A DNA stretch of 64,000 nucleotides from an uncultured Chloroflexia bacterium (GTDB lineage Bacteria > Chloroflexota > Limnocylindria > Limnocylindrales > CSP1-4): positions 1,280,001-1,344,000 of the forward strand of contig CAVVJT010000010.1 in assembly GCA_963748625.1 (NCBI GenBank), given 5' to 3'. Positions within the stretch are counted from its first letter, which is position 1. Each line of letters opens with the position of its first letter. The notes beneath the pieces are model-generated. The model was not told where the DNA came from, did no database searches, and worked only from the letters and a program-made list of their open reading frames with translations. Below, one piece after another: positions 1-64,000 of this stretch. The position numbers and the translations under genes were made by a program.

Positions 1-420
1 GGCACGGGGCGCAAGAAGACGCTGCGTACCATCGCGAAGTACGGCGACCAGTGGAACGCCTTCGGCACGCCCGAGCAGCTGGCGGAGCTCGATGGTGTCC
101 TGCGGGAGCACTGTGCGGTGGTCGGGCGCGACCACCGGGAGATCGAACGCACCGTGAACCTGTGGATCGTGGTCCGCGACGACCCGGACGAGGCCGAGCG
201 CGTCTGGGGCGAGGCCATGGCCCACAACGACGTGCCGCGCGAGGAGTGGACCGAGGAGTCCCGCCCGATCCTGGGCTCTCCGGAGCAGGTGGCGGCACGG
301 CTGCGCGAGTACGTCGCCGCGGGCTTCGACGGGCTGATCGCCGAGATCCCGTCCCCCTTCGACCACGAGACCATCGAGCGGCTGATGGGCGAGGTGAAGC
401 CGCTCGTCGACGCCGGCTGA
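1..420 (+). CDS. LLM-class (luciferase-like) flavin-dependent oxidoreductase, 5'-truncated by window edge
   Basis: Frame 1 is open from base 1: GTGRKKTLRTIAKYGDQWN...GSPEQVAARLREYVAAGFD, typical LLM/F420 oxidoreductase C-terminus. Confidence 0.8.
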   Translation, partial: GTGRKKTLRTIAKYGDQWNAFGTPEQLAELDGVLREHCAVVGRDHREIERTVNLWIVVRDDPDEAERVWGEAMAHNDVPREEWTEESRPILGSPEQVAARLREYVAAGFDGLIAEIPSPFDHETIERLMGEVKPLVDAG

Positions 421-425
421 GGCGC

Positions 426-1613
426 ATGGCTGCGACGGTCGAGTTCGACCACGTCTCCAAGTCCTATGCCGCAGCGGCGAAGGACGGGGCGAAAGCGGGC
501 ACGCCCGTCACACCCGGCGCCGTCAACGACCTGAGCCTGGCGATCCCGGCCGGCAGGATCTGCGTCCTGGTGGGGCCGTCGGGCTGCGGCAAGACCACGT
601 CGCTCAAGATGGTCAACCGGCTCATCGAGCCCACATCGGGCCGCATCCTGCTCGACGGGGTCGACGTCACCACGCGTGACCTGACCGAGCTCCGCCGCGG
701 CATCGGCTATGTCATCCAACAGACCGGCCTGTTCCCCCACCAGACGGTCCACGAGAACGTGGCGACCGTGCCGCGGCTCCTCGGCTGGTCCCGGCAGCGC
801 CAGTCGGCCCGGGCGGACGAGCTGCTCGCGATGGTGGGGCTGGAGCCGGGCGCCTATGCCGGGCGCTATCCGGCCGAGCTGTCAGGTGGCGAGCGGCAGC
901 GCGTGGGGGTCGCGCGGGCGCTGGCCGCGGATCCGCCGGTGATGCTCATGGACGAGCCGTTCGGCGCCGTGGACCCGATCGTCCGTGAACACCTCCAGAA
1001 CGAGTTCCTGCGCCTGCAGGAGCAGCTCGCCAAGACCATCCTGTTCGTGACCCACGACATCGACGAGGCGATCAAGATGGGCGACCTGGTCGCGGTCCTC
1101 ACGACCGGGGGCGTCGTCGCGCAGGTGGGCACGCCGTCCGAGATCCTGGCCCGGCCGGCGTCGGAGTTCGTGGCCCGCTTCGTGGGCACCGATCGCGGGC
1201 TCAAGCGCCTCGCGCTCTACCGGGTCGGCGATATGCCGCTCACGCCCGTGATCACCGCGCGGGTGGGCGACAACGGGACGATGATCCGGCGCCTGGCCGC
1301 CGACGACCCGTGGGACTACGTGCTGGTCACGGACGAGGAACACCGGCCGCTCGGCTGGCTGCACCGTGACCACATCCCGCCCGACACGCTCACGGCGGAG
1401 CACGTCGAGGGCACCTCGCCCCTCGTGGACCGCCGGACCACGCTCAAGGATGCGCTCTCGATGCTCCTCGACGCGGATGTGCAGGCCGGGGTGGTCGTGG
1501 ACCGCAACGGCGCGGTCCGGGGCATGGTCCGCGTGCCGGACGTGGTGGCCTGGTCGCGCGGCCAGGGGCTTGCGGCGCTCGACCCGGATCCGGCCGGAGG
1601 CACGGACGGGTGA
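426..1613 (+). CDS. Osmoprotectant (glycine betaine/choline/proline) ABC transporter ATP-binding subunit with C-terminal CBS domain
   Basis: Walker A GPSGCGKTT, LSGGERQRV signature, MDEPFGAVDP, VTHD; OpuCA/ProV-like; ATG at 426. Confidence 0.92.
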   Translation: MAATVEFDHVSKSYAAAAKDGAKAGTPVTPGAVNDLSLAIPAGRICVLVGPSGCGKTTSLKMVNRLIEPTSGRILLDGVDVTTRDLTELRRGIGYVIQQTGLFPHQTVHENVATVPRLLGWSRQRQSARADELLAMVGLEPGAYAGRYPAELSGGERQRVGVARALAADPPVMLMDEPFGAVDPIVREHLQNEFLRLQEQLAKTILFVTHDIDEAIKMGDLVAVLTTGGVVAQVGTPSEILARPASEFVARFVGTDRGLKRLALYRVGDMPLTPVITARVGDNGTMIRRLAADDPWDYVLVTDEEHRPLGWLHRDHIPPDTLTAEHVEGTSPLVDRRTTLKDALSMLLDADVQAGVVVDRNGAVRGMVRVPDVVAWSRGQGLAALDPDPAGGTDG

Positions 1614-2314
1614 TCGACTGGGGCTGGATCGCCGGCCACCTCGACGACATCCTGGGCCTCCTCCTGCAGCACCTCGTCCTGGTGGCCGTCCCGCTCGCCG
1701 CGGGGTTCGCCCTGAGCCTGGCGCTGGCGATCCAGGCCGTCCGCCACCCGGCGATCTACGGACCCGTCACCGCACTCACCGGCATCCTCTACACGATCCC
1801 CAGCCTCGCGGCGTTCGCGCTGCTGGTGCCGGTGTTCTCGTTCAGCTACCTCACGGCGTTCATTCCGCTGACCACCTACACGCTGCTGATCCTGTTCCGG
1901 AACATCGTGGCCGGGCTGGAGGGCGTGCCTTCCGATGTCCTCGAGGCCGCCGACGCCATGGGCTACCACGGCCGGCAGCGCCTGTGGCGCGTGGAGATGC
2001 CGCTCGCGATACCGCTCACGATGGCCGGCCTGCGGCTTGCGGCGGTGACGCTCATCGGCCTGGCGACGGTCGTGTCGATCCTGGGGTCGGGCTTCGGCGG
2101 GCTGGGCCTGCTCATCACGGACGGCCTCCAGACCTTCTTCCCCACCAAGTACCTGCTGGGCGGCCTCCTCTCGGTCGCGCTGGCGCTCGTCGTGGACTGG
2201 CTGCTGGTCCGCGCCGAGCGGTGGATCACCCCGTGGGCCCGGGGCGGGTCGGGGCGGGCGGGCGGGACGGGGCGGGCGGCCGAGGCCGGGCCCGGGCGGG
2301 CGGCAGGCGCATGA
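1610..2314 (+). CDS. Osmoprotectant ABC transporter permease
   Basis: YTIPSLA and EAADAMG (EAA loop) motifs; hydrophobic; GTGA overlap with the ATPase stop. Confidence 0.9.
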   Translation: MIDWGWIAGHLDDILGLLLQHLVLVAVPLAAGFALSLALAIQAVRHPAIYGPVTALTGILYTIPSLAAFALLVPVFSFSYLTAFIPLTTYTLLILFRNIVAGLEGVPSDVLEAADAMGYHGRQRLWRVEMPLAIPLTMAGLRLAAVTLIGLATVVSILGSGFGGLGLLITDGLQTFFPTKYLLGGLLSVALALVVDWLLVRAERWITPWARGGSGRAGGTGRAAEAGPGRAAGA

Positions 2315-3051
2315 ACGAGCTGGTCGCCTGGCTCACCAACCCCGCGAGCTGGCAGGGCGCCGAGGGCATCCCCTTCCGCATGCTCGAGCACGTGCTGATC
2401 GCAGCAGCCTCCATCCTCGCCGCCACCGCGATCGCCCTCCCGGCAGGCCTGTGGATCGGTCACACGGGCCGGGGGGCCGGAATCGCCATCAACGTGAGCA
2501 ACATCGGGCGGGCCGTGCCGTCGTACGCGGTCATCGTGATGGTCCTGCCGATCTCGCTGGCCATCTCACCTGACTACGGCCTCGATCTCATACCGACCTT
2601 CGTGGCGATGGTGATCCTGGCCATCCCGCCGATCCTGATCAATGCGTTCGCGGGTCTGCAGGCGGTGGACCGGGACCTGCTCGAGGCCGGCCGCGGCATG
2701 GGCCTCACCGAGCGCCAGGTGCTGCGGGACATCGAGCTGCCGCTGGCGGCGCCGCTCATCATCGGCGGCTTCCGGACTGCCACGCTCAACGTCATCGCGA
2801 CGGCGACCATCGGCGCTGTCGTCGGCTTCGGCGGTCTGGGCGCGTTCATCCTGGGCGGACGGGCGAAGGGCGTTGCCGGCCTGGGCGAGCTGATCGGCGG
2901 GGCGATCCTGGTCACGCTGCTCGCGATCACCGTGGACCTGCTCCTGGCGTGGGCGCAGCGCCGGGCGGCCCGGCGCGCCGACCGCAGGATCGGACCAGCC
3001 CGCGACTTCCGCGACCTGTCCGGGATTCCCGTTCCCCAGTTCATCCCGTGA
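2311..3051 (+). CDS. Osmoprotectant ABC transporter permease
   Basis: GRAVPS, EAGRGMG EAA loop, IELPLAAP; ATGA overlap with the previous gene. Confidence 0.9.
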   Translation: MNELVAWLTNPASWQGAEGIPFRMLEHVLIAAASILAATAIALPAGLWIGHTGRGAGIAINVSNIGRAVPSYAVIVMVLPISLAISPDYGLDLIPTFVAMVILAIPPILINAFAGLQAVDRDLLEAGRGMGLTERQVLRDIELPLAAPLIIGGFRTATLNVIATATIGAVVGFGGLGAFILGGRAKGVAGLGELIGGAILVTLLAITVDLLLAWAQRRAARRADRRIGPARDFRDLSGIPVPQFIP

Positions 3052-3140
3052 CCCGTCGCGCGCCCTTCCCGGGCTGGCGCGATACGCTGGCCGTGCGCCC
3101 CTCCCTCGGGGCGCCGCGTCATGCACAGGAAGGGGACCCA

Positions 3141-4046
3141 ATGCGGTTTTCCCGCGCGCTCGCCCTCGGGGCGGCGATGCTGGTGGCGCTCGCCGCCTGC
3201 TCGTCGGGAGGGGGCAGCAAGCCCGAGGTCAAGATCGGCTCGGACAACTTCTACGAGTCCAAGCTGGTGGCCGAGATGTTCGCCCAGGCCCTCGAGGCCG
3301 ACGGCTACACGGTCACCCGCAACCTCGGGATCGGCGCCCGCCAGGTGCGCCAGCCCGCCCTCGAGCAGGGGCAGATCGACATCTCGCCCGAGTACGTCGG
3401 CTCAGGCCTGGGCTACTACGACGCCAAGAAGACCACCGGCGACGCGAACGCCAACCAGATGGCCCTCGCGGCCGCGCTCAAGCCCAAGGGGATCGCCGTC
3501 GTCGGGCTCTCGCCCGGTGAGGACGCGAACGCCGGGGTCGTCCGCAAGGAGACCGCCGACCAGTACGGCCTCACGAAGATGAGCGATCTCGCCGCGGTCC
3601 AGGACGAGCTCAAGTGGGGCATCACGCCCGATTGCGACGCGAACCCGCTGTGCAAGGATGCGCTTGAGGCGTACGGGATCACCTACCCGCCGAAGAATGC
3701 CGAGCGGCTGGCCGCGTGTGACGCGCCCATCGCAGAGGCCCTCAACGGCAAGGGCGTGGACTTCGCGTGGCTCTGCTCCACGCAGCCGGCCATCGCGCAG
3801 TTCGGCTTCGTGGCGCTCGAGGACGATAAGGACACGCAGCCGGCCGAGAACATGACCGCGCTCGTCCGCGACGACCTGCTCGCCAAGGTGGGCGACAAGG
3901 CCGCATTCGGGAAGCGTCTCGACGATGTGCTGCGCCTGCTCACGACCGAGGAGCTGACGGCGCTCGGCGTGAAGGTCGCGGTGGAGCAGCAGGACGTCGC
4001 CGACGTCGCCAAGGCGTTCCTCACCGAGAACGGCCTGCTCAAGTAG
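3141..4046 (+). CDS. Osmoprotectant ABC transporter substrate-binding lipoprotein (OpuAC family)
   Basis: Lipobox LAAC; IGSDNFYES, PEYVGS and LEDDK motifs; operon context. Confidence 0.9.
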   Translation: MRFSRALALGAAMLVALAACSSGGGSKPEVKIGSDNFYESKLVAEMFAQALEADGYTVTRNLGIGARQVRQPALEQGQIDISPEYVGSGLGYYDAKKTTGDANANQMALAAALKPKGIAVVGLSPGEDANAGVVRKETADQYGLTKMSDLAAVQDELKWGITPDCDANPLCKDALEAYGITYPPKNAERLAACDAPIAEALNGKGVDFAWLCSTQPAIAQFGFVALEDDKDTQPAENMTALVRDDLLAKVGDKAAFGKRLDDVLRLLTTEELTALGVKVAVEQQDVADVAKAFLTENGLLK

Positions 4047-4066
4047 CGCGCCCCTGAGGCTGCGGG

Positions 4067-4795
4067 TCAGCGCAGGTCGAGGAAGTCGAGCAGCGCCGCA
4101 CCCTCGCTCCAGCGCGCCGGTGCGTCATGGGCAAGCCGTGACGCCTCGTGGCGCACCCAGCCGGCGACCTCCGGGTCGGCGTCGGCAAGGCGGCGGCTGG
4201 ACCGGAGCCGCTCCACCGAGTGGCCAAGGAAGAGCGCGTACAGGGCCTCGGGCGAGGCCTCGGCGACGCGCGCCTCTGCGCCCTCCTGGTAGTCGATCGG
4301 GACCATCAGGCGCGCGAAGAACGCCCCGATCTCGTCCACCAGCGGGTCCACACCCTGCGAGTGTCCGGCCCACCGCACGATCGGGGCGGGAGAGGTGAAC
4401 GCGACGTACACCGACCGGCCATCGACGGCATCAGCGAGCAGCGTCCCCCCGAAGCCGAGGAACTGGTTGCTCACCGGGATCCGGTCGGTGACGTGGATCG
4501 GTCCCCACGACCAGGGCCTGGTGGTGGGCACCGGCGTCTTGAGCGTGAGGCTGGCGAGGCGCCCGCGTCCGCCGCGGGCCTCCCAGAACGTGATCTCCTC
4601 GGGATCGAAGTGCGTCAGGGTGGGCACGTCGCGCAGTCCGACGAGCAGCCGCGGACCGGGTCGGGTCCCAGGCAGGGAGCCGTCGCGAAGCTCGAAGCCC
4701 AGGCGCGCGAGCTCCTGCACGGTCTGCGCGAGCCAGTCCCCACCCCAGTCCATCGCCCCCGGCCAGGGGCGCGAAGCGCCTAGCGTCCCCATCAC
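4067..4795 (-). CDS. Hypothetical protein
   Basis: 242-aa ORF with normal composition, start overlapping the upstream stop; no recognised family. Confidence 0.65.
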   Translation of the reverse strand: MMGTLGASRPWPGAMDWGGDWLAQTVQELARLGFELRDGSLPGTRPGPRLLVGLRDVPTLTHFDPEEITFWEARGGRGRLASLTLKTPVPTTRPWSWGPIHVTDRIPVSNQFLGFGGTLLADAVDGRSVYVAFTSPAPIVRWAGHSQGVDPLVDEIGAFFARLMVPIDYQEGAEARVAEASPEALYALFLGHSVERLRSSRRLADADPEVAGWVRHEASRLAHDAPARWSEGAALLDFLDLR

Positions 4796-5916
4796 GTGTC
4801 CTGTGCTGCGGCAATCGGAGGCACCCCAACCCCCGGATCCCCCGTATCGTCGATCGCCGGGGACGCGGGCACATGGGCCGTATGGGTCCCCGCGGCGGGC
4901 TGTCCGGCGTCGTGGGCAGCGTCGTCGTCGTCGTCCTTGTGCCCGGTGGGGGCGTGGCCCGGCACCAGGTGTCGGCGCCCACCCGTCACGAACGCGATCG
5001 CGCCGCCGATCGAGGTGACCAGCAGCACCGTGACGTGCACCAGGATCCCGAAGGCCAGTGCCTGGTCGGCGGGAATGCTCACCGAGGTCGCGATGGTCAC
5101 CACCGCCAGCTCGAACGTGCCCACGTAGCCCGGCGCCGCCGGGATCGCGGTCGCGAGGTTCGTGCCGGCAGCGAGCAGCGCCGCCTGGCCCATCGTCGGC
5201 TCGATGCCCACCGCCTGCGCCGCGGCGGCGAAGGCAAGCACCGTCAGCGACCAGGACGCGATCGAGAGGATGACCGCGAGGATCATCGTGCGCAGGTTGC
5301 CCACGACCGCGAGGCCCGCGCGAAGTCGCACGAGCGCGCGGTGGATGCCGGGCCAGCGGTCAAGCCAGGCCCGTACGCGGTCGGCGCCGGGAAGCCGGTG
5401 GGCCGCCATGCCCACGGCAATTCCGACCACGAGCAGCGCGGTCAGGGCGAAGCCCACCAGCACGGCCGAGGCCACAATCCCGCGGACGGACAGGACGAGG
5501 ATGGCAACCGCCGCGATCGACACGACCACCATCGTGTCCACCACCCGCTCGATTACGATCGTGCCCAGGATCGTGGAGCGCGAGATCCCCGTCCGGGCAC
5601 CGAGGTCATGGCTGCGGACAAGCTCGCCAAGGCGGGCCGGGAGCACGTTGTTGGCCAGGTAGCCCACCAGGAGAGCGGCCAGCACCGGGCGGAAGGGCAG
5701 CTTCGCGACGGGCGCCAGGAGCACCCGCCAGCGGACCGCACGCAGCAGGATGTCGCCGATCACGAACAGCACGAGGAGCGCCACCCATGCCGGGTTCGCG
5801 TTCCGGAGCGCGTCCCAGGCTGCCGCGAGGTCCACGTTCCGGACGACGAGGACCAGCGCGACGACCGAGATCAGCAGGCCGAGTGCCGCGCGACCCAGCC
5901 CGCGTGTGGAGGTCAC
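4792..5916 (-). CDS. Lysylphosphatidylglycerol synthase TM-domain / flippase-like protein (UPF0104)
   Basis: RAVRWRVLL, NNVLPARLGELVR, ERVVD and PGYVGTFE motifs. Confidence 0.88.
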   Translation of the reverse strand: MTSTRGLGRAALGLLISVVALVLVVRNVDLAAAWDALRNANPAWVALLVLFVIGDILLRAVRWRVLLAPVAKLPFRPVLAALLVGYLANNVLPARLGELVRSHDLGARTGISRSTILGTIVIERVVDTMVVVSIAAVAILVLSVRGIVASAVLVGFALTALLVVGIAVGMAAHRLPGADRVRAWLDRWPGIHRALVRLRAGLAVVGNLRTMILAVILSIASWSLTVLAFAAAAQAVGIEPTMGQAALLAAGTNLATAIPAAPGYVGTFELAVVTIATSVSIPADQALAFGILVHVTVLLVTSIGGAIAFVTGGRRHLVPGHAPTGHKDDDDDAAHDAGQPAAGTHTAHVPASPAIDDTGDPGVGVPPIAAAQDT

Positions 5917-5918
5917 GA

Positions 5919-6713
5919 TCAGGCGGCGCGGGGCTTGCTCGCGGAGGCGCGCGGGCTCAGCTTGGGCGAGCGCCGCAGGCCGGTCCGGTGCAGCAGGAAG
6001 CGGCCGACGACGCGGAGCGTGGACAGCCCGTACACGACGCTCCGCTTGAAGTTCACGGAGCTCGCCTCCTCGAAGTAGCGTGTCGGGACGGCGATCTCAC
6101 CGATCTGCATCCCGCCCGCGGCCACCACCTGGGCGATGAGGTCCTGGTCGAACACGAAGTCGTCCGAGTTGCGCTGGTACGGGATCGTCTCCAGCAGGCG
6201 CCGGCTGTAGGCGCGCAGGCCGGTGTGGTACTCGGAGAGGTGCTGGCCGAACGCGAGGTTCTCCACGCCGGTCAGGAAGCGGTTCGAGACGTACTTCCAC
6301 TTCGGCATGCCGCCCGCGAGCGGGTCACCCAGGAACCGGGAGCCCAGCATCAGGTCCTTCTCACCTGCCAGGATCGGCGCGACGAGCTGCGGGATGCGGG
6401 TGGCGTCGTACTGGTAGTCGGGATGGAGCATCACGACGACATCGGCGCCCCACTCGAGCGCCCGGTCGTAGCAGGTCTTCTGGTTGCCGCCGTAACCCTT
6501 GTTCTGGCGGTGGACGATGACCTCAAGGCCCAGCTGGCGCGCGATCTCGACGGTCTCGTCCTTCGACACGTCATCCACGAGGATCATGTGATCCACGAGG
6601 TCGTGCGGGATGTCCGCGTACGTCCGCTCCAGCGTGCGGGCGGCGTTGTAGGCGGGCATCACGATGACGACCTTGGGCCGGGCACGGTCTCCGGCGGGAG
6701 TGGGAGGCGGCAT
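5919..6713 (-). CDS. Glycosyltransferase family 2 (polyprenol-phosphate sugar synthase-like)
   Basis: VMPAYNA, VDDVSKD, NKGYGG, HPDYQY, GSRF; start set at ATG 6713, 7 nt after a TATGCT -10 box. Confidence 0.9.
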   Translation of the reverse strand: MPPPTPAGDRARPKVVIVMPAYNAARTLERTYADIPHDLVDHMILVDDVSKDETVEIARQLGLEVIVHRQNKGYGGNQKTCYDRALEWGADVVVMLHPDYQYDATRIPQLVAPILAGEKDLMLGSRFLGDPLAGGMPKWKYVSNRFLTGVENLAFGQHLSEYHTGLRAYSRRLLETIPYQRNSDDFVFDQDLIAQVVAAGGMQIGEIAVPTRYFEEASSVNFKRSVVYGLSTLRVVGRFLLHRTGLRRSPKLSPRASASKPRAA

Positions 6714-6766
6714 GCGCCAGAGCATACCGAGTCTCGATCAAGGGCGCCCCTGTACACTCCCGGCCG

Positions 6767-8368
6767 ATGACCAACGATCTCGCACGCCCGGTGGCCGGGC
6801 GCCCGCAGGCTGGACTGGGGGCCGGAGCGTACGCGTCGGCAGCCGGGATCTTCGTCCTCAGCGTCATCCTCGCCCACTTGGCATCGCCCCTGCGGGCTGA
6901 GGCCCCGGTCGCCTTCGACACCATCTCCGTGGTGCTGTACTTCGACCGGATCGTGCATGGTGTCGTGCTCGAGGCTCCGATCCTCACCACGCCCAAACCA
7001 CTGTTGTCCCTCGTCTATGGAGCGACCTGGGAGCTGACGGGCGACTGGCGCTGGATCGTCCTGATCTCCGTCCTCGCGTCGGCAGGCTCAGCGGCGCTCG
7101 CAACCCTGCTGGCATGGCGCATCGCGGGACCGGCTGCAGGCCTGTTCGCCGGCGCCGCCATCGCAGGCTCCTCGATGCTGGTGATGGAGGCCGTCCGAGG
7201 CCTCGCCACGCCGTGGGCGATCCTGGGCTGGATGCTCGCCGGCCTCGCGGTCACGGCACGGCGGCCGCGCTACGGTATCGCCGGTCTTGCCCTCGCCCTT
7301 GCGGCCCTGGCGCGGATCGAGACCCTCGCCATCGTCGGGGCTGCGGTGGTGCTGCTCGTCGTCGTCTCCGTCGGGCCGCGACGGGTTCGCAGGCACGTCC
7401 CCGGGCGGGCGTGGCTCGTGCTGCTCGGCCTCCTCGCACTACCGGTGATGCTCGCGCACGACTGGCTGCTCATCCGCGATCCCTGGTACTGGGCCGGCGT
7501 ATCGGGCGCCTATGCTGCCCAGAACCCCCAGCCGTCAGGGATGGCGGGGGTCCGGTCGGTCCTCGAGCTCCTCGTCAAGCTCCTGGCCCAGATGCTGGGG
7601 ATGGTGGTGCTCGCCGTGCCCGGGACGGTCATCCTCCTGCGCAGGACGCCGGTCGTGGGCATCGGCCTGCTGGCGCTCGCCGGCGGTGTTGCCTCGTTCA
7701 TGCTGTTGATCGGCTATCTCGGCTACATGGTTCCCGGCCGGTATGCGGCCCCGATCGAGGTGGCCGTCATGATGGCCGCCGCGATAGCGGTCGGCGCCGC
7801 GGCGGAGAATCTGGAAGCAAGGTTGCGGCGCCGGCAGACGACAACGACCCGTGGCGAAGGCCCGGTCCGCATCGTGCCCGCCGTGCTCGGTGTCGCAGGC
7901 CTCGTTACCGCCCTGGTCCTCACGAACCCGCTCGCACCGGCCAGCAAGGGGCTGCACCGGGTGGTCCAGGATCGTCGCGCCCTCAACGGCGCAGCCCTTG
8001 ACGCGACGGACGCCATCAGGGCAGCGCTGCAGGACGCTGCCAACGGACCAGGGACACCCCCCGTCATCCGGGTCCAGAGCCAGGTGCGGCCGCTGCTGGC
8101 GCTCGAGCTCGGCCTGGACCTGACGCGGATCCAGGTGCTCCCGAACCCACCGGATCGGGCGCTTGCGTCCGATACCGCACAGGGGGGCGGGCTGGTGCTC
8201 TACATCCCGGCGGAGGACGAGTCAGGGCGGGGCGCGAGCCTGGCCACCACTGAGCCGACAACCGTGGGCACGGTCAGGATCACTCCCATCACCTCTGACG
8301 CCGACATGGGCTGGTGGCTGTCGCGCCTCGACGCCACCCCCTCGACCGAGGGAGAAGCCGGCGGGTAG
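6767..8368 (+). CDS. Multi-pass membrane protein, probable GT-C-fold glycosyltransferase
   Basis: About 11-12 hydrophobic segments, N-terminal loop with FD and PKPL, ARIE and GRY motifs, soluble C-terminal tail; divergent from GT2 and flippase. Confidence 0.6.
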   Translation: MTNDLARPVAGRPQAGLGAGAYASAAGIFVLSVILAHLASPLRAEAPVAFDTISVVLYFDRIVHGVVLEAPILTTPKPLLSLVYGATWELTGDWRWIVLISVLASAGSAALATLLAWRIAGPAAGLFAGAAIAGSSMLVMEAVRGLATPWAILGWMLAGLAVTARRPRYGIAGLALALAALARIETLAIVGAAVVLLVVVSVGPRRVRRHVPGRAWLVLLGLLALPVMLAHDWLLIRDPWYWAGVSGAYAAQNPQPSGMAGVRSVLELLVKLLAQMLGMVVLAVPGTVILLRRTPVVGIGLLALAGGVASFMLLIGYLGYMVPGRYAAPIEVAVMMAAAIAVGAAAENLEARLRRRQTTTTRGEGPVRIVPAVLGVAGLVTALVLTNPLAPASKGLHRVVQDRRALNGAALDATDAIRAALQDAANGPGTPPVIRVQSQVRPLLALELGLDLTRIQVLPNPPDRALASDTAQGGGLVLYIPAEDESGRGASLATTEPTTVGTVRITPITSDADMGWWLSRLDATPSTEGEAGG

Positions 8369-8490
8369 CACCGCGGCGGCCCGACGGCTGGCGGAACCGT
8401 CGAAGGGCTGTCGCGATCCGCGGGTATGGTTCGGACGAATACCTCGATGACACGTCCCGGCGTCATCGGGATTGAGGAGCACGCCAGACC

Positions 8491-9096
8491 ATGTTCGATC
8501 GACTCTTGGGCAACCGCCGCGCCGACCCGGCCGTCGCCGATCGCGTGCCGCCCGGCCAGTACCTGACCGACAAGTTCCCCGTGCTGCACTACGGCTCGGT
8601 GCCGTCCACGGACCTTGCGACGTGGGACTTCCGGGTCCACGGCGAGGTCGACAGCCCGTTCACCCTGTCGTGGGAGCAGTTCCGGGCGCTGCCACGCAAG
8701 CAGGTGACCACAGACATCCACTGCGTGACCCGCTGGTCGAAGCTGGACACGCACTGGGAGGGCGTCGCCATCCAGACGATCCTCGAGATGGCGCAGGTCC
8801 GGCCATCAGCCGCGCACGTGATCGGCCACGCCGAACAGGGCTACACGGCGAACGTCTCGCTCGACGTGCTCGACGACGACGACGTGCTCCTCGCCGACAC
8901 CTACGAGGGTGCGCCGCTCACCCCCGAGCACGGCTGGCCGCTCCGCCTCATCGTCCCGAAGAAGTACTTCTGGAAGGGCCCGAAGTGGATCCGGGGCCTC
9001 GAGTTCGTGACGCACGACCGCCTCGGCTTCTGGGAGCGCTACGGCTACCACAACGAGGGCGACCCCTGGCGCGAGGAGCGGTTCTCGGGCTCCTGA
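8491..9096 (+). CDS. Sulfite oxidase-like molybdopterin-dependent oxidoreductase (YuiH family)
   Basis: [39 protein letters not shown]. Confidence 0.92.
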
Positions 9097-9151
9097 CGCC
9101 GTAGCCCAACCCCGGGGCGCGCATCCACGGGGCGCGCTCCCTGCCCGACCG

Positions 9152-9297
9152 CCCGCCTGGCGGGCCTTGCGTGCGGAGTTCCGCACAGTCGCACCGCCAG
9201 ACGGGACGTCCGGGCCCGTTTCGGCCATGCACGCCCTGATCTGCCCGCTGTGCGACCGGTTTGCGCAGGATCGCGCACACAGTGCCCGCTGGGCGGG
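9152..9297. repeat. 146-bp four-box palindromic dispersed element, copy 1
   Basis: Boxes CCCGCCTGGCGGG (9152), ACCGCCAGACGGG (9193), CCCGCTGTGCGAC (9244), CCCGCTGGGCGGG (9285); homologous to 15076, 22001 and 50194. Confidence 0.85.
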
Positions 9298-9354
9298 ATG
9301 CATGCGGCCCGGACCGCGCATGCGGCCGCGGACGCGGGACGCGGCTCGCGGGTG

Positions 9355-9384
9355 CGGGGCGGCCTCGGACGCGAGGCCGCCCCG
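9355..9384. terminator. Perfect 13-bp stem-loop between convergent genes, putative bidirectional terminator
   Basis: CGGGGCGGCCTCG-GACG-CGAGGCCGCCCCG; no U-tract. Confidence 0.5.
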
Positions 9385-9447
9385 GACGCGGGACGCGACG
9401 GACCCCAGCTCGGCTCGTGGGCCCAACTCGCCGAAGGCGGCCGACCC

Positions 9448-11277
9448 TCAGCGCAGGAGCACGTCCGCAAGGGCCAGCATCTGGCGGGGCAGCTCCTCGA
9501 ACGAGGCGACGGGCACGAGACGACCACCGCCCGCATTGGCGAGGTCAGCACCGGCCTGGCGCACCGGCGTGATCCAGACCGTGGACCGGCCCGGCTGGGC
9601 GGATTGCGTGTGCAGAACGTGGAGGCGCCGCATCCGCGAGGCCACCGGGCGCGGGTTGCCGCCCGCCGTGTACTGGCCGTCGCTCACGAGCACGGCTGCG
9701 CTGCGCGGGTCACGCGAGCGGGCGAGCTGGCGCTCCCCCGCCTCCAGCGCGGCCTCGATGTTCGTGGAGCCGCGACACGGCCGCTCCAGCATCCGGCGCA
9801 CCATCTCCTCGGCCGGCAGCCGCTCGCCGAGCGTGACCACGTCGGCCGCATCGTCGGAGAAGGCGACGATGCCCAGGTCTCCGGGCTGCACCTTGAGGGC
9901 CAGCACGGCCGCCGCGACCGCCGCGAGCGCCATCGGCTCGCCTGACATGCTCCCCGAGGTGTCCACCATCAGGACGACCTGGCGGCGCTCCTCCACCCGG
10001 TGCTCCACCACCCAGTCAGCCGCGTCCGCCCAGCGCTTGCCCGCGGTGTTCTCGAGCGTGCCCGCCACGTCGAGCTCGCCGTGAGGCGCAACGTCCGGCG
10101 TGGTCCGCCGGAGGCGTGACCGTCCACGCATCGGACCCACCAGCGCGACGGCACGGCGCATCACGCTCGCGACGGCCAGGCGCTCGGCAACCTCCAGCGC
10201 GTCGTCGTCGAGATGGCGCAGGCGGCCGGTCGTCAGCCGGGTCGCGACCTCCCAGCCGTCGGGTTCCCCGTCGCTCTTGGTGAGGCCCAGGCTAGCAAGC
10301 GCGCGGGCGAGCGCCTCACGGGCGGCAGTGCCTGGATCGGGCAGCTCGGGGGATGGGGCGTCAGGGTCAGGGTGGGTGCCGATCACATCGACCAGTGGGG
10401 GCGAGCGATCGTCCTCGACCGCCTCGGCCAGCACCCGGTCGACCAGCTCGTCGAGCACGGCGTCGAAGCCCTGGCCGGCGTCGTCGCGGAGGTCGATGCG
10501 CGTCCGGAAGGCAGCCGCGGCTGCACGCCGCAGGACGGCCCGATCGGTGGCCGGGTCCACGCCCGCGGCGGCTCCGAGGCTCGCTGCGATCTGCACGGTG
10601 GCCACGGCGCCCCGGACCGACGCGCCCTTGCGGACCCGCGGATGCTCGCGCGTCGCCCGGGCCAGGCGGACGGCAGCGATGACCAGCGCCGGGTCGTCCA
10701 CGCCGGACTCCGCGACCACGATCGCGGCCTCCTCGGCCTCGGCCTGGTAGACGAGCGCGAGGTGCTCGAAGCGGTCCCGCAACGCCTCGGACAAGTGCCC
10801 CGTGGCCACGTACTCCACCGGGTTTTGCGTGGCGACCACCTGGAACCCCGGCGCCGCGACCACCTCGCCCAGGTGCGGCACGCCGATCCGCCGCTCGTCG
10901 AGCGCCGGCAGCAGCACGTTCTGGACCGTCTCGGGCATCCGGTTCAGCTCGTTGATGAACAGGACAGCGCCCGCGCGCATCGCGGCGACCAGCGGGCCGG
11001 CGTTGAAGCTCTCCTCGCCATAGCCGACGGAGAGCACCAGGGGCGGGTCGAACCAGCCGGTGAGCTTCGCCTCCGAGTAGCGGTCGTCGCCGTCCACGCG
11101 GACCGTGTCGCGCCCAAGGTGATCGCAGACCGCGAGCGCGATCGTCGTCTTGCCCACGCCGACGGGGCCCTCGAGCAGCAGGTGACGCCCGGCGCCCAGC
11201 ACGGCCAGCGCGAGGGCGAGCTCGTCCTCGCGGCCGACGATGCCGTGCTGCTCCTGGATCTGGCGGACGCGGTTCAC
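9448..11277 (-). CDS. MoxR-like AAA+ ATPase fused to a C-terminal VWA domain
   Basis: EGPVGVGKTT, FINELNR, ATQNP, EALRDRF; C-terminal DTSGSM MIDAS, GSTNI, VSDG; GTG at 11277 after a GGGAG RBS. Confidence 0.85.
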   Translation of the reverse strand: MNRVRQIQEQHGIVGREDELALALAVLGAGRHLLLEGPVGVGKTTIALAVCDHLGRDTVRVDGDDRYSEAKLTGWFDPPLVLSVGYGEESFNAGPLVAAMRAGAVLFINELNRMPETVQNVLLPALDERRIGVPHLGEVVAAPGFQVVATQNPVEYVATGHLSEALRDRFEHLALVYQAEAEEAAIVVAESGVDDPALVIAAVRLARATREHPRVRKGASVRGAVATVQIAASLGAAAGVDPATDRAVLRRAAAAAFRTRIDLRDDAGQGFDAVLDELVDRVLAEAVEDDRSPPLVDVIGTHPDPDAPSPELPDPGTAAREALARALASLGLTKSDGEPDGWEVATRLTTGRLRHLDDDALEVAERLAVASVMRRAVALVGPMRGRSRLRRTTPDVAPHGELDVAGTLENTAGKRWADAADWVVEHRVEERRQVVLMVDTSGSMSGEPMALAAVAAAVLALKVQPGDLGIVAFSDDAADVVTLGERLPAEEMVRRMLERPCRGSTNIEAALEAGERQLARSRDPRSAAVLVSDGQYTAGGNPRPVASRMRRLHVLHTQSAQPGRSTVWITPVRQAGADLANAGGGRLVPVASFEELPRQMLALADVLLR

Positions 11278-11321
11278 GACGACTCCCGGGCGGATGGCGG
11301 ACGCACGCCGATGGTAGCCGG

Positions 11322-12035
11322 TCAGGCCTGCCCGACTGGGGCCGCCGCGACCGGTGCCTCCGCGGCGGCGTTCACGCGCGCGAGCAGCGCGAACACCGGC
11401 TGGGCCGCCTCGAACCCGTCGCACAGGAGGTCGGGCAGGTCGGGCGACAGCACGTCCGCGTCAGAGAGCCGGCGGCTGAAGATCAGGTCCTTGAGCCTGA
11501 GCAGCTCGCCGTCCGGATGGTCCTTCGCAAACCCGGCCGGGACACGGGCCAAGCGCTCCTCCGCGTAGATGGAGCCGTAGGCGGCTGTGAAACCCTGCTC
11601 GCTGAGTGCCCCATGCACCGCCTCAGGATCCGTGTCCACCAGGCGCCGCCAAGCCACCAGGACCGGCGTCGGCGGCCGGTAGAGGCCACCGCCGGTGAAG
11701 ATCTCGCCGGGCTCCATGTGGAAGTAGCCGGCCGGCCCGCCGCCGACCGCCGGGAACTGCGCGCTCACCGCGGTCTTGTAGGGCGTCTTGTCCTTGGAGA
11801 ACCGCGTATCGCGGTAGATCCGGAAGGGCGATCGCTGGTCCGCCGTGAGGGCGATGCCGCGCGCCTCGAACCGCGCGGCAAGCGTCAGGCACAGGGCCTC
11901 GAGCGGGCGCTTGAGCAGCGCCTCGAACTGCGCCTTGCGCGGGTTGAACCACGCACGATCGTTGTTGGCGGCGAGCTCGACGAGGAAGGCGATGCCTTCG
12001 GGCGGGAAGCCCTCGAACTGGATCTGGTCGGCCAC
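11322..12035 (-). CDS. DUF2461 (TIGR02453-like) family protein
   Basis: FLVELAANNDRAWF, FRIYRDTRFSKDKTPYK, GYFH; GTG start after GGGAG. Confidence 0.88.
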   Translation of the reverse strand: MADQIQFEGFPPEGIAFLVELAANNDRAWFNPRKAQFEALLKRPLEALCLTLAARFEARGIALTADQRSPFRIYRDTRFSKDKTPYKTAVSAQFPAVGGGPAGYFHMEPGEIFTGGGLYRPPTPVLVAWRRLVDTDPEAVHGALSEQGFTAAYGSIYAEERLARVPAGFAKDHPDGELLRLKDLIFSRRLSDADVLSPDLPDLLCDGFEAAQPVFALLARVNAAAEAPVAAAPVGQA

Positions 12036-12249
12036 AGGGTGCTCCCGGGAGGCGGCGGATGGGCGGCGGCGTGGCGCGGACGCTACCACGACCGACTTCA
12101 CGCCAACTTGACCGTCCTCCGTCGCAGCCAGGCACGTGCCGTCGTGCAAGACGTACGCAATGTCTGAGGCCGAAACCGGGATGCCGATGCAACGTCCTGC
12201 CACGCACAGTTGCCCGACCGGGGAACCATCCGCAATCAGGAGGGTCGGA

Positions 12250-12498
12250 GTGGCCAAGTTCATGGATGTCCACGAGGGCATGTTCGGCGTGACGCCAGAA
12301 GCGCTTCGGGCGGCCCACCAGGCCGATCTCGACATCCAGGGTGAGGAAGGCGTCGACTTCCAGCACGCCTGGGCAGACCCTGATTCGGGACGGGTGTGGT
12401 GCGTGTCCGAGGCGCCCAACGCCGACGCCGTCCGCCGGATCCACGAGCGTGCCGGCCACCCCGCCGCCGAGGTCTTCCCGGTTCCCGTCGAGGCCTGA
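12250..12498 (+). CDS. DUF4242 / SCO4226-family nickel-binding protein
   Basis: FMDVH...AHQADL...WADPDSGRVWCVSEAPNADAVRRIHERAGHP. Confidence 0.85.
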   Translation: MAKFMDVHEGMFGVTPEALRAAHQADLDIQGEEGVDFQHAWADPDSGRVWCVSEAPNADAVRRIHERAGHPAAEVFPVPVEA

Positions 12499-12534
12499 CC
12501 TCCCTCCCTGCTCCACCCGTGCCATGCTCCGGGC

Positions 12535-13095
12535 ATGGAACCGATCTTCCTCGTCCTCGGCGGCCCGGCCGTCGGGAAGTCCACGACCTCCCGGTTGCTC
12601 GCCGACGCCTTCCCGCGGAGCATCCACGTACCGGTGGACGACATCCGCCACATGGTCCGTGGCGGCCTGGCCTTGCCCGCCCTCCCGTGGACGGACGAGA
12701 TCAGCCGCCAGGTCACGCTCGGGCGTGAGGCGGCGCTTGCGGTAGCAGAGCACTACGCGTCCCAGGGGTTCGCGGTGGTGATGGACGACTTCTGGGATCC
12801 GCACCATGCGGCCGAGTACCGCGACGTCGTGCGGCGTCCGGGCGTGCACGGGGTGCTGCTGCACGCCCCACGCGAGGTGGCGCTCCAGCGGAACCGGGTG
12901 CGGTCGCCCGGCCCGGAGGGCGACTACATCGAGGGCGCGATCGCGCATGCCGCGGGGATCATCGGGCCGGTCCTGGACCGTCTCCCGGCCGAGGGCTGGA
13001 CGGTGATCGACACGTCAGCACTCACCCCGGAAGCCACGGTGGCCGCCATCCTCGAGGCGGCGGGCCTTGAGGTTGGGATCGGGCTCAGGGGCTGA
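12535..13095 (+). CDS. P-loop nucleotide kinase-like protein (AAA_33-type)
   Basis: GGPAVGKSTT Walker A, VDDIRHMV, IDTSALTPE. Confidence 0.8.
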   Translation: MEPIFLVLGGPAVGKSTTSRLLADAFPRSIHVPVDDIRHMVRGGLALPALPWTDEISRQVTLGREAALAVAEHYASQGFAVVMDDFWDPHHAAEYRDVVRRPGVHGVLLHAPREVALQRNRVRSPGPEGDYIEGAIAHAAGIIGPVLDRLPAEGWTVIDTSALTPEATVAAILEAAGLEVGIGLRG

Positions 13096-14548
13096 CCCAC
13101 AGCTCCGAGGCGCCCTGACCGAGATCCATCCCCGTCCAGTAGCGGTTCACCAGCAGGACGAGCCGGCCGCCCGCCCAGCCGTGGCCGTCGATGAAGTACT
13201 CGCCGCGCCCGTCGAACTCGACCGAGTCGATCCCCCACCAAGACCGGCCGTCCCGCGAACCGGCAAGCACGCCCATCCGGGTCACGTCGTGGCGCCTGTC
13301 CGTGTCCGCGCGACGCCCGATGACCAGCCAGCGCGTGGGAGAGGCGATCACGCGCGTCGTGCCCTGGTCGAGCTCGACCACGGACAGCCGTGGGCCGGAG
13401 AGGCGCTGCCAGCCATCGGCCGGCGTCCACCGCCAGATGCCCGGTTGCTGGTCGCCCTCGCCCGAACCGCGCAGGCCGGCCGCCAGGAGTCCTTCCCCGG
13501 GGCCGCCGCCCGCGATGCTCGTGAGGCGGACGTCCTCCATGCCGACGGCGATCGGCACCTCGGTCCAGGTCCTCCCATCGGGGCTCGTCCACACGCCCTG
13601 CGCACCAGACAGCGCGCCGAAGCGGACGCTCTCGCGCTCGACGGCGTCGAGACCAGCGATCGTGGGGCCGCTGCGTCCCGCCAGCACGAAGCCGCCACCG
13701 GGCACCACACCCACGGCGTCCACGATGAGGGCCGGCGCTCCGGGAAGCTCCACCTTCTGCCAGCGGCGGCCACCGGCCGAGAACCAGATGCCCGCATGGG
13801 CGCCGTAGGGCTGCCAGCCGATGAAGCGGCGGCCATCGGAGGCCACGGTGTCCACAGGGACCCGGCGCCCTGCGGTGGGGCGGGCACGGGTCCACCTCCG
13901 CGCGTCGGGGGACCACCAGGCGCCGCCCCCGGCGAGCACGTACCGCTCGCCGTTGGCGGCAATCGACTGCACCTGCGCATCAAGGCCCGGGCCGGAGGCG
14001 ACACGGGTTGTCCAGGTGCGCAGGTCCGACGAGATGGCGAGCGTGGGCGGCCCGGGGAACCCGCCACCGTCGTAGGTCAGGACCTCGATGCAGCCGACGG
14101 GGCCGCACGCGAACGAGGTGGCCGTGCCGTCACTGGCGTACCGCTTGTGCCACGTGATGCCGAGACCCCGGGACGGCGCGGTCGCCTTGGGCGGGATGAC
14201 CGTCTCGACGGGGACGTCGGGCCCAGGGGTGACGGTCGGCGCCCAAGTGGGCGCGAGTGTCGCAGTCGCACCCGGGGTGGACGTCGGGGCAGGCGTCGGC
14301 GTGAGGGACGGCGGTTGGGTCGCAGTGGCGATCGCCGGCGGCGTCCGGGTCGGGGTCTGAGCAGGCGTCTGGGTCGGTTGGCTTGACGCTGGTGGCACAG
14401 CCGAAGCCGGCACGGCGGACGTTGCGCCGGCCGAAGCGGGCGGCGCTGTGGTTGGCGTGGACGACGGGGCCGTGCCACCACATGCGGTCGTGACCAGCAG
14501 GATCGCGCTCAGCCCGAGCAGCCGGATGCCGGCCATGCGTCTCGCCAC
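13085..14548 (-). CDS. Secreted lipoprotein with Pro/Thr-rich stalk and Asp-box-like (WxSxDGxxW) beta-propeller
   Basis: Lipobox VTTAC, PT-rich linker, repeats WWSPDARRW, WFSAGGRRW, WTSPDGRTW, GSRDGRSW; start uncertain. Confidence 0.75.
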   Translation of the reverse strand: MARRMAGIRLLGLSAILLVTTACGGTAPSSTPTTAPPASAGATSAVPASAVPPASSQPTQTPAQTPTRTPPAIATATQPPSLTPTPAPTSTPGATATLAPTWAPTVTPGPDVPVETVIPPKATAPSRGLGITWHKRYASDGTATSFACGPVGCIEVLTYDGGGFPGPPTLAISSDLRTWTTRVASGPGLDAQVQSIAANGERYVLAGGGAWWSPDARRWTRARPTAGRRVPVDTVASDGRRFIGWQPYGAHAGIWFSAGGRRWQKVELPGAPALIVDAVGVVPGGGFVLAGRSGPTIAGLDAVERESVRFGALSGAQGVWTSPDGRTWTEVPIAVGMEDVRLTSIAGGGPGEGLLAAGLRGSGEGDQQPGIWRWTPADGWQRLSGPRLSVVELDQGTTRVIASPTRWLVIGRRADTDRRHDVTRMGVLAGSRDGRSWWGIDSVEFDGRGEYFIDGHGWAGGRLVLLVNRYWTGMDLGQGASELWVSP

Positions 14549-14608
14549 CCCTTCCGCTGCTGGACGCCGAACCTGTGACGCCCGACCCGGCCCCGGCGTT
14601 GCACCGGC

Positions 14609-14911
14609 TCAGCCGGTTGGGGCCGGTGGCCTGCGTTGGCCGCCCAACTGGCGCGCCATCGTCCAGCCGGTGGCCCCCAGCGCCGCGCTCACGAGCGTGG
14701 GCAGCCCGATCCAGAACCAGGACTCCAACAAGAGGCTGAACCAGGTCTCGCCCGACTCGGACATGTGCGCGGGGTCCACCCAGACGACGGCCACGATCAC
14801 GTTCCCGACCAGGAACGAGGCCCACATCAGGATGCCCGCAACGACGCCCGTGCGAAGCCGGCGGTGACCCGGGGCGACGGCCCAGGCGACGCCTCCAGCG
14901 ACGGCGCACAC
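14609..14911 (-). CDS. Small membrane protein (hypothetical), start uncertain
   Basis: Three hydrophobic segments; an RBS plus ATG near 14978 lies in another frame. Confidence 0.5.
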   Translation of the reverse strand: MCAVAGGVAWAVAPGHRRLRTGVVAGILMWASFLVGNVIVAVVWVDPAHMSESGETWFSLLLESWFWIGLPTLVSAALGATGWTMARQLGGQRRPPAPTG

Positions 14912-15047
14912 CGAAAGGCCCGGGCTGCTGGCCCGGGCCCCGTCGGCGGAGGGAGGAGGAGGTGCCCGTAGAGTGCATGGGCGTTCCTTGCGATTCGATG
15001 ACGCTCGGACTGGACCTTTGCGCCTGCCTCACACGAGCCGAGCGCCT

Positions 15048-15082
15048 CGCCTGCACGCCTGCCGCCTGCACGCCTGCCGCCT
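15048..15082. repeat. 15-bp tandem repeat (CGCCTGCACGCCTGC x2.3) running into the 146-bp element
   Basis: Read directly from sequence. Confidence 0.7.
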
Positions 15083-15221
15083 GGCGGGCCTTGTGTGCGC
15101 GATCCTGCACGTTCTGCCCGCCGGCCGGGATGACGCTGGCTGATACGGGCGCGGAGAGGCGATCCATGCCGCTGAACGGGACGATTGCGCGAAATCCTGC
15201 GCGCAAGGCCCGCTGGGCGGG
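15076..15221. repeat. 146-bp four-box palindromic dispersed element, copy 2 (opposite orientation to copy 1)
   Basis: Boxes at 15076, 15117, 15168, 15209. Confidence 0.85.
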
Positions 15222-15281
15222 AGGCCACGGGGGCAACACGAGGGCAGGAGCTGGGTCGGGACGCGCGGGCGCCCGCCTCGA

Positions 15282-16130
15282 TCAGCCCGCGGGTTCGACC
15301 GGGCGGGTGAGCGACAGCAGCGCGCTGGGCAGCACCGCCCGGGCGAGCTCGTCCGGATCGGCGTCACCGCCTGCGAGCAGCGCACGCCTGATGCTGCGCT
15401 CGGCGAGGGCGGTCATGGTGTCGACCACATCGACCGGGTCCACGGTGAGCTCCCGGCCGGCGCGTCCCACCGCGTCCACGATGAACGAGCCGAGCCGCTC
15501 GCGGAACCGGAGGTTGACCTCCAGGAGCTGGCGCGACATGTCCGGCCGCCGGATGGCGTGGATCTCCAGTTCCGTCTGGACGAGCATCATGGTCCGGTCG
15601 ACCGGGATGGTCCGCAGCACCCGGTCAACGATCGAGGCGACGACCGCCGGCAGCTGGTCATCGGCACCCGCGATCTCGGGCGTGACCTCCACCAGGGCGG
15701 CGTCCAGGTGCTCCATGAGGCGCGCCTGCTCACGCTCCACGAGCGCATGGACGACATCGTCCTTGTCGGCGAAGTTGGAGTAGAACGCCCCGCGCGTGAA
15801 GCCTGCCTTCTCGCAGACGTCCTCCACGCTGCCGCCCATGACGCCGCGCTCCGCGAAGACGTCGCGCGCCGCGTCCAGCACGCGCTGGCGGGTGGCCTCG
15901 CGACGAGCCGAGCGGTGGATGCTGCCGCCGTGTGCATCGTCGGGATCAAGGCGGTGGGCGACAGGCTCCGTCAGGGCCGCGGGGGCCATGGCATCCGGAG
16001 CAGCAGGGGCAGCGGACACGGCCGATGGGCCAGCGGAAACGGCGGCTGGGGCAGCGGGCGCGTCGGCAGCCGTGGGCGCGGGCGTGCCCATCCAGGCCGC
16101 CCAATCGCCAGGCCGCGGCTCGCGTCCCAT
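15282..16130 (-). CDS. TetR/AcrR family transcriptional regulator
   Basis: TRQRVLDAARDVFAERG...SVEDVCEKAGFTRGAFYSNFADKDD HTH; Ala/Pro-rich N-terminal extension, so start uncertain. Confidence 0.9.
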   Translation of the reverse strand: MGREPRPGDWAAWMGTPAPTAADAPAAPAAVSAGPSAVSAAPAAPDAMAPAALTEPVAHRLDPDDAHGGSIHRSARREATRQRVLDAARDVFAERGVMGGSVEDVCEKAGFTRGAFYSNFADKDDVVHALVEREQARLMEHLDAALVEVTPEIAGADDQLPAVVASIVDRVLRTIPVDRTMMLVQTELEIHAIRRPDMSRQLLEVNLRFRERLGSFIVDAVGRAGRELTVDPVDVVDTMTALAERSIRRALLAGGDADPDELARAVLPSALLSLTRPVEPAG

Positions 16131-16143
16131 CGTGCCCTCCGTC

Positions 16144-16195
16144 GATACATATCTGTATCCGATACATTGACGTATCGAATACGCGGCCGTATCCT
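16144..16195 (+). promoter_or_regulatory. Sigma70-type promoter of the MMPL-YhgE gene overlapped by two tandem palindromic operators (putative TetR sites)
   Basis: TTGACG (16167)-17 bp-TATCCT (16190); GATAC-N6-GTATC at 16144-16159 and 16161-16176. Confidence 0.75.
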
Positions 16196-16313
16196 ACCCG
16201 GCGCGACACACCGCCGCAACCCCTGACGCCATTTCGACCCGCGGCCCCGGCCGCGCCCATAGCGACCGGCGCCGGCGCAACCACCGCGCGGCCCGGGGAG
16301 GCACCACCGTCCC

Positions 16314-19300
16314 ATGTTCGAGCGCCTCGGCTCAGCGACCTTCCGGTTCCGCTTCCTGATCCTGCTAGCGTGGATTGCGGCGGGCGTCTTCATGGCCACG
16401 CAGGCGCCCAGCCTGGCCGGGTCCGGCTCCACCGACCAGACCACCTTCCTGCCCGCCAATGCCCCCTCGGTTCAGGCCAAGAACGCCCTGGAGCGGGCCT
16501 TCCCGGGCAGCACCTCCTCGTCGTCGGCCACGATCACCATGGACCGCCCGACTGGCCTGACCGACGCCGACCGCGCGTGGCGCGACGAGCTCACGGCCTG
16601 GGCCGTGAGCGACCAGGCTCCCGAGGAGCTGCGCGCGGCTGCCACCGAGGCCGAGACCGCGGACTCCCGCCCTGAGCTGGCAGAGCTGTTCCGCGCCGAG
16701 GACGGGACGTTCGAGCTGTTCGTGATCAACCTCAACGTCGCCGAGGCCGGCGACGCGGCCAGGGTCGTCACCGAGCAGCTGCGCGAGCACATCGCGGCGA
16801 CTGCCCCTGCCGGGCTCGAGACCCACGTGACCGGCGCCGCCGCCATCAGCTCCGACTACCTCGAGGCGGTGCAGGTCGGCACGGACAGCACCACCACGAT
16901 CACGATCTTCCTGGTGATCGTCGTCCTGCTCGCGATCTACCGCGCCCCGCTCGCGGCGCTCATCCCGCTGGTCACGATCGGCGCCGCGTACGTGATCTCC
17001 ACCGGCATCCTGGGCTTCCTCGCCCAGGCCGGCTGGTCGGTGAGCTCGACCCTGGCCACGTTCCTCGTGGTGATGGTGTTCGGCGTCGGGACGGACTACG
17101 CGATCTTCCTGATCAGCCGCTACCGCGAGGAGGTCTCCCACGAGACCGACTGGCATGACGCCGCCAAGGTCACCGTCAAGCGCATCGGCGCGGTGATCAC
17201 GGCGTCCGCCGGGACGGTGATCGTGGGCATGCTCGCGATGGGCGCGGGCGACTTCAAGATGATCGCGTCCATGGGCCCGGGCATCGCGATCGCGATCGCG
17301 GTGACGCTGGTGGCCGCCCTGACCCTCTCCCCCGCCCTGCTCTCCATCTTCGGCCACTACCTGTTCTGGCCGCTCCACACCAAGGAGAAGCACGAGGGCG
17401 AGCCCCGCGGCTTCTTCGCGGCGCTGGCAGCCGCGGTCTCGAGGCGTCCGGCGGTCTGGACGGCCGCCCTCCTGGTCGTGCTGATCGTGCCCGCGCTCTA
17501 CCTGCCCCAGGCGGAATCCAACTTCGACGTGATGGCGGACCTGCCCGCCGAGGCCGACTCGCGCATCGGCTACGAGCAGATCGGCGAGCACCTGGGCGAG
17601 GACAAGCTCGTCCAGTCGACGGGCCTGGTAGACCTCGGCGGCGAGGGCGACATCCTCGCGCCCGCACAGCTCGCGCGCCTCCATGCGCTGATGGTCGCCC
17701 TCCACGAGGACGCGGGCATCGCGACCACCACCAGCATCGTCACGCCTGACGGCGACACGACCGTTCCCGACGGCTTCCGGCCGTCGGCCACGCTGGGCGA
17801 GATCGCCGACGGCTTCGCGGGCGACGACGGCACCTCCCAGGAGACCGACAGCGCGAGCCTCCTCGACGGCGAGGTGGAGGACGGGCTCAACCAGGCCCTC
17901 GACTACATCAATGGCTTGGGCGTCGCCTTCCCCGACGTCGCCGCAGGCCAGGCCATGCGCGACGCGCAGGCGGGCCTCGAGCACGCCCTCGACATCGTCG
18001 ACCGGGTCCAGAAGCAGGCGGTCCTGACCACCCAGCTGCGCACCCTGTCGGCGTCCATCACGGACCCATCGAACGCTGCCGCCTCGTCCGGCGAGGACAC
18101 CGGCGACGACTCCACCCTCATGAGCGACTACCTCGCCGAGCTGGGCGCCGCCTACCCCGAGGTGAAGGCGCTCGACGCCTGGAAGGACGGCGTCAAGGCC
18201 GCCCGCGACCTCGAGCAGGACGCCTCGATCAGTGCGGCGCTTGCCCTGGCCGATGCCTTCGACGCCCTCGCCGACCACTTCGCGGCGACCGCCCCCGACG
18301 CCACCCTCACCCCCGAGAGCCTGGCCGGGACCACGGCCGCCAAGGAGCTCAAGAAGGAGGCCGAGGACACCTTCAACGCGTTGCCCGACGAGTTCTCGGC
18401 GCTCGCCGCGGTCTTCGCGGACCGCCCGGACGACTTCTACATCCCCACGTCGCTGACCGGCGACGATGCCGAGAAGCTCCAGGACGCGATCGACGCGTTC
18501 GTGTCCGCGGACGGCACGGCCACCCGCTTCTACCTGACGTCGTCCAACTCGCCCTACTCCGGCGGGGCGTTCCAGGTGGTCAAGGACACGCGCGTCGTGA
18601 TGGAGGACCACGCGCCGGGCTTCGGCGCCGCGGCCACCGCCCATGTCGGCGGACCCATCGCGCAGTTCACCGACGTCAACGACACGCTCGCCAAGGACTT
18701 CCAGAAGGTCGGCGTGATCACGGTCATCGGCATCCTGCTGGTGCTGATGCTGCTGCTGCGCGCGATCGTGGCGCCGCTGTACCTGGTCGCCACCGTGGTC
18801 ATCTCGTACGCGTCCACCATCGGCCTGTCCGCGTTCATCTTCCAGGAGATCATGGGCCAGCCGGGCATCAGCCCGTACCTGCCGCTGATGGTCTTCGTGC
18901 TCCTGGTCGCCCTCGGCTCGGACTACAACATCTTCCTGATGCACCGCGTGCGCGAGGAGGCGGAGACCCGGAACATGCGCGACGCCGTGCGGGTCGCGTC
19001 CGGGCACACGGGCGCCGTCATCACGTCGGCCGGCCTGATCCTGGCGGGCACGTTCGGCTCCATGGCCACCGCACCGCTCACGATCCTGTTCCAGGTGGGC
19101 ATCGCGGTCGCGATCGGCGTGTTGATCGACACGTTCCTCGTGCGCTCGATCCTGGTGCCCGCGATCACGACGCTCGTGGGCGACTGGGCCTGGTGGCCGT
19201 CGAAGATGGTCCACCACATCGCGGTCCCGGTGCCAGTGGGCGAGGGCGCCGGCGAGGCGCCGGTCCCGGTGCCGGCCCCGGCGCCGGTCCCGGCGGGCGG

Positions 19301-21941
19301 AGGAGCCCCGGTCCCGGTCGCGGCAGCCACGGGTGCTGCAGCCATCGTCGGGAGTGACCTCGGCGTGGTGGCCGAGCCGGGCGCGCGCACGTCGCGCCGC
19401 CGCCTCGCCGTCGGCCTCGCGCTGGTGATCCTCGTGCCGCTCGCCGTGGCAGGCCTCCTGACCTGGTCGCTGGGCGGCGCGATGGACCGCATCGGGTCGG
19501 TCCAGGCAGCCGTCGTCAATCTCGACGAGGGCGGGACGATCACCCTCCCCGACGGCACGGAGACGACGCTGGCCCTCGGCGGTGACCTGACGACCACCCT
19601 GCTCGCGCCAGGGGCCGGTGAAGGCTTCACGTGGGTGGCAACCGACGCCGCGGCAGCCGAATCGGGCCTGACGGACGGCACGTACGCCGCCGTGCTCACC
19701 ATCCCCGCCGAGTTCTCGCGAACCGTGGCGGCCATCCGCTCCGACACCACCGGCAGCGCCCCGCAGGCGTCGCTGGGCATCGTCACCGACGATGCGTCCG
19801 GCTACGCGCTGGGCACCGTCGCCCGGGCCGTGTCCGCGGCCATCGCCACCTCCACCGCGCAGGGCGTGACCGCGTCCTACGTGGATGACGTCCTGCTCGC
19901 GGTCACCGATGCCCAGGCCCGCCTTTCGAGTGCGTCCGGCACCGCGGCCGAGCTCGCCGACGACTCCTCGAGCCTCGCCGGCGATGCGTCGGGCGTTGAG
20001 GTGTTCGCCGGGCAGCTGGTGGACGGCCTGCAGCAGCTCGTGGACGGGACGACCGACACGAGCGGCATCACGGAGCTCGTGGACGGCACCGCCGCCCTGG
20101 CCGACGGCGTGACCAAGGTGGCCGACGGGCAGCAGGCGTTGGCCAAGGGCACGAAGGCGGCGGCCGCCGGGGCCCAGAAGCTCGCCGATGGGGCGACGCA
20201 GGTTGCCGACGGCGCGGGCACGCTCGCGACCGAGACGGCCACGCTGCCGGCCCAGGTGGACCAGCTGGCCGATGGCGCCGAGCAGCTCGCGAGCGGCGCA
20301 ACGCAGCTCGCGGGGGGCTGGCACCTGCTGACCTTTGGCGATGGGACGCCGGGCAACCCGGGGCTCGTCGGGCTCGCGGCCGGCGTGAACGGCCTGGGCA
20401 AGACGGCAGGCGACCTTGATGACCTCGCGAAGCAGGCCGCCGCCAGCGCGCAGACGACATTCGATGGCTCCGTCGACGTGGCCACGAAGGCCGGCAACGT
20501 CGCTCAGGCAGCGGGCGGGCTCGCCCAGTCGGCGGGGGCGCTGGCCGGCAGCGCGGGTGCGGCCTACCAGGGCTGCGTCGCGACGTACGGCGCAGGCGAT
20601 GCCGTGTGCCAGTCGATCGACGGGCTCGTCACCACGTCCGGTGCCGTCGCCGCAGATGCGGGCACGCTCGCCAACCAGGCGGCGAACACCGCGACCAAGG
20701 CCGGTGCCGTCGCCAACGACGCCGGCATGACCGACGGGCTGGCCGACGGCGTCACCCAGTACACCGGACCACTGGCCGCCCAGCTGCCCCAGCTCGAGGC
20801 GGGGATCGAGGCCGTGGCAGCGGGCGCGGAGACCCTGTCCACCAACACCGACGCCTTCTCCACGGGCCTTGACACCTACGCCGACGGCGTGCGCCTGTTC
20901 GCCGACTCGGCGCCCAAGCTCGCCGACGGCATCTCGCAGCTGTCCACGGGCACGTCGGGCATCGCGTCGGGCGCGTCCGACCTCGCCGACGGGCTCGACA
21001 AGCTCGCGACCGGGTCAGCGGCCCTGGCCGCGGGATCGTCGAAGGCGGCAGACGGCGCGCAGACCCTTGCCGACGGCGTCGCATCGAACATGGGCGGTCT
21101 CGACCAGCTCACCGAGGCGGGCGATCTCGCCCTCGAGGCGGGCCGGCTCGTGGAGGCCCAGGCCGCCAACATCGCCGACGGCGGGAGCACCGTCTCCGAC
21201 GACGCCCAGGCACTCGCCGACGACCTCGACGCCTCCGCGTCCGGCACCGGCTCCTACGGGACCGAGCAGCGCACGAAGCTCTCCTCCCTGGCCGCCGATC
21301 CGATCGCCATCGAGGCCACGCGCATCAACGGCGTCGGCGGACTCCAGGACGGGCTGGCCCCGTTCCTCATGGCCCTCGCCGCGTGGCTGGGCGTGATGGG
21401 CACGTTCCTCCTGCTGCCCGCGGTTTGGGCCACCGACGAGCGGCGCTGGGTCCGGGGCGTGCTCCTCGGGTTCGGCGCGGCCGCAGCCGTCGGGCTTGCG
21501 GCGTCCCTGCTGATGGTCGCGGGAATGGTGCTGTTCGTGGGACTGGCGGTCGCCAGCCTGCCGCAGCTCGTCTTCTTCGCGGTCCTGGCCACGCTCACCT
21601 TCACCGCCCTCGTGCAGGCGCTTGTTGCGCTGTTCGGGTCGCGCGGCTGGCTGGTCGCGTTGCTGCTCCTGGTCCTCCAGGCGGCGGCCGTGGGCTTCCC
21701 GGCGGCGGTGATCCCGGGCCCGATCGCCGCGATCCGGCCGCTCCTGCCGATGACCTACGCGGTGGACGCCCTCCGCGGGGCGATCACGGGCGCGGGCTCG
21801 GTGCCGGCGATCGACACGTTCGCGCTGGTGGCGTTCCTGGTCGTGGGCCTGCTGGTGACGCTCGCGGGCGTCGCCAGCCAGGCGGCGCGGCGGGCCCGGG
21901 TGGAGGGCGAGGCCGGCGGCGCCGAGGGCAGCGCGGCCTGA
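16314..21941 (+). CDS. MMPL (RND) transporter fused to a YhgE/Pip-family protein with heptad-repeat stalk
   Basis: Two MMPL halves (GVGTDYAIFLISRYREE, ALGSDYNIFLMHRVREE); Pro/Val linker; YhgE N-term AAVVNLDEG; LADG heptads; YhgE C-term GLAPF...LPMTYAVDALR. Confidence 0.9.
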   Translation: MFERLGSATFRFRFLILLAWIAAGVFMATQAPSLAGSGSTDQTTFLPANAPSVQAKNALERAFPGSTSSSSATITMDRPTGLTDADRAWRDELTAWAVSDQAPEELRAAATEAETADSRPELAELFRAEDGTFELFVINLNVAEAGDAARVVTEQLREHIAATAPAGLETHVTGAAAISSDYLEAVQVGTDSTTTITIFLVIVVLLAIYRAPLAALIPLVTIGAAYVISTGILGFLAQAGWSVSSTLATFLVVMVFGVGTDYAIFLISRYREEVSHETDWHDAAKVTVKRIGAVITASAGTVIVGMLAMGAGDFKMIASMGPGIAIAIAVTLVAALTLSPALLSIFGHYLFWPLHTKEKHEGEPRGFFAALAAAVSRRPAVWTAALLVVLIVPALYLPQAESNFDVMADLPAEADSRIGYEQIGEHLGEDKLVQSTGLVDLGGEGDILAPAQLARLHALMVALHEDAGIATTTSIVTPDGDTTVPDGFRPSATLGEIADGFAGDDGTSQETDSASLLDGEVEDGLNQALDYINGLGVAFPDVAAGQAMRDAQAGLEHALDIVDRVQKQAVLTTQLRTLSASITDPSNAAASSGEDTGDDSTLMSDYLAELGAAYPEVKALDAWKDGVKAARDLEQDASISAALALADAFDALADHFAATAPDATLTPESLAGTTAAKELKKEAEDTFNALPDEFSALAAVFADRPDDFYIPTSLTGDDAEKLQDAIDAFVSADGTATRFYLTSSNSPYSGGAFQVVKDTRVVMEDHAPGFGAAATAHVGGPIAQFTDVNDTLAKDFQKVGVITVIGILLVLMLLLRAIVAPLYLVATVVISYASTIGLSAFIFQEIMGQPGISPYLPLMVFVLLVALGSDYNIFLMHRVREEAETRNMRDAVRVASGHTGAVITSAGLILAGTFGSMATAPLTILFQVGIAVAIGVLIDTFLVRSILVPAITTLVGDWAWWPSKMVHHIAVPVPVGEGAGEAPVPVPAPAPVPAGGGAPVPVAAATGAAAIVGSDLGVVAEPGARTSRRRLAVGLALVILVPLAVAGLLTWSLGGAMDRIGSVQAAVVNLDEGGTITLPDGTETTLALGGDLTTTLLAPGAGEGFTWVATDAAAAESGLTDGTYAAVLTIPAEFSRTVAAIRSDTTGSAPQASLGIVTDDASGYALGTVARAVSAAIATSTAQGVTASYVDDVLLAVTDAQARLSSASGTAAELADDSSSLAGDASGVEVFAGQLVDGLQQLVDGTTDTSGITELVDGTAALADGVTKVADGQQALAKGTKAAAAGAQKLADGATQVADGAGTLATETATLPAQVDQLADGAEQLASGATQLAGGWHLLTFGDGTPGNPGLVGLAAGVNGLGKTAGDLDDLAKQAAASAQTTFDGSVDVATKAGNVAQAAGGLAQSAGALAGSAGAAYQGCVATYGAGDAVCQSIDGLVTTSGAVAADAGTLANQAANTATKAGAVANDAGMTDGLADGVTQYTGPLAAQLPQLEAGIEAVAAGAETLSTNTDAFSTGLDTYADGVRLFADSAPKLADGISQLSTGTSGIASGASDLADGLDKLATGSAALAAGSSKAADGAQTLADGVASNMGGLDQLTEAGDLALEAGRLVEAQAANIADGGSTVSDDAQALADDLDASASGTGSYGTEQRTKLSSLAADPIAIEATRINGVGGLQDGLAPFLMALAAWLGVMGTFLLLPAVWATDERRWVRGVLLGFGAAAAVGLAASLLMVAGMVLFVGLAVASLPQLVFFAVLATLTFTALVQALVALFGSRGWLVALLLLVLQAAAVGFPAAVIPGPIAAIRPLLPMTYAVDALRGAITGAGSVPAIDTFALVAFLVVGLLVTLAGVASQAARRARVEGEAGGAEGSAA

Positions 21942-22000
21942 CGCCGTGGCCGACGCCTTAGCCGCCAGGCGGGCGCCCAGTCACGTGAACGCGCCCGTCT

Positions 22001-22146
22001 CCCGCCTGGCGGGCACTATGGACGGGATCCTGCACGTTCGGCCCGCTGGGCGACACGAGGGGGCCGCAACTGGGGCCGAACCCCTTGTTCCTGCCGCTGG
22101 GCGGCACGATCGTGCGGGATTCGGCACACAAGGCCCGCCGGGCGGC
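22001..22146. repeat. 146-bp four-box palindromic dispersed element, copy 3
   Basis: Boxes at 22001, 22042, 22093, 22134. Confidence 0.85.
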
Positions 22147-22326
22147 AGGCCGCCCGATCGAGATGGGACCGCATGGCGCGCGCTCACGCCGGGGCCGGGG
22201 GACGGCCTTGGGGGCTGGCCCCGGGGGGCGGGTGGGGCTAGCAGGCTGGCGCCTTCCGCGACGGCGGCGCACGATGTGCGTAGCGAGCCGACAGAGCCGC
22301 GGCTGAGCGCAGCGTAGGAGCCAGAC

Positions 22327-22578
22327 ATGGACCTGAACGAGACGCCCACGGTCCCCGAGACCGGGGCGATGGCAGGCATGGCGAAATGGAAGGGCGGTGC
22401 GTCGACACCGAGCGCATCCCCTGGCAGCGGCGCCGTATACGGGCTGGGGATGATCGGCGCCCTCGTCTACTTCATGGGGACCGCCGAGACCCGGACGGAC
22501 TACCTTCTCGCCGTCGGCAAGGCCATCGTCTGGCCGGCCATCCTGGTGCACCTGGCGTTCAAGAAGCTTGACGGCTAG
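22327..22578 (+). CDS. Small membrane protein (hypothetical)
   Basis: AGGAG RBS; AVYGLGMIGALVYF...KAIVWPAILV two-helix pattern. Confidence 0.7.
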   Translation: MDLNETPTVPETGAMAGMAKWKGGASTPSASPGSGAVYGLGMIGALVYFMGTAETRTDYLLAVGKAIVWPAILVHLAFKKLDG

Positions 22579-22581
22579 GGT

Positions 22582-23517
22582 CTAGGGGGCCAGCGGCTTC
22601 CGCGGCCCCGGGCAAGCCCTCAGTTCCGTCGCACCTGCAACGTCTCCGCCTCGAATGCGCGGACCGCCGCCGCGGTGCCCGGACCCGGCGAGCGGTTGGC
22701 CGTGCCCGCCGCCGACGACGGCCGGCTCCAGCGCAGCGATCGCCGTGATTGCGGCGCGCGCCAGGCGCGGGTTCCACGTCGTGTACCAGGGCGGGCCCGA
22801 AAGCCCCTGGCAGCCGAGCAGGAAGCCCGCCGGGTCGTTCACCCGCAGCGTGACGAGCGCGTCGCCGGTGAGCACCACGCGATCAGCGCGGCGCACGAAC
22901 GACACACTCCCGGGCGTGTGCCCCGGCGTGGAAAGCCACTCCCACCCGTCGAGGCCGGGGGCCACCCCTCCCGGCCCGAGCTCGCGGAGCAGCCCGGTCA
23001 GGCTCCCCTGCGCGAGGACGGCGGTCCGCCGCCGCTCGCCGAGCGCCCGCATCACCGGCAGGATGACCCATCGGTCGAGAGGCCCGGCGTAGCGCTCCAT
23101 CGCCGTGAAGTCGCCCTCGGCGATCGGAACCTCGGCGGGATGCAGGTAGACGGGACAGCGCCAGGCCTCGGCGAGGACGCGTGCCGCCCCGGCATGGTCG
23201 GGATGGTCGTGGGTCAGGAGGATGGCTGCCACGGCCGCCTCCGGCCCGATGAGCGACCGTACGGCGGCTTCGATCCGCGGGGCGTCGCCCTCCCAGCCGG
23301 CATCGACGAGGGCCCACGCGGCGCCGGCCCGCACCAGGTACACGTTGGTCTGCGTCCGGCCCCACGGCCCCAGGAGGTACACGTCCGGAGCGATCTCGAC
23401 CGGCTCTTCGGCGGGACGGGGACGGGTGGGCTGGGCATGGGCGCGCCGACGGACCGCTCCGATCGTGGCCGCAAGGGCGACCCCAGCCGCGGCGGCGATG
23501 ACGACGCGAGAGTTCAT
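22582..23517 (-). CDS. MBL-fold metallo-hydrolase; probable +1 frameshift near 22685 alters the C-terminus
   Basis: LVDAG, THDHPDHAG, TPGHTPG, TGDA, GHG; alternative frame gives a natural end GPGTAAAVRAFEAETLQVRRN*. Confidence 0.85.
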   Translation of the reverse strand: MNSRVVIAAAAGVALAATIGAVRRRAHAQPTRPRPAEEPVEIAPDVYLLGPWGRTQTNVYLVRAGAAWALVDAGWEGDAPRIEAAVRSLIGPEAAVAAILLTHDHPDHAGAARVLAEAWRCPVYLHPAEVPIAEGDFTAMERYAGPLDRWVILPVMRALGERRRTAVLAQGSLTGLLRELGPGGVAPGLDGWEWLSTPGHTPGSVSFVRRADRVVLTGDALVTLRVNDPAGFLLGCQGLSGPPWYTTWNPRLARAAITAIAALEPAVVGGGHGQPLAGSGHRGGGPRIRGGDVAGATELRACPGPRKPLAP

Positions 23518-23533
23518 GGACTCCCTCGGCAGC

Positions 23534-24661
23534 CTATGTCCCGACGCGGGCGAGGAACGCCGACATGCGCTCCAGGCCTGCAACGAGGACCTCGGGGTCG
23601 TTCGCGTAGCCGATGCGCACGTAGCCCTCACGGTCGAAGGCGCCACCCGGCACCAGGAGCACACCCTCGTCCTCCAGCAGGGCCGTGCAGAACGCCTCCG
23701 AGCTGATGCCCGGAGTGTCATGGCGCAGGAACGCCGTCGTCCCGGAGCGCGGGCGAACGTACGAGATCCGCGGCTCCTCCGCTATCCAGGCATCGAGCAG
23801 CGCCAGGTTCCTCCGCACGATCGCGCGGTTCCGGTCCAGCATGGCGGGCGCCGCCTCCAGCGCGAGCGCCGCCAGCAGGTCATCGACCATGCCGACGCTG
23901 ATCACGGAGTAGTCGCGGTGGCGGCTGACGGGCTCGCGGACCTCGGCAGGCGCCACGATCCAGCCCAGCCGCAGCCCTGCCAGCGAGAACGCCTTCGACA
24001 TCGACCCCACGCCGATGGTCTTCGGGTAGCGGTCCACGAACGACGGGCTGGTCCCCTCCCCCTCCTGGTCGAGGCCGCGATACACCTCGTCGGCGAGGAT
24101 CCACGCATCCTGGACGGCGGCGATGCGGGCGATCGCGTCGATGGTGGTGACGTCGAGGAGCGCGCCCGTCGGATTGCCGGGGTTCACCAGGGCGATGAGG
24201 CGCGCGCCGGCCGCCAGGCGTGCCAGGTCGTCGAGGTCGGGCAGCCAGCCATCCTCCTCGCGCAGGCGCAGCTCGCGCACCTCCGCGCCGAGGCTGGCCG
24301 GGATCGCCGTGTGCTGCTGGTACGTGGGCGTGATCGCAACGATGACGTCACCCGGCTCCACCATCGCCTCGTACACGAGGTGGTTCGCGCCGATCGCCCC
24401 GTGCGTGACGAGCACGTCATCGGCAGCGACGGAGCCGTAGAGCGCGGCGATCGCCGTCCGCAGCCGTTCGGAGCCCTCGATCGCCCCGTAGCCCAGCCGC
24501 ATCGGCCCAAGCTCGTCCGCCAGCCAGCCGGCATCGCGCCCGGCCAGCGTCAGCAGCTGGTCCACCGTGACCGAGTCCACGCAGGTCTCGGCCAGGTTGT
24601 AGCGGCAGGTGGTCTCCCACCGGTTCATCCAGATCTCGACGCCGAAGTCCGCAATACGCAT
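23534..24661 (-). CDS. PLP-dependent aminotransferase class I/II
   Basis: NPGNPTG, DEVY, SMSKAFSLAGLRLGW (PLP lysine); ATG at 24661. Confidence 0.9.
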   Translation of the reverse strand: MRIADFGVEIWMNRWETTCRYNLAETCVDSVTVDQLLTLAGRDAGWLADELGPMRLGYGAIEGSERLRTAIAALYGSVAADDVLVTHGAIGANHLVYEAMVEPGDVIVAITPTYQQHTAIPASLGAEVRELRLREEDGWLPDLDDLARLAAGARLIALVNPGNPTGALLDVTTIDAIARIAAVQDAWILADEVYRGLDQEGEGTSPSFVDRYPKTIGVGSMSKAFSLAGLRLGWIVAPAEVREPVSRHRDYSVISVGMVDDLLAALALEAAPAMLDRNRAIVRRNLALLDAWIAEEPRISYVRPRSGTTAFLRHDTPGISSEAFCTALLEDEGVLLVPGGAFDREGYVRIGYANDPEVLVAGLERMSAFLARVGT

Positions 24662-24709
24662 GGGGCCATGATGCCCCGGCGGGCGCATGCCGCGCCCGCT
24701 GTGCGTCCA

Positions 24710-24840
24710 AGTCAACGAAACCCCGCATCCAGCGCGGATCCAGCCAGAATGGCGCCCAGATGCGGCCCGGTGCGGCCTGCAGGTCAACAGAACCGCGCAA
24801 GAGCGCCGGCGGGAGCCTCCTTTGCGGGGTTTCGTTGACT
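24710..24840. repeat. 131-bp MITE-like element with perfect 18-bp terminal inverted repeats
   Basis: AGTCAACGAAACCCCGCA...TGCGGGGTTTCGTTGACT; degenerate internal copy GGTCAACAGAACCGCGCA at 24782. Confidence 0.7.
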
Positions 24841-24932
24841 CCTGCGCATCTCCCGGAGCGGGCACCCGCCCAACCCTCTAGGCTGCGCGGAACCCAGCGC
24901 GGGACCAGGCGAGTGCACCAGGGGAGACGGAC

Positions 24933-26309
24933 GTGGCGGTCAAGAAGACCAAGCGGGCAGGGGCCCAGTCCATCGGCGACGTGTTCGCGGACATCGGCAG
25001 GGCGCCGCGCCGCCGGATCCCGGACGACGAGATGGATCCGGAGGTCGCCTACCAGATCGTCCACGACCAGCTCATGCTGGACGGGAACGCTCGCCTCAAC
25101 CTTGCGACGTTCGTCGGCACGTGGCTCGAGCCGCAGGCCCGCCGCCTGATGGACGAGACGTTCGACAAGAACATGATCAACAAGGACGAGTATCCGCAGA
25201 CGGCCGAGATGGAGATGCGCTGCGTCGACATGATCAGCCGCCTCTGGCACGCGCCCGACCCGGAGGATTCGCCCGGGTGCTCCACCACCGGTTCATCGGA
25301 GGCGGCGATGCTCGGCGGTCTGGCGCTCAAGCGCCGCTGGCAGGACCGGCGGCGGGCCGAGGGCAAGCCCATCGACAAGCCGAACATCATCTTCGGCACC
25401 AACGTCCAGGTGTGCTGGGAGAAGTTCGCGCGCTATTGGGACGTGGAGCCGCGCGAGGTGCCCGTCGAAGGCGACCGCCTGCACATCGACCCGAAGGGCG
25501 CAGCCGACCTGTGCGACGAGAACACCATCGGCGTCGTGGGCATCCTGGGCTCCACCTACGACGGCAGCTACGAGCCGATCGCGAAGATCTGCAAGGAGCT
25601 CGACAAGCTCCAGGAGCGTACGGGCCTCGACATCCCGGTCCACGTGGATGCGGCCTCGGGCGGCTTCTTCGCGCCGTTCCTGGAGCCGGAGCTGGAGTGG
25701 GACTTCCGCCAGGAACGCGTCGTGTCGATCAACGCGTCGGGCCACAAGTACGGCCTGGTGGCCCCGGGCGTGGGCTGGATCATCTGGCGTGACGAGGAGC
25801 ACCTGCCCGAGGAGCTGATCTTCAAGGTCAACTACCTGGGCGACATCATGCCCACGTTCGCGCTCAACTTCAGCCGGCCCGGCGCCCAGGTCGTCGCCCA
25901 GTACTACAACTTCATCCGCCTCGGCTTCGAGGGCTACCGGCGGGTCCAGCAGTACTCGCGCGACGTCGCCCAGGACCTCGCCCGCGAAGTGGAGAAGCTG
26001 GGCCCGTTCGAGCTGGTCACCCGCGGAACGGACCTCCCGGTCTTCGCCTTCAAGGTGCGTGACGAGATCACGAACTTCAACGTGTACGACGTGTCCGACG
26101 CGCTGCGCGAGCGGGGCTGGCAGGTGCCCGCGTACACGTTCCCCAAGAACCGCGAGGACCTCGCGGTCCTGCGGGTGGTCGTGAAGCGCGGCTTCACGCA
26201 CGACGTGGCGTCGCTGTTCGTGGGCGACCTGCAGCGCCAGCTGCCCAAGCTGGAGCGCCAGGCCGCGCCGGCCAAAGACGCGGAGTCGAGCTCGGGGTTC
26301 AAGCACTAG
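24933..26309 (+). CDS. gadB: Glutamate decarboxylase
   Basis: DGNARLNLATF, DEYPQTAE, TTGSSEA, HVDAASGGF, NASGHKYG, LNFSRPG. Confidence 0.95.
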   Translation: MAVKKTKRAGAQSIGDVFADIGRAPRRRIPDDEMDPEVAYQIVHDQLMLDGNARLNLATFVGTWLEPQARRLMDETFDKNMINKDEYPQTAEMEMRCVDMISRLWHAPDPEDSPGCSTTGSSEAAMLGGLALKRRWQDRRRAEGKPIDKPNIIFGTNVQVCWEKFARYWDVEPREVPVEGDRLHIDPKGAADLCDENTIGVVGILGSTYDGSYEPIAKICKELDKLQERTGLDIPVHVDAASGGFFAPFLEPELEWDFRQERVVSINASGHKYGLVAPGVGWIIWRDEEHLPEELIFKVNYLGDIMPTFALNFSRPGAQVVAQYYNFIRLGFEGYRRVQQYSRDVAQDLAREVEKLGPFELVTRGTDLPVFAFKVRDEITNFNVYDVSDALRERGWQVPAYTFPKNREDLAVLRVVVKRGFTHDVASLFVGDLQRQLPKLERQAAPAKDAESSSGFKH

Positions 26310-26407
26310 CGCCGGGCGTCGCTCCTGCGTCATACACCCGGAGACGATCGTCCTCGATTCGAGTCTATGCGCGGGCCTCTGCTGGCGTGGCCACGGGGCG
26401 CGGCCGG

Positions 26408-27793
26408 TCAGCGCCCCAGCCCGCGTCCTGCGAGGAGGATCCCTGCCGCGTCATACCGCCGGGAGAGCTCGCCGAGTCGCTCGAGGACGGCTGGGGAGTA
26501 CACGCGGCGGTTCCTCGCCGGGCTGCTGCCTGCCGCGAAATTGGGCAGCGCCGTGCCGGTCAGCCACGGTGTCATGGCGTCGTACAACGCGGTCGCGTGG
26601 GCCGCAACCGCATCCGCCAGCGGGGGCACCGCGATCCCGATGGCCAGCATCGTGTACCCGGCGTCAGGGCTGCCGAAGGCGTGGCGGTCCGGGTCGCCCG
26701 CGGCGATCGCCCCGCCCATCTGGCGGATCTCCACGAGCAGCTGCGGAGAGGCAGCCGCGGGGCCGGCGAGGCGCAGGATCGTCTCCACCGCCTCGGGCGG
26801 CAGGTCGCGCAGCAGGCCGTGGTGCTCCATCGAGGGGAGCGGGTCCACGGGATCGGCGTGGATCATCGCGAGCGCTCCGTACGGCAGCGGGCCCACCGCG
26901 TCGATGAGGCTCGGGGCAACCTCGCGCATCGGCGCGAGGGCGGCCTCGCCGGCTGCCGCATCGCCGGTCCAGGCGAAGCGCACCGCGACGGTCGAGCGGC
27001 CGGCCAGCGGCTCGGGGACACCCGGCATCACCGGCAGCTGGAGCAGGACGACCGAGGTCGTGGCCTCCGGCGGCAGCCCGGGACACCACTCCGCCCACCG
27101 GCGGACCACGGCCGCCGCGTGCGCCCCGTCGAAGTAGATGGCGCCGGCGTAGATCTCGCGGATCGGCAGCAGGTCGAACTCGATGGCGGTGACGATGCCG
27201 AGGGCGCCCTTGCCGCCGCGCAGCCCCCAGAACAGGTCGGGGTGCTCGGTCGCGCTGGCGCGGCGGAGCTCCCCGTCGCCGGTCACGACATCGAACGAGC
27301 GCACGAGGTCCGCGGCGACCCCGAGCGTGCGCGCCAGGGGGCCCATGCCGCCCCCGGTCGTGTAGCCCACGACACCAACCGTCGGTGAGGACCCGGCCAG
27401 CGCGGCGAGACCGTGCGGCGCAGCGGCCTCGAGCACCGCCTGCCAGCGGACGCCTGCCTCCACGCGGGCCCAGCGCTCCTCGGCGTGAACCTCGACGCCG
27501 GTCATCCGGGCCGTCCGCACGAGCAACGCACCCGACAGGTCGTCCGCCGCACCGTGCCCGGTCGCCTGGACGGCCACGGGCACGCCGTTGGCCGCTGCGA
27601 AGACCACTGCCGCCACCACGTCGCTGGCGGTGACGGCGTCGATGACCGCCAGCGGCTCGGTGAGGACAGACACGTTCCACGGGGCACACAGCTCCGGGTA
27701 CTGCGGGTCGCCCGGAACGGCGAGCGTGGACACACGAGCGGCAAGGGGGGCGAGGTCGAGCGGCTCGTCGGAGGGGGACAGGCTGGTGGGCAC
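26408..27793 (-). CDS. FAD-binding oxidoreductase (VAO/BBE-like)
   Basis: VQATGHG, TVGVVGYTTGGG, DLFWGLRGGKG, C-terminal YD motif. Confidence 0.9.
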   Translation of the reverse strand: MPTSLSPSDEPLDLAPLAARVSTLAVPGDPQYPELCAPWNVSVLTEPLAVIDAVTASDVVAAVVFAAANGVPVAVQATGHGAADDLSGALLVRTARMTGVEVHAEERWARVEAGVRWQAVLEAAAPHGLAALAGSSPTVGVVGYTTGGGMGPLARTLGVAADLVRSFDVVTGDGELRRASATEHPDLFWGLRGGKGALGIVTAIEFDLLPIREIYAGAIYFDGAHAAAVVRRWAEWCPGLPPEATTSVVLLQLPVMPGVPEPLAGRSTVAVRFAWTGDAAAGEAALAPMREVAPSLIDAVGPLPYGALAMIHADPVDPLPSMEHHGLLRDLPPEAVETILRLAGPAAASPQLLVEIRQMGGAIAAGDPDRHAFGSPDAGYTMLAIGIAVPPLADAVAAHATALYDAMTPWLTGTALPNFAAGSSPARNRRVYSPAVLERLGELSRRYDAAGILLAGRGLGR

Positions 27794-27923
27794 GGGTCGC
27801 CTCGGTGCGGCACGCGCTGCGGCCCCGGGACGTGGACCGCATGGGCGAGCACTCGAAGGGTACGAAAGACGCCCGGCGACAGCACTGCACGTTCCGCGCG
27901 CCGGTCCGCGAGAGGAACGGGGG

Positions 27924-27984
27924 TTGACAAGGCCGCCGACGCGTCTATATTACGTCGCACGATATATCGGTCGTCGTTATATAG
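27924..27984 (+). promoter_or_regulatory. Promoter of the PadR operon with a 40-bp dyad operator
   Basis: TTGACA (27924)-16 bp-TATATT (27946); dyad CTATAT-N9-CGATATATCG-N9-ATATAG at 27945-27984. Confidence 0.7.
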
Positions 27985-27991
27985 GAGTCCC

Positions 27992-28315
27992 ATGCAGCCC
28001 CGGATCCCCGAGCTCGGCCGGTTCGCCGAGCCAGCGCTCCTCATCCTCGTCAGCCTCAGCGACGGGCCGAAGCACGGCTACGCGATCATGGCCGACGTGG
28101 AGGCCGGCACCGGCCGGCCGCTGGGTCCGGGAACCCTGTACGCCGCGCTCGCCCGCCTCGAGGAGCGTGGCCTGATCGAGGCCCTGGCGCCCGTCGACCG
28201 CCGCCGGCCTTACCGGCTGACCGCGGTGGGCGCCACGATCCTCGCCGAGCAGCTCCACGGGCTCTCCGAGTTCGCGCAGCTCGGCCTCCAACGGCTCGGC
28301 AAGCCGACAGGCTGA
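27992..28315 (+). CDS. PadR family transcriptional regulator
   Basis: LILVSLSDGPKHGYAI, GPGTLYAALARLE, RRPYRLT; AGGAG RBS. Confidence 0.92.
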   Translation: MQPRIPELGRFAEPALLILVSLSDGPKHGYAIMADVEAGTGRPLGPGTLYAALARLEERGLIEALAPVDRRRPYRLTAVGATILAEQLHGLSEFAQLGLQRLGKPTG

Positions 28316-28321
28316 CGGGCG

Positions 28322-29150
28322 ATGCGTCCCATGCGTCCCATGATCAACCTGCTGCTCCGCTGCTACCCGGCGCGCTGGAGAGCCCGCTACGGCGACGAGT
28401 TCGCCGCGGTGCTCGAGGAGCGGCCGCTCGGCCCGTTCGACGTGGCCGACGTCCTGCTCGGCGCGCTGGATGCCCACCTGCATCTCCGCGGCCTCGGCGC
28501 CGCGTCCCAACACGCAAAGGGGTTCGCCATGTCACTCCGCATTGGAGGGTATGCCGCCATCCTCGGCGGCAGCCTGTGGTTTGCTGCCCTCGCCGGCAAC
28601 GCGATCAACGACGGCGCCGATTTCGGGCTCATCCGTGTTCGGTATCGCGCTCATGACGTCGATCGTGGTGGCGGTGGCCGCGACGCTTGTGGCGCTCGTC
28701 GGCCTCAGCGCCTTCCAGGCACGCCGCCATCCTGTGTTGACTTGGACTGCCTTCGCAATCCCGGCGATCGGGGCGGTCGTCGGGTTGCTCGGGGTTGTCG
28801 CGATGGTCGTCGCCGGCGACACCGACAGCACCGTTGTTGGTGGCCTGAGCGCGTGGGCGATCTCGACGATCGGCATGACCGCGCTGGTCCTCGGCTCCGC
28901 ACTGTTTGCGATCGCCACCTGGCTCAGCGGCAGCCTGTCGCGCGCGGCATCGGCCATGCTGTTCGTCGGTGCGCTCCTCGTCGTGCCTGCGATTGGAGGC
29001 GTGACCGGTGGCGTCGTTCCGCCGTTGCTCGGGTATCTCGTCCTCGTGGCCGCGATCCTGGCGTTCCCAGTTGGCTGGATCGCTCTCGGCGTCAGCGCTC
29101 TGCGGGTCACCGGCCCCAGCCCCATCAAGCTCGAAGGAGCGTCCCTGTGA
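28322..29150 (+). pseudogene. PadR-associated membrane protein interrupted by a +1 frameshift at about 28622-28628 (possibly a sequencing error)
   Basis: N-term LLRCYPARWRARYGDEF, typical of PadR-cotranscribed membrane proteins; TM helices continue in the +1 frame (SSVFGIALMT...EGASL*). Confidence 0.7.
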
Positions 29151-29473
29151 GGCGATTCGTTCGTCCCGCGCTCGGCGCAGTCGTTCTCCTCGCGCTGGCT
29201 ACCACGCCGGCGCTCGCCAGCCACACCCACGTCATGGCACTGGGCAACGGGCAATGCGTCCTGCTGGCCGCCAACGGCGGCGAAGAGCACGTGACACTGC
29301 CGATGGCCGTGTTCGAGCACAACCCGAACGTCGACATCGCACCTGCGGCGGACCGGCTCCACCCGCTCCACGTGCTCGTCCACCAGGGCGTCCCCGGGGA
29401 GCACAAGGGCATCGCCGTGGCCGGGACACCCGCCGCGGCCGCCCTCTGCGCCAACGGCATCGTCAACGACTGA
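29147..29473 (+). CDS. Small secreted His-rich hypothetical protein
   Basis: GAAGGAG RBS, GTGA overlap, signal peptide ending PALA-S, HTH/HPLHVLVH motifs, two Cys. Confidence 0.7.
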   Translation: MRRFVRPALGAVVLLALATTPALASHTHVMALGNGQCVLLAANGGEEHVTLPMAVFEHNPNVDIAPAADRLHPLHVLVHQGVPGEHKGIAVAGTPAAAALCANGIVND

Positions 29474-29564
29474 CGCCCGAAGACCCGACGGCAGGGCGGA
29501 GCACGTCCCACCCGCCCGCCGCCGGGTCCCCCGGCCTCCAGGCCCGACCTCGAGGGCTCAATCG

Positions 29565-30179
29565 ATGACCGCATCCCGTACCGACACCCCGCGGGCCACC
29601 CGCGCGCTCGGCGTCGTCGGCGCCCTCGGTGGGCTCGTTCTCCTGGCCGCGTTCGTCCTGGATATACCGCCCGGGCTGAACACCATCCGCCTCATCCTGT
29701 TCAATGCGGGCGCCATCGCCATCGCCACCGCAACGTACGGACGCCACGCAGCAGCATCGAGGCGGCTTGCGCTTGCCGGAACGATCCCGATCGTGGCAGC
29801 GAACGCGTGGGCCATCGTGTGGATCCTGCTCGCCCTGGGCCGCGAGCGGCCCTTCTCCGGCGACTTCGGCCTGATCGGCTTCTGGGGCGGCCTTGGTGCG
29901 TGGATGGCCGATGCGTGGTTCGGAGTCGTCGCGCTGCGACTGGGTGTGGTGTGGTGGCCGGCGGCGCTCGTCCTGGCTGCCGGGTCACTCATGGCGATCA
30001 CCGGCATGGACCGCCTCGAGCTCACCTCGCAGGCAAACCCCACGATCTTCGGCCCCATCGCGCTGACTGGCATCGCGCTCAACGGGGTGGCGTGGGTGCT
30101 GCTGGGGATCGACATCGCCACCGGATATCGACTCCACCGATCACGGCGAGGAGCTGGAGTCCCCGGGGGTGCCGGCTGA
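29565..30179 (+). CDS. Hypothetical membrane protein
   Basis: About 6 hydrophobic segments. Confidence 0.7.
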   Translation: MTASRTDTPRATRALGVVGALGGLVLLAAFVLDIPPGLNTIRLILFNAGAIAIATATYGRHAAASRRLALAGTIPIVAANAWAIVWILLALGRERPFSGDFGLIGFWGGLGAWMADAWFGVVALRLGVVWWPAALVLAAGSLMAITGMDRLELTSQANPTIFGPIALTGIALNGVAWVLLGIDIATGYRLHRSRRGAGVPGGAG

Positions 30180-30384
30180 CCTCGCGGGGCGCCAGCCCAC
30201 TGCGGGCACGGTCAGTCCCGAGTTCGCGGCTGCCGAGGAGCGCCTCTGGCACTCCCTGCACGCGGCACCGGTGCAGCGCCGGGTCAACCTCCTGCGTCTT
30301 GGATCGGCCATCCGCGTCCAGGAGCTCGGCGCCGGCCCACCAGTACTACTCCTCCACGGTGGCTCGACGTGCGGGACCAGCTAG
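30169..30384 (+). pseudogene. Truncated alpha/beta hydrolase (N-terminal fragment)
   Basis: RVQELGAGPPVLLLHGG...GTS then stop; no nucleophile motif follows. Confidence 0.65.
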
Positions 30385-30545
30385 GTTGTGAGTCGCGCAG
30401 ATCAGCCGCCACCCGGCGACACAGTCGACGTCGACCGGCTGCTGGGTGACCTCGGCCGCGACGATCAGGCCGTCCCCGGGCGCGGCGAGCTGGGCGTTGG
30501 CGAGGTCGTCCTCGGTCAACTGGGGGTGTGGTCGCTGCAACAGGC
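30382..30545 (-). mobile_element. Putative heavily deleted IS1182-like transposase remnant
   Basis: Minus-strand peptide LTEDDLA-NAQLAAPGDGLIVAAEVTQQPVD-WRLICATHNL resembles motifs I recall from IS1182-type DDE transposases; ends where the hydrolase stops. Confidence 0.45.
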
Positions 30546-30592
30546 TCTCTGCGGACAGGATCCGCCCGGCTATTCCTGCGCGTGGATTGGTT

Positions 30593-30774
30593 CCCCGATC
30601 CATTCCTGCGCGGATCGAATTGGCCAACAATCCCCGTGGTGAGATCCGCCCATAGCGTGCAGGGGTCATGCAGCGAACCCCGGGTTCAGGGCCCGAGCCC
30701 TGCACGGACTGCCCCGGTTCCATTCCTCCGCGGATTGATCGGCGATTCCATCCGCGTGGTGGATGATCCGCCAA
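30593..30774. repeat. Two copies (30593-30650, 30712-30774) of an ~60-bp ATCC...GGAT repeat family
   Basis: 30601-30633 is 29/33 identical to the reverse complement of 52488-52520. Confidence 0.7.
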
Positions 30775-30940
30775 GTGCGCGCGCCTCCCCGCGCCTCCCC
30801 CGCGCCTTCTCGTCGCGCGCCTCGCCTGGCGCGCGCGCGTTGCGGACCCCGAACCGCAACCCAACCCACACCCCTGCGGGCCGTGCCCCGTCGCAATCGG
30901 TTTCGTACTGTCGCGCCCCGCGACCGAGGAAGGGATCCCT

Positions 30941-35544
<4,604 letters not shown>

Positions 35545-35545
<1 letters not shown>

Positions 35546-37014
35546 TGGGCAAGCCGACCGGTTTCATCGAGATCCAGCGCCGCTCCCAGCCGTCCCGGCC
35601 ACCGCTCGAGCGGATCAAGGACTGGAGCGAGGCCCACCCGCACCTGTCCGACGGCGAGCTGCGGTCCCAGGGCGCCCGCTGCATGGACTGCGGCATCCCC
35701 TACTGCCACACCGGCGAGTTGATCAGTGGCATGGCCTCGGGCTGCCCGATCAACAACCTGATCCCCGAGTGGAACGACCTCGTCTACCGGGGCCAGTGGC
35801 GCGAGGCGGCGATCCGCCTCCACCACACGAACAACTTTCCCGAGTTCACCGGCCGCGTCTGCCCCGCCCCCTGCGAGGGGTCCTGCACCGTCGGCCTGGG
35901 CGGCGAGCCGGTCACGATCAAGACCATCGAGCAGGAGATCGCCGACCGGGCCTGGGACGAGGGCTGGATCACGCCGACGCCGCCGCTCACGCGGACCGGG
36001 AGGACGGTCGCCGTGATCGGCTCGGGGCCCGCGGGCCTTGCCACCGCCGACCAGCTCAACAAGATGGGCCACACCGTGACCGTGTTCGAGCGGGCCGGGC
36101 GCGTCGGCGGGCTGCTGATGTACGGCATCCCGAACATGAAGCTCGACAAGGACGTGGTCGGGCGGCGGGTGGACCTGATGGCCGAGGAGGGCATCGAGTT
36201 CCGCACGGGCATCACGGTGGGTGCGGACGTCACCGCCGACGAGCTGCTCACCGGGTACGACGCGGTCGTGCTGGCCACCGGCGCCACGGTTGCACGGGAC
36301 CTGCAGGTCCCCGGCCGGGAGCTCGGCGGGATCCACCTGGCGATGAGCTTCCTGCGCGGCAACACGCGCCGCCTGCTCGACGGCGGCAGCGGGGCCGAGG
36401 CACCCATCGACGCCGCCGGCAAGGATGTCGTGGTGATCGGCGGCGGCGACACCGGCACGGACTGTGTGGGCACGTCGATCCGCCAGGGCGCCCGGAGCGT
36501 ACGCCAGCTGGAGCTCCTCGCCCGACCACCGCTGGCGCGCGCCGCGGACAACCCGTGGCCCGAGTGGCCCAAGGTCTACAAGATGGACTACGGCCAGGAG
36601 GAGGCGGCGGCACTGTGGGGCGAGGACCCGCGGCGCTACTCCACCACGACGCGCCGCTTCATCGGCAGCAACGAGCGCGTGGCGGCGCTAGAGATCGCCG
36701 ACGTGGCCTGGCAGCCCGGCCCGGACGGACGCGTGGCGATGCGGGAGGTGCCGGGCAGCGCACAGGTGATCCCAGCTGACCTGGTCCTCCTCGCCCTGGG
36801 CTTCACCGGCCCGGAGCCCGCCCTCCCCAAGGCGTTCGAGTGCGAGCTGGATCCGCGCGGCAACGTGCGCACGGGGGCCGACAAGATGACGTCGGTGCCA
36901 GGCGTCTTCGCGGCCGGCGACTGCGTCCGGGGCCAGAGCCTGGTGGTCTGGGCGATTCGCGAGGGTCGTGCGGCCGCCGAGGGCGTGGACCGCTACCTGT
37001 CGCGCGTCGTCTGA
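35545..37014 (+). CDS. gltD: Glutamate synthase small subunit
   Basis: MGKPTGF, RCMDCGIPYC, CPAPCEGSC, GSGPAG, GGGDTGTDC, GQSLVVWAI; TGATG overlap. Confidence 0.97.
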
Positions 37015-37021
37015 CGCCTGT

Positions 37022-37657
37022 TCAGGCCGCGTCCAGGAACGGTGCGAACCAGCCGAGCATGAGCCGGACCGCCGTCTCGAACTTCACCTCGTCGATCTCG
37101 CCGGTGATGCAGACGTCGTCGAGGAGCGATCCGGCGACGATGGTGGCCGCCCAGGCGACCCGGTAGGCCTCCTCCTCACCGACCTCGGGCCGGCGGGCCT
37201 GGATGACCGCGGCGAAGTCGCGGGCGGCGCGATCGGACCAGGCCCGGTCGATCTCGCCCAGGCGCGGCGTGGCGTCCACCGCCTTGCGCAGCGTGACGCC
37301 CCCAGGCACCTCCACGCGGAAGCGCACGAGCGCCCGCCAGGCGACCGTCAGCCCGAGGCGCCAGTCATCGGCCGTGCGCAGGTCCGCGAAGGCCGTCTCG
37401 AGATACTCGGTCCGCAGCCGCTCGAACCGGTCGAACAGCTCCTGCACGATTGCCCACTTGTCCGGGAAGTAGGCGTACACGGCGGTGATGCTCACGCCCG
37501 CCCGCTGGGCGACCGCGTTCGTGTTGAGGGCGGTCAGGCCGCCTTCCGCGATGAGCTCGGCGGCGGCGGCGCAGATCGCCTCGAACGTCTCGCGTGACCG
37601 GCCTTGCGCCGGAACCCGCCGGCATCGCCGGATCGCGTCATCGCCGGGTCGGGTCAT
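37022..37657 (-). CDS. TetR/AcrR family transcriptional regulator
   Basis: PAQGRSRETFEAI...LNTNAVAQRAGVSITAVYAYFPDK HTH. Confidence 0.88.
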   Translation of the reverse strand: MTRPGDDAIRRCRRVPAQGRSRETFEAICAAAAELIAEGGLTALNTNAVAQRAGVSITAVYAYFPDKWAIVQELFDRFERLRTEYLETAFADLRTADDWRLGLTVAWRALVRFRVEVPGGVTLRKAVDATPRLGEIDRAWSDRAARDFAAVIQARRPEVGEEEAYRVAWAATIVAGSLLDDVCITGEIDEVKFETAVRLMLGWFAPFLDAA

Positions 37658-37695
37658 CGGGCACCATGTCAGGGAGTTTCCGCATGTGCACAGAC

Positions 37696-37711
37696 AGTAG
37701 CAATTGCTACT
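37696..37711. promoter_or_regulatory. Perfect 16-bp palindrome upstream of TetR, putative autoregulatory operator
   Basis: AGTAGCAATTGCTACT, AT-rich in a GC-rich background. Confidence 0.6.
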
Positions 37712-37793
37712 ATCCTGTGGTACAGCAGTTCCAAGCCTGTTTCCCCGGCCGCCGATGGTGATCCCCCCCTCGCCATCGGCGGCCGTTCCATGT

Positions 37794-38669
37794 CTAGTTG
37801 GCGGTTCCCGCGAGCGCGCGCCGGTCGATCGCGTACGGCGCAAGCCGCCGGGCAAGCAGGTCGACCTCGCGGTCCAGCAGCTCCTGGAGGTCACGCAGAC
37901 GCTCCTCGGCCGACACGGCCTCGAGGAGCGCCTGGCGGCGATCCTGCTCCACCTGCACGATGCCAGTCAGCAGGAAGGAGAGGGCGGACGGGTCGTCGGG
38001 GATCCGGAGTGCCGCCCGCATGGCCTCGGAGTCGTCGAGCGCGATGGGCCGGGGGTCGGGCCGGAGACTGGGCGGGCCATCCCAGGCCCGGGCATCGTCG
38101 TCCCCGTCGGCATCCTCGTCGTCCCGCTCGGCGTCCTCGTCGTCGTCAGCGTCGTCGTCAGCGTCGTCGTCGTCGTCTGCATCCTCCACCTCGACCTCCA
38201 CCTGGACGTCGATGGGCTCGACGAACTCCCCGGCGCGAGGCTGCAGGAGGCGCAGGTAGTCCACGAACTTGCGGGTGACGACGCCCACGAGCATCTCCGC
38301 GGCATCCTCGTCCCCGATCTCGTCGGGCAGGAGATCCGCCTCGGCGACCAGGTAGGGCTCGGCACCGGCCAGCACCTCGTGGATCACGAACCGCGACCGG
38401 CCGACGCAGAGGATGTCCCAGCGACCATCAGCGTGGCGCGATGCCTCGTGGATCTCGGCGAGCGTGCCCACACCCGCGATCGCAAGCTCCGCTGTCGTGC
38501 CATCGGCAGGGGCGACCTCGCTGCCCTCGCGGATCAGCACCACCCCGAACGGCGTGGAGGTGTCGAGGCAGCGCCGGACCAGCAACCGGTAGCGCTCCTC
38601 GAAGATGTGGAGCGGCAGGGCGATCCCGGGTGCCAGGACCGTGTGCAGGGGGAAGAGCGGGATGTGCAT
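37794..38669 (-). CDS. LON peptidase substrate-binding (N-domain only) protein with acidic insertion
   Basis: IPLFPLHTVLAPG, LPLHIFEERYR, FGVVLI; no AAA+ or protease domain. Confidence 0.88.
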   Translation of the reverse strand: MHIPLFPLHTVLAPGIALPLHIFEERYRLLVRRCLDTSTPFGVVLIREGSEVAPADGTTAELAIAGVGTLAEIHEASRHADGRWDILCVGRSRFVIHEVLAGAEPYLVAEADLLPDEIGDEDAAEMLVGVVTRKFVDYLRLLQPRAGEFVEPIDVQVEVEVEDADDDDDADDDADDDEDAERDDEDADGDDDARAWDGPPSLRPDPRPIALDDSEAMRAALRIPDDPSALSFLLTGIVQVEQDRRQALLEAVSAEERLRDLQELLDREVDLLARRLAPYAIDRRALAGTAN

Positions 38670-38695
38670 CGGATCGATGATCACCCGGAGACGGC

Positions 38696-38720
38696 GAAGC
38701 CGCCGGCGGCCGGCGGCTTC
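38696..38720 (-). terminator. Stem-loop downstream of the A-type Fe-S carrier gene
   Basis: GAAGCCGCCGG-CGG-CCGGCGGCTTC, 11-bp stem. Confidence 0.45.
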
Positions 38721-38756
38721 AGGGGATGGCGCATGCCGGTCGGACCGGCCGGCGGG

Positions 38757-39137
38757 TCAGTGCGAGCAGGAGCGGGGCGTGCCCGACTCGTCCGCTGTGC
38801 GGAAGCTGGAGCCGCAGCCGCAGCCCGACACGGCGTTGGGGTTGTTCACCGTGAAGCCGGCGCCCATCAACGTGTCCACGTAGTCGATCTGGCTGCCCTT
38901 GATGAGCGGCACGCTGTTGGTGTCGATGTAGACGCGGACGCCATTTGCCTCAAGGACGTTGTCGTCCGCGGTGGGCTGGTCCTCGAGCATCATCCCGTAG
39001 CGGTAGCCGGAGCAGCCGCCAGAGTAGACATAGACCCGCAGGCCGATCTCCGGGCTCGTCTCTTCCTTCGTCAGCTCGGCCAGCTTGGTGGCGGCGGCAT
39101 CGGTAAGCGAGACGACGGACGTGGTGGTGTCGAGCAT
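38757..39137 (-). CDS. erpA: A-type iron-sulfur cluster carrier (HesB/IscA/ErpA family)
   Basis: GGCSG and NPNAVSGCGCGSSF; GAAGGAG RBS; exact subfamily uncertain. Confidence 0.88.
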   Translation of the reverse strand: MLDTTTSVVSLTDAAATKLAELTKEETSPEIGLRVYVYSGGCSGYRYGMMLEDQPTADDNVLEANGVRVYIDTNSVPLIKGSQIDYVDTLMGAGFTVNNPNAVSGCGCGSSFRTADESGTPRSCSH

Positions 39138-39248
39138 GGGACGGGTCTCCTTCGGGTCGCTGGCCCGGCGCCGGCCCACGGCGCGACGGGCTTGGGGGAT
39201 CGTACGCAGCGCAATGGATTTCGTCTACTGGTCCGCCGAATCGCCAGG

Positions 39249-39267
39249 TCGGGTCAGTCCTCGACGC
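39249..39267. repeat. 19-bp direct repeat, copy of the thiolase 3' end (other copy 40665-40683)
   Basis: TCGGGTCAGTCCTCGACGC identical at both positions. Confidence 0.85.
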
Positions 39268-39340
39268 AGCCAGGGGGGCGTTGCCTGGCAGGTGGCTCCG
39301 CCGGCAGGAGGCCGGCCATCGTCACCGCCGGGAGCCCGGC

Positions 39341-40582
39341 TCAGCCCGCCGGACGGCCCAGCCAGAGGACCGACCCGCCCTCGCGCGTGGTCCCGATGAT
39401 CAGCGGGGTCGACCCGACCGTGGTGACCCGCTGGAAGCCGAACTTCGGTGATCCTGTGTCGATGCCGGGCGCAACCCTGACGATGGGCTCGTCGAGCAGC
39501 TTCCATGCGCTGGCATCCGAGGCCTGCCACACGGCCCCCGCCTGGGCCATGCCGTGCCCGCCCTCGGGCATCGCAACGTCGGGATCCAGGCCCCAGTACG
39601 AGCCGACCGCCAGCAGTCCCGAAGGCGCCTTCGCCACATCCCACATCACCCCGCCCTGGATCGCGCCCTCGTTTGTCACCGGGGTTGCGCCCGGATAGGG
39701 CCACGGGGTCATGTCGGCCGTTGGCTCCATACGCGTCCAAGCCCGTCCGTCCTTGCTGGTCCACGCAAGCGGCGACAACGCGGCACCCATCCCGCCGATC
39801 GTGCCCTGATAGCCCACAGCGGTGAAGCCATCGTCGGTCGCCACCACGGCCTGCGGCTCGGCGAGGGCCCGGGTCCCGTCGTCGGGGATCGCCTCCCACG
39901 CCTTGCCGTCCGGCGAGAACCAGAACGCCGCCTTGGTCAGGTCGTTGGCCGGGACGGTGTCGGCACCGACCATCACGTACCCGGACGTCCCTGACGCCAC
40001 GCCGCGTGCACCGCCTCCGACCAGGGCATCGCCCGTCCGGACCCAGTCCAGGCCGTCGGCGGACCACCAGGCCATCGGGTGCTGTCCCTGCGCGCCTGAC
40101 TCCGTGCCGACCGCAACGACCCCGCTCGGCCCGGCGGTCATCTGGTCGATGGAGGTGCCCGTGTAGCCGCCTGCCCCCCTGAGATCCGGGTCCCCCGACC
40201 TGGCCCATGACGTGCCATCGGTGCTGACCCACGTTTCGGTCTGGTCGCCGCTGGAGCCCGACGCGACGAGGAATCCCGGTGTCGCGACGATGTCCCAGCC
40301 GTAGCCCGGATCCGCCTCCGGCAACTCCGACGAGGACCAGGTGCGGCCGTCGGGAGAGATCCAGGCGCGGCCGAACCCGACTCCCACGTACGCCCCGTCC
40401 CACCCGATGACGGCCCGGGGCCCGGCCTCGGAAGCCGGGTCGGGGTCGACGGCCTCCCAGATCCACGCCGCGTCCGCCGGGTCGGCCGTCGCCCCGGCGC
40501 CGGCTCCGGGCGAGCAGGCGGCACCGGCAAGCGCTGCGGACAGGATGGCCACGACCAGCCCCCGGGAGCACACGATGCGCAT
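39341..40582 (-). CDS. Secreted lipoprotein with Asp-box-like (WxSxDGxxW) beta-propeller repeats
   Basis: Lipobox GAAC; WISPDGRTW, WVSTDGTSW, WWSADGLDW, WFSPDGKAW, WTSKDGRAW. Confidence 0.8.
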   Translation of the reverse strand: MRIVCSRGLVVAILSAALAGAACSPGAGAGATADPADAAWIWEAVDPDPASEAGPRAVIGWDGAYVGVGFGRAWISPDGRTWSSSELPEADPGYGWDIVATPGFLVASGSSGDQTETWVSTDGTSWARSGDPDLRGAGGYTGTSIDQMTAGPSGVVAVGTESGAQGQHPMAWWSADGLDWVRTGDALVGGGARGVASGTSGYVMVGADTVPANDLTKAAFWFSPDGKAWEAIPDDGTRALAEPQAVVATDDGFTAVGYQGTIGGMGAALSPLAWTSKDGRAWTRMEPTADMTPWPYPGATPVTNEGAIQGGVMWDVAKAPSGLLAVGSYWGLDPDVAMPEGGHGMAQAGAVWQASDASAWKLLDEPIVRVAPGIDTGSPKFGFQRVTTVGSTPLIIGTTREGGSVLWLGRPAG

Positions 40583-40669
40583 CGGCGACCTCCGAACGGA
40601 TCGTTGGCTCGCGGGGAGTCGGGTGCCAGTGCCGTGTCTACCTTCTCCGGCGGGCCGCACCCGTTCGGG

Positions 40670-41899
40670 TCAGTCCTCGACGCGCTCCACGATGGTGGCG
40701 ATCCCCTGGCCTACGCCGATGCACATCGCCGCCAAGCCGTACCGGCCACCGGTGCGCGCCAGCTCGTGGACGAGCATCGTCATGAGCCTGGCACCCGATG
40801 CCCCGAGCGGATGGCCGAGCGCGATCGCCCCGCCATTGGGGTTGACGCGCGCGGGGTCAAGGTCCAGCTCGTCCATGCAGGCGACCGACTGGGAGGCGAA
40901 GGCCTCGTTGAGCTCCACGACATCGAGGTCGGCGGCGGTCAAGCCCGCGCGCTCGAGCGCCTTGCGTACGGCCGGCACGGGCCCGATGCCCATGACGTCG
41001 GGGTGGACGCCCGCAACTGCGGTAGCAACGATCCGGGCCATCGGCGAGAGGCCAAGCGAGCGCGCGCGGTCCGCGTCCACGAGCAGGAGGGCAGCGGCCC
41101 CGTCGTTGATGCCGGAGCTGTTGCCGGCCGTCACGGTCCCGCCAGCCCTGAAGGCGGGCTTGAGGGCCGCGAGCGCCTCGGCAGTGGTGTCGGCTCGGGG
41201 GTGCTCGTCTCGGTCCACGATCGTCACAGCCCCCTTGCGGCCGGGCACCGAGACCGGCACAAGCTGCGCGTCGAACCGGCCCGCCTCGATCGCCGCGAGC
41301 GCGCGCCGCTGTGACTCCAGCGCGAAGGCGTCCTGGCGCTCCCGAGGGACGGCGTACTGGTCGGCCACGCACTCCGCGGTCTCGCCCAGTGAGATCGGCG
41401 GGTACGCGGCCTTCATCTGGGGGTTCACGAAGCGCCAGCCGAGCGTCGAGTCCTCCATCGTCCGCGCGCCGCGGTCGTACGGGCCCTCGGCCTTGAGCAT
41501 CACGTAGGGCGCCCGCGTCATCGACTCCACGCCGCCGGCGATGAACACGTCGCCGTCACCCGCGCCGATCGCGTGCGCGGCGGAGTTCACGGCCTGCAGC
41601 CCGGAGCCGCACAGGCGGTTCACGGTCTGGCCGCCGACCTCCACCGGAAGGCCGGCCAGGAGCGCCGCCATGCGGGCCACGTTGCGGTTGTCCTCGCCCG
41701 CCTGGTTGGCACAGCCGAGGATCACGTCCTCGATCACGGCCGGGTCGATCCCGGTCCGGTCCACCAGGGCGCGCAGCACGACGGCGGCGAGGTCGTCGGG
41801 GCGCACGGAGGCGAGCGCCCCGCCGTAGCGCCCGATGGGCGTGCGCACGGCGTCGATGATCCAGGCGTGGCGGAGGGTACGGGCGTCTGATCGGGACAT
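40670..41899 (-). CDS. Acetyl-CoA C-acyltransferase (thiolase, PcaF/PaaJ-like)
   Basis: [42 protein letters not shown]. Confidence 0.93.
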
Positions 41900-42088
41900 C
41901 TGTCCGATTGTAGTTGCCATGGCCCCGTCGGTTACACTGCGGTTGGAACCCGCAGCCCGGGGGCTTGCGCGGGTACCGCAGTCGTCGGCGCGCGCCCATC
42001 GGGCGTACCGGCAGCCGGCGGCCGAGCCGTCAAGCCCCCGTGTCTCCGCGCCGTGCGCGTGGTCAGTGCGAGAGGGGCGTCGGGGGAC

Positions 42089-42878
42089 GTGCGTCCCAAG
42101 GGACAGTCCAGGATCGTCGCGGTCTGCGTGTGTATCGCGCTGGCCGTCGCGGCGATCGCCTGCCAGCCCGCCACGCGCCCAGGCTCCACGACGCGCGAGC
42201 AGACCACCGACGAGCTGCGGCTCGCGCTCGCCACCGTGCCCGGCCCGCCCGGTGCCACCCTCGCGCCCGGCGGCGGTGGTCTCGACCACGGCGAACCCTT
42301 CGTCGAGTACAGCTCCATGCTTGCCCCGGCGGCCGTGATGACGGAGTACGACCGTGCCCTCCGCGACGCTGGGTTCACGCCGGTCGGCCACCAGGAGACC
42401 TGGCAGGGCTACCGGCGGGGCGGACACGTGTACTGGATCTCCGTCTCCCGCACCGGTCCGCCCACCACGGTCCTCGTGCGCGTGGCGGGCGATCCGATCA
42501 CGGCAGCCGCGGACGCCAGCCTCCCGCCCGGCTTCGAGGCGGCCACGGACCTGCTGCTGCCGGCGACGCCCGAGCCTGCCACCCGGCCGGGATCCAGGCC
42601 CCTGGGCACCAACCCGGGCAACGGTGTGAGCGGGAACCCGGGCAACGGCACCGCAACAGACCAGCCCGGCAATGGCAACGGCAAGCCGGATCGCACCGCC
42701 AAGCCCACGCCGGATCGCACCGCCAAGCCCACGCCGGATCGCACCGCCAAGCCCAAGCCCACGCGCCAAGCCCAAGCCCACGGCCAAGCCCAAGCCCACG
42801 GCCAAGCCCAGGCCCACGGCCAAGCCCAAACCCACCCAGAAGCCGAGACCTACCCCCAAGCCGAAGGATGGCGGATGA
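42089..42878 (+). pseudogene. Lipoprotein with Lys/Pro-rich repeat tail; an extra C at about 42764 shifts it into the response-regulator frame
   Basis: Lipobox AIAC; repeat unit CCCACGGCCAAG appears once as CCCACGCGCCAAG; corrected frame ends KPKDGG* overlapping the RR ATG (ATGA). Confidence 0.65.
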
Positions 42879-43582
42879 CGGAACCCGTGCGGCTCCTCCT
42901 TGTCGATGACGATCTCCGGCTGGTCGGGTTCCTGCGGGACCGCCTGGTCGCCGACGGCTTTGATGTCACCACCGCGTCCCGCGGGCGTGATGCCCTCGCG
43001 GCCGTGGACCGCCGGTGGCCGGACCTGATCGTGCTCGACATGATGCTCCCGGACATGACCGGTGAGCGGGTGGCGACCGAGGTCAAGCGGCGCGCGGACC
43101 TGCCGATCATCGTGCTGTCGGCCGTGTCCGAGGTCGGGACGAAGACCACCATGATCAGCGACTACGCGGAGGACTACCTCACCAAGCCGTTCCACTACCC
43201 GGAGCTGCGGGCGCGGATCGAGCGGGTGCTGCGGCGCTTGGAGGACCGTATCCCCGTGCAGCAGGTGGACATCGGCGATGGCCTCACCCTGGACCTGCGG
43301 CGCCGGGAGGCCACCGTGGACGGCACGCCCATCTCGCTCACGCCCACCGAGACGCGGCTCCTGAGCGCCCTCGCGTCGGTTCCCGGACGGACGCTCTCCA
43401 CCGAGCAGCTCCTGTCCCGCGTCTGGACCGACACGGACGGCGCTGACCCGGTCTACGTGTGGGTGACCGTGCGCCGCCTGCGCCAGAAGCTGGAGCCCGA
43501 CGCGTCCAGCCCGCGGTTCCTTCTGACGGTGAAGGGCGGGGGGTACCGGCTCGGGAACCCTGAGGCCGGGCAGGAGGGATGA
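42875..43582 (+). CDS. OmpR/KdpE-like response regulator
   Basis: [39 protein letters not shown]. Confidence 0.92.
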
Positions 43583-45768
43583 CGTCCCGGCGCCGGGTCG
43601 GCGTGCCCGGCGTCAGGCTCGGGTTCTCGGGCCTGGTCGCGCTGAGCCTCCTGGTCGCTGCCATCGCGCCCGTGGCGTTTCTGGGCGTGCTGGTCGGCGA
43701 GCTCACCGGGCAGGCGGCCACCAGCGATGCGGCAGAGCGGGCAAAGCGGGCGTCGGACACCGCAGCCGCCGTGGCGCAGCGGGAGGCGGCGGACCTCGAC
43801 AACCTGGTGCGCGACTACACGCAGTGGCAGGCCTTCGCATCCCAGCTGGAGACCGGGGACCTTGAACCCGTGCGGACCGACGTCCTGGAGTTCCTCGTGG
43901 AGCGTGGGGCAATCGCCGCGGGCGTGGTCGCCACTGACGCCGGGCAGGTGACGGCGGGCGATCCGGCCGTCGTGGAGGCGCTCGTCAACGCCCTCGGGCG
44001 CCCCGGTGACGATCCGTTCACGATCACGGTGGACGGGCGGGTGTACCTGGCCGACAACGATCCGGTACCCGCGGCCGACGGCGGCGAAGGTCGCCTTGGC
44101 GAGCTCGTGCTCGCGTCGGCGCTCGACGCGCGCTTCGCCGCCCGGGTCGAGGACCTGACCGGGTTCTCCAGTGCCGTGCTTGACGGCAGCGGCGAGGTGT
44201 CGGTCGCCACGGACGCGGAGCTGGCGGCGCAGGCACTCGAGGTGACGGCCGGCGCCAGCACCACGGCGGTCGTCAAGGAGGGCGACCTGGTGGCGACGCG
44301 TGTGCCCCTGGTGGCCGGCGCGGATGATGCGCACGTGCTGCTGGCCACGAAGCTCGGCTCCCTGCAGGTGACACTCGTGGCCCTGCCCGCGGTCGTCCGG
44401 GCGCTGCTGCTCGCGGCCACAGCGTTCGCCCTGCTCGTGGCTGCCCTGCTCGCGCGCGTGCTCGGTCATCGCCTGCGGTTCGTGACCGAGGGTCTCGCGG
44501 CGATGGCGGACGGACGCGTGCCGCCCCCGGTGGCGGACGCCGGCGGCGACGACATCGGCCGCGTTGCAGCCGGCATGGACCGCCTCGTCAGGACGCTCGA
44601 CCGGCGCGAGACCACCCTGCGCCACTGCCTGGCCGCCGCGTCCGCCGTCCCGATCAATCTCACGCCGCACGAGGCGGCAGCCAAGCTCACGGCGGCCACT
44701 GTCCGCATCTTCGACGTGGCCTGGTGCCGTCTCGAGGAGGCTGACGGAACCGCAATCACCGCCACTGCCCCGACCGCCACCGCCTCGGCGGCGGCCACCG
44801 GGGAACAGGTCGCCGACGCGCCGATGGGCCTTGGCGCGGACGGACGCCGGCTCGTCGTGGGGATTCCGGCAGCCCGAGCCTGGACCGATGGCGACCTCGC
44901 CTCGCTCGAGGTCATGGCCCTGCTGGTGGGCGGGGTACTCCTGGAGGCCGACGCATATGCCCGCGCCGCGGGCCGCGCCGACCGTCTCGACCGCCTCAAC
45001 CGGCTGCAGAAGGAGTTCCTGCGCTCCATCAGTCACAACCTGCGCGCGCCGCTCGCCACGATCGAGCTCGCGGCTTCGGATATCAGCGAAACGGCGACGG
45101 ACCCGTTCGTCCGGGATCGGGCGGTGGCAATCCGGGCCGAGGAGCGGCGCCTGGCCCGCCTTGTGACGCAGGTGCTCACCCTCAGCAGGATCGAGACAGG
45201 CACCCTCCAGCTCGACGGCGAGCCGATCGCCCTCGCGCCCGTCGCCCGCCGGATCGCGGAGGAGCTCGCGGTCATCGGGCGTGTCGAGATCACCGATCTC
45301 GCCCACGGCGCCGTCGCCTTCGCCGACGTGGGGGCCGTGGAGCAGATCGCCTGGATCCTGCTCGACAACGCCGCCCACTACGCGCCGACCGGTCCCATCC
45401 GGGTCACGATCGAGACGGTCAGGGAGGCCGGAGAAGGGGGCCTCCTCCTGCGCATGACCGTGGAGGACGAGGGTCCGGGTATCGCCCCCGAGGACCGGCG
45501 CCGGATCTTCCAGCGGTTCGTGCGCGGCGGCGCATCGAGAGGCACCGAGGGGACAGGCCTCGGGCTCAGCGTGGCACGGAGCCTGGCCCGCGCGCTGGGC
45601 GGGGACCTGGTGAACCGCCCCGCGCAGGGTGCGCGCTTCGAGCTGACGCTCCCGGCAGAGGGGCCCGAGGGCTTCGAAGGCTACGGAGGACCCGCCCACC
45701 CCGGCGAGCCCGAGGGCCCCGGCGAGCCCGAGGGCCCCGGCCGCCCCGGCGAGGCACACCAAGCCTGA
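43579..45768 (+). CDS. Sensor histidine kinase (extracellular sensor, HAMP, GAF-like, HisKA, HATPase)
   Basis: Two TM helices, H-box SHNLRAPL, N-box LLDNA, DEGPGI, GTGLGL. Confidence 0.9.
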
Positions 45769-45883
45769 CGATCAGCGAACAGATGGAGCACGCGGCCTTT
45801 AGGCCGCTTGCGGGGCGTGGGCCGGGCCGGGCGGCGGCGCGACAGGCCGGACGGCGGCGCGACAGGCCAGCGGCACGGTGCCC

Positions 45884-46705
45884 TCAGCGATGGCGCCACT
45901 CTGGCGGCCGCTTCTCCAGGAAGGCGGCCATGCCCTCCGCCTGGTCCTCAGTCTCGAAGAGTGCCTCGAACCGGTCGCGCTCATAGCGGATCCCCTCGCG
46001 CAGGGGCAGCTGCTGGGCCGCCACCACCGACGCCTTGGCCGCCTCGACGGCCGCGCGGGGCATCTGTGCGACCACACCAGCCAGCTCCAGCGCACGGGCG
46101 AGCGTGCCGTCGGACGGCGCCACCACCTCGGTCACGAGCCCGAGGGCGTCCGCCTCGCGGGCGCCGATCCGCCGCCCGGTGAGGACCAGCTCCATCGCCT
46201 TGGCCTTGCCGATCGCACGCGCGAGGCGCTGCGTCCCACCCGCTCCCGGGATCACGCCGATACGGATCTCCGGCTGGCCGAAGGACGCGTCCTCGCCGGC
46301 GACCAGCATGTCGCAGGCCATGGCGAGCTCCGCCCCACCACCCAGCGCAAACCCGCGAACGGCGGCGATCACCGGCGAGCGCAACGCACCGATGTGGTCC
46401 AGCACACGGAACGGATCCTCGGCCCGCAGTGAGCCCTCCGACTCGGACGCGAGGTCCGCGATGTCCGCGCCCGCCGCGAACGCGCGCTCGCCTGCCCCGG
46501 TGATGACGATGGCGCGACATGCAGGGTCGGCATCGAGCACGCCCAGGACGTCATCGAGCTGGCCGAGCATCGCGAACGAGAGGGCGTTGAGCGCCTTCGG
46601 ACGATCCAGGACGACCAGCGCGACGTTCTCGAGCGGCCCATAACCTGCAGGGAAGTCCACGCGCACGAGCGAGGGCGCCTGGTCGAGGGCACGATCATCG
46701 GTCAT
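45884..46705 (-). CDS. Enoyl-CoA hydratase (PaaF-like)
   Basis: RPKALNAL, AFAAGADI, ALGGGAELA, GQPEIRIGVIPGAGGTQRL, EGMAAFLEKR. Confidence 0.92.
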   Translation of the reverse strand: MTDDRALDQAPSLVRVDFPAGYGPLENVALVVLDRPKALNALSFAMLGQLDDVLGVLDADPACRAIVITGAGERAFAAGADIADLASESEGSLRAEDPFRVLDHIGALRSPVIAAVRGFALGGGAELAMACDMLVAGEDASFGQPEIRIGVIPGAGGTQRLARAIGKAKAMELVLTGRRIGAREADALGLVTEVVAPSDGTLARALELAGVVAQMPRAAVEAAKASVVAAQQLPLREGIRYERDRFEALFETEDQAEGMAAFLEKRPPEWRHR

Positions 46706-46722
46706 GGGGACCTCCTCGCCGG

Positions 46723-47259
46723 TCAGCCCTCGGGCGACTCGGGCTTGCCGACGACCCGGGACGTGGTCGCACGCTGGATTTGCAGGTAGCGCTTGCGGTG
46801 GTACAGGAGCGGGGGCGCCTCGGGCTCCTCGAGCGTGCAGGCCTCCACGCGCCCCACGAACAGGAAGTGGTCGCCCACCTCGAACCGCTTGAGCACGGCG
46901 CACTCGAGCGACGCGATGGCCCCCGCGATCAGCGGCAGCCCGGTCATGCCCGGATGCCACGGGGCACCGCAGAAGGCATCGCGGCTGGGCGTGACGTTGG
47001 CGCCCGCGAAGCAGTCCGAGAGCCACTGCTGGTCCTCGGCGAGGATGTTCACCGCGTAGCGGTGCGACGCGTCGATGGCCGGGACGATGAACCGCTTGCG
47101 GTCCAGCGCGATCATCACGATCGGCGGGTCCAGGCTGACCGAGGTCAGCGCGTTGACCGTGATGCCCTGGGGGGCGGTGCCGTCGAGGGTGGTCACCACG
47201 GTGACCCCCGTGGCGAACTGGCCAATGGCGGTACGGAAGTCGGCGAGCGGGACGTTCAC
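46723..47259 (-). CDS. Flavin reductase family protein
   Basis: FRTAIGQFATGVTVVT, SVSLDPP, GDH, PLLY. Confidence 0.92.
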   Translation of the reverse strand: MNVPLADFRTAIGQFATGVTVVTTLDGTAPQGITVNALTSVSLDPPIVMIALDRKRFIVPAIDASHRYAVNILAEDQQWLSDCFAGANVTPSRDAFCGAPWHPGMTGLPLIAGAIASLECAVLKRFEVGDHFLFVGRVEACTLEEPEAPPLLYHRKRYLQIQRATTSRVVGKPESPEG

Positions 47260-47290
47260 GCCCGGAAGCATACGCGGCGTGGCGGCGCGT

Positions 47291-47339
47291 GCCAGACGGT
47301 CCGTCCCTGCCCGACGGTCTGTCCCTGCCCGACGGTCCG
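47291..47339. repeat. 18-bp tandem repeat x2.7 in a divergent promoter region
   Basis: GCC(A/C)GACGGTC(C/T)GTCCCT. Confidence 0.7.
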
Positions 47340-47399
47340 GGGCCATGCGGGCCATCCGGCCCGTCCCGCGCGGGCAGACAGCGCACTACCATCCGCGCC

Positions 47400-48827
47400 A
47401 TGACTACCGACCCTGCTGCCACCCCGGCTGCCACCCCGGCCACCCGCATCGAGCGGGACTCCATGGGCGAGATGGAGGTTCCCGCGGACGCCCTGTACGG
47501 CGCCTCCACCCAGCGTGCCGTCCTCAACTTCCCGATCTCAGGCCAGCGGATGCCGCGCCGGTTCCTGCGCGCCCTGGCGCTCGTGAAGCTGGCCGCCGCG
47601 GAGACGAATGCCGGGCTGGGCCTGATCGACGCCCCCAAGGCCGCCGCCATCGCCTTCGCCGCGCGCGAGGTTGCCGAGGGCCGGTACGACGAGCACTTCC
47701 CGATCGACGTCTACCAGACGGGATCGGGCACCTCGACGAACACGAACATGAACGAGGTGATCTCGCATCTTGCATCGGCACGCCTGGGCGGGGCCAAGGT
47801 CCACCCCAACGACGACGTCAACAAGTGCCAGTCCTCCAACGACACGATCCCGACGGCGCTGCAGCTGTCGGGCGCGATCGCGATCGAGGAGGAGCTGATC
47901 CCGGCGCTCATCGACCTGCAGGGCGCCCTGGCGGCCAAGGCTGACGAGTTCTGGGGCGTTGTCAAGACCGGCCGAACGCACCTGCAGGACGCCACGCCGA
48001 TCCGCCTGGGCCAGGAGTTCGCGGGCTATGCGGGCCAGGTCGAGGAGGCGATCCGCCGGGCACAGGCCGCGCGCGACGAGCTCCTCGTGGTGCCGCTGGG
48101 CGGGACCGCGGTAGGGACGGGCATCAACGCCCACCCGGAGTACGCGGCCCGGGCCTGCGGCCACCTCTCCGAGCTGACCGGCCTCCTCGTCCGCGAGACG
48201 TCGAACCACTTCCATGCCCAGGCAGCGCTGGATGCACCGATCGCGGCGCACGGTGGCCTGCGCGCGATCGCGCTGGGCCTGTGGAAGATCGCGTCGGACA
48301 TCCGGTTCATGGGCATGGGCCCGCGCGCCGGCCTTGCCGAGCTTGCGCTGCCGGAGACGCAGCCGGGCTCCTCGATCATGCCGGGCAAGGTGAACCCGGT
48401 CATCGTCGAGTCGCTCACGATGGTCGTCGCACGGGTGATCGGCAACGACGCCACCGTCGCCTTCGGCCAGACGGGATCGTTCCTCGAGCTCAACGTGATG
48501 ATGCCGGTGACGGCCCAGGCGCTCCTGGAGTCGATCGCGCTGCTCGCGGCCTCGGCACGCAACTTCAAGGTGAAGCTCGTCGACGGGCTGAAGGCCACCG
48601 AGCGCGGGCCGCAGCTGGTGGAGCAGGGCCTGATGCTGGCGACGGCGCTCGCGCCCGAGATCGGCTACGACGCGGCCGCCGCGATGGCCAAGGAGGGCTT
48701 CAAGAGCGGGCGCACGATCCGGGAAATGGCGCTCGAGAGAGGCATTCCTGCCGACAGGCTCGACGAGCTCCTGGACCCGCTCAAGATGACGGAGCCGGGG
48801 CTCGGTGGCGGATCAGCCGGAGGCTGA
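47400..48827 (+). CDS. fumC: Fumarate hydratase class II
   Basis: RIERDSMG, QTGSGTS, HPNDDVN, GRTHLQDATP, GSSIMPGKVNP. Confidence 0.93.
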   Translation: MTTDPAATPAATPATRIERDSMGEMEVPADALYGASTQRAVLNFPISGQRMPRRFLRALALVKLAAAETNAGLGLIDAPKAAAIAFAAREVAEGRYDEHFPIDVYQTGSGTSTNTNMNEVISHLASARLGGAKVHPNDDVNKCQSSNDTIPTALQLSGAIAIEEELIPALIDLQGALAAKADEFWGVVKTGRTHLQDATPIRLGQEFAGYAGQVEEAIRRAQAARDELLVVPLGGTAVGTGINAHPEYAARACGHLSELTGLLVRETSNHFHAQAALDAPIAAHGGLRAIALGLWKIASDIRFMGMGPRAGLAELALPETQPGSSIMPGKVNPVIVESLTMVVARVIGNDATVAFGQTGSFLELNVMMPVTAQALLESIALLAASARNFKVKLVDGLKATERGPQLVEQGLMLATALAPEIGYDAAAAMAKEGFKSGRTIREMALERGIPADRLDELLDPLKMTEPGLGGGSAGG

Positions 48828-48892
48828 CTCGGCCGGCGGGGCTGACGGCTCGCCAGTGGGCGCCGGGCGGACGGGGCGGCCCTCCCGCTCGA

Positions 48893-49317
48893 CTACTCGG
48901 CCGTGATCGTCCCGACCATGTTCGGGTGGATGGTGCAGACGAACGGGTAGGCGCCCGCGGCGAGGGCAGGAACGGCGACCTGGACCATCATCGGCCCCGT
49001 GATGATCTCGCTCACGGCGAGGTCGTTGCCGTTGGCGTCCCTGACCACGATGTCGTGCGGGATGCCCTGGTCCTTGTTGTCGAAGATGATCGTGAACGCC
49101 TGGTCCGCCGGCACCGTGACGGCGGCAGGCTCGAAGGCGATGTTGATCGCGACGATGCGCGTCCCGGGCGCCTCGGAGCCGCCGACGGGGGTCGGATCGC
49201 GGCGGACGGCGCGGTGACCGGCGGGATCGTGGGAACGGCGGAGCCACCACAGGCGGCGAGTGCCAGCGAGGCGAGCAGGAGGAGCGCCGCGACACGCGCC
49301 GGGCGACGGGATGACAT
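48893..49317 (-). pseudogene. Cupredoxin-domain lipoprotein with a -1 frameshift at about 49195 (possibly a sequencing error)
   Basis: Signal/lipobox LALAAC in one frame; NIAF, PHD and CTIHPNMVG type-1 Cu ligands in the adjacent frame. Confidence 0.75.
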
Positions 49318-49380
49318 GTGCATGCCCACAGGGTTCGGCCGATCGGGCACAACCGTCAAATCCACCCCTGCGTATGCTCC

Positions 49381-49431
49381 CTGCCTGCACGTCCCGAGCT
49401 GCCTGCACGTCCCGAACTGCCTGCACGTCCC
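49381..49431. repeat. 18-bp tandem repeat x2.8
   Basis: CTGCCTGCACGTCCCGA(G/A). Confidence 0.75.
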
Positions 49432-49449
49432 CAGCACGAGGTCCCGCTG

Positions 49450-50118
49450 ATGTTCGACCCGATTCCGCCCAGCGAGTTCCTGGCCTCCGACGGTGTCGAG
49501 GACTGGCGCATCCTGGGCGACGGCATCTGCGCCTTCTTCACCACCGCCTCGTACGAGGCGGCAGCGCGATTCGCGGCGGCGATCGGCGCGCTCCCGGGGG
49601 TCGAGGACCGGCCGCCGGCGGTGGACATCCGGGCGACCGGCGTGACGATCCGCCTGATCTCCGCGCGCGACGACTGGTTCGGTCCCAGCCGCCAGGACGC
49701 CGACCTCGCGCGGGAGATCTCGCGAGTCGCCCGCGACATGGGCCTGGGCACGGCGCCCGAGCGCATGCAGAGCGTGCTGGTGGTCCCGGGCGCGTCCGAC
49801 ATCGCGGCCATCACGCCCTTCTGGCGCGCGGCGCTCGGCTACGAGCCGCGCCGGGACAGCCCCGACGAGGACCTCGTGGATCCCGCCGACCGGGGGCCCG
49901 CGTTCTGGTTCGAGGGGATGGACGAACCCCGTGCCGACGGGCTCGGCGCGATCCACGTCGCTGTCTGGGTGCCGCTCGAGGTGGCGGAAGCCCGGGTCGC
50001 GGCGGCACTGGCGGCGGGAGGCCACCTCGTGCGTGCCACGCACGCGCCGGCCTGGTGGACGCTGGCCGACGCCGCCGGCAACGAGGTGGACATCGCCACG
50101 ATCGCCGAGCGCGGCTGA
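49450..50118 (+). CDS. Pterin-carbinolamine dehydratase-like / VOC (glyoxalase) two-domain protein
   Basis: DWR...DADLAREIS N-domain; FWRAALGY, DPADRGP, WWTLADAAGNEVDI. Confidence 0.85.
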   Translation: MFDPIPPSEFLASDGVEDWRILGDGICAFFTTASYEAAARFAAAIGALPGVEDRPPAVDIRATGVTIRLISARDDWFGPSRQDADLAREISRVARDMGLGTAPERMQSVLVVPGASDIAAITPFWRAALGYEPRRDSPDEDLVDPADRGPAFWFEGMDEPRADGLGAIHVAVWVPLEVAEARVAAALAAGGHLVRATHAPAWWTLADAAGNEVDIATIAERG

Positions 50119-50193
50119 ACGGTCGGGCGAGCCGGGGCTCGTCCCGCCCCCTGGCGACGGGGGCACTGGCGCAGCCCGTGAGGCGGACTCCCT

Positions 50194-50339
50194 CCCGCCC
50201 ACCGGGCCTTGTGTGCGGAGTTCTGCGCAACCGTCCCGCCCGGCGGGCAGCCGAGGCCGCAGCCGGCCGTTTCGACCCGGATCGTGCCGCTGGGCGGGCC
50301 AGACGTGCAGGTTCCCGTACGGAGTGCCCGCTGGGCGGC
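50194..50339. repeat. 146-bp four-box palindromic dispersed element, copy 4
   Basis: Boxes at 50194, 50235, 50286, 50327. Confidence 0.85.
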
Positions 50340-50385
50340 AGGCGATGGGACCTGCAGCTTGCAGGCCGTGGGGCTTGCAGGCCGG

Positions 50386-50460
50386 GGGGTCGGGTCGCCC
50401 GGGGTCGGGTCGCCCGGGGTCGGGTCGCCCGGGGTCGGGTCGCCCGGGGTCGGGTCGCCC
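50386..50460. repeat. Perfect 15-bp tandem repeat x5 (GGGGTCGGGTCGCCC)
   Basis: Read directly; followed by inverted CGACCCGAC. Confidence 0.9.
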
Positions 50461-50514
50461 GACCCGACGCATGACACCTGTCCGCGACCGGCCCGTGCGG
50501 CTACAATCCGCGCC

Positions 50515-51298
50515 ATGTCCGCCACCCGCGCCTGGGACCGCGCAGGTTCCCTCCCCGTCCCCACTGCCGGCCGCCCCAAGCCCGAGATCGCCGCCCTCGG
50601 CGCCAGCCCTCCCGGCCGTGGCCGATCTCTTCACGTTCATGCGCGACGCCGAACTCCGCTTCGGCACCCTGCGCATGCGCATCGAGGAACACGCCTGGAC
50701 CGCCCGCGGCGAGGAGGTCACCACCTTGGACGTGCTGCTCCGCCATCCCGGCGAGGCCCGGGTCCGGGTCAGCTCATCGGTGGGGGCGATTGACGACAAC
50801 TACGAGCTCTGGATGAGCGATGGCACCACCGTCCGCCAGTACCACGCCTCGCGCAACACCGGCACCCAGCGCCCTGTGCGCTCGGGTGTCCGCGGCACCA
50901 ACGGCCCGGACCTCCCGGCCTCCAGCCACCAGTACCGCCCGGTGACGCCGCTGCTGGCGGAGTCGCTGCCGGACCTGTTCATCCACCCCGCCGGCTACTG
51001 CCAGAACGTGCTGGCCACCGGCGCTTGCCGGATCACCGGCACCACGAGCGTCGCAGGCCGCGAGGCGATCGTGGTGGAGTGCGATCACCCGCGCACCGTC
51101 GAGGTCATGGCGGACCGCCCGGACTTCGCCGTCCGCATCGCGGTGGACCGCCGCGACGGCGTCATCCTGCGCCTCGAGGAGTCCCTCGGCGGCCAGGTCA
51201 CCCGCGACGCGGTGGTGACGTCGTACCAGCCGGACGCCGCGCTGTCCGGGCGGGACTTCGACTTCACGTTCCCGGACGGAACCACCTTCGTCTACTAG
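50515..51298 (+). pseudogene. Conserved hypothetical protein (LolA/RseB-like fold guessed); +1 frameshift at about 50608
   Basis: TACAAT-7 nt-ATG start; removing one C from AGCCCTCCC joins MSATRAW...ALGAS to LPAVADLFTFMRDAELRF...FTFPDGTTFVY*. Confidence 0.65.
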
Positions 51299-51412
51299 CC
51301 CGGCCGGCGGCCCGCGAGTCGCAGAGCGAGGGGATCGCCGCGACGGTCGCTTGTCGCTACCATTCCGTTCGCGCGACTGCCGGCCGGCACGCGCACACGA
51401 GGGAGAGGGACG

Positions 51413-52396
51413 ATGTCCGCCAAGAAGTCCACAGAGTCCGACGAGCGCGCGGCGCCGGCTGCAGACGAGCCCGCGGCGCCGGCGCCCGACGACATCGTGG
51501 CGGCGGCCGAGGCTGTCGACGACCTGGACGACGACCAGGACAAGGCAGGCACCTTCAGCGGCGAGCAGGTGGACCCGGGCCAGCGGCGGATCGCCATCGG
51601 CGTCGACGTGGGCGGATCGGGCATCAAGGCGGCCGCCGTGGACCTGGACACGGGTGATCTCATCGGGCCCCGGCACCGCGTTCCCACGCCACAGCCCTCG
51701 TCGCCTGCGGCGGTCATGGCCTCCATCGGGCGGCTCGTCAAGAAGATCGGTGCCGAGGTCAAGCTCGCGCCCGACACGGCGGTCGGCGTGGGCTTTCCGG
51801 CGGTCGTGATCGACGGCGTGACCAAGAGCGCGGCGAATGTCGATCCGGGCTGGATGGATTTCGATGCCGACGGCGCCCTGGAACGGGTGCTCGGCCGGCC
51901 CGTGCACCTGGTGAACGACGCGGACGCCGCGGGCGTGGCCGAGATGCGCTTCGGTGCGGGCGTCGGCCAGCGTGGCACCGTGTTCCTCATCACCCTTGGT
52001 ACCGGGACGGGGTCGGCCCTCTTCCGCAACGGCCTGCTCGTGCCCAACCTGGAGCTCGGGCACATGGAGATCCGGGGACGCGATGCGGAGCGCCGTTCCG
52101 CGGCGGTGGCCCGCATCAGGCGCGGGCTGTCATGGAAGGCGTGGGCGGCCGACCTCGACGAGCACCTGGTGGCCATCGAGAAGCTGTTCTCGCCGAAGCT
52201 GTTCATCATCGGCGGGGGCGTCTCCAAGCGGTCGGACCGGTTCATCCCCCGGCTCACCGTGCGCGCCGCCGTGGTTCCGGCCAGGCTCCTCAATGATGCC
52301 GGGATCGTGGGCGCGGCCATGGCAGCGGCCGAGCAGGAGGTCGACAGGGCCGAGCAAGCCGAGCTGGGGGCCGACAGGGCCGGCCAGGCCGACTGA
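51413..52396 (+). CDS. ppgK: ROK family polyphosphate glucokinase
   Basis: [42 protein letters not shown]. Confidence 0.9.
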
Positions 52397-52450
52397 CGCT
52401 CCGGGCTGGCCTTCCGACGCCCAGCCCCCGCATCCTTGGAGTCGAAACTC

Positions 52451-52531
52451 ATCCGCACAAGGATGGTTTGGCGGATCCATCCGTGCAGGATTGTTGGCCG
52501 AGTCCATCCGCGCAGGGATGGAATCGCGGGG
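52451..52531. repeat. Third copy (inverted) of the ATCC...GGAT repeat family, between convergent genes
   Basis: Boxes ATCCGCACAAGGAT (52451), ATCCGTGCAGGAT (52479), ATCCGCGCAGGGAT (52506). Confidence 0.7.
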
Positions 52532-52564
52532 TGGGCGTGAGCCGGCGGCCTCAGCTGCGGGCGA

Positions 52565-53617
52565 TCAGCTCCGGGTGCTCAGCACCGTGAGCGCCTCGGT
52601 CGAGCCGGAGGCGATCACGCTCTCGCCCACGCGGATGGTCCGCGTCTCGGGCGGGTTTGCCTCGTAGGCCCCGTCCTCCTGCAGGATCGCCAGGGTCACG
52701 ATGCCATCGGCGCGCAGCTCGCCCACCGTGACACCCGCCAACGGGCTCTCCTCGTCCACCGCCACCTCCTCCAGCGAGAAGGACAGGTTGCCGTGTGAGA
52801 GGGCGGCATCGATGTAGTCCACGACGCGGGGCCGGATGGCGAGCTCGGCGATCCGCCGGCCGGCCATCGTGTACGGGGAGACCACGCGCTGGGCGCCGGC
52901 CTGGACGAGCTTCGCCTCCGAGCCGCCGGTGTTGGCCCGGGCAACGATGAACAGGCCGGGATTCATGCCCCGCGCCGTCAGCGTCACATAGACGTTGTTC
53001 GCGTCGGAGTCGATGGTGGTGATCAGTCCCCGGGCCGCTTCCACCCCGGCCATCCGCAGCGTCTCATCGAGCGTGGCATCACCCTGGACGATGAGGTGGC
53101 CGTCCGCGGCCGCACGCTCCAGGGACTCCGGCAGGATGTCGATCACGACCAGACGCTGGCCCGTATGGACCAGCTCCCGCGCCACGGTGGATCCGACCCG
53201 GCCGTAGCCGCAGACGATGTAGTGGCCCCGTAGCGCCGCCACGGCCTCCGCCATCCGCTTCGCCTCCCGCCGCCCGCTGGCAGCCTCGCTGATGATGGTC
53301 TCGGCCACGATGCCGATGGACCCGAAGATGATGCCCACGCCCGCGACCGCGAGCAGCATCGTCCAGAGCCGCTCGGGGAACGTCGTGAGGTCGTGGACCT
53401 CCTTGAAGCCCACCGTCGTCAGCGTGATCGCCGTCATGTAGATCGCGTCGCTGAACGACCAGCTGAAGAAGACGATGTAGCCCAGCGCGCCCGCGATCGT
53501 GACCGTGATCACCGCGATGATCCAGGACCGCACGTGGCTTCCCCGAACGGCGTCCGCCAGCGCGTGCCGGAGGGCGCCGTACGGCGAGGTGCGTGTCCGG
53601 GCGGGCGTGCGGGCCAT
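52565..53617 (-). CDS. Potassium channel family protein (2TM pore plus RCK/TrkA-N and TrkA-C)
   Basis: Pore TLTTVGF, CGYGRVG, GDAT, DANN. Confidence 0.92.
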
Positions 53618-53742
53618 GGCCCGATGCTAACAGCGCCCTCCCGCGTCGAGAGGGCCATCCGGCGCAGATCGACAGGCCCCCCGGGCGGTCCGGCGGCGGC
53701 TTCCGGGCCGGTCCAGCCCGATGTCCCCGATAATCACCCGAC

Positions 53743-55569
53743 GTGCCGACCCTGCCCGACCTGACATTGGCCATCAGCCCCGAGCTCCGGTTCATCCTGA
53801 ACCTCGGCGTCGCTGTCGCGCTCGCCCTCGCCGGCGGCGCTGTCGCGATCCGGTTGCGCCAGCCGCCCATCGTGGGCTACCTCGTGGCGGGCGTCATCAT
53901 CGGCCCGTTCACGCCGGGGTTCGTGGGCGACCACGAGCAGATCGCCCAGCTGGCCGAGCTCGGGATCGTGCTGCTCCTGTTCGCGTTGGGCGTGGAGTTC
54001 TCCCTGCGCGAGCTGGCGCGGGTGCGGCGCGTCGTCGTCCCGGGTGCCATCGCGCAGATCGTGGTGACCACGCTGGTCGCCGGGGCCGTGGGGATCCCGC
54101 TGGGGCTGGACCCCCTGTCGGCAATCGTGGTCGGATCCGCGGTGGCGATCAGCTCCACGCTCGTCGTGCTCAAGATCCTGGTCGAGCGGGGCGAGCTCGA
54201 TGCCCTCCACGGGCGGACGGCCATCGGCTGGATGATCGTGCAGGACCTCGCGACCATCGTGCTCATCGCGCTCCTGGAGCCGCTTGCGGGCGGCGACGTC
54301 GCCCTCCCGCTGCTGTTCGCGCTGCTGCGCACGATCGCCTTCCTGGGCCTCGCCTACGTCGTGGGCACGCGCCTCCTGCCGGGCCTGTTCCGCGCGGTCA
54401 GCCGCCTCGGTTCCCCGGAGCTGTTCCTGCTGTCCGTGTTCGCCACGGCGCTCCTGGCGGCGTTCGTGTCCAGCGCCGTGTTCGGCCTCTCGCTCGCGCT
54501 TGGTGCCTTCGTCGCGGGCATCGTCATCTCGGAGTCGGATCTCGCCCACCAGGCGGCGGGCGTGATCACGCCCTTCCGCGATCTCTTTGCGGTGCTGTTC
54601 TTCGTCTCGGTGGGCATGCTGCTCGACCCGGCGGCGCTGGCCGCCGACGCGCCTGCGGTCGTGGTCCTGCTGGTGGTGACGATGGCCGCGAAGGCGGGGA
54701 CGAGCGCCCTGTTCGGGCGCCTCCTGGGACTGCCGCTGCGCAGCGCGATCCTCCTCGGTGCGCTCATCGCGCAGGCGGGCGAGTTCAGCTTCCTGCTCGC
54801 AGCCCAGGCGCTGCACCTGGACCTGATCGACACACGGGCCTACAACCTCGTCCTGGGGACTGCCGTGCTGAGCATCGTCCTCACCCCTGCCCTCGTGCGG
54901 GGAGCCGTGGCGCTCGTGGAGCGCCTTGAGCACCGCGCCGTGGCGGTCGAGCCACCCGTGCCCGGCAGCACGCCCGCGTCGCGCGGAGAGCGCGTGCTCG
55001 ATGACGAGGAGGGCAGGGGCCGGACCTCCGTCGTGGTCCTCGGCGGCGGGCGCGTCGGCGCCATCGTGGTCCGGGCGATCCGGGCCCGCGGCTTCCGGTG
55101 CGTGGTGGTGGACCGCGACCAGCGCGCTCTCGACACGCTCGCGACGCTGGGGGCGGCGACGCTGTTCGGCGATGCCGCCAACCCGGCGATCCTGCATCGC
55201 GTGGGCCTCGAGCGGGCGCGCCTCGTCGTCGTGGCGATCGGCGACCCGCTCACCGCCCGGCTCGCGGTCGAACGGGTCCGGGCGATCAACCCGAAGCTCC
55301 CGGTGATCGCGCGGGCACGAGGACGGAGCGAGATCGCGAGCCTCCAGGAGCTCGGGGTGTCCCGGGTCGCCGACCCGGAGCTGGAGGCCGGGCTGGAGCT
55401 GACCCGCGCCTCGCTCGCCCGCATGGGCGTGTCCGGACCCGAGCAGACCGCCATCGTGCTGGGCATCCGGCGGCGGACATACGGGGTCGCGGCGGGTGCG
55501 GCGTCCAGCTCCGGCTCCGAGGAGCGCGGACCGACCCCGACGCAGCCGGACGCGGACGCGGCGCCCTGA
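53743..55569 (+). CDS. CPA2 cation:proton antiporter with RCK domain (YbaL/KefB-like)
   Basis: VGYLVAG, ISSTLVV, IVQD, LGAFVAG, FFVSVGM, GEFSF, GGGRVG. Confidence 0.92.
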   Translation: MPTLPDLTLAISPELRFILNLGVAVALALAGGAVAIRLRQPPIVGYLVAGVIIGPFTPGFVGDHEQIAQLAELGIVLLLFALGVEFSLRELARVRRVVVPGAIAQIVVTTLVAGAVGIPLGLDPLSAIVVGSAVAISSTLVVLKILVERGELDALHGRTAIGWMIVQDLATIVLIALLEPLAGGDVALPLLFALLRTIAFLGLAYVVGTRLLPGLFRAVSRLGSPELFLLSVFATALLAAFVSSAVFGLSLALGAFVAGIVISESDLAHQAAGVITPFRDLFAVLFFVSVGMLLDPAALAADAPAVVVLLVVTMAAKAGTSALFGRLLGLPLRSAILLGALIAQAGEFSFLLAAQALHLDLIDTRAYNLVLGTAVLSIVLTPALVRGAVALVERLEHRAVAVEPPVPGSTPASRGERVLDDEEGRGRTSVVVLGGGRVGAIVVRAIRARGFRCVVVDRDQRALDTLATLGAATLFGDAANPAILHRVGLERARLVVVAIGDPLTARLAVERVRAINPKLPVIARARGRSEIASLQELGVSRVADPELEAGLELTRASLARMGVSGPEQTAIVLGIRRRTYGVAAGAASSSGSEERGPTPTQPDADAAP

Positions 55570-55635
55570 GCCTGGGCCGGCGTGTGCTTGCGCGCACGCC
55601 TGGGCGGATCACGCCGGGCGACAGGCGGGCCCGGT

Positions 55636-56331
55636 TCAGGACGACGCGGGCCGGTGGAGCGCCTCGGGCCGGTGGAAGGCGTCGGGAAGCGGCAGCTCCG
55701 GGTGGCGCGACGCCAGCCAGTCGCACAGCGCGAACCAGCTCGTGGTGAACGCGATCTCGGGCCACGGGATGGCGTCGGGGCGGTAGGCACGCACCTCGAG
55801 CGTCTCCGGACTCGTGATCGGCACGCCGCCCACGATGCGGGCCTCGAAGACCAAGGTGACCACGCCCGCCTCCAGGCGTGCGTACATGCCGACCAGCGCG
55901 CCGGGCTCCACGATGAGCCCGGTCTCCTCGAGCGTCTCGCGGATCGCGCCCTCGGTGACGGTCTCGTCAATCTCCAGGAAGCCGCCGGGCTGCGCCCAGG
56001 ACCCGTAGCCCGGCTCGATGCCGCGGCGGATCAGGACGATGTCGCCCTCGTCCGTGATCGGCAGGGTGGTCACCACCATCCGCGGGTTCACGTAGGCGAT
56101 GAAGCCGCACGACGGGCACTCCAGGCGCGGACGGTGCTCGCCGTCGGGGACGCGTTCATCGAGGCCGCTGCCGCAGCGGGTGCAGTGCTTGAGCGAGGCA
56201 GCGATCCAGCGCGGCGTCCCACCCCCGGACGCGATGTCGGTGGAGCGCCCGTCGGGACCGCGGCCGAGGGCAGCGGCGGCGCGCAGCTCATCGTCGTCCG
56301 GGCGACGCTCCGAGTACTGGCGATCGGGCAT
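55636..56331 (-). CDS. Nudix hydrolase with N-terminal zinc ribbon
   Basis: CTRCG...CPSCG; PGGFLEIDETVTEGAIRETLEETGL Nudix box. Confidence 0.9.
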   Translation of the reverse strand: MPDRQYSERRPDDDELRAAAALGRGPDGRSTDIASGGGTPRWIAASLKHCTRCGSGLDERVPDGEHRPRLECPSCGFIAYVNPRMVVTTLPITDEGDIVLIRRGIEPGYGSWAQPGGFLEIDETVTEGAIRETLEETGLIVEPGALVGMYARLEAGVVTLVFEARIVGGVPITSPETLEVRAYRPDAIPWPEIAFTTSWFALCDWLASRHPELPLPDAFHRPEALHRPASS

Positions 56332-56333
56332 GG

Positions 56334-56840
56334 TCAGGCGCCCAACACGAGCACGGTGGCGACCACGATGAGCGCCAGGAAGATCACGGCCACCAGCACC
56401 CAGGTGAGCCGGAAGAGGCCGCGGCCGCGGTCCACGGGCATCCACGCCCAGGCGGAGCGCCAGATCCGCAGCGTGGCGTCGGCTGTGGTGACCAGGAGCA
56501 GCGGCGCGGCGAGCAGCACGCACAGCTTCACGATCGGGCTGCCGAGGCCTGCGCCCAGCTCCAACGCGGTGATCGCGATGGCGCCCAGCACGAGGGCGGG
56601 AGCCGACAGCAGGACGAAGTGCTTCTGAAGCGGCGTGGGCTTGGTCTCAGGGACGCTTCGAGGAGGCAGGCCGCGAAGGCTCTCGGGTACGGGGGTCGCG
56701 CCGAAGGGTCCCGCCGCCGACGTGGCGCCGGCCGCAGTGGCTGCCCCTCCGGCCGCTCCGCCCACGCCGGTCAGCACAGGTTCGGGGATCGCCTGCCGGT
56801 CCAGCACCGGCATGCCGGGCTCCCAGCGCTCGTCGTCCAT
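56334..56840 (-). CDS. Hypothetical membrane protein
   Basis: Three TM segments; TAGACT-6 nt-ATG start. Confidence 0.7.
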   Translation of the reverse strand: MDDERWEPGMPVLDRQAIPEPVLTGVGGAAGGAATAAGATSAAGPFGATPVPESLRGLPPRSVPETKPTPLQKHFVLLSAPALVLGAIAITALELGAGLGSPIVKLCVLLAAPLLLVTTADATLRIWRSAWAWMPVDRGRGLFRLTWVLVAVIFLALIVVATVLVLGA

Positions 56841-56884
56841 CGGTGGAGTCTATCGGCTCGCCGCCGGTGACCGCCTGTCCTGCA

Positions 56885-56990
56885 CCTCGCCCCGGCGTCA
56901 AGCCTGCGCCTCGCCCGGCCGTCCAGCCTGCGCCTCGCCCGGCCGTCCAGCCTGCGACTCGCCCCGGCCGTCCAGCCTGCGACTCGCCCC
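56885..56990. repeat. 24-25-bp tandem repeat x4
   Basis: CTCGCCC(C)GGCCGTCCAGCCTGCG(C/A). Confidence 0.8.
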
Positions 56991-57095
56991 ACGTGTGGGC
57001 CATTTCCCGAGGTTCTGAGCGTGGTCCGGGCATGGAAGTCGGGGTTTGCCACGCAGACCGTGCGTGAGCGACGCGGATTCGCCCCCCACAAGCTC

Positions 57096-58130
57096 CTATG
57101 GTTTGTCAAGCCGGGGCAGCCACTCGACGGCGCCTTGTTCGAGCAGGCGGAACACGGCCCGCGAGATCCGGTGCTTGAGGCACCGGAGCGCCTCTGCCCA
57201 TGACTTGCCCGCCAGCTGCTTGCGCTCCATATAGGCCTTCGCGGGCGGGTGGTGCAGGGACTGCGAGAGGGCGACCGTGTAGAGCGCCCGGTTGAGCCGG
57301 CGGTTGCCGCCCCGGTTCAGGCGCATCCGCTGGACCTGCCCGGAGCTCGCCGGGATCGGGGCGACGCCCGCCAGCATCGCGAAGGCGTCGGGCGAGCGGA
57401 ACCGGGCGACATCGCCCGTCTCGGCCACCAGGCGGGCCGCGGTGACCGGTCCGACGCCGGGCAGCGCGAGGAGCGGGTGCCCGGCGACCCGCGCGGCGAT
57501 CTGCTGCTCGATCCCGTCCGCCTCGGCGCCCAGCCGGCGTACCTCGGCCAGGAGCCTGCGGGCGAGGTCCGCGCGGGTCCCCGCCATCGGGGCGAGCGCG
57601 GCCTCGATCGCGGCCAGCTGGCGCTGGGTGACGAGGCGCGCAGCGGTGCGGGCGTATCCCGGCAGCAGCACGACCAGGTGGGCGTGGAGCCGGTTGCGGG
57701 CCTGGACCCGTGCGACGACGACCACCTCTCGCGCGTCCGAGAGCAGGCCGAGGTCCTCCGCCAGGCCGCCGAGCCGGACCGGCGGCAGGTCGGGCTCGCG
57801 CTGGGTCACCCGGGCGATCGCGAGGGCATCACCCGGGTCGCTCTTGCCGGCGCGACGAGTGCGCGTCCGTTCCCGGCGGCTCAGGTGCGGCGGGGTCTCC
57901 CGGACGTCCACCCCGGCGGCGGCGAGGGCGCGGGCCGCCGGGGCGCCGTACGAGGACGAGCCCTCCACGCCGACGAGGGTGCCGGGGCCGAGGCCCCCGA
58001 CCCAGGCGACGAGCGCCGCCAGCCCCTCGGGGTCGCAGGCGAACTCCCGCTCGTCGACCGCCGTCCCGACGCCGTCGACCGCGCACGCGGCGAGCGTGCG
58101 CTTGTGCGTGTCGATCCCCACCACTGCCAT
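57096..58130 (-). CDS. IS110-family DEDD recombinase/transposase
   Basis: GIDTHK, VGVEG, KSDPGDA (DEDD); PGVGPVTAARL; PIPASSG (Tnp serine); RGGNRRLN; GGAGG RBS. Confidence 0.95.
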   Translation of the reverse strand: MAVVGIDTHKRTLAACAVDGVGTAVDEREFACDPEGLAALVAWVGGLGPGTLVGVEGSSSYGAPAARALAAAGVDVRETPPHLSRRERTRTRRAGKSDPGDALAIARVTQREPDLPPVRLGGLAEDLGLLSDAREVVVVARVQARNRLHAHLVVLLPGYARTAARLVTQRQLAAIEAALAPMAGTRADLARRLLAEVRRLGAEADGIEQQIAARVAGHPLLALPGVGPVTAARLVAETGDVARFRSPDAFAMLAGVAPIPASSGQVQRMRLNRGGNRRLNRALYTVALSQSLHHPPAKAYMERKQLAGKSWAEALRCLKHRISRAVFRLLEQGAVEWLPRLDKP

Positions 58131-58154
58131 GCCGTGTCCTCCGTGCGTACGATG

Positions 58155-58330
58155 GGCGCGGGCCGGCCGGGCAGCAGTGCGTTGAGGTTGAAGGCCACGC
58201 TCCTATGAGGCCACGGCCGGCCCGCTCGCTCCCGGGATGGGGGCACTTGTGGGGCAGGCCACCTTGCGGGGCACGTGGGGCAGGGCCAACCCATCCCGTT
58301 CGCGAGCACCTTCCCACACCCGGAGAAGGC
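58155..58330 (-). ncRNA. Predicted IS110 bridge RNA
   Basis: 5' hairpin; target loop closed by GGGATGGG/CCCATCCC containing GCCCCACGTGC and CCCCACAAGT; donor loop closed by GGGCCGGCCG/CGGCCGGCCC containing CATAGGAGCGT; RNA ends approximate. Confidence 0.78.
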
Positions 58331-58354
58331 CTGACGAGTTACGCACGTGGGGCG

Positions 58355-58500
58355 CCCGCAGCAAACGGAGGGCCGCCCGCAGCAGACTGGGCCGAGACCG
58401 GGCCGCCGGGCCGCCCGCAGCAGACTGGGCCGTGACCGGGCCGCCCGCGGCAGACGGAGGGCCGCCCGCGGCATACGGGGCCGTGACCGGGCCGCCGTGC
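58355..58500. repeat. Degenerate tandem repeat region (GGGCCGCCCGC(A/G)GCA units)
   Basis: About 5 units interleaved with GGGCCG(T/A)GACC. Confidence 0.7.
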
Positions 58501-58531
58501 CGCCCGCCGACAGGACGACGCACCCGCCGAC

Positions 58532-59035
58532 TCAGCCCGGAAGCGGCTCCGCATTGCTCTTGTCGTCCATCACCGACGCCGTCTGCGCAGCCCGCCAGGC
58601 ATCGAGCCGCGCCGCAAGACCGGCGTCGGACAGCGCCAGGATCGCCGCCGCCAGCAGCGCCGCGTTGTCCGCGTTCCCGATCGCGACCGTCGCAACCGGG
58701 ATCCCGCGCGGCATCTGCACGATCGAGAGCAGCGAGTCCAAGCCGCCCAGGTGCTGGGTCGGGATGGGCACCCCGATCACCGGCAGCGTCGTCTTCGCGG
58801 CCAGCATCCCGGGCAGATGCGCCGCCCCGCCGGCACCCGCGACGATCACCCGGATCCCCCGTTCGCGGGCGGTCTCCGCGTAGCGGAAGAGGTGGTCGGG
58901 CGTCCTGTGTGCCGAGACGACACGCAGCTCGCAGGGAACCCCGAGCTCCTCGAGCACGGCGACCGCCTTCTCGAGCACGGGGAAGTCCGAGCGGCTGCCA
59001 CCCACGATGCCGACCACCGGTCGCGTCCCGTCCAC
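58532..59035 (-). CDS. purE: N5-carboxyaminoimidazole ribonucleotide mutase
   Basis: [32 protein letters not shown]. Confidence 0.96.
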
Positions 59036-59042
59036 GATCCGC

Positions 59043-60758
59043 TCAGTCCTCCCAGCGCAGTGCGGCGCGCGCGCGGCGCGCGCGCTCGAGAGCCTCGTCG
59101 GCGTCGCGGCCGACCACCGTCAGGTGCCCCATCTTGCGCCGCTCGAACACCCGGCGCTTGCCGTAGACGTGGAGATGGACGCCGGGATCGCCCAGCGCCT
59201 CGGGCACTCCGCCGAGTCGCGCGTCGCGATCCGGGCCGCTGCCCAGCAGGTTGACCATCGCCGCGACGCCGTGCGGCACCGCCGATCCCAGCGGCAGCCC
59301 GAGGATCGCCCGCAGGTGCTGCTCGAACTGCGAGGTCGCGGCGCCCTCGATCGTCCAGTGGCCGGAGTTGTGCACCCGTGGTGCCAGCTCGTTGACCATC
59401 ATGCCGCCGCCGGGGAGCGAGAACAGCTCGGCGGTAACCACGCCCACCACGTCGAGCGCCCGCGCGATGCTCGCCCCCGTCTCGATCGCGTCGAACGCGA
59501 TGATCGGATCGACCGGTGCCGGAGCCACGCTCTCGCTGAGGATCCCCGCGTCATGGACGTTGCGTGACGGCGGGAAGGCGAGCGTCCGCCCGGTGCGTCC
59601 GCGAGCGGTCACCACGGACATCTCGCAGGCGTAGTCGATCTCCGCCTCCAGGAGCAGCGGCCGCCCGGCCTCGCCCCCCAGGGCGCCGACCGCCGCCGCA
59701 ACCTCCGTGCGTGTGGTGATCCGCACTTGCGAACGCCCGTCGTACCCGCCCAGCGGCAGCTTGAGCCGGCACGGATACCCGAGGTCCTCGGCGGCCGCTT
59801 CGGCCTCGGCGACGCCCCGGACCTCCCGCCAGGGGGCCGTCCACTCGCCCATGTCGCGGATGAAGCGGCGCTCAGCCAGGCGGTCCTGGGTCGCCCGAAG
59901 CGCGGTGAGTCCGGGCCGGAGCGGCGCCACCTCGGCCGCCGCCATCGCCGCCTCGAGGCCGACATGCTCCAGCTCGTAGGTGACGACATCGCTCCGGGAC
60001 GCCAGCCGGCGGGCGGCAGCCGCGTCGTCGTACCGCCCGACGATGATCTCGTCCGCCACGGCCGCGGTCGGGCAGGCGGGATCCGGATCCAGCGCGATCA
60101 GCCGGTAGCCCATCGCGCGCGCAGCGAAGCCCAGCATCCGGCCCAGCTGTCCTCCCCCGAGCACCCCGATGGTCGACCCCGGCGGCAGCGGCTCCACGCC
60201 CGCCGGCCCGCGGCGGATCCCCAGCCGGTACAGCGCGTCGAGGACGAAGTCGGCCTTCTGCATGGTGTAGGCCTCGAACGGCTCAGCCGCGACCGATCCG
60301 TCCACGATGCGCTGCTTGGTAGCGGCATAGGCGTCTCGCAGGGCGGCGTCGGCGAGCAGGGCGTCGCGGAAGCCCAGGAGCTCGGGCAGCTCGCGGCGGC
60401 CGGGTGGCATCACGTGCAGGTGGACGCGGTACGCCGTGCCCTCGTGGAGCACCTCGCCCACGAGCATCGGCCGGGTGGGCGGGAACGGTGCCAGGCCCTG
60501 CTGGCGTCCGAAACCGAGCGAGAGGAGGGCGTCGGTGAGGACCGGGATGTCGTCGGGGGCCGACTCCACGGCGAGGTCCACGATGTTCTTGCCAGGCAGC
60601 CCCGGGACGGCCGACGAGCCCACGTGCTCCACGGCAGCAGCGGGGTGCGCGCTCGCGATCAGGCGCGCCAGGCCCCGCGCGACCTCGACCGTCGCGGGGT
60701 CCCACGGGTGGAAGCCGGCCGGACGGCGCTCATAGGGGCGGACGGGCAGGTCGGACAT
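59043..60758 (-). CDS. purK: GrpB-like (UPF0157) domain fused to N5-CAIR synthetase PurK
   Basis: N-term [32 protein letters not shown]; C-term [29 protein letters not shown]. Confidence 0.9.
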
Positions 60759-60774
60759 GGGGCCGAAGTGTAGA

Positions 60775-60839
60775 GGACGCCGCGTCGGGGACGCCGCGTC
60801 GGGGACGCCGCGTCGGGGACGCCGCGTCGGGGACGCCGC
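60775..60839. repeat. 14-bp tandem repeat x4 (CGCGTCGGGGACGC) directly upstream of the purK -10 box
   Basis: Read directly from sequence. Confidence 0.88.
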
Positions 60840-60901
60840 CGGAACGTGGTGCGGGCGCCGGCTCCGGACAGGACTAGGCCCGTCGCCCGCACGAGGACAG
60901 A

Positions 60902-61426
60902 TCAGTTCGACGTGATCACCACGGACCCGGCGCTCATCAGGAACATGAAGCTCAGGGCACCCAAGATGCCGAAGACGAGCGGCAGGATGACCAGGATCCA
61001 GAGGCAGCCGATTGCGGCGCCGCTGGGCTTCTGCACCGGCCCGCCGTACTGGGCGGCCCAATCCTCGTCGGACTTGAGCAGGTACAGGATCCCCTCGATC
61101 CAGGCGATGAACGAGGGGATGCCCGTCCACGAGAAGACCAGGTACAGGATCCCCATGCCCACCCGGCCCAAGTAGAACTTGTGCAGGCCGAGGCCGCCCA
61201 GGAGGATCGCCAGGGCCGCCGCGACGACACGACTCTTCGGCGAGGCCGGGGCGTAGGCGGGCGCGTAGGCCATGGGGGGAGCCGCGGGTGCCGGAGCGAC
61301 CGGCGGCGGAGCCGGGGCAACGGGCGGCGCGACAGGCGGCGCGGCCGGAGGCGGGGCCGGGGTCACGGGCGGCGCGGGCGCGTCGGGCGGCGGGGTCTGC
61401 GCAAGGTTGGGGTCGGATTCGGTCAT
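60902..61426 (-). CDS. TM2-domain membrane protein with Pro-rich N-terminus
   Basis: KSRVVAAALAILLGGLGLHKFYLG...GILYLVFSWTGIP. Confidence 0.9.
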   Translation of the reverse strand: MTESDPNLAQTPPPDAPAPPVTPAPPPAAPPVAPPVAPAPPPVAPAPAAPPMAYAPAYAPASPKSRVVAAALAILLGGLGLHKFYLGRVGMGILYLVFSWTGIPSFIAWIEGILYLLKSDEDWAAQYGGPVQKPSGAAIGCLWILVILPLVFGILGALSFMFLMSAGSVVITSN

Positions 61427-61597
61427 GGGAGCTCCTCAGGCTGGTGCGGGGCATGCCAAGCGTGGCACAGACCTCGCCCCTTGTGCGGGCCGTCTGAGCG
61501 CCTGGCCTCCACCCCCGGCGCCTGAGCGCCTGCCCTCAACCCGACGCCTGAGCGCCGGCGGCTGGCACCCGGCCTTGCGAACGGCGACAATCCCGCC

Positions 61598-62332
61598 ATG
61601 CTCCATGGTGGCCCCGGTCCGTACGGCGTCGCAGCACCGCGGATCCTCATCGTCGATGACGACCCGAACCTGCTCGTCCTCCTGGCCGAGCAGCTGCGAG
61701 CGGATGGCTTCGAGGTGCAGACCGCGCGCGACGGCGACGAGGCCCTCCGGCGACTTGGCCAGGCATGGCCGGACCTGCTGATCATCGACATGCTCATGCC
61801 CCGCATGGACGGGCTCACGCTGGCACGCGAGGTCAAGGCCCGGGCAGACCTGCCGATCATCGTCCTCTCGGCCATCGACACCGCGGACTCGAAGGCGGAG
61901 ATCCTCGAGGAGGTCGCCGAGGACTACGTCACCAAGCCCTATCACTACGGTGAGCTGCGGGCGCGGATCCAGCGCGTCCTGCGCCGCCTCGGTGACCGGG
62001 TGCCGCGCCAGCGCCTGGAGCTGGGGCCGGACCTTGCCCTTGAGCTCCACCGGCGCGAGGCGGACGTTGCAGGGCAGACCGTGACGCTCACCCCCACCGA
62101 GTCCCGCCTCCTCTACGCGCTGGCGGCCAACCTCGGCCAGACGGTGACCACCGAGACCCTCCTTGCCCGCGGCTGGGCCGACACAGAGGACGCCGATCCC
62201 TCCTACGTCTGGGTCACGATGCGCCGCCTCCGACAGAAGGTGGAGGTGGACCCCAACAAGCCCGTCCACCTGCTCACCGTGCGCGGCATCGGCTACCGGC
62301 TCGTCAGCGCCGGCGCCACCCCTCAATCGTGA
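61598..62332 (+). CDS. OmpR/KdpE-like response regulator (paralog of 42875-43582)
   Basis: ILIVDDD, IIDMLMP, DYVTKP, LTPTE, RRLRQK, GIGYR. Confidence 0.92.
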   Translation: MLHGGPGPYGVAAPRILIVDDDPNLLVLLAEQLRADGFEVQTARDGDEALRRLGQAWPDLLIIDMLMPRMDGLTLAREVKARADLPIIVLSAIDTADSKAEILEEVAEDYVTKPYHYGELRARIQRVLRRLGDRVPRQRLELGPDLALELHRREADVAGQTVTLTPTESRLLYALAANLGQTVTTETLLARGWADTEDADPSYVWVTMRRLRQKVEVDPNKPVHLLTVRGIGYRLVSAGATPQS

Positions 62333-62342
62333 CCCCAGCCGC

Positions 62343-63785
62343 ATGACCGACCCCGCCCGGACCGACCCGCTCGAGCCCGCCGTCTACCGGGCGAAGGGCC
62401 TCGGCTTCCGAACACGCCTGACGCTCTGGCTGGTCGCGGCGGCGGTGGTCCCGGTCGCCGTCTTCGGTGCGGTCGTCATGATCCTGGTGGCCGGCTCCCA
62501 AGGCTCCGACGGCACCGTGGGCCGCGTCCTGCTCCTGGTCGTCACCCTTGCCGTCGTCTTCGCGATCCTGCTGGCCGCCGTGCTCGCCGCGGACCTCGGG
62601 GCGCCGCTGCGCCAGATCGCGAGCTCCGTGGAGCGCGTGTCCGCGGGCGATCTCGCCACGCGCCTGGAGCTACCCGGCGACGACGAGTTCAGCCGCCTCG
62701 CCGAGAGCCACAACCGGCTCGCCGCAGACCTGCAACGCCGGAACCGCGAGCTCCGCCGGCTCCTCGACGCGCTGGGCCGCATGACGCTCGAGGACCGACC
62801 CGACACGATCGCGGCGAAGGCGGCGACGGCGGCACGTGACGCCTTCGACATGCTCGACTGCGAGGTCCTGCTGGTGGACCCGCGCGAGATCCCCATCGAG
62901 GAAGCCGTCCCCGGCGAGCCGATCCCCGTCCGGTCGCTGATGATCGCCGCAGGGTCCACCACGGGCGTCGTGACCGGCCGCCTCGCGGCCACCCGACGCT
63001 GGGATCGCGCAGACCAGGATCTCCTCGACCTGTTCGCCATCGAGATCGGGGGCGCCATCCGCAACGCCCAGCTGTACGCGCGGGTCGAGGACCAGAACAG
63101 CCGCCTGGTCGACCTCGACCGCGCCAAGGACGACTTCCTGCGCGGGGTGTCCCACAACCTGCAGACCCCGCTCGCGAGCATCCGCGGGTACGCAGGCCAA
63201 CTGGACGCGGAGCGGCCCGACCACCGCCTCGAGATCATCACCGAGCAGACCGACCGGCTGAGCCGCATGGTCCGCCAGCTCCTGACCGTGTCCCGCATCG
63301 AATCGGGTGCCCTCCGCTCCCGCCAGGAGGTCTTCGCCCTTGCGCCGCGGGTGCGCCGCACCTGGGAGGCGCTGGGGGTTGCCGACGTCCCGTTCACCCT
63401 CGAGGACGGGGCCCGGGGCTGGCTCGCCGTGGGCGACCCGGACCAGCTCGAACAGGTGCTGTGGGCCCTGCTCGACAACGCGGTGGTGTACGGCGGCCGC
63501 ACGGCGGTGGACGCGGCGGTCACGATCGACGAGACGGCCTCGGTCCTGCGGATCGACATCGCGGACCATGGCCCGGGCGTCATGGACGAGGATCGCGACC
63601 GCCTGTTCGGGCGCTTCGAGCGCGGCTCCGAGCGCCCGAGCGGCGAGGGCTCGGGGCTCGGGCTCTACGTCTCCCGGGAGCTCTGCCGCACGATGGGCGG
63701 CGACCTAGAGATCGCCCCGGCGGTGCCCGGCTGGGGAGCGGTCTTCACGATCACGCTCCCCGCGGAGGTTCCGGAGGAGTCCTGA
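62343..63785 (+). CDS. Sensor histidine kinase (2 TM, HAMP, GAF-like, HisKA, HATPase)
   Basis: H-box SHNLQTPL, LLDNA, DHGPGV, GSGLGL. Confidence 0.9.
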   Translation: MTDPARTDPLEPAVYRAKGLGFRTRLTLWLVAAAVVPVAVFGAVVMILVAGSQGSDGTVGRVLLLVVTLAVVFAILLAAVLAADLGAPLRQIASSVERVSAGDLATRLELPGDDEFSRLAESHNRLAADLQRRNRELRRLLDALGRMTLEDRPDTIAAKAATAARDAFDMLDCEVLLVDPREIPIEEAVPGEPIPVRSLMIAAGSTTGVVTGRLAATRRWDRADQDLLDLFAIEIGGAIRNAQLYARVEDQNSRLVDLDRAKDDFLRGVSHNLQTPLASIRGYAGQLDAERPDHRLEIITEQTDRLSRMVRQLLTVSRIESGALRSRQEVFALAPRVRRTWEALGVADVPFTLEDGARGWLAVGDPDQLEQVLWALLDNAVVYGGRTAVDAAVTIDETASVLRIDIADHGPGVMDEDRDRLFGRFERGSERPSGEGSGLGLYVSRELCRTMGGDLEIAPAVPGWGAVFTITLPAEVPEES

Positions 63786-64000
63786 GGCGCGCGCAGCGCC
63801 CGATGCCCGGATCCGGACCGGGAGCCGTGTCTGTTAGGTGTGCTGCAAGGTGCTCGGACGATAGTTGCCCTCGCCACGGCCGGGGGGTCGACCCATGTCA
63901 GGGGCACCTTGTGCACAGTGGCGCACCGTTGATGAGACCGCCTTCCCGGTCCACAGCATCTCCCCGCCGCCGCTTTCGCGGCCAGTCGCTGGTGGAGTTC

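Follow-up and report, generated by a model that had tools for sequence, protein, structure and literature searches.

Ends, GT core and predicted guide RNA of an IS110-group element inserted at a palindromic repeat of an uncultured Chloroflexota genome

An IS110-family element whose flanks and ends recur in the non-coding DNA upstream of its recombinase gene raises the question of which of the shared bases are guides of a bridge RNA, where the element ends and what its core dinucleotide is. We address this question for an element in a 64,000-nucleotide stretch of contig CAVVJT010000010.1 from an uncultured Chloroflexia bacterium (positions 1,280,001 to 1,344,000). This stretch is called the window, and its numbering is used throughout. 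All features lie on the minus strand, and sequences are read on that strand unless stated otherwise. Having weighed the readings discussed below, we consider it highly probable that the locus holds an intact, single-copy element of the IS110 group with an IS621-like bridge RNA, a GT core and the target CCCCAC-GT-GGGG.

The element and its recombinase

The IS110-family element is intact and occupies 58344-57090 of the minus strand (1,255 bp), starting with GCGTAAC and finishing with CATAGGAGCTT. These limits are based on the empty sites described in the next section, on DNA homology to a copy in G017 (80%), for which the alignment (query 755-2013) coincides with the element stretch within 2-4 nt, and on metagenome contigs, which break at 57090 and 58346. 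The recombinase gene (57096-58130, minus strand) is an open reading frame of 344 codons for amino acids. The protein contains both Pfam domains of the family, PF01548 (DEDD_Tnp_IS110; residues 4-155, 2e-25) and PF02371 (Transposase_20; residues 220-301, 3.1e-25), and its residues 4-334 can be aligned with the transposase of IS621 (E = 2.5e-10). In this alignment D7, E56, D98, D101 and S263 stand opposite all five catalytic residues of IS621, D11, E60, D102, D105 and S241 as they are named in PMC11208158, the PDB chain of IS621 being presumably numbered with an offset of two residues. The domains and the aligned catalytic residues bear out the view of an earlier note, made from the letters of the window, that this is an intact IS110-family element. 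The protein, which the same note called compact, is not notably so, its length falling within the 300-460 aa given as usual for the family.

The non-coding left end, upstream of the gene, is 214 nt long (58344-58131), and the right end extends only 6 nt past the stop codon. By-eye inspection of both ends revealed no inverted repeat. We found no further copy of the element in the genome; the nearest relative there is a 49%-identical partial sequence (C7:161188-161682). The element is a new addition to the known IS110 family, IS110 group.

Ends, core and target repeat

On its left side the element is preceded by the dinucleotide GT (58346-58345) and the left target half GCCCCAC (58353-58347), the C-arm of a split palindrome. 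On its right side it is followed by a second GT (57089-57088) and the right target half GGGG (57087-57084), which runs into the body of a genomic repeat of about 104 nt (half and body together 57087-56987). This repeat begins with the palindrome CCCCAC-GT-GGGG and closes with a second CCCACACGTGGGG; a BLAST search of the genome gave 40 further matches to it. All of the other copies that reach the element end (29/29) consist, at this place, of the C-arm, one dinucleotide and the G-run, without the 6-nt insert GCTTGT. The dinucleotide is GT in 19 of them, CT in nine and CA in one. Unoccupied GCCCCACGTGGGG sites number 27 in the genome, and CCCCACGTGCTTGTGGGG sites 0.

The sister copy in G017 has the same ends as the window element, the five paralogues of its flank (5/5) are without the insert, and the orthologous site in G007 is empty: it reads GGACTCACG-GT-CAACG, with a single GT and without GCTTGT. 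Searches with exact two-half patterns found no empty site in G347, G062 or G017/G052/G007; the G007 site escaped the exact pattern because it differs at two bases, and it was found through flank homology. The empty sites fix the boundaries at 58344 and 57090 and the core as GT, a single copy of which is present in both paralogous and orthologous empty sites. The first core base is invariant among the homologues, being G in 17/17 right junctions.

The earlier note had placed a GC core at 58344-58343 and 57093-57092, with the element at 58342-57094 and CCCCACGT-GC-TTGTGGGG as the empty target. An element entering at such a core would have required a private GCTTGT in the very repeat copy that it entered, and again in the unrelated G017 site, yet the insert is absent from every paralogue of either flank and from the orthologous empty site. 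This target has 0 copies in the genome, as against the 27 of GCCCCACGTGGGG. When up to three mismatches were allowed, the proposed 18-nt target had 8 matches, which is at the level of the reversed control (12), and none of the 8 was in a repeat copy.

The predicted bridge RNA and its guides

The earlier note had also described two internal loops upstream of the gene. Folding of the single sequence gives two modules of stem and internal loop, with a z-score of -2.0 only, and 8/200 shuffles fold equally well. The comparison of 18 homologues is far clearer: 95.2% of the alignment cells pair, as opposed to 42-52% with slid partners, compensatory changes are seen in 16/32 pairs, as opposed to 1-6 after sliding, and 0/500 shuffles matched these values. 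The two-loop fold is real. The RNA starts with a 5' stem-loop (CCUUC...GAAGG, 58330-58308), which by eye is kept in the aligned homologues with paired changes, e.g. CCAUC/GAUGG in G364. The target-binding module (58307-58224) consists of basal and outer stems, GGC/GCC closers, an internal loop and an inner stem-loop, and its helix 1 has compensatory changes in 7/12 pairs. The donor-binding module (58223-58160) is made up of an outer stem, GGC/GCC closers and a loop; in its helix 3 compensatory changes affect 5/14 pairs. A search of Rfam (E up to 1) with 56500-59000 and with five repeat copies returned no family.

In the target loop the left guide GCCCCAC (58281-58275), together with the core-pairing GU (58274-58273), is identical to the left target half plus core (9/9). 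The right guide CCCC (58254-58251) and the core-pairing AC (58250-58249) are complementary to GT-GGGG at 57089-57084 (6/6), and the next two bases, AA (58248-58247), the putative handshake guide, are complementary to the last two bases of the element, TT. The strings listed in the earlier note are present, GCCCCACGTGC at 58281-58271 and again at 58353-58343 (11/11), and CCCCACAAGT at 58254-58245 against CCCCACAAGC on the plus strand at 57084-57093 (9/10; the one exception would pair as a G-U wobble), with the CC-GCAA-GG hairpin between them at 58269-58262. It must be noted that the single-window flank matches are weak by themselves, because shuffles often reach them. In mononucleotide shuffles of the left end (n=5000), within the 71% G+C window alone, the 9-nt left-flank match was reached in 388/5000 and the 6-nt right-flank match in 4446/5000 cases; for the 9-nt match of the donor loop to the right end the figure was 12/5000.

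The weight comes from the homologue comparison. Matches of at least 7 nt between left guide and left flank were found in 11/18 cognate copies and in 6/240 non-cognate pairs, and matches of at least 6 nt between right guide and right flank in 6/15 cognate copies and 5/195 non-cognate pairs, counts that do not include the G062:C4 copy, which has an internal deletion, the truncated copy of L067, the copies L063, L066, L034 and L069, or loci of less than 50% identity. The guides do track the flanks. In by-eye tallies, the dinucleotide that follows GGAGCNN (GT, GG, GC or GA) is complementary to the core positions of the guide in 14/16 copies with data, and the two guide bases past the core can pair with the final two bases of the element in 15/16 distinct elements (TT/AA, CT/AG, AT/AU). 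The distant homologues are less regular. In G364, G333, G419, G041a and G082 the left-flank match stops 1-2 nt short of the conserved GT, and the right flanks of G004 and G041a do not match their guide. An attempt to apply one register to all distant homologues failed, G364, G333, G419, G041a, G082, G280 and G004 deviating at one junction or the other.

With a GT core the guides are of ordinary size, like those of IS621: 7+2 nt on the left, and 4+2 nt on the right followed by the 2-nt handshake. The earlier note had considered the target guides unusually long. Its additional GC on the left is the first GC of the inner stem-loop GCC-CC-GCAA-GG-U-GGC (58272-58258), whose GCC/GGC stem is conserved (columns 86-88/107-109 are GC, CG and CG in 16-17 of 18 homologues), and its additional AAG on the right behaves as a handshake guide. 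In L067, G041a and G082, which have another first stem base, the flank match stops at the dinucleotide, which speaks against the longer guide. On the element side, the GC at 57093-57092 lies within the invariant GGAGC block, and it is the dinucleotide two bases further on that covaries with the guide. Guides decoded from one occupied site over-extend in this manner: stem and handshake bases also match the junction formed by insertion. The core has to be read from empty sites.

The first loop reads the flanks, as the earlier note had proposed and as the covariation among homologues bears out; the second probably reads the ends of the element itself, again in line with that note. The right donor guide ACGC, which that note had recognized (58182-58179), the core-pairing AC and the handshake positions UG together span 58182-58175. 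ACGCAC is complementary to GT-GCGT at 58346-58341 (6/6) and invariant in 18/18 homologues. The left donor, GGAGCTT (57096-57090), makes up the final 7 bases of the element and overlaps the stop codon TAG (57098-57096); its guide region would be CAUAGGAGCGUG (58207-58196). The first 9 nt of this region are the right-end bases 57100-57092, so that CAUAGGAGC matches the right end 9/9, yet the match stops two bases before the last element base. A contiguous alternative register sets AUAGGAGC-G-U-G against ATAGGAGC-T-T-G and leaves donor position 6 mismatched; by eye, this position is unmatched by the left donor guide in all 18 homologues. Donor loop and element ends are both nearly invariant among the homologues, so that they offer no covariation. 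In the close relatives G017, G062 and G347 the left target finishes in CA, with which the donor-loop handshake UG pairs; it does not pair with the AC found here. The span between the donor guides is about 10-16 nt and is without a conserved inner stem-loop.

The earlier note had read the donor loop against a circle junction, CATAGGA-GC-GTAAC. The guide string CATAGGAGCGT is present at 58207-58197, and its first nine letters equal 57100-57092; the junction itself is not supported. With the ends at 58344 and 57090, TTGACA (57109-57104), a candidate for the -35 box of a promoter at the circle junction, would lie 16 nt from the start of the left end in the predicted junction; with a GC junction its distance from the TAAC motif would probably be no more than 12-13 nt. 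The right ends of the homologues inspected share (C/T)TTGAC in different reading frames, and in G017 its TGA is the stop codon. A scan of the integrated element for sigma-70-type promoters or terminators found 0. The contigs of four metagenome runs, in the parts covered, contained neither a circle junction nor a contig joining both flanks, and none of the runs recorded as RNA contains the stretch. One metagenome contig (277 nt identical; depth 2.7, 14-nt flank only) has the element beside another repeat copy in opposite orientation, and in metagenome contigs a relative of about 94-98% identity occupies the same palindrome in different surroundings.

Proposed mechanism and comparison with known systems

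By analogy with the IS621 literature, from which the strand-pairing scheme, the role of the handshake, a circular intermediate whose junction carries a promoter, and activity as such are taken, the element could work as follows. The 214-nt left end would encode a bridge RNA of 5' stem-loop, target-binding loop and donor-binding loop. The AA of the target loop would serve as handshake guide for the final TT of the element, and the donor loop would read the element's own ends, ACGC-AC pairing with GT-GCGT on the left and CAUAGGAGC with the right end, with crossover at the GT core. The natural target is the palindrome CCCCAC-GT-GGGG, found at both ends of the repeat, which is predicted to fold into a hairpin. 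The target is palindromic, therefore the element could enter in either orientation; many unoccupied sites remain.

Not all members of the group have two like junctions: in G062a, G449a, G449b and G372 the left junction is GT and the right one another dinucleotide. We tentatively suggest, as a rather doubtful possibility, that this clade uses a trimmed donor loop, with no inner stem-loop and with donor position 6 unpaired, and asymmetric junctions, the left always carrying the GT of the element and the right the target's own dinucleotide (GG, GA or GC in the four copies). If so, one strand would fix the outcome and the second core base would not have to match, so that bridge recombination would occur here in a natural variant less strict about its core.

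The same junctions bear on a shift of the register by two bases at the same insertion point. The element would then be GTGCGTAAC...GGAGC plus TT, with the target AC kept on the left and the donor TT on the right, i.e. transfer of one strand between unlike cores. Such a shift predicts the same empty site as the GT core and makes the left donor guide UAGGAGC perfect (7/7) directly before its dinucleotide; the four copies named above show that the junctions of one element can differ, and predominantly one-strand insertion and excision has been reported for this family in two preprints (10.1101/2025.10.25.684509, 10.64898/2026.08.31.748434), as far as their accounts go. Nevertheless we regard it as very improbable. 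The four guide segments would give four dinucleotides (AC, AA, GU, UG), whereas with the GT core all agree (GU, AC, GU, AC). Pairing between the right target guide and the target core would be lost, unlike what is described for IS621, and it is the dinucleotide after GGAGCNN that covaries with the guide, which places the core there.

Less probable still is that this is a stranded copy, no longer mobile, in which the matches between guides and flanks record only the last insertion. The element is single in its genome despite 27 perfect targets, and its donor-loop handshake positions do not fit the present target, both as expected of such a copy; against this, the reading frame is open, the catalytic residues and all RNA stems are intact, and the metagenome contig, with the depth and flank given above, has an identical copy in another context. 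The GC core with its guides of 9+2 and 8+2 nt, finally, is hardly credible on the evidence of the empty sites, the conserved stem and the guide covariation, the sole point that a GT core explains less well being that the 5' side of the donor loop would match the GC junction 11/11 without mismatch or bulge.

With the GT-core element, an uncultured Chloroflexota lineage of high G+C contributes a natural bridge recombinase that can be decoded in full. Its 13-nt palindrome-centred target, with 27 free copies in the host, its donor ends, its handshake guide and its 16-18 homologues make up a ready covariation set. Leads for work at the bench are donor position 6, which stays unpaired, the shortness of the donor loop and the junctions with differing dinucleotides.

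It is instructive to compare the element with IS621 of E. coli, the bridge recombinase described by Durrant et al. 2024 (PMC11208160) and Hiraizumi et al. 2024 (PMC11208158). The two share the same protein domains and the catalytic D-E-D-D and Ser, although the similarity of the proteins is remote only (E = 2.5e-10; PDB 8wt6). In both, the left end encodes the RNA, whose 5' stem-loop is followed by one loop for the target and one for the donor. According to what these reports describe, IS621 also has in common with the present element, as proposed here, loops whose 5' sides read the bottom strand and whose 3' sides read the top strand, a 3-nt linker with a 9-nt left target guide, a 2-nt core on each side of the element and a genomic target that is palindromic and repeated; its right target guide is given there as 4 nt with the core counted in, and a 2-nt handshake guide comes next. 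The core is GT here and is reported as CT in IS621, and the invariant core base is the first here and the second there. IS621 has a stem-loop between its donor guides, whereas the corresponding span here is the short one described above. The lack of a match at donor position 6, seen by eye in all 18 homologues, also sets them apart from IS621.

Among other relatives, the transposase of ISCro4 (PDB 9t56) is the best PDB match by E-value (1.3e-10), and CazIS110-1 (10.1101/2025.10.25.684509), as presented in that preprint, belongs to the same recombinase family; the sequence similarity of both is only distant. A parallel in target choice is ISPpu10 of Pseudomonas putida, an IS110 element for which all insertions are reported in copies of one conserved intergenic repeat that can form a stem-loop (10.64898/2026.03.19.712850). 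In the account given there, mutagenesis demonstrates that the stem-loop encoded by the target adds specificity, whereas the hairpin potential of the repeat entered here is a prediction (z = -2.6).

Ends and core of the element

The right flank of the IS110 element, from 57089 on, belongs to a ~104-nt repeat (copy at 56987-57089, minus strand) for which BLAST gives 40 more matches in the host genome, among them C7:603760-603884, C7:625797-625900, C7:632274-632407 and C2:146730-146842 of G000. In all 29 copies that reach this end, the C-arm (exact CCCAC in 25) directly adjoins one dinucleotide (GT in 19, CT in 9, CA in 1), followed by the G-run, and none of the 29 has six extra bases between C-arm and G-run. 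Removing GCGTAAC...GGAGCTT and one GT from the window restores the exact repeat consensus CGCCCCAC-GT-GGGGGGCGAAT; counted on both strands, the host genome holds 29 exact copies of CCCCACGTGGGG and 27 of GCCCCACGTGGGG. The empty target proposed in an earlier note, CCCCACGT-GC-TTGTGGGG, has no copy there, nor has its central 12-mer, and at up to 3 mismatches its matches in the genome were at the control level.

A sister copy in the related genome G017, 80% identical, agrees with the window element at both ends (GT-GCGTAAC... and ...CATAGGAGCTT-GT), and its flanks and guides are quite unlike those of the window element. The orthologous locus of another relative, G007, is unoccupied (...CATGGACTCACG-GT-CAACGGGCGGCC...), its occupied counterpart in G017 reads ...CATGGACTCACA-GT-[element]-GT-CAATGGCGGCC..., and all five paralogues of the G017 left flank run on directly past ...CACAGT. 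Among the homologues a GGAGC block is invariant at the right end; the next two bases (TT, CT or AT) are the element's last, and the dinucleotide following them varies (GT, GG, GC, GA). This dinucleotide is complementary to the core-pairing loop bases in 14 of the 16 copies with data. In 15 of 16 distinct elements, all but G364, the next two loop bases complement the final two of the element (AA with TT, AG with CT, AU with AT); both tallies were made by eye. The handshake guide of the E. coli element IS621, described as pairing donor positions 6-7, beside the core (PMC11208158), behaves in the same way as these two bases.

Repeat copies, sister copy with empty site, and junction covariation, three independent lines, therefore give GT as the core, not GC as the earlier note had it. 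The two core copies lie at 58346-58345 and 57089-57088; between them the element proper spans 58344-57090 (1,255 bp), all on the minus strand, which corrects the previously proposed ends (58342 and 57094); the circle junction decoded from them needs correction as well. Metagenome contigs are in modest agreement with these ends: one begins at 57090 and another stops at 58346, the breaks expected if contexts differ there. In four homologous copies (G062a, G449a, G449b, G372) the left junction is GT and the right junction GG, GG, GA and GC, respectively, thus the element's dinucleotide stays left and the target's right. The asymmetry may reflect a tolerated mismatch at the second core base and fixation of one strand; one-strand transfer in the IS110 family has been argued in preprints (10.64898/2026.08.31.748434; 10.1101/2025.10.25.684509).

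The right-end hexamer TTGACA is read in different frames in G017 (locus L014, 1476-1498) and in the window (57090-57112): the window frame translates it as Leu-Asp and then ends at the stop codon TAG, and the G017 frame terminates at the TGA inside it. Such conservation across reading frames argues for a candidate role at the DNA level.

Fold of the bridge RNA and the target loop

Folded as a single sequence, the left end forms two long stems, each around an internal loop, besides a 5' hairpin, with an energy only 2 sd below that of shuffles. Homologous elements were gathered from the same genus and class, and 18 distinct left ends were aligned; loci of G174 and G358 (flagged unpublished) were excluded from every alignment and count. 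RNAalifold returned the same two modules, and covariation was scored on this structure minus three invariant pairs judged spurious. Standard pairs make up 95.2% of 567 cells, a share that falls to 42-52% if the partners are shifted by 1-3 columns, and compensatory changes occur in 16 of 32 pairs, versus 1-6 with slid partners; none of 500 column shuffles matched the observed pairing and compensation. Both loops are closed by invariant GGC/GCC, and the first three pairs (GCC/GGC) of the first loop's inner stem are retained in 16-17 of the 18 sequences. The two-loop fold claimed earlier is thus borne out by the consensus fold and the compensatory changes, and this comparative support is much stronger than the single-sequence energy.

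Every string listed in the earlier note was found where it had been placed. Loop bases 58281-58273 (GCCCCACGU), preceding the inner stem, are identical to the nine that adjoin the element on its left (58353-58345), and CCCCAC (58254-58249) is the complement of GTGGGG on its right (57089-57084). By themselves such matches are no rarity at a G+C content of 71%: 9 nt of the 21-nt left flank were matched in 388 of 5000 left-end shuffles, and 6 nt of the right flank in 4446 of 5000. The weight lies on the comparison across homologues. In 11 of 18 copies at least 7 nt of the first loop's 5' side match the cognate left flank (non-cognate, 6/240), and in 6 of 15 at least 6 nt of its 3' side match the cognate right flank as reverse complement (non-cognate, 5/195). 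Being identical to the top strand, the 5' side pairs with the bottom one, and the 3' side complements the top one; the IS621 bridge RNA is described with the same polarity (PMC11208160).

With the GT core, the target loop consists, in order, of the linker CCU, a left guide of 7+2 nt, the inner stem-loop, a right guide of 4+2 nt and the handshake AA. The target loop described for IS621 has a 3-nt linker, a 9-nt left guide and, after the right guide, a 2-nt handshake guide; the proportions are alike, and the guides are not unusually long, contrary to what had been proposed. The extra left-guide bases are the first two of the conserved inner stem, the extra right-guide bases those of the handshake plus one more base matching the right end. 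They match the occupied junctions because a junction already holds the element's own ends, therefore decoding from one occupied site over-reads the guides.

The donor loop

The 3' side of the donor loop, ACGC-AC, complements GT-GCGT of the left end over six bases, not the about four noted earlier, and is invariant in 18 of 18 homologues. The 5' side, CAUAGGAGC, equals right-end bases 57100-57092, a match reached in 12 of 5000 shuffles; past it, the element has TT before the core and the loop GU. This is the sole feature which the junction of the earlier note explains more simply than the GT core does. With the GT core, the left donor guide possibly pairs contiguously (AUAGGAGC-G-U-G with ATAGGAGC-T-T-G), leaving one mismatch at donor position 6 and the second core base unpaired; the IS621 left donor guide is likewise described as ending at the first core base, with the second unpaired. 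Alternatively, two donor bases possibly bulge out. At donor position 6 the homologues have T, C or A, and G or A stands opposite in the loop; by eye the two match in 0 of 18. Between the two donor guides the homologues have only about 10-16 nt, without a conserved stem.

The UG following the donor core-pairing AC would pair with CA, which ends the left target in G017, G062 and G347; the window's left target ends in AC. If handshake pairing matters as in IS621, the window copy may, speculatively, recombine poorly with its present target, which would fit its single-copy state.

Recombinase, target repeat and related copies

The 344-aa open frame (58130-57096, minus strand) follows a non-coding stretch of 214 bases, and the element's right end is six bases past its stop codon. 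Assignment to the IS110 family is sound: the protein has the Pfam domains DEDD_Tnp_IS110 (2e-25) and Transposase_20 (3.1e-25), and matches in sequence the solved bridge recombinases ISCro4 (9t56, 1.3e-10) and IS621 (8wt6, 2.5e-10; residues 4-334). D7, E56, D98, D101 and S263 align with the catalytic D11, E60, D102, D105 and S241 named by Hiraizumi et al. (PMC11208158); numbering of the IS621 PDB chain appears to be that of the paper +2. The host also carries part of a second IS110-family relative (C7:161188-161682; 49% identity, residues 174-334; open frame 241 aa).

Copies of the target repeat, many of them clustered on C7 at 600-660 kb, carry the palindrome CCC(C)ACGTGGGG at either boundary; the ends can pair, with a predicted DNA hairpin of z = -2.6, and Rfam gave no match for the repeat. 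Since the target core is palindromic, both insertion orientations are possible. One metagenome contig, identical to the window over 58076-58352, then enters an oppositely oriented repeat copy, and a 94-98% relative lies between GGCGCCCCAC-GT and GT-GGGGGGCGAATC in another context, both being weak evidence given low depth and short flanks. The intergenic region in which the element lies, between purE and a membrane-protein gene, is short in related genomes (about 22 nt in G006), therefore the repeat, the flanking tandem arrays and the element are additions here. The arrays lie on both sides of repeat and element (56879-56990 and 58348-58478; one side has 4.6 copies of period 24, the other periods 21/38), and the whole block is absent from the related genomes.

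The right junction of L061 (G004:C117, a contig of only 1,949 nt) is ...GGAGCTT-GT, followed by GCGTCGGT..., a sequence that is similar to the start of the element's own left end (GCGTACGGT) and disagrees with its right target guide. This may be what is left of a tandem or a donor-like (half-match) insertion, or a product of chance. In L034, from a Limnocylindrales MAG, the last ~31 nt of a related element, at its right end (GTCAGGGCAGCGGCTTGACAGATAGGAGCAG), occur in tandem at least twice (about 1912-2070). L068 and L087, two copies of one element in G347, have in common 13 nt of left flank (CCTGATACGCAGT) and 14 nt of right flank (CAGGACATCCAGGT), beyond which they diverge; these arms are imperfect inverted repeats of each other, and the G347 genome, 84% complete, yielded no empty copy of the motif.

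The element adds a new and well-documented case to the already known IS110 bridge-RNA elements. Its choice of target has parallels as well: IS621 and ISPpu10, the latter as described in 10.64898/2026.03.19.712850, also target repeated, hairpin-forming intergenic elements.
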